DNA of 44,220 bases from a virus (lineage: Duplodnaviria > Caudoviricetes). A program made the translations under genes and the position numbers. The notes under the pieces were generated by a model that was not told where the DNA came from, ran no database searches, and was given only the letters and a program-made list of their open reading frames with translations. Location of the stretch: the IMG/VR virus record IMGVR_UViG_3300017644_000118, positions 1 to 44,220 of that record. One strand, written 5' to 3'. Positions 1-44,220 of the stretch are shown one piece after another. How positions within the stretch are numbered: position 1 is the first letter of the stretch; each line of letters starts with the position of its first letter.

Positions 1-198
1 ATGAATGCGGTTGCGCAGGGAAATGAATACGACGACGAAATTGAATTGGTTCTCGCCTACCACAAAGGTGATGCGCGGGCTGCGATAGAATCACTGCTTA
101 AGGATCGGGATTTTCTCGTCAAGGAAATCGAGTGTGCCAGTCTGGCTATGTCGATGGGCTTTGCGCGTGGCTGGAAGCCGACAATCTTCGTGAAGTGA
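1..198 (+). CDS. Small conserved hypothetical protein (Rhizobiales type, typically near SOS/SRAP genes)
   Basis: 65-aa ORF, 1 nt from the next ORF; family recalled, not searched. Confidence 0.6.
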   Translation: MNAVAQGNEYDDEIELVLAYHKGDARAAIESLLKDRDFLVKEIECASLAMSMGFARGWKPTIFVK

Positions 199-199
199 A

Positions 200-409
200 A
201 TGCGAACGGTACTGCGAGAACTGCGCCCGCGAAACGTGGTGCGCTTTAGCTGTGCCAATTGCCGTCACTATCTGGAAAAGTCCGCTCCGCTTATGGCTGC
301 GCGCTTCGGAGAGTGGGTTACGCTCGAAGAGATCGAGCCACGACTGGTTTGCAGCAAATGCGGCAACAGAGCGGGCAACTTCATCAGCTACGGACTGCCA
401 GACAAATGA
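200..409 (+). CDS. Zn-ribbon hypothetical protein
   Basis: Two CxxC motifs (CANC, CSKC) in 69 aa. Confidence 0.65.
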   Translation: MRTVLRELRPRNVVRFSCANCRHYLEKSAPLMAARFGEWVTLEEIEPRLVCSKCGNRAGNFISYGLPDK

Positions 410-753
410 TGCAGCTGAAATGGGAACGAACGGTCATCGGCGGACAGACGCGCCCCGGAGACTTCATTGCCTATACGGACTGGGGCGATTTCTGTCGCAT
501 CCTGAGAAGCGATTTCGGCCCCGACGCGGGAACTTGGAAATGGGCACTGGTCTGCACCCGAAGCCCCTCTCAGGCTCTGCCCTGCGGCGTCTGTGAGAAC
601 AGGGAAGAAGTCGTCACCCTTGTGAAAAGGATGTTTGAAGAGTTGTGGCGTAGGAAGCAGCTGGAATTTGATCGGCCATTCATGTGGGCATTCAAGCCCC
701 ACAGCCGAGAAGCTCCATCTCGGCTTAACTGGGACGCCGCGCCTCGAAGCTGA
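406..753 (+). CDS. Hypothetical protein
   Basis: ATG at 406 overlaps the upstream stop (ATGA); protein starts MMQLKWERTVIGG. Confidence 0.55.
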   Translation: MMQLKWERTVIGGQTRPGDFIAYTDWGDFCRILRSDFGPDAGTWKWALVCTRSPSQALPCGVCENREEVVTLVKRMFEELWRRKQLEFDRPFMWAFKPHSREAPSRLNWDAAPRS

Positions 754-1483
754 TGATCTCGTCGCCATTGTGCGGTGCTCTTCCATGCTGGTAGTTACCA
801 GACACCACGACATCCACAAAACCCGCACGTTGGAGCGCCATCAAGAATTCTTCGACACCCCACCACCGCAACTTGAACAAATCAATCTCAGATTTCACAA
901 GGTTTCCATCCCGCCATTGTTCATAGCGGAGATGGCTGAGTGTGGTCTGCGCAACATAGTCGGTTTCGACCCGATGATCTGTGAGCGTGAGCAGATCGCC
1001 GTCTTCTGTAGTCCAACGCCGTACCGAACCGGTCGGGCCAAGGAAACTCCCGATGGGATCGAGGTCCATGATCAATTTCGCGCCGGGAACCAGATGATCA
1101 TAAAACCGCCTCAGCACAGCGGTCGCAGATCTCGTATCAGTCACCAACTGAAATGAACCAGCTGGGACGATGATGGCTGCAAAGCCTTTGCCATAGGAGA
1201 AACCTTCGAATGTCTCTCGTATCAAATTCGCGGAAAGATTGCGCTTCCTGCATTCCTCTTGGCAATAACCAAGCATCTCGTTAGATGCATCGAAACCCTC
1301 TACCGAGAAACCCGCCTCGAGCAACGGCACAAGGACACGGCCGTTGCCGACAGCAGGCTCTAGGATCGGACCTTCGGATTCTCTAAGACGTTGCTGATAA
1401 TATTCTACATCTCCGAAAGAACGCCCGACCGGTTTATCCAGATCATAGACCCAGGAAGCGAGGGTTCCGTAGCGATTGTTCAT
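725..1483 (-). CDS. Class I SAM-dependent methyltransferase
   Basis: Motif I ILEPAVGNGR, post-I VEGFDASNEML, downstream HLVPGAKLIMD. Confidence 0.9.
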   Translation of the reverse strand: MNNRYGTLASWVYDLDKPVGRSFGDVEYYQQRLRESEGPILEPAVGNGRVLVPLLEAGFSVEGFDASNEMLGYCQEECRKRNLSANLIRETFEGFSYGKGFAAIIVPAGSFQLVTDTRSATAVLRRFYDHLVPGAKLIMDLDPIGSFLGPTGSVRRWTTEDGDLLTLTDHRVETDYVAQTTLSHLRYEQWRDGNLVKSEIDLFKLRWWGVEEFLMALQRAGFVDVVVSGNYQHGRAPHNGDEIISFEARRPS

Positions 1484-1588
1484 TCCAGCCTCTTAGAGTT
1501 GATTTGGTCTCGACACTTTCGCCAAACGCGGAATCGACTGGCCTTATAGTTAAAAGGAACGGTCCTTGCCAGTTTTAAGTGCTTCATA

Positions 1589-1726
1589 TGCCTGCTTAAC
1601 GACTGGCCGGAAGCAGCGCACGGCAAGGAATACGAAGAAGCCTTGCAAGCTTGCCTGGCCGATCTTGAAGGATTGCCGAGCACCGCCCGCGAATCCCTTA
1701 TCAAAGCCGCCAACCTGCCGGACTGA
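1589..1726 (+). pseudogene. 5'-truncated DUF982-like remnant
   Basis: Frame reads CLLNDWPEAAHGKEYEEALQACLADLEGLPSTARESLIKAANLPD*, matching the DUF982 pattern (WP..G..Y..A...C...L.G....AR....AA); the N-terminal part of the family sequence is missing. Confidence 0.55.
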
Positions 1727-1873
1727 CAATCCGGCCCTGCCAGTGGCACTGAGATCGTTCAGGCTATCCGTGACGCTCTGAACCATAGCGTGAGGCTAGC
1801 ACGGCCCAGCCCGACGGGTTTTCAAATCTGTCGGGCGCAAATTTGCAGTATATGTTCCACTATCTTTTTGCGC

Positions 1874-1898
1874 GGAACAAAAACGCTGCCTGACTGTT
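1874..1898 (+). promoter_or_regulatory. Putative EcfG (general stress sigma) promoter
   Basis: GGAAC-N17-GTT (ggaac aaaaacgctgcctgact gtt), ending 27 nt before the ATG at 1926. Confidence 0.55.
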
Positions 1899-1925
1899 AA
1901 GCCGAAACCCAAAAAGGCCGAGGCT

Positions 1926-2120
1926 ATGACAGAACTCAAGAACCACCATAATGATGCACGGCTAGCACCTCGCGGGATACCAAGAACCCTCCAGTCCGCC
2001 GAAGCAATAGCCCAATCTTTAAAAGCTCGCCTGACAAAGGATTTTTCAGATGAGAGAGAGGAGCAGTTTTCAGAGCTACTTGCACGACTGGAGCAGGCAG
2101 AGAAAAAGGATTCATCTTGA
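1926..2120 (+). CDS. NepR-like anti-sigma factor protein
   Basis: 64 aa; disordered N-terminus, then EAIAQSLK...FSELLARLEQAE two-helix pattern; GAGG RBS. Confidence 0.5.
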   Translation: MTELKNHHNDARLAPRGIPRTLQSAEAIAQSLKARLTKDFSDEREEQFSELLARLEQAEKKDSS

Positions 2121-2316
2121 TAATAGTTAAACTTCTCCAGAACAATATAATGAAAGTCCACTCTTTAAAAATACAACCTGCCCTTAAGTGACCTTAATTG
2201 TTCTCTTGCTATCAAATCACAAACAGTCCACCCTTAATTGTCAGTGTTTTGATTGAATACGGGCGCTCCTGACACGGGTCAAATGGCCCTTGCCCGCAAT
2301 TTGAAAGGAGGACGCG

Positions 2317-2541
2317 ATGTCTTCCAATATCTATAATGGCGATTTTCACTCAAACCATCGCATTCTGAAGCAGATGATTATTAAGGCTGGCTATCTCACG
2401 TCCAGGATGAAACCCCTGCCGGGACCCCATTATAATGAGTCAGCGTTAATTCTGAAGAGTTTTATGGATGGAGTAATGGGCGACATTCAAACAGACCCAG
2501 GTCCACAAACGGAAGTGTCGTCCGCCTATGGCACGGCTTAA
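2317..2541 (+). CDS. Hypothetical protein
   Basis: Strong RBS AAAGGAGG before the ATG; hairpin downstream at 2553-2576. Confidence 0.55.
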   Translation: MSSNIYNGDFHSNHRILKQMIIKAGYLTSRMKPLPGPHYNESALILKSFMDGVMGDIQTDPGPQTEVSSAYGTA

Positions 2542-2848
2542 AAATTATCCTCGAGAGGGCCCAAACTGGGCCTCTCAAATAATAATTTTTGAAATCGTTA
2601 TTTCACTGTAAAAACAATGGAAATATTAAGCGAGTTAAGAAGCTTTCTCCACTTTATTGCCCCATAATTTATTAATCGTTTGACAATTTTTATTTAACCA
2701 TCTAAAAGACAATTATCGATATTTTCTTGCTGAGCTTTGCTTGCTGCGCGATTAGCACCGTGCGATGAACGAAAACTCCCTTTTAAAAATCGTTTCGTCT
2801 CTGCGTTTTTCTAAACGCGGTTTTTAATATACTATGAAAGGGGTTCAA

Positions 2849-3058
2849 ATGAACACCGGCACAGTTAAATGGTTTAATGCAGCAAAAGGCTTTGGCTTTA
2901 TCCAGCCTGAAAACGGCGGTTTGGATGCGTTTGTTCACATCTCCGCTGTTGAGCGAGCGGGTATGCATACGCTCAATGAAGGCCAGAAACTGACTTATGA
3001 TCTGGAACAGGATCGCAAGTCGGGGAAAATGTCCGTTTGTAATTTGCAGGCGGCTTGA
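2849..3058 (+). CDS. cspA: Cold-shock protein (CspA family)
   Basis: MNTGTVKWFN; RNP1 KGFGFI; RNP2 FVHIS; 69 aa; long AT-rich upstream region with TTGACA at 2680. Confidence 0.97.
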   Translation: MNTGTVKWFNAAKGFGFIQPENGGLDAFVHISAVERAGMHTLNEGQKLTYDLEQDRKSGKMSVCNLQAA

Positions 3059-3121
3059 ATGAAGTTTCTTCTTTCTCGTGACCACGGATGTACTGGCACA
3101 AAAGAAAGAAGTTGACTTTAG

Positions 3122-3147
3122 GGTCGGGCATTCGCCCGACCTTTTTT
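3122..3147 (+). terminator. Rho-independent terminator after csp
   Basis: ggtcgggc-attc-gcccgacc followed by T6. Confidence 0.85.
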
Positions 3148-3186
3148 ATTGCTCGGCGAGGGAGCCAACACAAAAGAGAGATTAAA

Positions 3187-3387
3187 ATGAATAACCATGA
3201 AGAGAATATCGGCCTTACCATTCCGAACACTAACTTTAGCGTGGCGAAACATGCTGTTGCTACGCAGCGCGATATTGAAGACGCTCACAAACAGATGTCA
3301 TCACCCTCAGAGGATTGGTCAAAGCTTTCCAATATACTTAGACGGTCATGCGGAGGCTCATCGCGAAAACGTTCTTTTCGTAGATAG
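3187..3387 (+). CDS. Hypothetical protein (uncertain)
   Basis: ATG at 3187 after a purine-rich RBS-like sequence; no motif recognised. Confidence 0.3.
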   Translation: MNNHEENIGLTIPNTNFSVAKHAVATQRDIEDAHKQMSSPSEDWSKLSNILRRSCGGSSRKRSFRR

Positions 3388-3467
3388 GCAATATTTGAGA
3401 TAATGGCTTATGATGCCGTCCCTACTTCCGTGCGCGGTTCTCGTATAGGGGCTTTTCTAGACATGTC

Positions 3468-3776
3468 TCAAATTAATTTCAGCCCACCGCTGATAACGAA
3501 TACTACAAACGCTGTTCCGATACCACTGATCACAATCCACATGATCCTGGAAAGCGTTGACTGGATGCTTTTGACCGAGCTTTCCAACCCGGAGAATCGC
3601 GTATCGATCCGCGCATCCATCGCCACCCACTTTTCATCATGGCGAGCGCTGTCTATGTCTCTCTGGCGCTGCCAAGCTTCCAGTGTCGTCAATCTCTGAT
3701 TACTCGTTTGCGCCGCATGTTCCAGCCCCACGACGCGGGCGCGAAGATCGGTTTCATTGTCCGGCATGTCCATCAC
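3468..3776 (-). CDS. XhlA-like/holin-like membrane protein
   Basis: Coiled-coil N-terminus and a single C-terminal TM helix (IMWIVISGIGTAFVVFVI); last gene of the lysis cassette. Confidence 0.65.
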   Translation of the reverse strand: MMDMPDNETDLRARVVGLEHAAQTSNQRLTTLEAWQRQRDIDSARHDEKWVAMDARIDTRFSGLESSVKSIQSTLSRIMWIVISGIGTAFVVFVISGGLKLI

Positions 3777-3988
3777 TTCCAGCAGCCCCGCCGTTTTCCG
3801 TTTTCATCGTTGCCTTCAACCCGTTCCGCTGCTGGCCGGTCCACTTTGGTCAGCGCGACCAGACCGGCAGGCGATAGGTTATTCTGTCTCCACCCCGCGC
3901 AGCTCGTCGCACTGGTCGACTGACAACCCGCGACGACGAAGGGCAAGAACACAAAAATCAAAATCCGTAAGCCCGCGTAATTTTTCAT
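3773..3988 (-). CDS. Putative o-spanin (Rz1-like lipoprotein)
   Basis: Signal peptide with lipobox VAGC; overlaps the 3' half of the i-spanin gene in another frame. Confidence 0.7.
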   Translation of the reverse strand: MKNYAGLRILIFVFLPFVVAGCQSTSATSCAGWRQNNLSPAGLVALTKVDRPAAERVEGNDENGKRRGCWK

Positions 3989-4160
3989 CGTCCTTGCCCC
4001 TTTCCTTTTCGGCTTTGACGGTTTCGCGCAATTGCTCAGAAACGGCTTGCTGACGGCCTTCACGCTTTCCGGTGAGATATCCAGCCGCCACAAGCAGAAA
4101 CGCCGCCAGAACGGCAGCGAGCGAGTATTTCAGCCATGAAGGAATGATCGCCCAGATCAT
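3879..4160 (-). CDS. Putative i-spanin (Rz-like)
   Basis: N-terminal TM helix, then a charged helical domain with Cys residues; ATGA overlap with the endolysin stop. Confidence 0.7.
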   Translation of the reverse strand: MIWAIIPSWLKYSLAAVLAAFLLVAAGYLTGKREGRQQAVSEQLRETVKAEKERGKDDEKLRGLTDFDFCVLALRRRGLSVDQCDELRGVETE

Positions 4161-4915
4161 GCCTCTTTCCTCACCCGCTGGATGAAGAAGTACAGACCGA
4201 CCCCGACAAGCGCGACCATTGCGACAGCCAGCGCCCACTGCATCGGGCCGGAACCGTCAGCCATTGCACCGACGCCGGTAATCAGCCCGCCAAGCGGCCC
4301 CCAAGCTTCGGGTTTCTTCAGCACTTCTTTCAAGGACGTATCCGACTGTACGGCCTTGCCTGTCGGAACCTGTGGTGCCGGAGAAGGAGAAGGCGCGGTA
4401 TCTCGTGAGAAAGCCAGAGCGCGAGACCGAACCCGCGAGACACGCGAAGTCCAGCCTTTGCCGAACGTCGAGAACGTGCCGAGGCCTTTCAGCCATGCCA
4501 GACGCGCATCGCACAGTTCGTTGATGATCCGGTCGGCGGCGATCTTGCGAACGGCAGCGAGCGTCTTTGCTCCGATTACGCCGTCCTGATCGACGCCGAC
4601 GACTTTCTGGAGCATCTTGACGGCGCGGGCTGGACCAGAGTGGATAGCAAAATCCAGCGTGGCATAATCCACACCGGCAGGCAGATCATCACCGGAAACC
4701 TTATTCCAGTAATTCTCCCGGTAGATATCCGTCGCCTTGGCTTTGGTCAGCGCCTTCACTTCGGCTTTCGAGACACGACGCCCTTCCCAGGCTGACAGCG
4801 TAGCGAGCGTGATGCCCATATTCGTTGCACCGCCGGGGTCTTTCGGATGATCGACGTACCCGCCCTCTTCCGAGAAGACATGTGGCATCGCTTTGGCAAA
4901 GGTTCCCTTGGCCAT
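4157..4915 (-). CDS. Endolysin, GH108 with PG-binding domain and C-terminal hydrophobic segments
   Basis: EGGYVDHPKDPGGATNMGIT catalytic motif; DGVIGAKT; FGKGWTSRV. Confidence 0.93.
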   Translation of the reverse strand: MAKGTFAKAMPHVFSEEGGYVDHPKDPGGATNMGITLATLSAWEGRRVSKAEVKALTKAKATDIYRENYWNKVSGDDLPAGVDYATLDFAIHSGPARAVKMLQKVVGVDQDGVIGAKTLAAVRKIAADRIINELCDARLAWLKGLGTFSTFGKGWTSRVSRVRSRALAFSRDTAPSPSPAPQVPTGKAVQSDTSLKEVLKKPEAWGPLGGLITGVGAMADGSGPMQWALAVAMVALVGVGLYFFIQRVRKEA

Positions 4916-4948
4916 TGTGTTTTCCTTACTTTGTGAGATGATCGATTA

Positions 4949-5018
4949 GCGCTGCTGAAGTTACCCTCCCTTACAGCGCGACCTCGGTAGCGACCTTCCC
5001 AGCACCGAGGTTTTTTTT
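4949..5018 (+). ncRNA. Candidate sRNA with two C-rich (anti-SD-like) hairpin loops and a U-tail
   Basis: gcgctg/cagcgc stem with a CCCTCCC loop; acctcggt/accgaggt stem with a CCTTCCC loop, then a T run. Confidence 0.45.
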
Positions 5019-5305
5019 GGGGGCACGAATTAAAATGTTAACAATCGCGCCTTTAATGTGAGACTGGGCGCTTATCGTCGCTTTCAGCTTGATTTCCCAA
5101 GGCGCCTGCCCCGGTTAATGAAACCTTGCCGGGGCTTTCCATTTGAATGAACATTCTCACTCCTCTTGGGTTGGCCCTTAAGGAGGTGCCAATGGCTCAT
5201 TCATTTACGATCACATCGAATGGATATTGTGGGCGTTAATGGCGCTAGCTGCCGCCATCGTTATAACAGTTTTCTTCTATTATGACGGGAACGGAAACCG
5301 GCGTT

Positions 5306-5328
5306 AAAAAAACCACCCTAAAGGCGGT
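5306..5328 (-). terminator. Terminator downstream of the tail fibre gene
   Basis: Minus strand accgcc-tttag-ggtggt followed by a T run. Confidence 0.6.
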
Positions 5329-5354
5329 GCGGATCGTCAAGTCTTCAGTAACGG

Positions 5355-5456
5355 TTAGGCCGGGAACAGGAGCTCAGCCGCCCTCTCGTCCCCGAACAGC
5401 TCAGTCGCCATCGTCTCTAGCAGCGGCCAAAGCTCACGATCTGAGCGGAAGGTGTT
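5355..5456 (-). pseudogene. C-terminal remnant of a lost tail-fibre-associated gene
   Basis: Reads NTFRSDRELWPLLETMATELFGDERAAELLFPA* and begins abruptly at the tail fibre stop codon. Confidence 0.5.
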
Positions 5457-6924
5457 ATGAACGATTTTCCAATGCTTCCAATCTGGCGGTAAGTTCCTGA
5501 ATTTTCGCAATCAGGTGAGGTACTAGCCGGTCATACATGACGCCGACCGCCCTTGGCTCATCGAGTTTCACCTCACGTGGAACCCGCTCTACAATCTCAA
5601 TCTCGCGGTTCTCAATTGTTTCCTCTCCGGTTTCTTCGTTGAGAACCAGTTCATCCACCGAGACCGTTGACCGTTTTTCATCATAAATGGTCTCGGAAGT
5701 CTGCCAATGAACAAGACGAGGATCGACTTCCGCGACTTCTTCGGCAATAAGACCGTAATAGCTCCATTCTGGGTTATCGAGCGTACAAAGCGAACGATAC
5801 CAGACTGGTCGCAATTCCATGATCAGATCACGGTGTTCACTGTCCAAATCTTCAACGTCAGTCTTGAACTGGCCAGAAGAGGTAGACCGAGCGAAAGCGG
5901 CGGAGGAAGTCAGATAGACGTTTGCTGCTGAAGCGGTGGTGTTGTCATAAGCCCACTGGCTAGTTAGCGGGCCAGTCGGTATCGTAACGCCAGCCGCCGC
6001 AGATAGCGAGATAGGTCCGGAACCATTGTTAGACAACTGGAAAGTGCCGTTCGTTCCGGCGTTACGAACTATTCGCGCACTTCTGTCAACAGCTCCGGGC
6101 GCACCTTCAGCGTGAAAGTCAACAAAAGCCGCCCTATCGCCAGAGAGCCCTCTGCCTAGTTCAACCGCGCTCGTATTTTCAAGATTAACTTGCAGTGCGG
6201 AAATATCGCTTGGCATCTCTACCCATACAGAAAAGACACCATTCACACAGTTGCAGGTCCATGCTCGATTGGTATCTCGCTCATAATAGAACTGTCGTAG
6301 ATAGGTTGATGTTTGGGGTACTGCAAAAACAAGTCCAACACCAGACCCAGACGGCCTGTTTGTCGTTGAAGTATTGGCATAAAACACACCGAACTCGCGA
6401 GCGTCACGGGTGCTTGCCAGTGCTGATCCAGCGCCTGACTGCAACCGTGTTGGAAATTGCCCGTTAGGAACCTCCCCCAGGTCGCCATAGATTTGCGCGC
6501 CTGTCGCCCGACCAAGGATCGTGCGGGCGAAGGCTGTCAAACCCGTAAGTCCTGCCGTTCCCGCGCCCGTAAAATACGCCATTGTATCGGCGGCGCTTGT
6601 CAGTCCGGCTAAAGCTTCCAGGTTCCCGCTTGCCAACTTCTCAATCAGATCACGAGCCGCGCCTTGATACCGGCTTCCGTCTGGCTGGAAGCGGATACGC
6701 AATGGCTGCCCAGCACCCGCCGCCGATGCAGGGCAAGGCTGCATCAGTGTGCCGGAGTTCTGGCCCGTGATCGAGGCGATGATAAGCACGTTGCCGGATC
6801 GGGTAATGATTTCGTCACCGGCCTGCACCGCAGCGGCTTGCAGAGCGCTGCCGGAGGTGGTGAAATTTGGGCTGCCAGATGTCAAGGTCAGACTGCCAGT
6901 CACATAATCGGGGCGAATAGCCAT
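5455..6924 (-). CDS. Tail fibre with C-terminal peptidase S74 intramolecular chaperone
   Basis: N-terminal virion anchor; SS..FKTDVEDL, ELRPVWY, YGLIAEEV and YDRLVPHLI..IQEL motifs. Confidence 0.9.
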   Translation of the reverse strand: MAIRPDYVTGSLTLTSGSPNFTTSGSALQAAAVQAGDEIITRSGNVLIIASITGQNSGTLMQPCPASAAGAGQPLRIRFQPDGSRYQGAARDLIEKLASGNLEALAGLTSAADTMAYFTGAGTAGLTGLTAFARTILGRATGAQIYGDLGEVPNGQFPTRLQSGAGSALASTRDAREFGVFYANTSTTNRPSGSGVGLVFAVPQTSTYLRQFYYERDTNRAWTCNCVNGVFSVWVEMPSDISALQVNLENTSAVELGRGLSGDRAAFVDFHAEGAPGAVDRSARIVRNAGTNGTFQLSNNGSGPISLSAAAGVTIPTGPLTSQWAYDNTTASAANVYLTSSAAFARSTSSGQFKTDVEDLDSEHRDLIMELRPVWYRSLCTLDNPEWSYYGLIAEEVAEVDPRLVHWQTSETIYDEKRSTVSVDELVLNEETGEETIENREIEIVERVPREVKLDEPRAVGVMYDRLVPHLIAKIQELTARLEALENRS

Positions 6925-7172
6925 TACGCGCTCCTCTTGGTCTTTTGAGCGGCTTCAAGGTCTTTGTTGCGCTGCTCTAGCTCTGTGCGCAGGTTCTCTA
7001 TCTGGGCTTCCAGCATGGCACTGTGACTACGCTGAACAGCCAGTTCGTTAGCCAAAACCAAGTTTCTATCTCGGTAATAGGCATTGAGAGCCGCATATTC
7101 ACCAGCCGCCGCCATCGGATCGATTTGCACGTGCGTAGGCTTCGCCGGTTCATTCACCGTCGTTTCGGTCAT
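6924..7172 (-). CDS. Hypothetical coiled-coil tail-region protein
   Basis: Translationally coupled to the tail fibre gene (TAATG). Confidence 0.75.
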   Translation of the reverse strand: MTETTVNEPAKPTHVQIDPMAAAGEYAALNAYYRDRNLVLANELAVQRSHSAMLEAQIENLRTELEQRNKDLEAAQKTKRSA

Positions 7173-7187
7173 GTCGGTTTTCCTGAA

Positions 7188-7526
7188 TTAAATGAGTACG
7201 AAGAAGCGGACTGTTCGCGCTCTGCCGTCGATATTGCGAACGCGACAGACGGTGTAAGGCTCCCACATCTCGGCGCAGTAGGTTCCTCGGTTAGCCTGCA
7301 CCCCGTCAGAGCCTCGCAACACCACATAAGGGATTGCACCTGTGGGGTTTGGTATGGAGAAGTCCTGACTGCCAGCCCCGCCGAATGTCACTATTCCTGA
7401 ATAGGCGGGCCGCATTGGCTCCATTCCTGGATAGAGCGCCATGTTTTCCGGTGAAGCCACAGCGGCGTCATACCCCGGCTTGGATATCTGAAGCCCCGCC
7501 GGACTGAGAATGATCCTCCGAGCCAT
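7188..7526 (-). CDS. Small tail-tip protein
   Basis: Start MARRIILSPAGLQISKPG overlaps the upstream stop. Confidence 0.75.
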   Translation of the reverse strand: MARRIILSPAGLQISKPGYDAAVASPENMALYPGMEPMRPAYSGIVTFGGAGSQDFSIPNPTGAIPYVVLRGSDGVQANRGTYCAEMWEPYTVCRVRNIDGRARTVRFFVLI

Positions 7527-7978
7527 CACAACAGCCTGTTCTTGAACACGATGTACTTGATTTTCAGCGTCTGGGAAAAGGTATACCCGGTGCATCGCCA
7601 CCATATTCCGTTAGTCGAAACGGCGCATTTCACATCGACAGGATATCGATCCGTGGCAGCAGATGTATCATTCGGGAATATCACGCGGTTGTTAAGTCCT
7701 CCCTCGCTGTCGATGCAGACAGTAAAGAACACCAAAGGAATGTATCCCAAATCTGGGAAATCAACCTTCAGAATGTAGTCGTATCGACCGCCAGCCCCAC
7801 CGCTCCCATTGTTTATCATCACGTCACCGGCGGGCGCGCCTCTTTGGTGAACCTTCAGATAATCGTTGTCGGATGAGACAATGGCGGGGTCAGCAAGACT
7901 GGTTGCGCTATAGCCCGGAGGCGAAATGCGAAACAGCATTCGTGAACCAAGCTGCCCCATGAAGATGCGATTTGTCAT
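7526..7978 (-). CDS. Small tail-tip protein
   Basis: ATGA coupling; N-terminal motif shared with both neighbours. Confidence 0.75.
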   Translation of the reverse strand: MTNRIFMGQLGSRMLFRISPPGYSATSLADPAIVSSDNDYLKVHQRGAPAGDVMINNGSGGAGGRYDYILKVDFPDLGYIPLVFFTVCIDSEGGLNNRVIFPNDTSAATDRYPVDVKCAVSTNGIWWRCTGYTFSQTLKIKYIVFKNRLL

Positions 7979-8394
7979 CCTTCAAAAACCCAGAAGCGGT
8001 GAATGTAGTTGAACGAAGGGTTCGTCTCCAATGACAGACCATAGATGGATGATGTGCTGATATCGTACCGACCGGTGAGCAGGAATATTCCCTTGGCATT
8101 CGATGGTGGCGGGGGAATTGAAGAAATCCCGCCCCACATGCCGCTCATTTGCTGCTTGTCCATATCCACGATCATTAATGCAACGACCGATGGGATGTAG
8201 TTCAACGCATACGGGAAGTTCACCTTTGTATCCGTCAGGGAGTTCGCCGTGAGCTGGAACTTGATCCCGCCACCATAAAACCAGTCACTGTCGAACGTCT
8301 TTTGTGCATCCGGCAATGAAGGTGATGCATTCTGCCCCGGTTTACTCGTGATAAGCCGGGGAGGATTGCCACTCAGATAAATGCGCTGGGCCAT
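7975..8394 (-). CDS. Small tail-tip protein
   Basis: Immediately downstream of the J-like gene; MAQRIYLSGNPPRLITSKPG. Confidence 0.75.
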   Translation of the reverse strand: MAQRIYLSGNPPRLITSKPGQNASPSLPDAQKTFDSDWFYGGGIKFQLTANSLTDTKVNFPYALNYIPSVVALMIVDMDKQQMSGMWGGISSIPPPPSNAKGIFLLTGRYDISTSSIYGLSLETNPSFNYIHRFWVFEG

Positions 8395-8400
8395 CGGTCC

Positions 8401-11025
8401 TCACGTATTGTCACTGAAGATCAGCGTCTTCGCTGCAAGGTTGAACACGACCTGATTGTCAGGCGACCGAAGAATGCCCGCCGTCACGTCACCGATATTG
8501 GCGACCTGAAGGGCCAATGCACCGCCGATGAAGGTCATTGGAGCCTGACTATTCGTGCCATTCGTCACAACGAACTGATCTGCGTTGATCACGACACGGC
8601 TCACCGATGCGTTCACATCGAAGAACATTGCTGCTGTAGACCAGTTTCCTCCTGATCCGCCGCGGACCTGAATGCCATATCGAGCCGACCAACCCGACGG
8701 TGCAGCCGTCGCTTCACCGCGGACGGTTACACTTGCAGAAACGTCACCGACCTGCACTTGCAGTGCTGTGATTGCATTCGCATTGGCGGTCACATTCCCG
8801 TTGGTCGTGGTTATCTGCGTTTGAAGAAGATCAACAGCCTGCGCGATGTCGCTATTTACCTTGACTTCTAGGTTCTCGATACGGGTGGCGATTGCCGAAC
8901 CCGGACCGACTGCAACCGCGATGGCTTCGGTATACGAAGCGGTCAGACCTTCAGCGGACGCCGTTAGTTCACGGCGCAGTATCTGCTTATCGGTATAGTT
9001 CGCGCTGTCCTGTTCGGCCGCCATAGCACCGATACGGTCAAGCTCTTCCTGAACATATCGGAAGCTGTCACCGATCCATTCGAGGTTCTTCTGAATGTCT
9101 TCATTCAACTGGTCGATGTCGATTGGATAGATATCGAGCGGCCCAAGCCGGATATCCAGCATCGTGACAGGTATCCAGTCCGACCATTCGAACGGACGGT
9201 TCCCGGCATATGTCGCGTATCGGGCGCGGATTTGATACGACTTCGTGGGAAGTAGCAGCATCCCCGGAGCCACGAGCATCGATCCGACAGAAACCCGTTC
9301 GGTGCGGCCTGCGAAGATAACGGACAAATCCCAAGCCGTTCTGATCTCGTACATGACCAGATCGACATCGGGTTGATCGCCATCCCATCCAAGCAGGATC
9401 GCGCACCGGCGGTTGTTTCCGTTATCGTCCTGTGCCACCGATGCGACGGCTGAGAAATCGACAATCGGCTGAGGCGTCGGGCGGATCGTGCCAATTGGCG
9501 CAAAGACCGGCGGCGTGTAATCCGTATCAGGGTCCCAATCGTAATCGGATGGATCGACTTCCGTCAGGTCCACCACGACATCAAGATTGGCTTTGTCCGT
9601 CACGCCATCAACGCGCATGAGCTTGTTGACGTAGCCGTTACGCTCAGATGTCCACGAAATCACATCGCCCGGTTCCAGCGTCCAGTAGGCCGGCGGCAGG
9701 ACGAACGTGTGACGACGGGCACGGCGGGCCTCATTCAAGGCCGCTTTCATCAGGCGCTGCACCTGACCAGACCGATAGACATAATCCATCGGCACATCGG
9801 TCAGCAGGCGTCTATTGCCGTCCTCGACCTCATATGTGGCGTTATGGAGCGGCGGCGCTGCCTTGGTGTTCCATCCTTCATTCGGCTCTGGATACGTTGC
9901 CGTGATCCCGTTGACCGTCTCAGACAAGCCGAAGAACGGCGTGAAGGTTTGCTCCTCGGTCGAAATGATTTCATCGTCCGTGAAGAACGCCACCGGAGCA
10001 TCGGGTTCACCCACACGGATTTTGTAGACGCCAGCGCTTTCGATCAGACGCGCATTGCCGCCAGTCAGGAGCTTATCAACCGCATCGCCAATCGTAGTAT
10101 CAACGGTTATTTCGCCACCAGTGACGAACTGCGGCTCCAGACCGTCAGGACCTTGCACCTGCAAGCGACACTTGTTGATCTGCGCAATCCAGTCGGCAGC
10201 AGGCAAACGCGCACTGGTGACCGTCTGGAGGCCGTACAGCCACGTTCCTTGTTCGATAATGCCGCGAAGCAGGTTATAGACCTGCACCGCAAGCAAATCG
10301 TCGCCATCGCCGCCCCATGTAGACGGGTCTGACCACCGGTGCGTCCCGCTGCCGCCTGCCGTGCTGTCTTTCGAGATGTCGTATAGCTTGCGGCCCTGTA
10401 TCTCGAATTTGAACTGCGGGAAGCCGGTGAACAGTTCCTCATCGATCTGGGCCGTGACGATGGCATAGGCCACGCCTTTGCCGATACGCTTGTTGCTATA
10501 TGGGTATCTAGAGTTCGAAACCGTGTTGACGAGGAACGGATCGGCTACGGTCTGTGTGCCGTCATACCATTTGATCCAGAGGTGATTGTCGTCGCCATCG
10601 GTCTCGTATTCCTTAACCGGGAAGCCCCAATCGCCGTAAGATGTATCGCTCGTATCAATGGTGACAGGTTCGCCATTGACCCACAGCCCGGTCAAGTCAC
10701 GGATTGGATGATCAGCAAGCGCAATCACCTGAGTGAAGTAGGCGTTCGGCGTCTTGCCAGACTTGCCCCATGTGTTCGCATAAACCAGGGACCCCGCCGT
10801 ACACGTGCGACCGAACACGACAGAGCGCGAAACGTCGCCACCGGCCTGAAGCTTGCCTTTTACGCCGCCCGCTTCTGGTGTCTTCTCGCCAGACAATGCA
10901 CGGGCGGCCAAAGACAAGCCAACGCCCACCGCAATACGCAGCAGCGCGCCACCAAGTGCACCTGACAAAAAGGTAGACGAAAGCAGGCCGCCCACGATTG
11001 TGGACAAGCCAGTAAAAACAGCCAT
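8401..11025 (-). CDS. Central tail fibre / tail tip protein (gpJ-like)
   Basis: 874 aa; SVVFGRT..AGS, FEIQGRKLYD, LEPGDVI, a coiled coil, and a DUF1983-like C-terminus (SRVVINADQFVV). Confidence 0.9.
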   Translation of the reverse strand: MAVFTGLSTIVGGLLSSTFLSGALGGALLRIAVGVGLSLAARALSGEKTPEAGGVKGKLQAGGDVSRSVVFGRTCTAGSLVYANTWGKSGKTPNAYFTQVIALADHPIRDLTGLWVNGEPVTIDTSDTSYGDWGFPVKEYETDGDDNHLWIKWYDGTQTVADPFLVNTVSNSRYPYSNKRIGKGVAYAIVTAQIDEELFTGFPQFKFEIQGRKLYDISKDSTAGGSGTHRWSDPSTWGGDGDDLLAVQVYNLLRGIIEQGTWLYGLQTVTSARLPAADWIAQINKCRLQVQGPDGLEPQFVTGGEITVDTTIGDAVDKLLTGGNARLIESAGVYKIRVGEPDAPVAFFTDDEIISTEEQTFTPFFGLSETVNGITATYPEPNEGWNTKAAPPLHNATYEVEDGNRRLLTDVPMDYVYRSGQVQRLMKAALNEARRARRHTFVLPPAYWTLEPGDVISWTSERNGYVNKLMRVDGVTDKANLDVVVDLTEVDPSDYDWDPDTDYTPPVFAPIGTIRPTPQPIVDFSAVASVAQDDNGNNRRCAILLGWDGDQPDVDLVMYEIRTAWDLSVIFAGRTERVSVGSMLVAPGMLLLPTKSYQIRARYATYAGNRPFEWSDWIPVTMLDIRLGPLDIYPIDIDQLNEDIQKNLEWIGDSFRYVQEELDRIGAMAAEQDSANYTDKQILRRELTASAEGLTASYTEAIAVAVGPGSAIATRIENLEVKVNSDIAQAVDLLQTQITTTNGNVTANANAITALQVQVGDVSASVTVRGEATAAPSGWSARYGIQVRGGSGGNWSTAAMFFDVNASVSRVVINADQFVVTNGTNSQAPMTFIGGALALQVANIGDVTAGILRSPDNQVVFNLAAKTLIFSDNT

Positions 11026-11044
11026 TGATGTCCTCGGAGAGCGG

Positions 11045-11479
11045 CTAGAGCCGTTTCAAAAAGTGTCGTTCCTGCGCCATGTAACCGTGACGCTCGTAAA
11101 GTCGTGTCGTGACTGGATCGCCGCCCAGACCGACCATATTGACCGCGTGGCATCCCTTTGACCGCGCCCAAGCCTCATACTCGGCTAGCATCTTCACAGC
11201 GCCACGGCCCCGATAGGCCGGATCAACCCACCAGACGAGCTCTTGCGCGCACAGCTCCAGACTGAAAAAATGCGGTTGGACCGTCGCCGCAAAGATGCCG
11301 CGCAGGCAGCCATCCATTTCGAGGACGAGAGCGAGAGAATTGTCATCAGCCAGAACCCGGTCAATCGTCTGGCTGGCAAGGGCCGCACTGAAAGCAAGCC
11401 CTGCCCCGCTTTCGGCATGAAACCGCTTGACCATCGATAGAATACCCAACCGGTCCGCCGTCACAGCCCGACGGATCAT
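11045..11479 (-). CDS. GNAT-family acetyltransferase in the tail module
   Basis: WWVDPAYRGRG acetyl-CoA motif and LYERHGY. Confidence 0.88.
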   Translation of the reverse strand: MIRRAVTADRLGILSMVKRFHAESGAGLAFSAALASQTIDRVLADDNSLALVLEMDGCLRGIFAATVQPHFFSLELCAQELVWWVDPAYRGRGAVKMLAEYEAWARSKGCHAVNMVGLGGDPVTTRLYERHGYMAQERHFLKRL

Positions 11480-12153
11480 TGGTTGACAGCCCTTACGCTC
11501 GTCCCGATACGCTGAATTGCTGCCGTGGTTAACTTGCCGGTCTTCTGGCCCCAGAAGTGCTCACGCTCACCAATGGTCGATGCATCCACGAAGAAATCAT
11601 CGTCAGGGTCGCGTCGTTTTTGATCCTCGTGGGAACGGGTTCCTGGGTTGTATCGGGTGAACTCCTGCGAATGGCTGACGCATGTCATCTTGACCGCGCC
11701 TTCCTCACCTTCCTTCGGGGTGTTGATCTCGATCTGATCGACATAGCCGATGAAGCGATTGACCGCCGGAGCGACCAATTGCCGAGATGCCGGTGAGAAC
11801 AGACCGCGATAGACCTCGACCTGTCCCTGTTTCAGATCGTAACCGCGAACGATGTTGTTCACGGCTTCATCGATCTGGTTCATCGTGACATCGATAGTCT
11901 GAACCGTGAGGTTGGCGACAAGCGGTATGTCACTGATCTGAATGAGCGTTCCTGATCCTTCGAAGTTGCGCGTCTCAGGTTGTCCGGTATTCGGATTGAG
12001 GATGGGCGCTTGCACATCGCCCACGTCCGACCAGAAGCCATACGAGAACAGAGCGCCTGTCGAACGGTCCCGCGCTACCAGCCAGAGGAAGTCCCGCGCC
12101 ACCAGTTGGCGGGCTTGCAGAGCCGCGTAGTTTTCGGCTGATAGATTTCTCAT
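11476..12153 (-). CDS. Minor tail / baseplate hub protein
   Basis: Position after the distal tail gene; C-terminal RSHEDQKRRDPDDDFF...FWG pattern. Confidence 0.75.
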   Translation of the reverse strand: MRNLSAENYAALQARQLVARDFLWLVARDRSTGALFSYGFWSDVGDVQAPILNPNTGQPETRNFEGSGTLIQISDIPLVANLTVQTIDVTMNQIDEAVNNIVRGYDLKQGQVEVYRGLFSPASRQLVAPAVNRFIGYVDQIEINTPKEGEEGAVKMTCVSHSQEFTRYNPGTRSHEDQKRRDPDDDFFVDASTIGEREHFWGQKTGKLTTAAIQRIGTSVRAVNQ

Positions 12154-12758
12154 CGGCTTTCGAACCCTTGGAACGTAATAACTCCCCTGCCCGTCGATAG
12201 ATCAGCCGTGGTGTTGATCGAACCCGGCACAATCGTCATCAGGCAGGACGGTTTAACGAGCGTCACAGCGTCACCAACTGCTGTAGTTGGCCAAAGGTGC
12301 GGTCTAACTTCGACCTCCGAACCGGACACGTTGACGATCTGGTGAAGGTCGTTCGTTCTGATCTGGAGATAGTCGCCCACGCTGGCGATGTAGCCACCCG
12401 GTAGGCCAGAGAGGCCAATTGTGTTCCGGTTCGCTCCGATGCTGCCCACCGTCACCGCAGAAACATTTCCCATGCCCGTACTGTTCGGGTAGGCGATGGG
12501 ATAACACCGGCTGGTTGGCCTGCCCCGGAACTGTTGCAACCCTCCTTCCAGCGCCTTCAACCGCGCCCGCCAAGCGTCCAATTCATTCGGGCGCATAGAT
12601 CGGGATTGATATGAAGCCGTCCAGAGAGGCGAACCGAAGTCCTTGACGAAGGTCTGCCCGATTGCCGTTCGGCTTGCTTCCTGCCGATAAGCCAGATCAA
12701 AGTCGGTTGACCAGCCCGGAAACTCGGCAAGGATGTCGCAGGGATACGTGATCGCCAC
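12150..12758 (-). CDS. Distal tail protein (Dit-like)
   Basis: Directly downstream of the tape measure gene; LWTASY..WRARLKALEG. Confidence 0.7.
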   Translation of the reverse strand: MAITYPCDILAEFPGWSTDFDLAYRQEASRTAIGQTFVKDFGSPLWTASYQSRSMRPNELDAWRARLKALEGGLQQFRGRPTSRCYPIAYPNSTGMGNVSAVTVGSIGANRNTIGLSGLPGGYIASVGDYLQIRTNDLHQIVNVSGSEVEVRPHLWPTTAVGDAVTLVKPSCLMTIVPGSINTTADLSTGRGVITFQGFESR

Positions 12759-14831
12759 TTAGCCTCTCCAATTCCTGGTTGATTTGGCTTTGCGCATGGT
12801 TCCAACGACACGGCCCTCAAACTCAGCCTGTTGCCGCGCAACAACCTGCTCAAGACGAGCCACAGCTGCGACATCAGCCCCGCGAGCATCAATCTGGGGA
12901 GCGAACGTGAATGTTCCTCCCGATGATCCGCCGCCTGACAGCTTAGCCGGTGAGCCAATCGCGTGATTGGGTATTACCTGTGATCCGCGAGGGAGGTTCA
13001 CGAGCTCGGGACCACGTTCGCCAACGATAGCCAATCCGCCTGGAGCGTAGTTCGTGCCGGTCGCGAAACCGGGAATCAGACCTCCCAAAAAGCCGCCACC
13101 GCCGCCCGATCCCTTGAAAAGCCCGGTGAACAAGTCATCAAAAACCATATCGAGCAGCTTCTGTGCAATGCGCCCGAGAGCATTCGAAAACGCATCAGCC
13201 GCTGATTTACCGGCGATCAGATCATCAACGATACCGCGTGTCGCATCCTTGGCCAGATCCTGCCATTCTTCCGAACGCTGGCGAATCTTGTCCTGAGCCT
13301 CCGCGAGCTGATTTGCCTCGGCAGTTGCTCGGGCATACTCATCCGCAATCCGGCCGATGTTCTCGCGCATTTCCGGCGTGATCGCCTTGCCGTCCTTTTG
13401 GGCGGCATTCATCAGAGCCTGCTCGGCACGAGCCTTGGCCAGCGTGTAACCGTAGTCCTCGACCGTGGCATCGAGCTTCCGCAGAGCTTCTGTTTCGGCG
13501 ACAGTGGTTGCGGTCCGATCACTGAAACTGCGCGATGTCCGCTCAAGATCGCTCTCACGTGGCTTCCGCGGTTTACGGTTAGCTTCACGTTCAGCCTTAC
13601 GACGAGCCGATTCCTCTGCCGATCTGCGCTTATCAGCCTCGACATTCTGCTGTGCCAGATCACGAAGTTGTTTCTCGGTTAGTACTGCGCCAGCCTTGTC
13701 CGCTTCGGACCGAACACGAGCGATTTCGTTCTCGACATCGAGCTGATCCTTCGACATCGCATTGCGCTTTGCAGCGTTGGCGGTGAACTCGTCTGTTTTC
13801 TTAGAGAGCTCATCAAAGCCTTTGATAAGATTGGCGGCGTAGTCCTCAAAAGGTGCCTTGCCAGTCTGCATGTTCGCTTGGGCATTGAGCTCTGCAGTTG
13901 CACGGGCTGCCTCATTCAGCGGGCCGATAAGAGCCGAAATGGCACTTGCGAAACTATCAATTGCCGGAATGCTTGTGGAATTGAGCAATGTCGACAGAGC
14001 TTCGGTGACCGCTTGATAATCCTTCTGTGTCGCCGTGCCGGCTTCGATGTTGCCTTTTAGATTGAAGAACGTTTCACGGAATCGCTCTAGCTCCTCAACG
14101 GGAGCTCCTGCACCCTGCAGCTGAGCCATAAGATCGGCATATTCGACCGTGAAGCCGCCGACCTGTTCACGCAATTTTGCCCACTGATCGGCGACAGCTA
14201 CAGCGGTGGCGTCTTCGACCTTCTTGTTTTCCTCGACCTTCCGGCGCTCATCGTTGTAGGCCTTCAGGGCAGGCAAAGCCTCGCCCCACTTGTCAACGAC
14301 GTCCTGAATTAGTTGAGCTTCTTTCTTAAGCTGCTCCTCCGACTTCGTGCCGCTCGTGAAAAGCTCATCGAAGTATGAAATCGCAGCACTGCCCAACAGA
14401 ACGAAAGCCGTGGTTGCCAAGCCAAGTGGGCTGATAAGGCCAGCAACGGTAGACTTCAAGGCGCCCATTACGCCTGTCATCTGTCCACCGTACATCGTAA
14501 TCTGCGGCAGCTGCTGAGCAAGGAGCATAAACGGTGACTGGCCAGCCGCCAGCATGGTGCCAATATCTTGAAACTGGAATGCCAGATTGCGCATCTGTTG
14601 CTGCGCAAGCTTGGATTCATCGGCAGTTTTCTTGATCGCTGGCGCCGCTTTTTCGAAGGCACCGATTGCGCTGTTGAACGAAACAGCTGATGCATTACCC
14701 GCCGTCACCGCTGCCTGTGACATTGCTGCGATGTTTTTCGTGAAGTTGGCAGATGCTTGCGCTATACGCTGATTATATGCATCAGTTTCTGCTCGTAGCT
14801 CAACGACCACCTGGTCAGCAGTGACAGCCAT
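12759..14831 (-). CDS. Tail tape measure protein
   Basis: 690 aa, Ala-rich and helical; NLAFQFQDI..LAAGQSPF..LAQQ; C-terminal FATG..VGERGPELV. Confidence 0.95.
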   Translation of the reverse strand: MAVTADQVVVELRAETDAYNQRIAQASANFTKNIAAMSQAAVTAGNASAVSFNSAIGAFEKAAPAIKKTADESKLAQQQMRNLAFQFQDIGTMLAAGQSPFMLLAQQLPQITMYGGQMTGVMGALKSTVAGLISPLGLATTAFVLLGSAAISYFDELFTSGTKSEEQLKKEAQLIQDVVDKWGEALPALKAYNDERRKVEENKKVEDATAVAVADQWAKLREQVGGFTVEYADLMAQLQGAGAPVEELERFRETFFNLKGNIEAGTATQKDYQAVTEALSTLLNSTSIPAIDSFASAISALIGPLNEAARATAELNAQANMQTGKAPFEDYAANLIKGFDELSKKTDEFTANAAKRNAMSKDQLDVENEIARVRSEADKAGAVLTEKQLRDLAQQNVEADKRRSAEESARRKAEREANRKPRKPRESDLERTSRSFSDRTATTVAETEALRKLDATVEDYGYTLAKARAEQALMNAAQKDGKAITPEMRENIGRIADEYARATAEANQLAEAQDKIRQRSEEWQDLAKDATRGIVDDLIAGKSAADAFSNALGRIAQKLLDMVFDDLFTGLFKGSGGGGGFLGGLIPGFATGTNYAPGGLAIVGERGPELVNLPRGSQVIPNHAIGSPAKLSGGGSSGGTFTFAPQIDARGADVAAVARLEQVVARQQAEFEGRVVGTMRKAKSTRNWRG

Positions 14832-14843
14832 AAGGGGGCCTCA

Positions 14844-15104
14844 TTGGATAATGGATTGAAAGTTCTGATCGCAGCGGCATGCGTCGTGATCATTGCCGGC
14901 GGTGCTTATTTCGGATGGACGCAATACCGGGAGGCGCAAGTAACGGCAGCGCAGACGGCACAAAGTGACAGACAAGCCGCTTGTCGCGGTACGTTGACCA
15001 AAGCCGGGGCGCCCTTGCAGACACTTCGCGATGAATGCCGTAAGGCAGGCCTCATTTCAGATGAGGAATATTACCGGGCAAACAGCGGGCAGTTCACCGA
15101 CTGA
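14844..15104 (+). CDS. Antisense-oriented small membrane-anchored protein (moron)
   Basis: N-terminal TM helix plus a two-Cys domain; fills the gap between the TAC and tape measure genes. Confidence 0.7.
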   Translation: MDNGLKVLIAAACVVIIAGGAYFGWTQYREAQVTAAQTAQSDRQAACRGTLTKAGAPLQTLRDECRKAGLISDEEYYRANSGQFTD

Positions 15105-15107
15105 TTG

Positions 15108-15359
15108 TCAGTGCAATCTGACTGACGGATCATTGAGTGTCGCTGCGGCCAGAAGCTGTTCCGCTTGAGCCCAATCCGAATCTGACACGCTCGGCATCTG
15201 CTTCTTGTCCATCTGTTTGATGGCAGCGTTCATACTGGCAATCTCGTACATGCTCATCGCGTCGATCGCTCTCGGGTTGACACCAGCATGCAGGAGAACC
15301 GCCCGATACTTGCCGAACTCTATTCGGTCGCCGGGTTCTCCCCGGCCTTCGGCTCCCCC
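15108..15359 (-). CDS. Tail assembly chaperone GT extension (-1 frameshift frame)
   Basis: Open -1 frame from G GGG GAG (15359-15353) to TGA at 15108: ...DRIEFGKYRAVLLHAGVNPRAIDAMSMYEIASM...LH*. Confidence 0.65.
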   Translation of the reverse strand, partial: GGAEGRGEPGDRIEFGKYRAVLLHAGVNPRAIDAMSMYEIASMNAAIKQMDKKQMPSVSDSDWAQAEQLLAAATLNDPSVRLH

Positions 15360-15709
15360 GCATCGATATCTCCGACACCGTGGAATGCAGCGTTCAGAAC
15401 AGCTTTGGCGACAGTTTCCGGGTTGTTCGGGCCGGTAACCAGAACGGCTGGCTTCTCACGACCTATATACATGTCAGTCAGGCGCTTAGCCTCTACCGCA
15501 CCCATACCGCCGCCGATCAGACCGAGGCGAACCGTGTGATACAGGTCGTTGAAGAACCACACGCCGAGCATGACACGTTGATAAATGGCGCCGATACCGA
15601 CCTTGCCGCAGATATGCTCCAGCTCTTCGATTTCCTTGCCCCGGAGGGCGAAGGCATATTCGCCATCGCCCCATTCGAGAACAATCTCAGCTCTCAGACT
15701 TGCTGACAT
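15320..15709 (-). CDS. Tail assembly chaperone (GTA gp10-like)
   Basis: LEWGDGEYAFAL, RLGLIGGGM...AKRL; lies between the major tail and tape measure genes. Confidence 0.85.
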   Translation of the reverse strand: MSASLRAEIVLEWGDGEYAFALRGKEIEELEHICGKVGIGAIYQRVMLGVWFFNDLYHTVRLGLIGGGMGAVEAKRLTDMYIGREKPAVLVTGPNNPETVAKAVLNAAFHGVGDIDAGEPKAGENPATE

Positions 15710-15717
15710 GTGTCACC

Positions 15718-16461
15718 TTATGCCGTCACGACAGGAAGTGACGACGCTGATTGGCTGTTGATGGAGCCTGAAACATTGGTCGCTGTCTCGACCACATGCA
15801 GCACCTTGCCGACATCACCGGCAACAGGCGTATAGCTCGCCGTGGTAGCTGCCGAGATGGCGATACCGTTAGCGAACCACTGATATGCAAGTGCTGGCGT
15901 TCCTGTGTATGTGCCAGGCGTAGCAACGAATGCTGTACCAACTTCTGGCGCCGTCGTCGGAATGGATACTGCCGTGGTGATGCTCGGTGCCGGTGGAATC
16001 GCATGCCATTCCGGCTGACCATCCCAGATGATCGTACCAGAGTTGGTGTAGCGACCGCGATCGGTGCTTTCTTCCTGATACTCGGTCAGGGCTGCAGGGC
16101 CTTCCCAGTAACCAGCATTCGGAGCACCGAGATTGCGATACCACCGGCACCAATAGAGATCGGAGCCCTGCGACCACGCATCCCAGAGCGGCAGAGCTTC
16201 ATCCGCCAGAGTGCCGGTGAACGTCGACTGCATGCGCTTCGACACAATGTCGATACCAAGCCAGATCGGATCGTCTGGAGCATTGCAGGGAGGCAACGCC
16301 ACATCATTCGTATTCGTGGTGATCTGTCGCGTTAGCCCCGTAATGCCGCACGGAGACGAGAAGATCGCACCTGCTGGCGGCGTGGTCTCGCCGGGAGTGT
16401 ACTTTGGCCCGATCAGGATCTGCTGGGCGCCAAAGCGAACGCTGTAATCGCGCTGTGCCAT
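15718..16461 (-). CDS. Major tail (tube) protein with C-terminal Ig-like domain
   Basis: PCGIT and PPC..PD tube motifs; C-terminal YQWFANG...SYTPVAGDVGK; AAAGGAA RBS. Confidence 0.88.
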   Translation of the reverse strand: MAQRDYSVRFGAQQILIGPKYTPGETTPPAGAIFSSPCGITGLTRQITTNTNDVALPPCNAPDDPIWLGIDIVSKRMQSTFTGTLADEALPLWDAWSQGSDLYWCRWYRNLGAPNAGYWEGPAALTEYQEESTDRGRYTNSGTIIWDGQPEWHAIPPAPSITTAVSIPTTAPEVGTAFVATPGTYTGTPALAYQWFANGIAISAATTASYTPVAGDVGKVLHVVETATNVSGSINSQSASSLPVVTA

Positions 16462-16541
16462 GTGACTTGTTCCTTTCCATGTCAAAACGCGCCGTCACCT
16501 CGTCGGCGCGGCGTCATGGCTTGTTGAAGGTGTGTGATTGG

Positions 16542-16967
16542 TCAGACGGTCTTGATGACCGTCACGTCAAACTCAGTGATGGAATGCCATCGATCGGCCT
16601 CGCCATCTTCTTGTATGCATCTGGTCTGGAGCCATTCGCATTCGATAACGCCGAGATTATCTGGCGCGAAAGAGCCCATGGCATTGACGATTGCCGCCGC
16701 TATATCAAGCGCCCTGTCCTCGCCCGCATAGATCGTTTTCGTCTCGGCAAAGGCGTGAATAGTCACTCGCGTGGTGCTGCCGTTCCAGCAAGTTGCCTCG
16801 AAAGCTCCGGTTATCGGACTGCCATATCGGATGAACGGCCAAACAGGATTCGCTGGCGGTGACATCGCATAGATGCGATCAAGCGGGACAAATTCCAGAA
16901 CTCCGGGATCGGCCGCGATATGATCGACAATGGCCGCTTTCAATGGGCGAGATAGATCAACTGCCAA
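16542..16967 (-). CDS. Tail completion/terminator protein (DUF3168-like)
   Basis: AIVDHIAADP, RIY..P...WPFIRYG; TTG start inferred. Confidence 0.8.
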   Translation of the reverse strand: MAVDLSRPLKAAIVDHIAADPGVLEFVPLDRIYAMSPPANPVWPFIRYGSPITGAFEATCWNGSTTRVTIHAFAETKTIYAGEDRALDIAAAIVNAMGSFAPDNLGVIECEWLQTRCIQEDGEADRWHSITEFDVTVIKTV

Positions 16968-17196
16968 GGATGACACTCCCGTCCTTACCGACCTTCGCGC
17001 CTGCGGGACGCTCAATCACTTCGATCAATCCACCGGACAAGCCTGCGTCGATACAAGCCTGTGGCTCATAAGAAACCTGACCTCGCTGAAATGACTTCAT
17101 CAGACCGGGCCTTATGATCCAGTCAAAACGCTCACCGATGACGCGGAACCACCGAGAAGACGGTTGCGCCGGAGTTGATTGTTTCGCTTTTGCCAT
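16957..17196 (-). CDS. Small hypothetical neck-region protein
   Basis: GGAG RBS; packed between neck genes. Confidence 0.65.
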   Translation of the reverse strand: MAKAKQSTPAQPSSRWFRVIGERFDWIIRPGLMKSFQRGQVSYEPQACIDAGLSGGLIEVIERPAGAKVGKDGSVILGS

Positions 17197-17201
17197 ATCC
17201 G

Positions 17202-17570
17202 TTACTCCGAAGCCTGTCTTATGCCGCGCATGATCCAAGCTGCCCGAGCCGGATCTGATCGGACACCTGAAACCTTCCAGCGCCTGCCCTGTGCGACGAC
17301 AATGCTGTCACTGTCCGGCTCTTTATCGGCAAGACCTGATTGCAGGATGATCAGTTTCACATCAGTGTCGGTATAACCGGCGGACTGGCGTATGGCTTCA
17401 TCGGCTCGGTCAACCTGTACCTTGCATGGCACTGACGATTCCTGCGGTATCTGAACGCCACCGGGACCACGTACCATCGTTACCGTGATCAACTGGCCGT
17501 CACCGTAGATGTCAGAAAAGATATCGCCGAACAGCTGCTGGATATCGGTCGTGTCGAGTAGACCAGCCAT
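17202..17570 (-). CDS. Head-tail joining/closure protein
   Basis: DVKLIILQ and W.V..V.SDPA.A.W motifs; position. Confidence 0.75.
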   Translation of the reverse strand: MAGLLDTTDIQQLFGDIFSDIYGDGQLITVTMVRGPGGVQIPQESSVPCKVQVDRADEAIRQSAGYTDTDVKLIILQSGLADKEPDSDSIVVAQGRRWKVSGVRSDPARAAWIMRGIRQASE

Positions 17571-18043
17571 TACAGACCTCCGAAGACACCGGGCCAGCCA
17601 TAAGCAGGCCCCGGCCAATCTTTCGCATAGCCAGACAAGCAGCCTCCGACGGCGCCAACGGCCACACGTGGTCCGCCCTTCACCATTCGAAGAAGTTGGA
17701 AGAAATAGGCGCCACAGTTAGTCTGAGACAGCCAGTCACCATAGGACGTATCTCCTGCGGCTTTCTGGAACCGTGTGAGCGTCAATTCTCCTGATCGGAT
17801 GGATTGATACTGAGAGCGCCCGGAAGCTTGTGAGCGGCTCTCTGCATCGGTTCCTAGCCCATCCAACGTCATCAGATGGCAAGTGTAGGCTACCCATCCC
17901 TGCTCGTAGAGCTTTTCAGGCCATGACTGGTCGACAAAGACTGAAGCCATATCGATGTAGCTCTGCACTACAGCATCATCCACCGAAGCGAATTGAGGCT
18001 TTAGCTCTTTGAACCTGGCCGGCGTGAGGTCTTCATAGGCCAT
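17570..18043 (-). CDS. Head-tail adaptor (DUF4054-like)
   Basis: F...PQF..V.D, CHLMTL, L.QT.CG..F.QLL. Confidence 0.8.
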   Translation of the reverse strand: MAYEDLTPARFKELKPQFASVDDAVVQSYIDMASVFVDQSWPEKLYEQGWVAYTCHLMTLDGLGTDAESRSQASGRSQYQSIRSGELTLTRFQKAAGDTSYGDWLSQTNCGAYFFQLLRMVKGGPRVAVGAVGGCLSGYAKDWPGPAYGWPGVFGGL

Positions 18044-18045
18044 GG

Positions 18046-18408
18046 TCAACCAGCCAGTTCAGCGTCAATCCGCTTCTGCAGTTCCGAGACATCCCACTTG
18101 TGATAGAATTTCTTGCCGGTCAGGTCGGCGTAATCCTTGCGCAGTTTCGCAAGTTCCGGGTCAACATCCTTGGAAGCCTTCGCCTTTTTCTCAGCCACGG
18201 GCTTGCCGTCAACCCAGTTGCCGACAGGCTCGGCACTCGGAACAGTCGACCCCTCGAACAACTGGAAATAGCCAATCGTGCGATAAAGCGGCAAATGAAG
18301 CGGATCAACGTCAACCGTGATATCACCGCGAGCCGGAAGGCGTTCAGTCTTGCCGCCTTTGACGCGAATGTCGTACGGCGAGTTGGTCAGGTTCTTGATA
18401 CGATGCAT
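18046..18408 (-). CDS. Hypothetical head-associated protein
   Basis: GAGG RBS; follows the MCP; C-terminal LRKDY..LTGKK...W...EL..RI. Confidence 0.7.
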   Translation of the reverse strand: MHRIKNLTNSPYDIRVKGGKTERLPARGDITVDVDPLHLPLYRTIGYFQLFEGSTVPSAEPVGNWVDGKPVAEKKAKASKDVDPELAKLRKDYADLTGKKFYHKWDVSELQKRIDAELAG

Positions 18409-18421
18409 TGGTCGCCTCGTT

Positions 18422-18453
18422 AAAGATAAAGGCCCCGACGACTTGCCGGGGCC
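18422..18453 (-). terminator. Hairpin/terminator after the major capsid gene
   Basis: ggccccg/cggggcc stem followed by tttatcttt on the minus strand. Confidence 0.65.
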
Positions 18454-18463
18454 GTGATGGATA

Positions 18464-19462
18464 TTAGGCCGGAACCGGCGTGATCCCGTCGAGATATCGA
18501 ACACCGTTGCTCTTGAAGATCTGCAACTGGCCGACGCGACCGATGCCCGGAACCGTGTACTGCAGCGGGCCATCCTGGTAGACGTTCAGGAAACCGTACG
18601 GCATCGGCATGGGCAGTTCGAGAACATCCTGCGCGTTGCGATAGCCGATTGCACGGCCACCACCTGCTACGCCGACAGTTGCCGCCGTCGAAAGAACGGG
18701 AAGTTCGCGGATGGTGATCGGGCGGCCAGTGCGGCGCGTGTATTCGTTGTTTGCAACGAAATACTGCAGGATGTTCATGTTCGGGCTGGTTACGCCGTAA
18801 GGGGTGTTGACCAGGTAGGTCAGTGCGAGCGGTGGCAGCAGGATAGTATCAGCCAACAGCGACGTGAGGACGCCAGTGGTCGATGGCGGCCCCATCACCA
18901 GACTGTTGAGTTCGGCAACAATCTGTTCCGGCGTCTTGTTTCCGATACCAGAATTGAGAACCCAAGCAGTCTGTGGTGCTGCGGTACCCGTTGCTGGAGC
19001 GGCGGTTGGCGTAATGTACTGGTTATTGATGAAACCAGTCCAGCCAGGGTGGCCCGCACCAATAAGGGCAGTCTCCCAGACAAACACCTCCGCTGCGAAG
19101 CGGGCTGCGGTGGCCTTGCGGGCAGTCAGCGGATAGCTGGCGAAAGTGGCCTTGCCAAGCTCTTCGATATTCCAGCGATAGCCAACCGCGTACATTGCAA
19201 AGGTGCTCGACACCATCTGCAGGGTGACGTCAGCAAGCGGTACGTCCTTGGCATAGCCTGACTGCCACTTTGCCGCTCCGACCTTGTCACCGATATAGGT
19301 GTCAACGCCGGATGCCCACTCGGGATAGTTGGTGTTGACCGGAACCAGAGATGCATAATCCATCTCCGGATACTCGATCTCGAACGCACGGGAATTGAGC
19401 ACGTGCGACTGGTTACGGACAAAGCCGATATCGACCCCGACCGCGTCGTTGAGATTACGCAT
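18464..19462 (-). CDS. Major capsid protein (DUF2184 family)
   Basis: 332 aa; EIEYP...LVPV, GY.W.IEEL..A, LPMPMP motifs. Confidence 0.88.
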   Translation of the reverse strand: MRNLNDAVGVDIGFVRNQSHVLNSRAFEIEYPEMDYASLVPVNTNYPEWASGVDTYIGDKVGAAKWQSGYAKDVPLADVTLQMVSSTFAMYAVGYRWNIEELGKATFASYPLTARKATAARFAAEVFVWETALIGAGHPGWTGFINNQYITPTAAPATGTAAPQTAWVLNSGIGNKTPEQIVAELNSLVMGPPSTTGVLTSLLADTILLPPLALTYLVNTPYGVTSPNMNILQYFVANNEYTRRTGRPITIRELPVLSTAATVGVAGGGRAIGYRNAQDVLELPMPMPYGFLNVYQDGPLQYTVPGIGRVGQLQIFKSNGVRYLDGITPVPA

Positions 19463-19490
19463 TGTGTGATTGTCCTTCTATAGAGCCAAA

Positions 19491-19994
19491 TCAGGCAGCA
19501 GCCGTGACTGGATCATTGCCGGGAGTGATACGGAGGCGAACGGCGACAACTTCACCGGCAGCGGCGGCATTGTCGTCAAACTCGCAGTTTGGAAGCAGGA
19601 TGCGACCAGCAGCAGATGCACCGTAATAGCGGCCACTTGCTGGAACCCAGTAGACCTTCTGGCCCTTGGTGATGGCAGCACCGGCAGTGACAAAAATCAC
19701 GCCCATATCGGCTACGCCCAACATCTTGCCTTCGGCGTACTGGCCACCATCTGCGGTAGCGGTTGCACCGGAATCGATGTTGGCACGGGTGATGCCGGCG
19801 AAAACGCCACCTGCGGCGAGCTTCTTCACCTGGTCTGCGCCGGTGCCCTTCATAACGGGCTGGCCAAAGCCGATCGGATTGGCGGTGACGTCTTCGGCAA
19901 ACGCCGAGAACGCATTCCACTCTTCCATGTTGGCCATCATGCCCGGGAAACCCTTTGCAGGCTTCAGGGCAGTTGTCGTCTGAAACGGAGGCAT
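19491..19994 (-). CDS. Head decoration/cement protein
   Basis: GFPGM, IGFGQPV, FAGIT, G.IFV; between the protease and MCP genes. Confidence 0.8.
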   Translation of the reverse strand: MPPFQTTTALKPAKGFPGMMANMEEWNAFSAFAEDVTANPIGFGQPVMKGTGADQVKKLAAGGVFAGITRANIDSGATATADGGQYAEGKMLGVADMGVIFVTAGAAITKGQKVYWVPASGRYYGASAAGRILLPNCEFDDNAAAAGEVVAVRLRITPGNDPVTAAA

Positions 19995-20006
19995 GTGCGG
20001 TTCTCC

Positions 20007-21131
20007 TTACGCCTGCTTGCGGTTAAGACGGTCGAGGTACTTCTGGCGAGAACCCTCGTACTGCGAAACCGCGTCGTTGGAATTGACGTTCTTGATGGTC
20101 GAAATCGCGCTGCGAAGCGTTTCTGTGCCGGCCGCATCCTCAGCAAGGATGTCAAAGCGGGCATCGATATAAGCCTCGCCCTTGTCGCCCATCGCATCGC
20201 CCAGCTTGGCGACCACGACCGCCTTGCGGATAGCAGCGTCGGACAGACCATCCGTCTTGACTTCCGGTGCGATGGCTTTGGCCTTGGCGATCAGGTCGCC
20301 GCGGGCCTGCACGGCAGCATCGAGCGCCGCACCGTCGAGAACCTTTGCTTTCAGGGCGTCGATTTCGGCATCCTTTTTGGCCAGTTCGCCGTCCTTGGCC
20401 TTGATTGCGGTATCGTGATCAGAAACCAGCTTCACATGAGCCGCGTCGGCGTCAGCGAGCTGCTTCTGAAGCTTGGTGATCACCTGAGCGCCCTGATCGG
20501 TTACCTCGATCGAGAGCCCGTCAACGGTGACCGTCTTCAGTGGCTTATCGGACATGGATTTCTCCTTCTTGCTGTCCTGTTGAACGGGCATGGCGCCCCA
20601 TGACGCACCGTCACCGATGCGAGCTTGTGAACCGGCTCTCGCTCTATCCACGATGGCCAGATGATTGATGCGGATGTTTCTCTGCTGCGCGTCGTAGGGC
20701 TGGCCGTCAGCAGTCATTCCAGAGGACCAGTCCAAGTCGCAGGTGTAGCCGGCGGAAAGTTCTCGCTTGTCGTTCTCGACGGCCTGGATTGCCTTCTTAT
20801 CCTTCAGGATGAGCGGCAACATGATCCATTCGCCGTCCTGCTTGGCAGCGGTGGAAACCTCACCAGCAGAAAGCTCTTTCCAGTTGTCGGCAGTGACCGC
20901 CTCATCTGGATGATCGATCGTTACCGGCGCGTGACTGAACGATTGCAGGCTCTCAGGAGCAAACACCTCGGAGGCATCGCGATAAACACGAACAACCGAC
21001 ATATCCGGGCGCCCTACCTCATGACCGGCATAGAGTTGGATACCGGTGCGAACGCTGCGCGCAGTGGTCACAAGGTAGCCGTCTCCGGTCCGTCTCGTTC
21101 CCGAGATGGGTGCAGCATCAATAAATTTCAT
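20007..21131 (-). CDS. Prohead protease/scaffold (DUF2213 family)
   Basis: RTGIQLY, PVTIDHP, ELSAGY, NHLAIVDRARAG; C-terminal coiled-coil scaffold. Confidence 0.92.
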   Translation of the reverse strand: MKFIDAAPISGTRRTGDGYLVTTARSVRTGIQLYAGHEVGRPDMSVVRVYRDASEVFAPESLQSFSHAPVTIDHPDEAVTADNWKELSAGEVSTAAKQDGEWIMLPLILKDKKAIQAVENDKRELSAGYTCDLDWSSGMTADGQPYDAQQRNIRINHLAIVDRARAGSQARIGDGASWGAMPVQQDSKKEKSMSDKPLKTVTVDGLSIEVTDQGAQVITKLQKQLADADAAHVKLVSDHDTAIKAKDGELAKKDAEIDALKAKVLDGAALDAAVQARGDLIAKAKAIAPEVKTDGLSDAAIRKAVVVAKLGDAMGDKGEAYIDARFDILAEDAAGTETLRSAISTIKNVNSNDAVSQYEGSRQKYLDRLNRKQA

Positions 21132-21212
21132 TGTGGTTACCTACTATCGCTATTGTTGTAGGTGGGAGAGAATCATGGTCATCTCATTGTGTTAACCAGC
21201 AAGGGGCTGAAC

Positions 21213-21371
21213 ATGGCTAAGACACCAAAGGGGCACTCACCAAAAATCGAATCTCTAGCGGGAAAGACACTAGCGAACCCGAATGCGGGGAAGACCGCGA
21301 AGAAGCTCGCCGGGGCCGTGCTTGCTCATTCCGATGGGAAACCCAACAAGCCTGCACCTAAGAAGAAATAA
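21213..21371 (+). CDS. Small basic hypothetical protein (antisense moron)
   Basis: 52 aa, Lys-rich; AAGGGG RBS. Confidence 0.6.
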   Translation: MAKTPKGHSPKIESLAGKTLANPNAGKTAKKLAGAVLAHSDGKPNKPAPKKK

Positions 21372-21378
21372 CCATCCA

Positions 21379-21717
21379 TCATGGTGATGCAGGCGTCGTG
21401 TTGGTCTTGATGTCGTTCAGCAAGGCCGTCTGCGCCTGCATTTCAGATAGTATGCCGCGCATCACAGCGAGCATCGTCTGCCCAGCCGCTGCTGGATCGG
21501 TCGTGACCGCAGTTTGGGCGGCTGTGCCAGTGACGGCTGTAAGCTGGGCATTGGTCAGCGGGCCGGTGACGGCTTGGGATGCCGGGAAGTTCGTTACTTC
21601 AACCTGACCAGATGCGCCGCCACCGCCACCTTCAACGACCGTAGTCTGCTGGAGACTGCCATCTGATGCGATGTAGGATGAAACGTCGGTATTCGGAATG
21701 GGAGTGACTGCCATCAT
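21379..21717 (-). CDS. Hypothetical virion-associated protein
   Basis: AGGAG RBS; VTNFPASQAVTGPLT low-complexity motif. Confidence 0.65.
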   Translation of the reverse strand: MMAVTPIPNTDVSSYIASDGSLQQTTVVEGGGGGASGQVEVTNFPASQAVTGPLTNAQLTAVTGTAAQTAVTTDPAAAGQTMLAVMRGILSEMQAQTALLNDIKTNTTPASP

Positions 21718-22121
21718 CCTCTCCTGATTGTTACCCGCACCGTCTCAGCAACCTTGCTGGAGACGTTCTTGCGGTTCTTTTCGGTTGCTGGTCGCATGAA
21801 CGGGCGCTCGGCCATCTTGGATGTGCCGTATTCAAGCGCTGCGCTATATTCTGCATGACTGGTTACATGGACGGTCGGCGGGTTCTGAGCCTTGATCTCG
21901 GTTTCGATATTCGTGTCCAGATGACCGGTATCGCGGTTAGGTGGCTGACCGGGCAATGACGGAACATGGCCAGCGCCAGATACAGAGCCCTCGGTGATAG
22001 ATCGTTCGGCGTCGAGCTCGATATCCTGTCCAGCCGCATAAAGCGCGCCTGTGACCTGCCTTGCGGCTTTGCGCATGTTTTGCAGCCGCTTGACGTGCTT
22101 ATCCAGACCTTTGACCGTCAT
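21714..22121 (-). CDS. HK97 gp10-like neck/tail completion protein
   Basis: PG.PP..DTG.L, EY...LEYGTSKM.ERPFMRPA. Confidence 0.88.
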   Translation of the reverse strand: MTVKGLDKHVKRLQNMRKAARQVTGALYAAGQDIELDAERSITEGSVSGAGHVPSLPGQPPNRDTGHLDTNIETEIKAQNPPTVHVTSHAEYSAALEYGTSKMAERPFMRPATEKNRKNVSSKVAETVRVTIRRG

Positions 22122-22942
22122 CAGTCCATCCTCAGTATCCCCTTGGCCTTGCAGCCACAGAATGGGGCAAACCCCGGCGGGTCTTTCTTGGCGACTTCAC
22201 TATTCCAGGCATACACCTTGCCATTTCTGGCCAGATGTTCTGGTCTGTAGTGCTTCTTTCCAGAGTGCCGCCATTCAAACTCGGTCATACCGACCTGAAG
22301 CTGCCGATCCTTGTCCAAGGCGGATGAGAGCTTTTGTGTCTGGTCGGTTGCGATCCTGAGCGCACGATCCCGCGAAAGGTTCAGCGCTTCACTGAGCTGC
22401 TTGGCCACTTCACGGGCAGGAGTGCGATTCTGGAGACCGCGGTAAACGATGTCCGCTATTCGCCCCCTCGCCTGATCGGAAACATCTCTGACCAGAGCGA
22501 CATTGCGGGCCAGTACGTCATCCAGTGTTTCCTGAACGTCGACTGGCTGCATCTGGGTCGATAGATCGACCTTGGTTGCGTAGTTGATGGTCTGGATGAA
22601 CCGGCGCATGTGCCAGAGCTGCAACCGGGTTGCCCAGACACGAAAGAGACCACGAAACGACAGGACGGCCCGCACAGCCTGCCCGTCGACAGCTTCAATC
22701 TCCGTTTCCACTGACCCGACACGGTCACGCATCAGCTTATCGATGGCGACCTGTTCGGCCAGAGCCTGCTTATAAACCGGGAATATCTGATCCCTTACAC
22801 CGACACGCCAGACCCGCACCACCGTGAGGTAAATGCGGGCCAGTTCATCTCTCTGCGCCTTGGTTGGCTCGATCTGGGGCAGTTCGACATCAGCCTTGCG
22901 ATAGCCGGTCGCCTTCACCTGCCATTTGAGATCAATGCGCAT
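22121..22942 (-). CDS. Minor head / head morphogenesis protein (Mu gpF/SPP1 gp7-like)
   Basis: RA.RIATDQT.K, EW..S....R.EH..RNGKVY.W, PG...CGC. Confidence 0.88.
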   Translation of the reverse strand: MRIDLKWQVKATGYRKADVELPQIEPTKAQRDELARIYLTVVRVWRVGVRDQIFPVYKQALAEQVAIDKLMRDRVGSVETEIEAVDGQAVRAVLSFRGLFRVWATRLQLWHMRRFIQTINYATKVDLSTQMQPVDVQETLDDVLARNVALVRDVSDQARGRIADIVYRGLQNRTPAREVAKQLSEALNLSRDRALRIATDQTQKLSSALDKDRQLQVGMTEFEWRHSGKKHYRPEHLARNGKVYAWNSEVAKKDPPGFAPFCGCKAKGILRMD

Positions 22943-23018
22943 GGGCTGCCAACTTTTTACTGGTTTAGGTCGTTAAGTTCTGCAACTTTGCATTGCTGAA
23001 CAACGATTCGGAGGGCTC

Positions 23019-23204
23019 ATGATCTACACTTTGGAAATCTACAAAGGCGACAGCAGAATTTTCGCCCATGACATCTTATTGGATGCTTCGCAGAAGTTCG
23101 GTGAACAGATCGAATCTGCATTGCATAAATTTCGCCTAAATTTCCCAGGCGTTGGCTTGTTCGATGATGACGTGCGGATGCATATTGGTAAAGCCGACAG
23201 ATAA
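23019..23204 (+). CDS. Small hypothetical protein (antisense moron)
   Basis: GGAGG RBS; ends at a perfect hairpin. Confidence 0.6.
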   Translation: MIYTLEIYKGDSRIFAHDILLDASQKFGEQIESALHKFRLNFPGVGLFDDDVRMHIGKADR

Positions 23205-23206
23205 TT

Positions 23207-23237
23207 AATAGCCGCGGTTGAAATGACCGCGGCTATT
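23207..23237. terminator. Bidirectional hairpin between convergent genes
   Basis: Perfect 12-bp inverted repeat aatagccgcggt/accgcggctatt. Confidence 0.7.
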
Positions 23238-24579
23238 CGTTTTCATAGTCAATTTCATCGGGGTTGATGGTCCCGTCGACGTCGTCGTCGCTTTCTTCCA
23301 GTGCCTCATCAAGGCCCGGCCAGCGTCCGCTTTCAATCATACGGTTCTGGGTGGCTTCTGCCAACGCATCGGTTGGTACAAGACCGGTACGAGCATAGAT
23401 GTCGACCGTCTCGGCTTCCATCTTGTCAATTTCAGCCTTTTCCTTCTCTGACAGCTGGAACAGTGGAACCCACGATGCCCAGATACCATCATCGGACTTA
23501 CCGAGAGCGGAACGGATCAGCATTGCATCCAGAGGGGCCAGCATCGGACTGATAATGAGTTCCTGCTTGGCTTTCACACTGTCGTAGTAGTTCCGTAGTG
23601 ACCCCTCATCCTTGCCACTCAGGCCCGCTTCCTGCTTGCCTGTAAGGCGTGTTAACGGGATATCAGCGGCACCGGCCATGACGTTCAACAGCGTATTGGT
23701 GACATCGGGCAGACCGGTCCAGGTGATTTGCTTCTGATCCCACTCGTCATCACCGTCCAGCATGAGCACGTTCGAGATGCTTTTCAGCACGGCCACCATC
23801 TGCCAGCGCTTAATCATCGTCGCTTCCATGTCGGCATTTGCCATCATGGTCATCATGTTCTTTATGCGGACAACGTCAATCTTGGCTTCCTGCAGAAGGG
23901 CATCAATGACGGATGCAGCACTATCTGCAGCCATCACAGCATCGCTGATGTGCATCCAGATGCTGTCACCCCAGCCATTGGCGCCTACACGCCGATTGTT
24001 CACTGTACGCCCGTTGACCCGGATCACGCGCGACGGATGCAATTCGACCTGCTGACCGTTGGCCGAGTTGATCACATATTTGGCAGGGCTGCCGTACATC
24101 GGATCAAGCGGATCCGTGATGATATCCTGCGCCGTGATTTCATGCCGGCTGAGAACCGTGAGAGCCTTGATGCTTCCCTTGGCAATGCGATCGACAGACA
24201 AAGGCTGGTTGAGCGCACCGGGCAAGCCAAGCGGGATGATAACCGCTCCGCCGTACAGCCGCGCCCAGATCAAAGCCTGTCGCACCTGTTGGCGAACCTG
24301 CAGACGCTTTTCTTCGGCTTCAATCCGTTCGATATCCTCCTTGTCAGCCTTCCATGTGCGCCATTCACGGGTTGCATCGTCAGCCGGGATATCAACGATC
24401 TTCCCGAACCACGTCGACACACGATAGGCGTTTTCAAGCGTCATCTGGTCGTGATCGATGACGTATGTATGAGCGGATGTCTTTGCGTTCCCGCCCCCCA
24501 GACCGGCGACGAAATTGGCAAATCCATCCGTAATCACGCCAGCAGTGTTGACGCGAACACGGGGCTTTGTCTCGGTCAT
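23233..24579 (-). CDS. Portal protein (DUF1073 family)
   Basis: IVDIPADDATREW, WARLYGGA, HPSRVI, GWGDS, AGAADIPLTRL.G, NYYD. Confidence 0.92.
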   Translation of the reverse strand: MTETKPRVRVNTAGVITDGFANFVAGLGGGNAKTSAHTYVIDHDQMTLENAYRVSTWFGKIVDIPADDATREWRTWKADKEDIERIEAEEKRLQVRQQVRQALIWARLYGGAVIIPLGLPGALNQPLSVDRIAKGSIKALTVLSRHEITAQDIITDPLDPMYGSPAKYVINSANGQQVELHPSRVIRVNGRTVNNRRVGANGWGDSIWMHISDAVMAADSAASVIDALLQEAKIDVVRIKNMMTMMANADMEATMIKRWQMVAVLKSISNVLMLDGDDEWDQKQITWTGLPDVTNTLLNVMAGAADIPLTRLTGKQEAGLSGKDEGSLRNYYDSVKAKQELIISPMLAPLDAMLIRSALGKSDDGIWASWVPLFQLSEKEKAEIDKMEAETVDIYARTGLVPTDALAEATQNRMIESGRWPGLDEALEESDDDVDGTINPDEIDYENE

Positions 24580-26027
24580 GAGTAAGCTTTCATCATTTGT
24601 TCGAGGGTGTAGCCTTCAATGTCTATGTTCACATTGTCCGCTGCGATTACCGCATCAGCGAGGTTGTGCGATTTAACGCCCAGATCCTTTTTGAGCTTCA
24701 GCTTAGGAACAACGCGCTTTTTGCCTTCGCTCTCCACCCACCAGGGAACGCAGAGTTCAGTGAACAGCGCGTCGAGCTTCGCCTTCCCCATTTCGGAGGA
24801 AAACGACAGCACATCTTCCGGCTTGATCGATTGGCCTCGCGTGACCGCGTTGAATGTCAGCATGGCCCGCCGGGCCGTATTTGCCCACGCCTGGGCCTTC
24901 AGGTTCAGATATTCGTTCTTGTTCAGCGGACTATTGCTGTTCAGTGGGTCACTTGGCTTATCGCCATCCATAACCGCGCCGCCGGCATGGAACGCGAAAT
25001 GCTCGACATTTGTGTCAGATAACCGGTTCTGCTCATCGATATAGCCGCCGACAAACGCCCCGACGCCGATTGTGTCATATGACACAGTGGCGCCGACCAG
25101 CTTTGCCTTAGCCCATACCCTCTTGGCATTCTGGACGAGCTCATCCTTTCCGGATGTCCAATCTTCCACATCTGTGAAAACGCCGTGAATCTTGTCTGCG
25201 GTGGCGCTTTTGTCCTCACCGTCATCGGCCGGATCAAATCCTATGACGTTCCGACCGGTTAAGCTGAGTTTCAGTACTGTATGGGCGTCTACACAAGCAT
25301 CCAGCCAGCGGCGCTTGAATATAGAAAGCTCGCTATCGCCAAGAGGAATGCCACCGTATACGTGCTCGAACATCTCCGGGTTGCGTTCCCGCATCGTGGC
25401 GATGTCCCGAAGCGCCTTCTGCGACAGAAAAGGATTTTCCGTATAGTCGATCTTCCTCACAACCGAGTGGGGCTGTTCCGTGACAACGAAATTCTTCCAG
25501 ACGAAATCAGTAACAAACTTCGGATTGAACAGCAGGATCGCAAGACTGTCCTCCTTGCGGATCGTTGGGCCGATAACAACCCACTGATCCTCAGTTAGTT
25601 TTTCAGCCTCCTCTACCCATAGAATGTCAACGTCCGAAGTCCCCTTGATATCCTCCAGATTGCGCTCGATACCGTAGAAGATGAATTCAGAGCCCGTGGC
25701 TCGATGAATGATCGTTGTCTTCTGAATTTCGTAAGATGCTTGCAAGCCGAGATGGTTAATGGCCCACTTTAACTCGGTGTAGACCGATTCCTGAATGCGG
25801 TTCTGAAAGCGCCTGATACACAGAACGCGCATTCGTACCGGCAGGTGATCAATCAACCGAACCAACTGGCATGCCGTATCACGGGTTTTGGAGCTCGACC
25901 GCCCTCCGTGAAGAACCGCAATATCGGCTTTGCCGAGGAAAACGCGCTCCCAAAAGTCGTATAGGTTCGGGTTGGTGAGATATGTCGCGGCTTCTATCTC
26001 TTTTCGCTGCGCAGCACTTCCCGCCAT
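24576..26027 (-). CDS. Terminase large subunit (PBSX family)
   Basis: Walker A GGRSSSKT, Walker B ILWVEEA, nuclease GFDPADDGED and NLADA. Confidence 0.96.
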   Translation of the reverse strand: MAGSAAQRKEIEAATYLTNPNLYDFWERVFLGKADIAVLHGGRSSSKTRDTACQLVRLIDHLPVRMRVLCIRRFQNRIQESVYTELKWAINHLGLQASYEIQKTTIIHRATGSEFIFYGIERNLEDIKGTSDVDILWVEEAEKLTEDQWVVIGPTIRKEDSLAILLFNPKFVTDFVWKNFVVTEQPHSVVRKIDYTENPFLSQKALRDIATMRERNPEMFEHVYGGIPLGDSELSIFKRRWLDACVDAHTVLKLSLTGRNVIGFDPADDGEDKSATADKIHGVFTDVEDWTSGKDELVQNAKRVWAKAKLVGATVSYDTIGVGAFVGGYIDEQNRLSDTNVEHFAFHAGGAVMDGDKPSDPLNSNSPLNKNEYLNLKAQAWANTARRAMLTFNAVTRGQSIKPEDVLSFSSEMGKAKLDALFTELCVPWWVESEGKKRVVPKLKLKKDLGVKSHNLADAVIAADNVNIDIEGYTLEQMMKAYS

Positions 26028-26539
26028 GTTCTTGTCTCTGTCTGTATCGGTCCGCCGTCTGGCCCGGAATGCTCGTGCTTCTCGATCATAAATCCGAGCA
26101 TTTTAGCCATATCGACAAGTGCGCCCTTCTTATCGTGAAGCTTAAACTTGACGCGGCGAACGTCTCGCGCATCTTCTCCCCGACCATCCTTGAAGTCCTC
26201 GACGGTGACCTCGGCCAGCGCTGCGGCTTGCTCGCGCGTCAGGTTCGAGAAATCCAGATACGGGTCACCATCTGTCCCTGCTCGCATGTAATCGAGCATG
26301 TTCGAGAAGCCGATCTTGGCCAATTCCTCGACAATGCGCTCTTTAGTGATTTCAAGCTTGGCAGCGGTCTTGTTCTGACCTTTTGCGATGGCTTGCTGTA
26401 CCTTAACATTGGTTAACAGGCGCGAACCTTGTTCAGTGGCAGTCTTCTCGCTGTACCCTGCCCGTATCGCTGCTTGTGTGGCGTTCAGGTCAATCAGGTA
26501 TTCAGCGACAAACCGCTCTTGTTTCGGCGTGAGACTCAC
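25994..26539 (-). CDS. Terminase small subunit
   Basis: LTPKQERFVAEYLIDLNATQAAIRAGYS and KLHDK..AL..LAK.LG-like motifs. Confidence 0.96.
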   Translation of the reverse strand: MSLTPKQERFVAEYLIDLNATQAAIRAGYSEKTATEQGSRLLTNVKVQQAIAKGQNKTAAKLEITKERIVEELAKIGFSNMLDYMRAGTDGDPYLDFSNLTREQAAALAEVTVEDFKDGRGEDARDVRRVKFKLHDKKGALVDMAKMLGFMIEKHEHSGPDGGPIQTETRTWREVLRSEKR

Positions 26540-26575
26540 GGTTCAATTCCTAATGGGTACAGGGAGGATCAATTA

Positions 26576-26758
26576 ATGAGCGGGAAACCCCACATCACGG
26601 TTAGCATGGAGCAGGAAGGGCAGTACTGGCTTGTCATTACACTCAATGCCGACGGTCTCCGTCGCCAAGTGCGAAGGTGCAGAACTGAAGAAGAAGCTCG
26701 CGCGCGCATGGTCGAAGAGAAAGCACGGGTAGCGCCTCAAATCAGCCAGAGAACCTGA
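26576..26758 (+). CDS. Small hypothetical protein (antisense moron)
   Basis: GGGAGG RBS, ATG at 26576, 60 aa. Confidence 0.55.
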   Translation: MSGKPHITVSMEQEGQYWLVITLNADGLRRQVRRCRTEEEARARMVEEKARVAPQISQRT

Positions 26759-26987
26759 TTGTATGATTGCGCGTATTGATAACAACACGTCCGTCTGAGC
26801 TGCGAAGAACTAAACCAGCCGTTGAAGTACCGATATTGCTGGAATGAGCGCCCAGCGTTTCAGCAGTCACTCGAAACGTACCCTTGGCAATCTCGGTAGG
26901 CTTCTCCGCCCTTGGCAGCGCCATTGCAGGAACGGCAGCAGCTACAGGAGCGAGGCCGAGGAATTTGAGGAATGCGCGTCTCTTCAT
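26742..26987 (-). CDS. Tat-signal small protein with a C-terminus resembling the gpJ-like tip
   Basis: MKRRAFLK twin-arginine motif, h-region, AMA cleavage site; TAATG coupling to the upstream ORF. Confidence 0.7.
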   Translation of the reverse strand: MKRRAFLKFLGLAPVAAAVPAMALPRAEKPTEIAKGTFRVTAETLGAHSSNIGTSTAGLVLRSSDGRVVINTRNHTIRFSG

Positions 26988-27091
26988 TACTTTCCCCTTG
27001 CGGCAGCAATCCCGAGTACAACCAACTGCATCAGGATGACTACGCCGATGAAGTGCCAGAACGATTGGAAGGCGAATTCTAGGAACGCCAT
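26987..27091 (-). CDS. 34-aa single-TM peptide
   Basis: MAFLEFAFQSFWHFIGVVILMQLVVLGIAAARGK*; TGATG and TAATG coupling on both sides; absent from the ORF track. Confidence 0.6.
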   Translation of the reverse strand: MAFLEFAFQSFWHFIGVVILMQLVVLGIAAARGK

Positions 27092-27333
27092 CACACGACG
27101 CCGTTGCTTGCTGTAAGCCTGCCCTCGGAAATCTGGCGCTGACGGCGAGCAACTTCACGCGCACCATTTGGCTTGTAGGTGCGTCCACCTAGACGAATGC
27201 GCTTGCCTGTCGATCGATGGCGGTGCGGTGCTGGCGCAGCAATCTCTGGGAACGGTGAAGTCAATGCCCCGCTAAAGAACCCACGAACAGACGACAGCAG
27301 TGCTGCCGCCATGACACTGAAGCCAAAGCGCAT
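27091..27333 (-). CDS. Small basic hypothetical protein
   Basis: GGAG RBS; NGAREVARR.RQI..G.L motif. Confidence 0.65.
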   Translation of the reverse strand: MRFGFSVMAAALLSSVRGFFSGALTSPFPEIAAPAPHRHRSTGKRIRLGGRTYKPNGAREVARRQRQISEGRLTASNGVV

Positions 27334-27361
27334 ATCGTTCTCCGATGTTTGACAAAGACAA

Positions 27362-27379
27362 CCCCGCACGATGGCGGGG
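27362..27379 (-). terminator. Hairpin/terminator
   Basis: ccccgc/gcgggg stem with a T-rich tail on the minus strand. Confidence 0.5.
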
Positions 27380-27439
27380 CTGATTGTTGATCGCTTATTT
27401 AGACAGATGCGCTATCCTGATGGAAACAGGAGGGCAGCA

Positions 27440-27640
27440 ATGTATCAGATCAAGGTTTTGGAACTTCTCGAAGACGGTACGTCACGGCCATATGAGTTCA
27501 CCGAAATGGAAACCGCGCAAGAGTTCGTCCGAAACGCCACCTTCGATTTGAAGGTCTGGATAGAAAAGTACGGAATATTCGACCGTGACGACTTCTTGAA
27601 GCTCCGGTCTATGCCGCAGGATGAAGCCATCCCATTTTAG
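27440..27640 (+). CDS. Small hypothetical protein (antisense moron)
   Basis: AGGAGG RBS, 66 aa. Confidence 0.6.
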   Translation: MYQIKVLELLEDGTSRPYEFTEMETAQEFVRNATFDLKVWIEKYGIFDRDDFLKLRSMPQDEAIPF

Positions 27641-27660
27641 TTTCGTGCCTCTCTCCAATG

Positions 27661-27688
27661 AAAAAGCCGCCACCCGAAGGCGACGGCT
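27661..27688 (-). terminator. Rho-independent terminator closing the ncRNA array
   Basis: Minus strand agccgtcgcc-ttcg-ggtggcggct followed by a T run. Confidence 0.8.
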
Positions 27689-27709
27689 GCAGACGGCTAC
27701 AGGTTGCTA

Positions 27710-27833
27710 CAGAACGGGCCGGACGCTATCCCGGCTAGACGGCCTTCCGAGGACCCTTTTCATCCCTTTGCGGGCGAAGTCAGTATCCGTCTCTGCTGTT
27801 TCGTGCGCTTCTGCTTTCAGCGCCGCCGTTCTG
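27710..27833 (-). ncRNA. tRNA-like RNA with a long structured insert in place of the anticodon arm
   Basis: 8-bp terminal stem cagaacgg/ccgttctg; D-like gcgct/agcgc arm; T-like gccgg/ccggc arm; inner agacgg/ccgtct stem. Confidence 0.6.
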
Positions 27834-27846
27834 ATTAGTGTCCGAG

Positions 27847-27927
27847 TGGCAGGCTCGCAGCAGGATTTGAACCTACGACCTGTGAACCGAAGTTCAATGC
27901 TCTATCCAGCTGAGCTATGCGAGCCTG
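27847..27927 (-). tRNA. Non-canonical/pseudo tRNA (Arg-like D loop) with a cUUCGg hairpin in place of a 7-nt anticodon loop
   Basis: TAGCTCAGCTGGATAGAGC D arm; GTAGGTTCAAATCCTGC T arm; 10-bp acceptor stem plus CCA; anticodon arm tgaac-TTCG-gttca. Confidence 0.75.
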
Positions 27928-27945
27928 TTTATCCACTCGAATTGC

Positions 27946-28027
27946 ATGTGCGCCGAGCGCCAAAACTCTCGGTAACTCTACACCCTTGCGGGGAGGACGG
28001 CCTTGGCATTCACCGCGTCTCGCACAT
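27946..28027 (-). ncRNA. Cloverleaf-like element
   Basis: 7-bp atgtgcg/cgcacat stem enclosing three arms, including ccc-GCAA-ggg and ccgag/ctcgg abutting the 3' strand. Confidence 0.45.
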
Positions 28028-28158
28028 TCCGTTGAGGCGTTGCCTCGAAACTGTGTGGCACTCTCTCCACCCGTCACCTTGCGCTTATCTACAGGTCAGC
28101 TAACCAGTCCGTCGAACTGATGCCTCCATTCGGGAGCGTCAAAGGTCCAAACCCGATT

Positions 28159-28228
28159 TGGCGCTGTGGGAGGATTTGCACCTCCCGGCAACCGGTTGGA
28201 CATTCGGTCGCCTGCTACTTGCACCCGC
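28159..28228 (-). ncRNA. D-arm-less tRNA-like element ending in CCA
   Basis: GGAGG-TGCAAAT-CCTCC T-like arm; 8-bp ggcgaccg/cggttgcc hairpin; 3' ...cacagcGCCA. Confidence 0.5.
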
Positions 28229-28235
28229 ATGAATC

Positions 28236-28257
28236 AAAAAGCGGCCCGAAAGCCGCT
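28236..28257 (-). terminator. Late-leader terminator (tR'-like)
   Basis: agcggc-tttcgg-gccgct followed by a T run on the minus strand. Confidence 0.8.
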
Positions 28258-28300
28258 GAATTATTATCAGGTCGCAATTCTGCACCCTGAAACTATGCGC

Positions 28301-28329
28301 AGATTATTCTGCTTCGCCGGATATGGCAA
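28301..28329 (-). promoter_or_regulatory. Putative late promoter (pR'-like)
   Basis: TTGCCA-N17-TAATCT just after the regulator stop and upstream of the terminator. Confidence 0.45.
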
Positions 28330-28334
28330 GACAT

Positions 28335-28919
28335 TCATGCGACTTTTCGGCGTTTCTGTGTGAAAAAGTGTCTATGAAGCGCGTTACATGCGAGACGAAT
28401 ATCTCCAAGCATGTGCGGGAAGAATTGATCATTCTCAAGCATGAATTGAACGGCAGCATAGATATTGCCATTTCGCGTTTCGGCCTGTGCTTCATCTATT
28501 GCCTTACGTGCGTCGGTATAAGCCTGCTTGGCTCGCTTTACCCATGCCTCGTACTCATCTGGGTCAGAAGCGCCAATCGAACCAATGTTGTCATAGTACG
28601 CGCCAGAGGAACATTCCGCCTTACGCTTGTCGTTGTAAACTTCCCGGTAGCGCTCGGCGGCGTCATACTGGCTCGTGCTGATGCCTTCCGCCTTGTCTCG
28701 CTTCCATGCCATATGCAAGCGCCCCAGGTTATCACCGGCCAATTCACTTAATGCTTCCGAAGCACTCATGCCGAATATCCTCATCCTTGCCAGTTGCGCC
28801 ACCTTTGCAGGCGGCTCTTTTGCCCTACTAATCTGACCGGATGGTGTGCGCAAAACCCCTTCCTTCTTCGGCCTCCCGCGCTTGGCATGTCGCTTTGCTG
28901 CTTTCGTTCTCGCCGCCAT
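28335..28919 (-). CDS. Putative late transcription regulator/antiterminator (Q-position gene)
   Basis: Last early gene before the promoter-terminator; basic RGRPKK N-terminus; function inferred from position. Confidence 0.55.
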   Translation of the reverse strand: MAARTKAAKRHAKRGRPKKEGVLRTPSGQISRAKEPPAKVAQLARMRIFGMSASEALSELAGDNLGRLHMAWKRDKAEGISTSQYDAAERYREVYNDKRKAECSSGAYYDNIGSIGASDPDEYEAWVKRAKQAYTDARKAIDEAQAETRNGNIYAAVQFMLENDQFFPHMLGDIRLACNALHRHFFTQKRRKVA

Positions 28920-28940
28920 GTCTGTTCCTCGTTAACCTGG

Positions 28941-29216
28941 TTATGCTTGATCGGGATCGTCTCGGAACTCGCCGCACCAATGATCCCGTTTTGTCAGATT
29001 TGATGTTGAGCGCGGCAATGAGCATGAAGTCATGCCGAGTCCTGCCGCCGCGTCATGGTTCTGGTTAGGAGGAAAGCGGACACACTCGCCAACCGTCGCG
29101 CTCATCCAACGCCAGTAATCGCAGCCAGCACAGCAAGGGCCAGTCTTTGCATAGAAATCATCAATGCTTTTCTGCATCTGGACTTCTGCCGGTACGTTGC
29201 TGACTACGTAGAGCAT
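28941..29216 (-). CDS. Cys-rich hypothetical protein
   Basis: CAGCDYW, GEC.R.PP, WCGEF. Confidence 0.65.
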   Translation of the reverse strand: MLYVVSNVPAEVQMQKSIDDFYAKTGPCCAGCDYWRWMSATVGECVRFPPNQNHDAAAGLGMTSCSLPRSTSNLTKRDHWCGEFRDDPDQA

Positions 29217-29225
29217 CGCCCTGTC

Positions 29226-29501
29226 CTATGCCGCTTGCTTGTGTACCGCGCTGAAGGGCTCAAGCCCCTGCGCAATGCGGATTTCATCTGCCAGCGCAAT
29301 CAGACCCGGCATGGACATTCGTTTCCACTGGCCTTTGCCACGACGAACCTTGACGCCTCCATGGGGCGCGCCGGCGATCTCATAGCCATATTCGGCCAAG
29401 AAAGGCGCGAGCCAGTGGATGCCGGAAGACGTTCCCTGCTCGAACCGGCGGGCTCCATGCTTGGCGAGGTATTCATTGATCAAAACTGTCTCAGGTTTCA
29501 T
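29226..29501 (-). CDS. Hypothetical protein
   Basis: ATGA coupling within the operon. Confidence 0.65.
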   Translation of the reverse strand: MKPETVLINEYLAKHGARRFEQGTSSGIHWLAPFLAEYGYEIAGAPHGGVKVRRGKGQWKRMSMPGLIALADEIRIAQGLEPFSAVHKQAA

Positions 29502-29707
29502 GATAGTGTTCCATGCTTGACAAAACGGGCTGGGCGGCGGTTTTCATGACTGATCATCGTATGGACCCGTCGATGCGCATCGGCTTCGCTGATCCCCATG
29601 ATCCTGCCTATTTCCAGCGTGTCCTTGCCCTGACGCCAAAGGCGAAATGCTTCGCCGTAAACTGCGTCTTTCTCTGCCATGTAGCGGGTGATGGGCTGGC
29701 GCATCAT
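29498..29707 (-). CDS. Small HTH protein
   Basis: LWRQGKDTLEIGRIMGISEADAHRRV. Confidence 0.65.
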   Translation of the reverse strand: MMRQPITRYMAEKDAVYGEAFRLWRQGKDTLEIGRIMGISEADAHRRVHTMISHENRRPARFVKHGTLS

Positions 29708-30270
29708 GCTGCCCTCCCCGCCTGCTTGAACGATCCGGTTGAAATCGGCTTCATGGTTTCCAGATCGAGTTCATGGCCATTGGCTTCCGCCGCCGCCTGT
29801 AGGCGAGCCATTGCGGCGTCATAGGAATTTTCTTCGTCCTTCTTGTCCTGCATTGCGGCCTTGACCGATTGCCATTTCTCGGTAGCTCTGGATCGGCTTT
29901 CTGGCGTCCATGATGATTGCGATTGCGCACGCTGGCGCTGCTCCTCGCGTTGCTCCCGTAGTACTCGATCACGATTGGCGTCCCATGCCATTGCATCGAG
30001 AATTGGTCTCATCACCTTGTTGCACTCTTGGCGCAGTTCTGGCGGGTCAGGAAGGAATGGGTGTCCTAGCGAACCTTGCAAAATGTTCTTTGTGGCTACC
30101 TGCAAGCCGTGGCGGGTAACTCCCTCCAAAGCGATGTAGTAAAGCGCCACGTTGAGGCTGTCGTTATCCGAAGCCCTTGAGCGAAGGCCGGAAAGCAAGG
30201 TCAAGCACTCGAACATTTCCTGCTGAGTGGCCTTCGTCGTGAAATCCTCGGTTTTCGCTAACTGGTTCAT
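29704..30270 (-). CDS. Replication-associated protein (gpP position)
   Basis: Follows the initiator gene; FLP.PPELR..C motif. Confidence 0.6.
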   Translation of the reverse strand: MNQLAKTEDFTTKATQQEMFECLTLLSGLRSRASDNDSLNVALYYIALEGVTRHGLQVATKNILQGSLGHPFLPDPPELRQECNKVMRPILDAMAWDANRDRVLREQREEQRQRAQSQSSWTPESRSRATEKWQSVKAAMQDKKDEENSYDAAMARLQAAAEANGHELDLETMKPISTGSFKQAGRAA

Positions 30271-31003
30271 CTTTCAAAACTCCAAGTCGCCTTGCTTCGT
30301 CGCGTATCGCATCCCCGATATTGCGGGGCTTGGGAGGCGGTTCGTTCCGGTGATGGGTAAATTTAGGGTCAGCTTCATCGAGCCAGCTTTGGCCGTTGAG
30401 CCACGTGGAAGCATGACGGGTGTATTCGGGGTTTTCGCCGCGTCGTTGCTCGGCATAGCGCCGAACGCCAGCGAGGATCGTTTCAAGCTCAGCCTGCTTT
30501 CGAGCGGCACGGAAGGCTTTGAGAGCCTGCCCCTTGCCAACACGGCGCGGATAGGCTGGCCAGAACTGTTGCTCGAATTCAGCTTCGAAATCGGGCTTGA
30601 TCGATACATCTGAACGAAGTGAAGATGTATTATCTGTATCTGTATGGTCGCACGGTGGAGATTTTAAGTCTTTGTTTTTATTAGGCTTGGACCTGTTTTC
30701 CGCCTGTTTTTCCGTGAATTTTCTCGTAGTTTCGAGTTCGATAACTGCGCGTTTATTCGTCAAAAACTCGCCGTTAGTCTCGATTTTACCCATGGCAATA
30801 AGTTCGCCGCGCAGTGAGTTCCACTTGCGAAGCGTGCAGCCGAGAAGGCCAGAAATGTAACGGGCATCATCTGGCAGATTTCCGCCCTGCATGTAGATCA
30901 GATCGAGGACAAGGCGATAAGCTGCCTTAAGCTCGAAAGGCATGCCAATGGTGCCTTCAATGAAGTCTCGCGGATATGCCTTGTAATATGGAAGACCGTT
31001 CAT
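30164..31003 (-). CDS. Phage replication initiator (DUF1376/YdaU-like)
   Basis: LPYYKAYPRDF..GT, AYRLVLD; C-terminal FW.AYPR.VGK..A.KAF and H.STWLN..W.DE. Confidence 0.85.
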   Translation of the reverse strand: MNGLPYYKAYPRDFIEGTIGMPFELKAAYRLVLDLIYMQGGNLPDDARYISGLLGCTLRKWNSLRGELIAMGKIETNGEFLTNKRAVIELETTRKFTEKQAENRSKPNKNKDLKSPPCDHTDTDNTSSLRSDVSIKPDFEAEFEQQFWPAYPRRVGKGQALKAFRAARKQAELETILAGVRRYAEQRRGENPEYTRHASTWLNGQSWLDEADPKFTHHRNEPPPKPRNIGDAIRDEARRLGVLKDEPVSENRGFHDEGHSAGNVRVLDLAFRPSLKGFG

Positions 31004-31353
31004 GCCGCTTGCGCCTCCTGGGCGCGCTGCAAGATAACGACGCATTCCTCTTTCAAACCCGCATCCCACGTCATTGTGAGGCGTTCGCAGAGGCTGTCGT
31101 TTTTGATGACCTTGTAATGCTGGAGAACGTCCAGAAGCGCTTTCATTCGGTTGTCGAGGTCCATGCGCTTATGCGGACGCTTCAAGGCAACCTGAATGCT
31201 GAATGGGCCTTCGATGAATTCGTTCTTGCCATTGAGGAAATAGCCGCAGTCACTGCGCCACTTCGCATATTCCGGCGATAGGCGGCGTGTTTTGCCCCAG
31301 CCGACATAAATATCCCAGACAGAGGGAGGGAATGGGAGCGCGAGCTTGATCAT
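31000..31353 (-). CDS. rusA: RusA-family Holliday junction resolvase
   Basis: LPFPPSV and DLDNRMKALLDVL...I.ND. Confidence 0.9.
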   Translation of the reverse strand: MIKLALPFPPSVWDIYVGWGKTRRLSPEYAKWRSDCGYFLNGKNEFIEGPFSIQVALKRPHKRMDLDNRMKALLDVLQHYKVIKNDSLCERLTMTWDAGLKEECVVILQRAQEAQAA

Positions 31354-31556
31354 GCCGCCTCGCCTTCTGCCTTACGGGCGATGGCATTCCGGTAGTCCTG
31401 AGCAACAGCTTCAAGGATTTCAACGTCAACTCGGCGGTTCTCAAGCTCATGATCTGGCCGCTTGCTCTTACCTTCGCTGAAGTCAGCGAGCCACCAGACC
31501 TTTTCATTCTTGATCTTTTCGACGCGAGCAAGTTTGTCTTGAAGGGTAATCGTCAA
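31350..31556 (-). CDS. Hypothetical protein
   Basis: Coupled ORF with GGAGG RBS. Confidence 0.65.
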   Translation of the reverse strand: MTITLQDKLARVEKIKNEKVWWLADFSEGKSKRPDHELENRRVDVEILEAVAQDYRNAIARKAEGEAA

Positions 31557-32224
31557 AGTTCACCTCCAAAAAGTTCGCCCTGTCTGGCGTCCTTGCGATC
31601 AAGCATGCGCAGGATGGTTTCGCCGCGATGCCCCTTGTCCCAGACGAACCAAGCGTTGAGCATTGGTGGAGAGCCTTGGCCGGTGAAATCGATCTTCCAA
31701 CGCATGAGGTAGACCCGAGCGGCGGGGAACCGGCCCCAGAATGATGCAAGACCGCCAGCACCGGGCCACGTCCAGTTGAGCAGCAGCGCCATATAATCGA
31801 CATCAAGCGTATCCAGCGCGTGGTAAAGCCATCGTGCTTTGCCATTGCCCCAGCCGCATTCTTGAAATGGCGGGTTCGTCACGATGGCCGGAGCCGGAGG
31901 TGCCGGGAACTCATAGAAAGACCGTATATCCGCATCGCAACCGCGGTCGATCAAATCCGATGCACGAACGACCAGCCCAAGCGATTCCATTTCTCGGACC
32001 ATTGCGCCGTCGCCTGCTGCTGGCTCCCAAATGCAAGGAAAGTCGCGCAGTCGCTCAATCTCCGCATGGAGAAATGCGCGTGTAGGTTCCGGGGGCGTCG
32101 GATAAAAATCGTCTTTTTCACGAACAAGGGAATCGGCCTTAACAATCTCGCCATCGAGCATGATGTGAACTGGCTTGGCCTTATTGCCCGTCGCTCTGAA
32201 AAGTCCGCGTGCTGTAGCCGTCAT
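31553..32224 (-). CDS. Orphan DNA amino-methyltransferase
   Basis: DFYPTP, motif I WEPAAGDG, motif IV IVTNPPF; GGAGG RBS before the ATG at 32224. Confidence 0.88.
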   Translation of the reverse strand: MTATARGLFRATGNKAKPVHIMLDGEIVKADSLVREKDDFYPTPPEPTRAFLHAEIERLRDFPCIWEPAAGDGAMVREMESLGLVVRASDLIDRGCDADIRSFYEFPAPPAPAIVTNPPFQECGWGNGKARWLYHALDTLDVDYMALLLNWTWPGAGGLASFWGRFPAARVYLMRWKIDFTGQGSPPMLNAWFVWDKGHRGETILRMLDRKDARQGELFGGEL

Positions 32225-32316
32225 TACATCCTCCATGCGAAATAGAGGCCGATCAAACAGACCAGCAGGATTGTCAGGAGAGTTGAGAGAACAGCGGCGG
32301 CGAAAGGGTTCATCGT

Positions 32317-32763
32317 TCACCCTTCTCTATTCGTGTCGGGAAGGTCTTTTCGTCCCTCTGCCGCTGCGTCAGCCTTAACCAGTACTGGCGCAATTTCTGC
32401 CACGCTGCTTGCAAAAGGCGTTCCAGCCAGAGCATCCGCGATGCCAAGAAATTTCGAATTGCGCGCATGGGCTAGTTCCCTCTCAGCCGCATAGGCTTTT
32501 TCTGATGCTTCAAGCGCCGCTTTGTAGGCGCGAGCGATGGCCGCATATGCGGAAACAGGCATATCTTTGATTGATCGATAGCGGAGGCGATGCATCCAAG
32601 ATGCCGGAGCGCCATACATGCGCTCAGCCCGGTGCATGGCAGCGTCAACGGTATCACCCGGCCCCCGGTAGGTGCTTTGAAGGATGAAATCACTCATCCC
32701 TCTGGCGCTGCTGACAAACTCGACACTCATTTTGTCAGATCCTTCAAAACCTTTGTCGGACAT
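32317..32763 (-). CDS. Hypothetical DNA-binding protein (CII position)
   Basis: GPGDTVDAA..R.ER..G....W..RLRYR; GGAG RBS. Confidence 0.6.
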   Translation of the reverse strand: MSDKGFEGSDKMSVEFVSSARGMSDFILQSTYRGPGDTVDAAMHRAERMYGAPASWMHRLRYRSIKDMPVSAYAAIARAYKAALEASEKAYAAERELAHARNSKFLGIADALAGTPFASSVAEIAPVLVKADAAAEGRKDLPDTNREG

Positions 32764-33082
32764 TGCAAAACTCTCCAGCTACGTTTCAGGACAGCAAAGA
32801 GAGCCTGAGACGAAACGAGAGCAGGAGTTGAGATTTGGAGCACATCGGGCATGCCGCATGGCGCGTTCTGCAAAACGCACGAAAAGCAGCGATTGCCCGA
32901 AACGAAAAAGGCGCGGGTACCGAAATGCACAGCGCAGAGGGTGTTCCAGGTATTTCTGCCTTGAACGCTGCGCTTCGCCCGGAGGCACCCGCTACCGTCG
33001 AATATCCGGGCGAACGGAAAAGATCGCGGCACAAAGGACGCTCGACGGGTTCTTGAATTGAAGATTGAGCGAGGCTTGTTCC

Positions 33083-33286
33083 TCATCGCCGCCCCTCGCT
33101 CGAAAAGGGAGCCGCGCCACGCTTATTGAAGGTGGCGCGGCTTTCTTCGTCAGTGTGGGAGGAGTTCACCAACGAATGGAAATTCTGCAATGCATGTTCA
33201 TGCGTGCGACCGCTCGCGCTCCTGCCGGTCTTGCGGCAAGAGGCGATGAATGTTCCGTCATGGGTTGGGAAAACGGTCGCGGGCAT
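33083..33286 (-). CDS. Hypothetical protein
   Basis: Abuts the upstream stop; GAGGG RBS. Confidence 0.45.
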   Translation of the reverse strand: MPATVFPTHDGTFIASCRKTGRSASGRTHEHALQNFHSLVNSSHTDEESRATFNKRGAAPFSSEGRR

Positions 33287-33595
33287 TTATTCGCCCTCGC
33301 TCTCAAGGGCGGAAGAAAAATTTTTCTCGTTAATATTTGCCAGTCCCAGCATATCGGCATAGGCGCAAGCGAACTCCGCTTTCTCAACGACCTTCTGGAC
33401 ACGCTTACCCTCGCCCGTGCCGTCGCGCTCATCCATGATCTGCGCTTTGAGCAGGGCCTTAATCTGCGACCAGTCGAAGCCTTTGGCAGCAGCAGCATCA
33501 CGCAAGGCTGCTACCTGCTCCGCAAGCTCAATCTGCTGCTCGATCAGTGGATAAGCTGCGGCATAGATATTCTTAAGTTCGCTGGAATGGCTCAT
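33287..33595 (-). CDS. GapR/DUF2312-like DNA-binding protein
   Basis: Helical, with AAAKGFDWSQIKALLK resembling the GapR AK..GFD motif. Confidence 0.55.
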   Translation of the reverse strand: MSHSSELKNIYAAAYPLIEQQIELAEQVAALRDAAAAKGFDWSQIKALLKAQIMDERDGTGEGKRVQKVVEKAEFACAYADMLGLANINEKNFSSALESEGE

Positions 33596-33822
33596 ACCGA
33601 CGCCCTCACAGAACGGGAGCGCGGTACAGGGACACATGCCTTGGCTCGCTCTGCGCGGATGTATGCGCGAATTTCCATCTCAGTTTCAGGCCAAACTCTT
33701 CCGCCTGAACGAAGCCTTTCAACAAGGCGACCGTTCTTGATGGCTTTCATTCCAAATCTGAAAGCTCCGGTTCCTGTTTCAGCCATGAAGGCTTCTATTT
33801 CTTCGAGAAGTTTCGTGCTCAT
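33592..33822 (-). CDS. Cro-like repressor
   Basis: LLEEIEAF...G....FG..A....LV.RLRSG; divergent from the CI-like gene. Confidence 0.8.
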   Translation of the reverse strand: MSTKLLEEIEAFMAETGTGAFRFGMKAIKNGRLVERLRSGGRVWPETEMEIRAYIRAERAKACVPVPRSRSVRASV

Positions 33823-33832
33823 AAACGCTATA

Positions 33833-33891
33833 TACACGCTATCGCGTGCATAATCAATACACGCAACAACGTGCACGCGCTTTTTCGTGTA
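33833..33891. promoter_or_regulatory. oR-like operators (TRCACG-N6-CGTGYA) at 33833-33850 and 33858-33875, plus a degenerate copy at 33874-33891
   Basis: Repeated palindromes between the divergent Cro and CI genes. Confidence 0.8.
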
Positions 33892-33908
33892 CGTGATAAA
33901 AAATCGGT

Positions 33909-34316
33909 ATGGCAGAGAACTGGAAAACCCGCCTTCTGAAGGCAGTTGATGAAGACCCGAGGTCAGACAGAGCAATCAGTCTGGCGACAAACATGGGCGT
34001 CAATACGGTAAATGAGCTTCGCAATACCGACAAATCACCCAGCATTGACAAGGTTTTGAAGCTCAGCGAAGTTCTCAATATCGATCTGGGATACTTGTTT
34101 TGGGGAAGGACCGATGAGAAAGAGACCGCCCCTATTCGGGGCGATCAGGCTATCCTTGAAACGTTGAAGCGGATCGAAGGGTTAGATCAACGAGGCGTTG
34201 AGGTCGTTTTCTCGGTTATCGATACGGTGATTAAGCGTCAGCCTTCCACACCAGAACAGTCATCCGCTGATGATCAATTCGCGCCTGCCACTGCCCACCA
34301 TGAGCCAAAGCCATAG
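33909..34316 (+). CDS. CI-like XRE HTH repressor with no S24 peptidase domain
   Basis: SDRAISLA..MG.NTV.EL....SPSID.V.KL..VL...YLF.G; only 135 aa. Confidence 0.85.
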   Translation: MAENWKTRLLKAVDEDPRSDRAISLATNMGVNTVNELRNTDKSPSIDKVLKLSEVLNIDLGYLFWGRTDEKETAPIRGDQAILETLKRIEGLDQRGVEVVFSVIDTVIKRQPSTPEQSSADDQFAPATAHHEPKP

Positions 34317-34449
34317 TTTCTGCGAGTTCTTTTGCTTGAAAATCAGCCTTTCGCATTGCGGTAAGAAGGCCACCATTCAGCGTGGCAACGCGCAATAACT
34401 CCAGCCTATCACCTTCCTTACCTGGCTGAATGGTTACGAATTTAATCAT
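34231..34449 (-). CDS. Small hypothetical protein convergently overlapping cI
   Basis: GGGGAGG RBS; HGG.W.ARIDH motif. Confidence 0.6.
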   Translation of the reverse strand: MIKFVTIQPGKEGDRLELLRVATLNGGLLTAMRKADFQAKELAETMALAHGGQWQARIDHQRMTVLVWKADA

Positions 34450-34465
34450 TCATTCCTCCCCGCCG

Positions 34466-34723
34466 CTATATCTTTTCCATTTCCGCCACTTCTGGCGGCA
34501 ATCTGTCACCATGTGCGAAGATGAGCTTCGGCTCTTCATAATCGCCGGTATCGGCATCACCCTTGCTCACAAAAGCAACGACTGCGGGTTTGATTGATGC
34601 CAGCTTTTCCGCGACCCGGCGCGCATGGCTTACATCTTTCGCCAGAAATGGCGCATCGGCATTGATTTTGCCCTTGGGTGCCTTGCTATATGCCTGCACC
34701 ACATACTGCGTTTGCATGCTCAT
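34466..34723 (-). CDS. SOS-regulated small protein (candidate antirepressor)
   Basis: GGGAG RBS; LexA box ~50 nt upstream. Confidence 0.7.
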   Translation of the reverse strand: MSMQTQYVVQAYSKAPKGKINADAPFLAKDVSHARRVAEKLASIKPAVVAFVSKGDADTGDYEEPKLIFAHGDRLPPEVAEMEKI

Positions 34724-34775
34724 ACACTTTACTCCCTGTACGCTTGTTATGTGCGACAGGATGACTCAGAAACCG

Positions 34776-34790
34776 GAACAGAACAAGAAC
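34776..34790 (-). promoter_or_regulatory. Alphaproteobacterial LexA box
   Basis: GAAC-agaacaa-GAAC (GTTC-N7-GTTC on the minus strand). Confidence 0.75.
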
Positions 34791-34840
34791 ATTCTTGACG
34801 AAGCGTTAACGGCATTTTGCCGCCGCTAGATGTTGTGTAG

Positions 34841-35446
34841 ATGCAAGCAGGACCACCTATGGACAGAACAAAGACTCGCGGTATGGTGACAGTTGCACTA
34901 AATCGATCCACGGGGGTAATTTTGGAATCCGAATTTGTAAAACTTCATGAAAGTGACGGTAGCTGGGGAGTTTTTGAAAAGGACTGGCGTGAGCAGTGCG
35001 AGCGCATTGGAGAAGATTTTGACAGTTTTGCTGGCCTGACATTTTCAGTCGTAAAGGATCTTGTCCACACAGAAAACGGCAAGGCTGGCTTGTACGCATT
35101 GCGAATGGAAGGTTCGCACGTTGCAATGTGCCAACTGAATTATGCTACCATTCCGGGATATCAAGAACCAGTAATCCGAACCCGCTTCATTACCCTATCA
35201 CCGACATATGATTTGACAGATGTTGGAGAGGGTGCTTATAGCAAGGCGATGATTGACCTTTTGTACCACGTCATTCGAACTGGCGCACTGGACAAAACGA
35301 TGAAGACACGACACGTGAAGTTCCACCTACGCAGCCCCGCTGACAAGGCCTTTTTCACTGCGGTTGGTCGCGGATTGAATGAATCTGACGTGTTTGAGTC
35401 TGTAAAAACCATCGGACAATGGTTACATGTATCTATAGCGGAATAA
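34841..35446 (+). CDS. Immunity-region accessory protein (possible degenerate GNAT-like fold)
   Basis: 201-aa ORF, more AT-rich than its neighbours; start uncertain. Confidence 0.7.
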   Translation: MQAGPPMDRTKTRGMVTVALNRSTGVILESEFVKLHESDGSWGVFEKDWREQCERIGEDFDSFAGLTFSVVKDLVHTENGKAGLYALRMEGSHVAMCQLNYATIPGYQEPVIRTRFITLSPTYDLTDVGEGAYSKAMIDLLYHVIRTGALDKTMKTRHVKFHLRSPADKAFFTAVGRGLNESDVFESVKTIGQWLHVSIAE

Positions 35447-35494
35447 CGGAACTTTAACAGCGTTAGGCTGTTATAGGGGCGAAAGGGAGCAAAT

Positions 35495-35635
35495 ATGACG
35501 CAAAACACTCTGCTTACAGCGATTGACTCAGCTGTCAGGAACGCGATTAAGGAGATTGGTGTAGACGCTTTCAAGCGCACATCGTTCTTTATGTCGAACG
35601 AGCCCCGACAGAACGAGCAGCGAAAAGCTGCTTAA
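35495..35635 (+). CDS. 46-aa hypothetical protein
   Basis: AAGGGAG RBS; MTQNTLLTAIDSAVRNAIKEIGVDAFKRTSFFMSNEPRQNEQRKAA*; absent from the ORF track. Confidence 0.5.
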   Translation: MTQNTLLTAIDSAVRNAIKEIGVDAFKRTSFFMSNEPRQNEQRKAA

Positions 35636-35642
35636 TATATAG

Positions 35643-35720
35643 AGCCCCGCTTCGGCGGGGTTTTTCATGCCTGACGAATAACCCCGCCGCAGATAGCCAA
35701 TCTGGGCGGGGTTTTGTTTT
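35643..35720 (+). terminator. Two tandem terminators
   Basis: ccccgc-ttcg-gcgggg-ttttt, then aaccccgcc...ggcggggtt-ttgtttt. Confidence 0.8.
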
Positions 35721-35775
35721 GCGCTAGCAAGGGTCGATATAAAGTACTTCACACCTGCGCGCCACGCGCTGCGGT

Positions 35776-36345
35776 TCACATAGTGTCATGCATCTGATCC
35801 CTCAGAATTTTTCTGAGGGCCGCATTATGTGAGCCGGTCGCTATATAGATATTATCTAACGAATAAGGTCGGGCATCTCCGAAGCGGCACATCATATAAC
35901 CTGTGCCGCGCCCGCGCATATCCCACTTGCCAGACCACTTCCAGACCATCCACCAATCCCAAAGGGATATCTCCCATTCAATGTTTCGAACTCTCGCCTT
36001 TTGGCGTTGGGCCTGCCAAGCGCGTGTAGGGGTTTGGCCGATTGATGCCCCTCCCTTCATCATTGAGCGCCCAATCTCTAAAAGTTCTTCATGCTGCTCG
36101 GCAGTGCAGCCAAATAGCTCCAGTGCCGTCACATCTCTTTTTGCCTGTTTCTCCTGGTGTAGTCGCAAGGATTCCAGCCTTCGGCGCGCCTCATAACGAG
36201 TTCTCGCGTCCTTCACCCCGGATATTCTGACAATCTGAGAGACGCGCTGGCGCGACACTGAGAACGAAATTCCGATCTCTCGCATACTCGCACCTTCTTG
36301 GAAAAGGCGAACCATTTCTCGATGAGCATCATGATGAATCTTCAT
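35776..36345 (-). CDS. HTH plus putative HNH-related endonuclease
   Basis: N-terminal SMREIG..F.VSRQRVSQI HTH; A.VRNIEW...W..VW and MCR.GD..PY..DNI.I.T...N. Confidence 0.7.
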   Translation of the reverse strand: MKIHHDAHREMVRLFQEGASMREIGISFSVSRQRVSQIVRISGVKDARTRYEARRRLESLRLHQEKQAKRDVTALELFGCTAEQHEELLEIGRSMMKGGASIGQTPTRAWQAQRQKARVRNIEWEISLWDWWMVWKWSGKWDMRGRGTGYMMCRFGDARPYSLDNIYIATGSHNAALRKILRDQMHDTM

Positions 36346-36407
36346 TTTTTGTAACCCTGTTGATTCCCCTCATGATGACCACGGCGCGGGCTGGTGTCAA
36401 AAATAAT

Positions 36408-36458
36408 TGCACGTAATTGCGTGCATCCTATTGCAATGCACGCAGAAGCGTGTATATT
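36408..36458 (+). promoter_or_regulatory. oL-like operators (36408-36425, 36437-36454) overlapping a pL-like promoter
   Basis: TGCACG-N6-CGTGCA and TGCACG-N6-CGTGTA; TTGCAA-N16-TATATT. Confidence 0.8.
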
Positions 36459-36488
36459 CGATCTCAACAAACGAGATCGGAGCGCAAC

Positions 36489-36785
36489 ATGCATCCCTCA
36501 GTACAGAATACCTACAACGAAGTGGCAAAGACGCTTATCGGCCTGACCGTAAAGGCAGAAAAGCCGGTTCGTTCCTACTCCCGCCAGAGCCGTGTAATGG
36601 CCCGCGCATGGGCTGATCATCGCGAATGGCTGGCAGAGCATCCGAGCGCTTCGGCCCGTTATCGCCGCATCATGTTCGCGCATCACTTGAAGCACGCTCA
36701 TGTGTTCGTGAATGCGCAGATCAACCCAGTTTTCATCACAGACGAACAGTCCCGTTTTATCGGCTCTGACAGCCGGTGGAGGTAA
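36489..36785 (+). CDS. Hypothetical protein, first gene of the early operon
   Basis: GGAG RBS before the ATG at 36489. Confidence 0.6.
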   Translation: MHPSVQNTYNEVAKTLIGLTVKAEKPVRSYSRQSRVMARAWADHREWLAEHPSASARYRRIMFAHHLKHAHVFVNAQINPVFITDEQSRFIGSDSRWR

Positions 36786-36787
36786 TC

Positions 36788-37192
36788 ATGCTCATCCAGA
36801 AGAACTGTGCTGCCTGTGGCGCTCTGTTCAATGTCAGGCTGGCCGATCACAAGCGCGGCTGGGGCAAGTGCTGCGATAAGTCGTGTTCCGCTGCTTACAA
36901 AGTCGGCATGCGCCCGCGTGATGTGAATGAGAAGTTTGCTCAGCGAAGCGCATGGGCTGCAAAGGCACTCAATGACCGCAAATTGGCTGGCGTTACTGCT
37001 TGGCCGCAAGCACCGAGCGTCAAGGCTCAGGTCGGCAAGGTCAAGGTTAAGCCTGTCTATCATTCGCCGAGCAACTGCCGACATTGCGGCATTCCCGTTA
37101 ATGGCCCCGGACTTTGCAACGCTTGTGAAGATCACGAGGAAGGCCTGAACGCCATGGAAAGTGGATGGCAAGGCCACAAGGTGTGGTCATGA
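36788..37192 (+). CDS. Zn-finger hypothetical protein
   Basis: CAACG, CDKSC, CRHCG, CNAC; GGAGG RBS. Confidence 0.7.
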   Translation: MLIQKNCAACGALFNVRLADHKRGWGKCCDKSCSAAYKVGMRPRDVNEKFAQRSAWAAKALNDRKLAGVTAWPQAPSVKAQVGKVKVKPVYHSPSNCRHCGIPVNGPGLCNACEDHEEGLNAMESGWQGHKVWS

Positions 37193-37350
37193 ACGCCGAT
37201 CACCTCACCGAAACCGAGGTCAGGCGGCTGATCGCTGAAATTGAGCATCGTCTCAAAACCGATCCGCACGTACCGACCCGCCGATATCTCGCTGAAAAGC
37301 TTTTCGAACTAACCGACCTTCTACAGGAACAGGAAGGAATTGCAGCATGA
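37189..37350 (+). CDS. Small hypothetical protein
   Basis: ATGA coupling on both sides. Confidence 0.55.
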   Translation: MNADHLTETEVRRLIAEIEHRLKTDPHVPTRRYLAEKLFELTDLLQEQEGIAA

Positions 37351-38333
37351 CGCATACATACGAATACTGGACCGCCGCGCTTGCTAATCCTGAGCAGATC
37401 GGGAGGGGCCTGCCTGTTCACGAAGGCGATGCGCAGCCCGGTTTTTACCGCAAGCGCAACGGCAAGGATGGGCCTTGGCTACCGGTCGCAATCTGGGAAC
37501 AGGACGGCCAGCTTGTTGCAAAGATTGGCGACAAGATGGGCGACCCGGTTGACCTCTGGTCGTGGGTTTGCCGGTTCCCGGTTTCTGAGGCTGCATATCG
37601 CAAGGCTGTAGACGGCAAAGGTTGGGATGATGACGCGCCCGTTGCGCCTATCGGTCACAATCTGCCGGATGATCCACACGAAGCGCTTAAGCTGGAATTT
37701 CAAGCCGAGAAGGAACTGGCCGATACCTTCCTGAAAACACCTATCACCACTCAGGAGCAGGCCGATAAGGCGGCGGTTTGGTCGAAGAAGCTAGCCGGGA
37801 TCGCCAAGAAGGCGACAGACCTGCACAAGGTCGAAAAGCAGCCTCATTTGGACGCGGGCCGCGCTGTGGATGACAAATGGCGCGACCTCAAGGAAGAACC
37901 CGCCGACCTATCCAAGAAGCTCAAGCGCCATATGGACGCATTTCTGATCGAGCAGCAGCGCCTTGAAAACGAGCGCCGCCGCAAGGAGCAGGAAGAAGCC
38001 GACCGGCTGCGCCGCGAGGCTGAGGAGCGCGCCCGCGCAGCAGAGCAAGGTAACGACGAAACGGCATTGGCCGAGGCGGAGCAGTTAAAGGCAGAAGCCG
38101 CCGAGCGCGAGAAGGCTGCGCAGGCCACGAATGCGCAAGCTGGTCGTACCGGGGCAAAGGTCAGCCTTCGCACTTTCGTCTCTGCCCGGATCGTTGATTA
38201 CGACAAGGCTTTGGTTGCCCTGAAAGATCACCCCGAAATGAAAGCTCTTGTCGAGCAGCTTGCCAACCGTGCGGTTCGCGCCGGTATCGAAGTTGCTGGC
38301 GTCGAGCGCGTGGAGGAACAACGTGCAGCTTGA
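37347..38333 (+). CDS. Hypothetical recombination-module protein (Trp-rich N-terminal domain plus coiled coil)
   Basis: 328-aa ORF upstream of the RecT-like gene. Confidence 0.8.
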   Translation: MTHTYEYWTAALANPEQIGRGLPVHEGDAQPGFYRKRNGKDGPWLPVAIWEQDGQLVAKIGDKMGDPVDLWSWVCRFPVSEAAYRKAVDGKGWDDDAPVAPIGHNLPDDPHEALKLEFQAEKELADTFLKTPITTQEQADKAAVWSKKLAGIAKKATDLHKVEKQPHLDAGRAVDDKWRDLKEEPADLSKKLKRHMDAFLIEQQRLENERRRKEQEEADRLRREAEERARAAEQGNDETALAEAEQLKAEAAEREKAAQATNAQAGRTGAKVSLRTFVSARIVDYDKALVALKDHPEMKALVEQLANRAVRAGIEVAGVERVEEQRAA

Positions 38334-38802
38334 TCGTCTATTTGACCGGACAATTCCTGAGCCAAATTCCGGGTGCATGATCTGGTTAGGGGCTGTTAAC
38401 AACGATGGCTACCCTACCGTTGGGATCAATAGCAGAACGCATTTGGCAACCAGATTGGTTTTAAGCCAAAAGCTTGGCCGTCCGCTAATGAGGTCCGAAT
38501 GTGCGTGTCACAAGTGTGATGTGCCATCCTGCGTCAACCCGGATCACCTTTGGGCCGGTACTCATCGAGAAAACATTGATGACAGAACGCGCAAATGTCG
38601 CGCTCCTGGTCATTCCATGCCCGGTTCAGAGAACCCCTCCGCCATCCTTTCCGAAGACAATGTTTTGGAGATTGCGTCTTTGACCGGAACGATGATGCAG
38701 AGGGAGATTGCGGAAATCTTCGGCGTTTCTCGGGCGACTATTTCAGACATCCAATGTGGGCGCAAATGGGCGCACATCACCAAAATAACGAGGGCCGCAT
38801 AA
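38323..38802 (+). CDS. HNH homing endonuclease with C-terminal HTH
   Basis: PEPNSGC..W.G and CHKCD.P.CVNPDHL..GT..EN..D; C-terminal QREIAEIFGVSR. Confidence 0.9.
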   Translation: MQLDRLFDRTIPEPNSGCMIWLGAVNNDGYPTVGINSRTHLATRLVLSQKLGRPLMRSECACHKCDVPSCVNPDHLWAGTHRENIDDRTRKCRAPGHSMPGSENPSAILSEDNVLEIASLTGTMMQREIAEIFGVSRATISDIQCGRKWAHITKITRAA

Positions 38803-39707
38803 TGAACGCTGTAGCTCATCACGAAGGTAACCGCCTCCCATCATTGCCAGCAGGCGGCAGGGTTAGCGCAATCGTCCCGCAGGATTTTGACGGCGCATGG
38901 CGGATCGCGTCAGCCGTTTGCAAGGCAGGCATGGCCCCGAAAGGGCTGGAAACGCCAGAAAAAGCCATGGTCGCAATCATGCACGGCATGGAAGTGGGGT
39001 TGACCCCGATGGCGGCTTTACAATCGATTGCTGTCATCAACAGCCGTGCCACACTCTGGGGTGACGGTGCGCTTGGTGTCGTGCAGGCGTCCGGAAAAAT
39101 GGAAAGCTTCAAGGAATGGTTTGAGGGTGCTGGGGATAGCCGTAAGGCTCTCTGCCTCGTAAAGCGCAAAGGCGACCCAGAGGCCAAACTTGGCGAATTC
39201 TCCGTAGCCGATGCTCGCAAAGCCTCACTGTGGGGAAAATCCGGCCCTTGGTCACAGTATTCAGACCGCATGTTGAAGATGCGAGCCCGCGCCTTTGCAT
39301 TGCGTGACGGCTTCTCGGATGTTCTTCGCGGCCTGGGCATTGCGGAAGAAGTGCAAGACATCCCGGCCCAACAGGAGGCGGTAAGCGTCACGCCACCATC
39401 ACCGCCAAGCCCGCCTTCCCAGCCATCGCCTGCCATTACCGCCTCGAAAGAGGACGTCGTTGAAGAAGCCGAAATCGTCAATGACGGTGAGGACTTCGAC
39501 ATTGAAGCCTTCTTGTCCGAAGTCGATGAAGCCATGGCGACCGGCAAGACTGAGGAAGAAATTGTAGAAATCTGGGACGGCTTCGACGTTGAAGCGACCT
39601 TGACCGAGGATGAAGAAGCGCTTCAGCGTGCCTTTGACCTTCGCAAGCACCAGATTGCCCGCGTTCTTCGCGCAATGCTCAACTCTCATCCTGTCAACGC
39701 GGGGTGA
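38802..39707 (+). CDS. RecT/Redbeta-like single-strand annealing protein
   Basis: G.EVGL.PM.ALQSIAVIN, A..A.LWGK.GPW.QY..RML..RA..FALRD.F.DVL.G. Confidence 0.8.
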   Translation: MNAVAHHEGNRLPSLPAGGRVSAIVPQDFDGAWRIASAVCKAGMAPKGLETPEKAMVAIMHGMEVGLTPMAALQSIAVINSRATLWGDGALGVVQASGKMESFKEWFEGAGDSRKALCLVKRKGDPEAKLGEFSVADARKASLWGKSGPWSQYSDRMLKMRARAFALRDGFSDVLRGLGIAEEVQDIPAQQEAVSVTPPSPPSPPSQPSPAITASKEDVVEEAEIVNDGEDFDIEAFLSEVDEAMATGKTEEEIVEIWDGFDVEATLTEDEEALQRAFDLRKHQIARVLRAMLNSHPVNAG

Positions 39708-39710
39708 GCC

Positions 39711-40118
39711 ATGAGCAAGCGAGAAAAGCCCGTTTATGGTTTCGTCCGCAAAGGCAACGCTCTTGTCCCGGCCATGGAGTTCGACATGGCCGCGCTGGAC
39801 AGCATTCGCAACGGTGAACTGGTCAAGGTTGAAATCAAACAGTTCCGAAACGTCTCCCGCCATCGTGCCTATTGGGCCATGGTACAGGAAGTCGTTGACG
39901 GCTACGGTTTGAATTATAGCGCCGACCGCCTGCATGAAATCATTAAACTTGAGACAGGCGTAGTTGATTTGGTCCGCCTGCCGGACGGCTTAAAGGTTCA
40001 ACTCCCCGGCTCAATTTCCTTCGACAAAATGAGCGAAGCTGAATTCCAAGCTTTCTTCAAAAAGGCTGAGAAGTGGCTTGCCGAAACCTACGGCTATGTC
40101 CGTGAGGAGGTTGCGTGA
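39711..40118 (+). CDS. DUF1367/NinB-like protein
   Basis: RN..RHR.YWA and PGSISFDKMSE.EF..FF. Confidence 0.75.
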   Translation: MSKREKPVYGFVRKGNALVPAMEFDMAALDSIRNGELVKVEIKQFRNVSRHRAYWAMVQEVVDGYGLNYSADRLHEIIKLETGVVDLVRLPDGLKVQLPGSISFDKMSEAEFQAFFKKAEKWLAETYGYVREEVA

Positions 40119-40321
40119 TGATCCCCTCTTTCATTGCGAAATTCTTCAACTGGCTTTTCCCCGAACCGGAGCGCCGCGACCTTCAGGCCGAGATTACCGC
40201 GAAGATTGCGGAAATAGAGACGGCCAAGCGCCAGCACCGCCCAAGGAGCCACCTTTACGACGAACTCAACGGCCTGATGGCCGAGCAACTGGCCGAAGAA
40301 CTCGGCTATGTGAGACGCTGA
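40115..40321 (+). CDS. Hypothetical protein
   Basis: Coupled ORF with GAGGAGG RBS. Confidence 0.6.
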   Translation: MMIPSFIAKFFNWLFPEPERRDLQAEITAKIAEIETAKRQHRPRSHLYDELNGLMAEQLAEELGYVRR

Positions 40322-40322
40322 C

Positions 40323-40688
40323 ATGGCCCGGAAAGAATTCACCCGGAAAATCCGTAATGCCGCCATCGAGCGCGCTGCCGGTCACTGCGAAAAGTGCAAG
40401 GCCGCTCTCAAAAAGGGAGAGGCCGAAGTAGACCACATTTTGCCTGATGTTCTCGGCGGCGAGCCGGTATTGGCCAATGCGCAGGTTCTTTGCCAGCAGT
40501 GCCACGCGGAAAAGACTGCAGACGATATTCGCCGCACCCGCAAGGCCGACCGCCAGCGGGATAAGAACAACGGCGCGATCAAGCCTTCTTCCAAGCTGGC
40601 GAAAACCATCAAAGAGCCGAAGCGCCTTTCCAAGCCCCTCCCCGAATGGAAACGCCGCATTTACGCGAGCACGGAGGTCCAGCCATGA
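40323..40688 (+). CDS. HNH endonuclease
   Basis: CEKC, EVDHI.P..LGG....N.QVLC..CH..KT. Confidence 0.9.
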   Translation: MARKEFTRKIRNAAIERAAGHCEKCKAALKKGEAEVDHILPDVLGGEPVLANAQVLCQQCHAEKTADDIRRTRKADRQRDKNNGAIKPSSKLAKTIKEPKRLSKPLPEWKRRIYASTEVQP

Positions 40689-41428
40689 CCACCCTACCGG
40701 AAGAAGCCGTGAAGGCGGCATGTGATGCGTACAAGCTTGAGGATGGCCATCTTTCAGGTATTGGCATGATGCGCGCCTTGGAAGCCGCCGCCCCTCACCT
40801 AGCAGCGGTGCGGGTGAAGAAGCTGGAGTGGGGTAATGCGCGCATAACAGAGGATGGGCGCGAAGCGGAAGACGCAGAAAGCCCCGTTGGTCGATACATC
40901 GCGACTGATACAGGCTGGTTCCTTCTAGGGCGAACAGGCTACGAAGTTGAGCGCGGCTTATACCAATCCAAAGCCGCCGCACAGGCCGACTTTGAGGCTC
41001 GCATCCTCTCCGCGCTTGAGCCATCCGCAGCGCGTGAGCTGGCGTTGGAGGCACTAAGGTCGGCAGAGCAGTTTATCGAGAACGGCTTTGAGTTTGGCTT
41101 TATTCGTAAGCCGGACGAAGGCGACCCTGCCCTTGAAACCCTGCCGAAGATCAAAGCCGCCATCCGCGCCCTATCCTCCCCGGACCATATTGCCGACGCC
41201 GGTAAGGTGGAGGGGGATGGGTGCAAGTCAGAGCGAGAGAAATATCTTGAAGAAGTGCTGCGACCATTTTCCGAGATCGCAGGCGAATTGTTCGCGGCAA
41301 ATTTCAACAACGACGATGTTGTCTTCACGCTCAACAGGAAAACCGCGAATGGGTCGAAACTGTCATACCAAATGACAGCGAAGGCTTTCTTCGAAGCCAG
41401 CGCAGTGCTGGGAGGGAAGTCGTCATGA
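40685..41428 (+). CDS. Hypothetical mosaic phage protein
   Basis: GGAGG RBS; VRVKKLEW and AKAAAQADFEARILSAL-type motifs. Confidence 0.7.
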   Translation: MTTLPEEAVKAACDAYKLEDGHLSGIGMMRALEAAAPHLAAVRVKKLEWGNARITEDGREAEDAESPVGRYIATDTGWFLLGRTGYEVERGLYQSKAAAQADFEARILSALEPSAARELALEALRSAEQFIENGFEFGFIRKPDEGDPALETLPKIKAAIRALSSPDHIADAGKVEGDGCKSEREKYLEEVLRPFSEIAGELFAANFNNDDVVFTLNRKTANGSKLSYQMTAKAFFEASAVLGGKSS

Positions 41429-41628
41429 GCAGCTACGAACTCTCACGAAATCAGGTTGTTTGCGATGTTTGCGGCCGCGTTCAGCTTAGAGGGTTGCACT
41501 TCCGCAAGGATTTTGACGACCCAATCCGGCTCTGCACACCATGCATGAAAAAACATGATGGACACCCAGAAGTGCAGGCAGAGCGGGAGCACTATTACAA
41601 CGAAAGGTCTATGGGCGATGACTTCTGA
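41425..41628 (+). CDS. Small Zn-binding hypothetical protein
   Basis: CDVC and CTPC. Confidence 0.6.
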   Translation: MSSYELSRNQVVCDVCGRVQLRGLHFRKDFDDPIRLCTPCMKKHDGHPEVQAEREHYYNERSMGDDF

Positions 41629-42082
41629 CCTCATTACGCGCCTCTCCAAGCTAGACGCGCCTGACAGGGAAGTGGATGCGGAGATTTGGCTTATCGAACT
41701 TCAATCCGCAGAGAGCGATCCGTTCGGCGGGTATGGCTTAGCGGAATACTGGCGATATGAATATGAGGCCGAAGAAGACGGCAGTGTCATTCAATACGCT
41801 CGCAACGGTCAGGTAACGCACAAGATCGGTCGCAGATCGTCACCCGCTTTCACCGCCTCTGTAGACGCCGCTATCGCGCTGGCTGAGAGGGTGTTGCCGG
41901 GGTGGAAGTGGCGAGTTGGGAGAACAGAACTTTTCCCGAATGGATGGGCATATGTTCACAAATACGACCCGTCAAACTGCGACAGGAAAGACGAAGCAGC
42001 GTGCGCTGATGGCAGAGCCGCAACACCCGCCATCGCCCTTCTGATCGCCCTCTTGCGCGCGAAGGAGTCCAGCAAGCTATGA
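41618..42082 (+). CDS. Hypothetical protein
   Basis: PDREVDAEI, FTASVDAA..L..RVLPGW, TPAIAL motifs. Confidence 0.7.
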   Translation: MTSDLITRLSKLDAPDREVDAEIWLIELQSAESDPFGGYGLAEYWRYEYEAEEDGSVIQYARNGQVTHKIGRRSSPAFTASVDAAIALAERVLPGWKWRVGRTELFPNGWAYVHKYDPSNCDRKDEAACADGRAATPAIALLIALLRAKESSKL

Positions 42083-42354
42083 AAACTCACGTTCTGAAAA
42101 CACTGCCACAGTATTTCGAAGCCGTCGATGATGGACGTAAAACGTTCGAAGTCCGCTTGAATGATCGCGCCTTCCAGACCGGTGACACCCTCAAGCTTGT
42201 GAAGATGGACGAAACGGGCCGGTTCTATGACACGTTCGGTCAACATCTATTCAAGCGGATTACTTTCATTCTCCAAGGCGGTCAGTTCGGCATTGAGCCT
42301 CGTTACTGCGTGATTGGTCTTGGCGAAGTGATGGAGGCCAGCCATGCCGAGTAA
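42079..42354 (+). CDS. DUF3850 / ASCH-PUA domain protein
   Basis: H.LK..PQYF.AV..G.KTFE.R.NDR.FQ.GD.L.L. Confidence 0.88.
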   Translation: MKTHVLKTLPQYFEAVDDGRKTFEVRLNDRAFQTGDTLKLVKMDETGRFYDTFGQHLFKRITFILQGGQFGIEPRYCVIGLGEVMEASHAE

Positions 42355-42631
42355 GGAACTCATCGAGAAGGTGGCGAGGGCCATAATCGAAAACCCGCCA
42401 AAGATTAATCGTCTCAAAGATATGGAGGCATTGAATTTCAGCAAAGTCGTGGACCACACTCCGACAGCCGAAGCCGCCATCTCCACCATCCTCGCCGCTC
42501 TACAGGAGCCGACCGGGGATATGTTAGAAGCATGTGAGAGGGAGGATGCAATAAAATCCTCCTACGTCACATACAGCGATTTTTGGCGCGCCATGCTCGC
42601 CGCATCCGCACTTGGGGAGCAGGCAGAATGA
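42344..42631 (+). CDS. Hypothetical protein
   Basis: ELIEKVARAI, EPT.DM..A, WRAML.A. Confidence 0.7.
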   Translation: MPSKELIEKVARAIIENPPKINRLKDMEALNFSKVVDHTPTAEAAISTILAALQEPTGDMLEACEREDAIKSSYVTYSDFWRAMLAASALGEQAE

Positions 42632-42840
42632 AGCTGACGACCTCACAATTTTCGATGCAATGTGCGTTCATCGCCAAGAACGCAGCCGCATGGGCTGGCG
42701 ATGCTTTGACGCTTCCCGAGCGATTGAACGAAGAAGCAGATGTTGCTGCTGTTGCCCGCTTCACGGATGAAATGCGCGAACGGCTGGACCGTCTGGATAA
42801 ATGGGCCGGTCGCCAAGCCCTGAAAGGCGGTGGAGAATGA
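42628..42840 (+). CDS. Hypothetical protein
   Basis: ATGA coupling. Confidence 0.6.
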   Translation: MKLTTSQFSMQCAFIAKNAAAWAGDALTLPERLNEEADVAAVARFTDEMRERLDRLDKWAGRQALKGGGE

Positions 42841-43052
42841 GCCGCTGCCGATGGATTACTGATCCTGATGTACCGGGCGGTCGTTTTCTACACCCCGGCT
42901 GCTGGAACCGAACGATTTACGGAGACCAAGCGGAATGTCACTGCAAAGGCGGCACACAATCGACCGCTGAGCGCTTAGAAGCCAAAATCGATAATCTCAT
43001 TGCGCGCATGGATCACCTCGAAGGCCGCGCCGCACAGCGGGAAAGGGAGTGA
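42837..43052 (+). CDS. Hypothetical protein
   Basis: ATGA coupling; Cys/His N-terminus plus a coiled coil. Confidence 0.6.
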   Translation: MSRCRWITDPDVPGGRFLHPGCWNRTIYGDQAECHCKGGTQSTAERLEAKIDNLIARMDHLEGRAAQRERE

Positions 43053-43417
43053 GGATGTCAGCGATTTTTTCCATGAACGAAGCCGCTGACCGTCTCAGGA
43101 TCGGCCGGCGAACACTGCAAGAAATTATCAAGCGCCATGCGTTCTATTTCACAGTCGGTCACAAGAAGTTCTTCACTGAGAAGGACCTGGACGCGATTGT
43201 TGAAGGATTAAGACGAGAAACGAAATGCCACTCAAGCTCATCCCTCCCCGTGCGGGTAAATCGCCGTACTACTACGTTCGCGGCACCCACTTCGGGGTCA
43301 CAATGGACAGAAGTACAAAGACGACTGACAAAGCTACGGCAGCAAAGCTCCTCAAACTCTGGAAAGAAGAAATCGAAGCGGGAGTTTTCAGGAAACCCGG
43401 AGAGCCGACCTTCCTAG
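43049..43417 (+). CDS. xis: Excisionase-like HTH protein
   Basis: SMNEAADRLRIGRRTLQEII...FFTEKDL; directly upstream of and overlapping int. Confidence 0.75.
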   Translation: MRMSAIFSMNEAADRLRIGRRTLQEIIKRHAFYFTVGHKKFFTEKDLDAIVEGLRRETKCHSSSSLPVRVNRRTTTFAAPTSGSQWTEVQRRLTKLRQQSSSNSGKKKSKREFSGNPESRPS

Positions 43418-44220
43418 ACGCGGTGACGGATTACATCGCCGCAACCCATAATGAGCGCTTTATAGAGCCGATCGTTGAAAGGATCGGCCATTACCGTTTG
43501 GTAGACATTGATCAGCAGTTAATTGATACGACGGCAATTGCCCTCTACCCGAACGCGAGTGCAGCGACACGCAACAGGCAGGTCTACACGGTTATATCGG
43601 CCATTTTAAAGCATGCAGGTCTTAACCAGCAATGGAAGCGCCCTAAAGGCTCCCGCGGTCAGATGAAGACTGATTGGATGACGGACAAGCAGGCGTTCAA
43701 GATTCTCGACGCCGCATACAAGAAGGATGCTGAGTTCGGAATATTCCTGCATACCCTTCTCTATACCGGCATGCGGCTCAGTGAGCTAACAACGCTCGAA
43801 ATTTCCAGGCTGGATTTGACCGAAGGAATGGCATACCTGCCAGCAACGAAGAATGGGAAGCCCAGAGCGGTTCACCTGCCGCCTACTGTGGTTGCGGCTA
43901 TTGCGAATCATCCGCGTGGGCTTGATCGAGAAGGAAAGCTATTCCGGTTCAGAAAGTCAGGACGACTTTACACATGGCTGGAAGAAGTGAAAACGAAAGC
44001 TGGCCCCGACGTGGACTTTGTGACGTTCCACGTTTTCCGGCACACATGGGCTACGTGGATGCGAAAATACGGGGGATTGGACGTGCGTGGGTTGGTGGGA
44101 ACTGGCGCTTGGACAGATATGGCATCGGCAGCCAGATACGCGCACGTGGTGGCAACGGATGAGGCGAAGCGCTCGAATCTCTTGCCAGTGTCAAAGAAGC
44201 TGGAACGGAAGAAGAACTAA
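43225..44220 (+). CDS. int: Tyrosine recombinase/integrase
   Basis: TGMRLSE (R), TKNG (K), HVFRHT (HxxR), GAW, ARYAH (Y). Confidence 0.96.
   Translation: MPLKLIPPRAGKSPYYYVRGTHFGVTMDRSTKTTDKATAAKLLKLWKEEIEAGVFRKPGEPTFLDAVTDYIAATHNERFIEPIVERIGHYRLVDIDQQLIDTTAIALYPNASAATRNRQVYTVISAILKHAGLNQQWKRPKGSRGQMKTDWMTDKQAFKILDAAYKKDAEFGIFLHTLLYTGMRLSELTTLEISRLDLTEGMAYLPATKNGKPRAVHLPPTVVAAIANHPRGLDREGKLFRFRKSGRLYTWLEEVKTKAGPDVDFVTFHVFRHTWATWMRKYGGLDVRGLVGTGAWTDMASAARYAHVVATDEAKRSNLLPVSKKLERKKN

Follow-up and report, generated by a model that had tools for sequence, protein, structure and literature searches.

The closest described systems to the gene studied here are the tail-assembly blockers Tai and Tab and their antidotes (published systems are cited throughout from sections of the respective papers). 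Tai and Tab are small prophage proteins encoded in the same genomic slot and directed at J and tape measure: mutations that escape Tai map to the C-terminal region of J and to P22 gp26 (PMC11364771), and the tape measure is recognised by Tab (PMC10884400). Both are constitutive morons with their own promoter, Tai on the opposite strand, and Tab is without similarity to known proteins. The antidotes Ati (anti-Tai, phi80 orf64), located before the phi80 packaging module (PMC11364771), and anti-Tab (JBD26 gp30), located between terminase genes (PMC10884400), are late-expressed and bind their respective blockers. Additionally, the central fibre is the conjugation target of a ubiquitin-like system (10.1101/2023.09.04.556158), and what Avs receptors recognise in tape measure, capsid and portal is mostly the fold (PMC13581612).

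In this study, we analysed a mini-gene in a provirus record of 44,220 bases, referred to as the window, whose minus strand contains the late region of a siphophage (Table 1). The mini-gene, in which a twin-arginine-type leader precedes a cargo, closes a translationally coupled run of genes encoding 80, 34 and 81 aa just upstream of the terminase small subunit gene, and the run is flanked by opposite-strand genes of 66 and 60 aa. Ati and anti-Tab resemble the mini-gene in being small, in belonging to the late operon at the packaging module and in having an opposite-strand or constitutive moron as neighbour. Both safeguard tail assembly, and the blockers they counter attack the C-terminal region of J and the tape measure, the two cargo sources found here. 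Compared by description only, they are unlike the mini-gene in being cognate antidotes, for which the cited sections report neither an export signal nor target mimicry. In contrast to Tai and Tab, the mini-gene lies on the late strand and is built from pieces of the target. Across loci it is located on the late strand, either before terminase or within the tail operon, and this position and strand agree with the late expression assumed in the earlier note, which we consider probable. The host group is likely Ochrobactrum/Brucella, since it is the source of most named homologues of the mini-protein and the nearest named J (99% identity over residues 600–874) is labelled Brucella intermedia.

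Table 1. Positions of the mini-gene, its parts, its cargo sources and its neighbours in the window.
Feature	Position	Strand	Remark
Tat-leader mini-gene: leader, linker and J-tip-like cargo	26742..26987	-	81 aa
Twin-arginine-type leader, residues 1–23 (K-R-R-A-F-L, h-region, predicted A-M-A cleavage site)	26919..26987	-	
Cargo residues 45–80, homologue of J 837–871	26748..26855	-	
J-like hub/central tail fibre, main cargo source of the family	8401..11025	-	874 aa; PHROG 5616
J 837–871, tip segment copied by the window mini-protein	8413..8517	-	
J 616–725, helical spine and first prism strands	8851..9180	-	source of up to 31 cargos in a 10-residue bin
Tape measure protein	12759..14831	-	assignment from size and gene order
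Hydrophobic peptide, translationally coupled, optional	26987..27091	-	34 aa
Upstream ORF of the coupled run, optional	27091..27333	-	80 aa; 4/22 loci
Terminator-like hairpin just before the 80-aa/34-aa/mini run	27359..27382	-	consensus match only
Moron-like gene, opposite strand, within late region	27440..27640	+	66 aa; 9/22 loci
Opposite-strand gene, 3' end overlapping mini-gene 3' end by 17 nt	26576..26758	+	60 aa; 2/22 loci
Terminase small subunit, first packaging gene downstream of mini-gene	25994..26539	-	PF03592, E=4e-36
Three small genes after J	7188..8394	-	139, 150 and 138 aa; without Pfam hit

Behind its leader of the form MKRRAFLK...AMA, the mini-protein ends in NHTIRFSG, while the J-like protein ends in KTLIFSDNT. 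BLASTP aligns mini-protein residues 45–80 to J 837–871 with 17/36 identities (E=2e-5), and the Smith-Waterman score of 64 against J was reached by none of 3000 shuffles (mean 32, maximum 55), nor by any of 200 shuffles compared with all stop-to-stop ORFs of the window (maximum 58). The likeness to the J tip, for which the earlier note had counted 16 identities in 30 columns, is thus correctly counted and exceeds shuffled controls. The DNA 10-mer accgatattg that the same note pointed out is indeed present at 8491 and 26829, but it spans merely the codons N-I-G, and as a sign of recent copying it was rejected. Judged from its codons, the window cargo is an old capture from J and no fresh copy, since pS amounts to 0.55 and pN to 0.46 against the phage's own J over 35 aligned codons. 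Its identity to any of 101 J proteins is only 47–49%, with none above 49%. Searches with the mini-protein yielded no PHROG family better than E=0.08 and, in the ESM Atlas, unnamed viral clusters with a best score of 0.86, which is a lead only; a PDB sequence search with the mini alignment returned nothing relevant.

The window leader K-R-R-A-F-L corresponds to the Z-R-R-x-hydrophobic-hydrophobic Tat motif (PMC13673990) at the boundary of n- and h-region. The Tat-type leader recognised in the earlier note proved to be conserved, with RRxFL in 102 and AxA in 101 of 104 homologues, the latter as AMA at residues 21–23 of the window protein. Arg3 and Arg4 are invariant in 22/22 loci despite the use of five and three different codons, and TatC was found in three of three host genomes carrying family members, all of them other than the window's own host. 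The leader scores 15.9 bits against the TIGR01409 cut-off of 16.7, which it narrowly misses, and 16.4 bits against the curated PF10518 cut-off of 22.7. With Tat substrates as described by PF10518, TIGR01409 and PMC13673990 the mini-protein has motif, h-region and AxA site in common; it differs from usual Tat substrates in being phage-borne, about 90 aa long and composed, in its mature part, of a virion fragment. The cited sections of the Tat review (PMC13673990) make no mention of a phage Tat substrate, and those of an Ochrobactrum phage paper (PMC5492332) no mention of Tat. On sequence grounds, the conserved RRxFL and AxA motifs point to a released periplasmic product. An uncleaved anchor or non-functional leader, which would hold a tail-like surface at the inner membrane for staging or timing of the phage's own tip assembly, would be in line with the scores below the Tat cut-offs, with an n-region of just two residues and with the location of some minis within the tail operon. 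Nevertheless, we consider this explanation very improbable in view of the AxA conservation, the occurrence of non-self cargo and the optional nature of the gene, which has no match in 50,697 GenBank phage records and is represented by nine minis in 300 family genomes.

At E≤0.001 the family comprises 104 proteins, the window's own included, with a median length of 93 residues, a near-invariant leader and mosaic sequence behind it. A 43-member profile found 148 matches among 1.84 billion proteins, and 147 of the matches are at most 207 aa long and carry very varied cargo. As an unbiased check, a 34-row profile was run on 301 family genomes (300 of them scored) and 401 order genomes, giving 15 and 11 matches, respectively, which represent 13 non-leader hits, nine distinct minis and three ordinary Tat proteins. 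All 13 non-leader hits in these 701 genomes are found at most 56 residues from the stop of long tail-type ORFs, as the earlier note had predicted in naming J C-termini as top matches. Longer proteins were also searched by a word-based method with nine aligned cargo rows; the one hit, to a tail-fibre C-terminal fragment (E=0.047), comes from a search too insensitive to count.

For the cargo, pN is smaller than pS in 14/14 pairs, and the same holds for the leader (pS 0.31 versus pN 0.11 over 22 loci). Between minis and their sources, the 14 pairs show pS of 0.55–0.95 versus pN of 0.33–0.50, where pN is pulled down by local alignment. By the measure of codon substitution, the mini-gene is a real coding gene with both leader and cargo under purifying selection. 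These data bear on the proposal that activity resides in the leader, which would occupy Tat or stress the membrane late in infection, with the cargo as a passenger providing a homology arm for recombination into tail operons. The leader varies far less than the cargo, also at synonymous sites (pS of 0.21 in the h/c-region), the cargo varies strongly behind it in the short proteins of the profile search, and the mini of L093, described below, shares its end with J almost to the nucleotide. However, protein similarity of the cargo is kept while its synonymous sites are near saturation, and cargo is always in frame and taken from few segments, which renders this proposal quite improbable.

Considering the source protein, the J profile matches lambda J, T1 fibre and T5 pb3, and J 650–781 matches P22 needle gp26. 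An AlphaFold2 model of J (mean pLDDT 81) displays helices at 629–671, long strands at 680–814 and short strands up to 870, and Foldseek with this model retrieves siphophage hubs and J. According to the model, the layout of J follows the F7 pyocin fibre, which features spine, coil-to-prism switch, seed prism, beta-helix and tip, with AF3-predicted docking of small receptor-binding proteins, encoded just downstream, to the C-terminal tip (PMC12874032). By analogy with PyoF11/F12 of that system (PMC12874032), the three small genes after J likely encode tip-docked receptor-binding or adaptor proteins. The window cargo has its homologue in the final 35 residues of J/central fibre proteins (PHROG 5616, PF09327; F7 pyocin CFP, lambda gpJ, T1 fibre) and that of relatives in J spine, prism and hub motif; unlike J, they are shuffled fragments behind an export leader.

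Compared with 28 genes of the window, 56 of the 104 cargos match J, 10 the tape measure and two weakly the lysin, while the other 25 genes have no match; this set is biased to tip cargo by the tip of the query, from which spine and tape-measure modules are absent. From this distribution, the choice of cargo is not random as far as sequence matches tell. For mapping, 132 of 139 proteins were used, since the leader pattern failed for seven. At E≤0.01, 86/132 cargos match 101 J proteins, compared with 0–1 in five shuffled sets, and nine of these 86 match the tape-measure part of one fused protein. With a 54-sequence J profile, 78/132 cargos outscore the best of 1320 shuffles, and these cover J 606–735, 786–874 and 208–221 only, leaving out the predicted switching core J 736–785 (0/78). 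Within J, too, cargo choice is not random, since the 78 cargos map to few segments although J 1–600 is as conserved as the copied ones. The tape measure constitutes the second cargo source, in the window with its C-terminal residues 645–687: tape-measure C-ends match 21/132 and N-ends 10/132 cargos, each scoring above 100 shuffles (about one expected by chance). According to hand-made motifs, 46/132 cargos stack a tape-measure piece ahead of a J piece and 22/132 are without motif, and J pieces within cargos often occur in changed order. Leader and cargo combinations appear to arise by recombination, because both leader n-region types are found with tip cargo as well as with spine cargo. A simple deletion of the tape measure–J interval as origin was rejected, since J modules are often reversed. 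A correlation of J-conserved with mini-conserved columns (rho 0.57) is partly built in and was not relied on. It should be noted that unassigned cargo types exist (e.g. L008, L010, L016), that P0258 is a 652-aa fusion of a tape-measure C-terminal part with the C-terminal 380 J residues, either a chimera from a natural deletion or an artefact of assembly, and that two unrelated phages each contain two nearby Tat-leader mini-genes whose cargo is unassigned (L025:6626-7223 and L026:8765-10294).

In five distant Tat minis (P0154, P0164, P0169, P0170 and P0212), motifs were seen by eye which we took to resemble portal, capsid or terminase Walker A. Such cargo was mostly rejected, as PHROG gave no support for it in a scan of 101 proteins at E≤0.05; their named matches belong to tail, tape-measure or virion-structural families, and none to capsid, portal or terminase. 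A capsid-like motif of L017 reached E=0.1 only and was not counted, leaving as the sole capsid case the L023 mini of an unrelated phage (L023:5601-5837; L066:2011-2973), in which a Tat-type leader is combined with the N-terminus of the phage's own major capsid protein (48% over 33 aa, E=2e-5).

The mapping does not sustain the dedicated tip decoy of the earlier note, as relatives swap the tip for pieces of J spine, prism, hub and tape measure. Its suggestion that receptors are occupied or re-adsorption blocked is likewise disfavoured: instead of receptor-binding cargo we find spine, prism, tip, hub and tape-measure pieces, most of which are not receptor-binding modules, and an F7-like tip is predicted to be a dock (PMC12874032). 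By analogy with the F7 fibre, cargo would favour the non-switching parts of J, and the tip would be a docking site and no receptor-binding domain. A broader envelope-side exclusion would let the mature peptide, in the periplasm or freed at lysis, block receptor use and re-adsorption or the channel or fibre switch of an incoming phage. The conserved leader motifs with their presumed periplasmic product argue for it, as do the periplasmic channel formed by the tape measure (PMC12617516) and the arrest of ejection upon blocking of the fibre switch (PMC12874032). However, most cargo corresponds to J spine, prism or tip, which the cited structures place outside the outer membrane, the switching core is not copied, for the tip, docking of receptor-binding proteins is predicted rather than contact with the receptor, and the capsid-derived cargo of L023 is without periplasmic target. 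We therefore regard exclusion at the envelope as unlikely. T5 Llp and Cor are periplasmic exclusion proteins in phage–phage conflict. Comparable to the setting proposed for the mini-protein, the P-FimU prophage mimics are prophage-made, envelope-directed and involved in phage–phage conflict (PMC12952977). While P-FimU, Llp and Cor mimic or block host surface parts, the mini-protein mimics virion parts of the phage itself.

To what extent cargo matches the phage's own tail was assessed in 13 prophages with tails, a small and related sample richer in type-A references. In five of them, all with the J type of the window (type A), no tail type is a better fit for the cargo than the phage's own; in four, another tail type fits far better, and in four the cargo is unassigned. 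In the four discordant prophages, scores for the other versus the own tail are 95 versus 44 (G003), 88 versus 56 (G007), 81 versus 30 (G013) and, for a tape-measure cargo, 63 versus 21 (G008). Strict co-variation with the phage's own tip, a check proposed in the earlier note, is consequently not supported. Three of seven further family-genome minis (L093, L095 and L100) beat 100 shuffles against their own tail gene and four did not, with a neighbourhood of 20–32 kb compared per mini. The L093 mini (L093:9215-9937) is located in the tail operon between J and tip gene, is coupled by TGATG and scores 118 against its own J (shuffle maximum 48). Of its last 37 nt, 36 are identical to the end of J, so that two small ORFs are bracketed by a direct repeat with a spacing of 686 bp. 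Since this end is common to J while the rest has diverged, recent recombination with J is suggested, either as insertion or as cargo refresh, indicating a route for cargo exchange. The L094 mini (L094:9799-10059) also belongs to the tail operon, where the distal-tail and hub genes (named by likeness to the window order) lie on either side of it; it is TGATG-coupled to the hub gene and contains tip-like followed by prism-seed-like pieces, i.e. in reversed order. In three prophages with family minis (L060:8276-10048, L062:7506-9278 and L075:6557-8383), J measures about 590 aa, comprises the hub alone and lacks the fibre.

Cargo fitting another tail type in four of the 13 prophages, one of them a phage whose J is without fibre, could indicate an assembly poison or scavenger, with cargo co-assembling with J, tape measure or small tip proteins and Tat deporting the complex, be it made of a rival phage's subunits or of the phage's own surplus. 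In the model, the copied segments would be oligomer or docking surfaces (helices 629–671 and terminal strands), laid out like the trimeric F7 fibre (PMC12874032), and Tai and Tab show that blocking of tail assembly is a real prophage strategy. Yet all five type-A prophages carry cargo matching their own tail, and the minis of L093 and L094 are coupled genes within the tail operon, so that a poison would hit the phage itself, whereas a poison aimed at rivals should avoid self. Furthermore, a consensus scan of the minus strand upstream of the mini-gene found no sigma-70-like promoter of its own, and given the upstream hairpin, the run likely needs read-through. Both variants, against rival subunits and against own surplus, are therefore rather unlikely in our view. 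If either poison or exclusion were true, the modules would be natural peptide inhibitors of tail assembly or entry.

We propose, with a probability of roughly 0.4, a model in which the mini-gene encodes a late-expressed bait for Tai/Tab-like assembly blockers, which are removed by Tat; this builds on gene, selection, homology, swapped and stacked modules and position as observed, with export, expression and binding predicted. The mini-gene would be transcribed only in the lytic cycle, and its cargo would adopt a J-like surface, probably as a trimer, to which blockers resembling Tai, Tab or Bil would bind, whether produced by the host or by co-resident prophages. The blocker would then leave the cytoplasm by piggy-back Tat export or be trapped at the translocase, while cleavage by signal peptidase at AMA would release the product. 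Tat reportedly co-exports bound partners. Stacked modules could act as multi-epitope bait, with shuffling tracking the local set of blockers. We favour the bait because the copied parts, which as free subunits occur only in the cytoplasm of lytic cells, are targets of tail-assembly blockers, and because the antidotes Ati and anti-Tab share the slot, are late-expressed and bind their blocker. Self-matching recurs in the five type-A prophages and in L093, L095, L100 and L023, which favours bait as well. Further arguments for it are the non-random choice of cargo, with J 650–781 matching the gp26 in which Tai escape occurs, the opposite-strand genes around the mini-gene, the selection on cargo and leader, and TatC in the host genomes.

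Several points stand against the bait. The 47–49% identity of the window cargo to any J may be too little for a specific blocker, pieces of 20–40 residues may fail to fold, and many sensors recognise entire folds (PMC13581612). Cargo fitting another tail type or matching none in eight of the 13 prophages, four each, argues in the same direction, as do the four of seven further minis failing the shuffle test against the compared neighbourhood. In the sections cited, nothing describes the known antidotes as target mimics or Tat substrates. No blocker was identified in hosts with mini-genes: PADLOC gave no hits on eight local ORFs, the 66-aa gene included, with a 2023 library older than the Tai and Tab papers.

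Should bait be the correct reading, it would represent counter-defence by eviction, each cargo would mark a virion surface under immune attack, and tail-sensing defences could be found by pull-down with 40-residue baits. A further-reaching version, which we consider tentative and on balance doubtful, is that phages keep a recombining library, with a fixed Tat leader and captured, stacked and shuffled pieces of their own virion (central fibre and tape measure in this family, capsid in a distant phage), as baits evicting virion-sensing or assembly-blocking immune proteins via Tat; in that case, the catalogue of cargos would chart which virion epitopes are read by bacterial immunity. Whatever the target, a host export tag joined to interchangeable virion fragments and kept by selection constitutes an undescribed gene design. 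The earlier note knew of no similar system, and our literature search, which included few subscription papers and no supplements, found no phage Tat-leader proteins made from virion fragments; the EVADES tables of anti-defence proteins (10.1101/2025.06.06.658234) and the Tai supplements may bear on this. The gene family is real and selected, and its modular design is apparently undescribed.

Concerning the surroundings of the mini-gene, the 34-aa transmembrane peptide overlaps its ATG via TAATG, confirming the coupling described in the earlier note, but as an obligate partner it was rejected, being present at only 3/22 loci. In RNA contigs from four of 21 runs, one low-depth contig spans the 3' end of the mini-gene and one piece covers the leader of a relative, so that expression is not rankable. 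The 66-aa gene, 88–97% conserved at its nine loci, with hairpins on both sides and present in RNA-library contigs of four runs, is a candidate constitutive defence moron without known family. Further small opposite-strand genes within the structural operon are located at 14844–15104 (+) and 21162–21371 (+), both without PADLOC hit. A 194-aa gene, a putative late regulator, matched unnamed clusters only and a DUF6456 lead in the ESM Atlas. A tRNA-like gene at 27851–27925 (-) displays an irregular anticodon loop without ARAGORN assignment. Directly upstream of the L006 mini-gene, on the opposite strand, lies a pair (L006:3378-3698 and 3064-3378, minus strand) which by eye we take to be BrnT/BrnA toxin-antitoxin-like. 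A 144-aa gene at 11045–11479 (-), labelled GNAT-like by eye, is located between the hub gene and J and is also found in L094.
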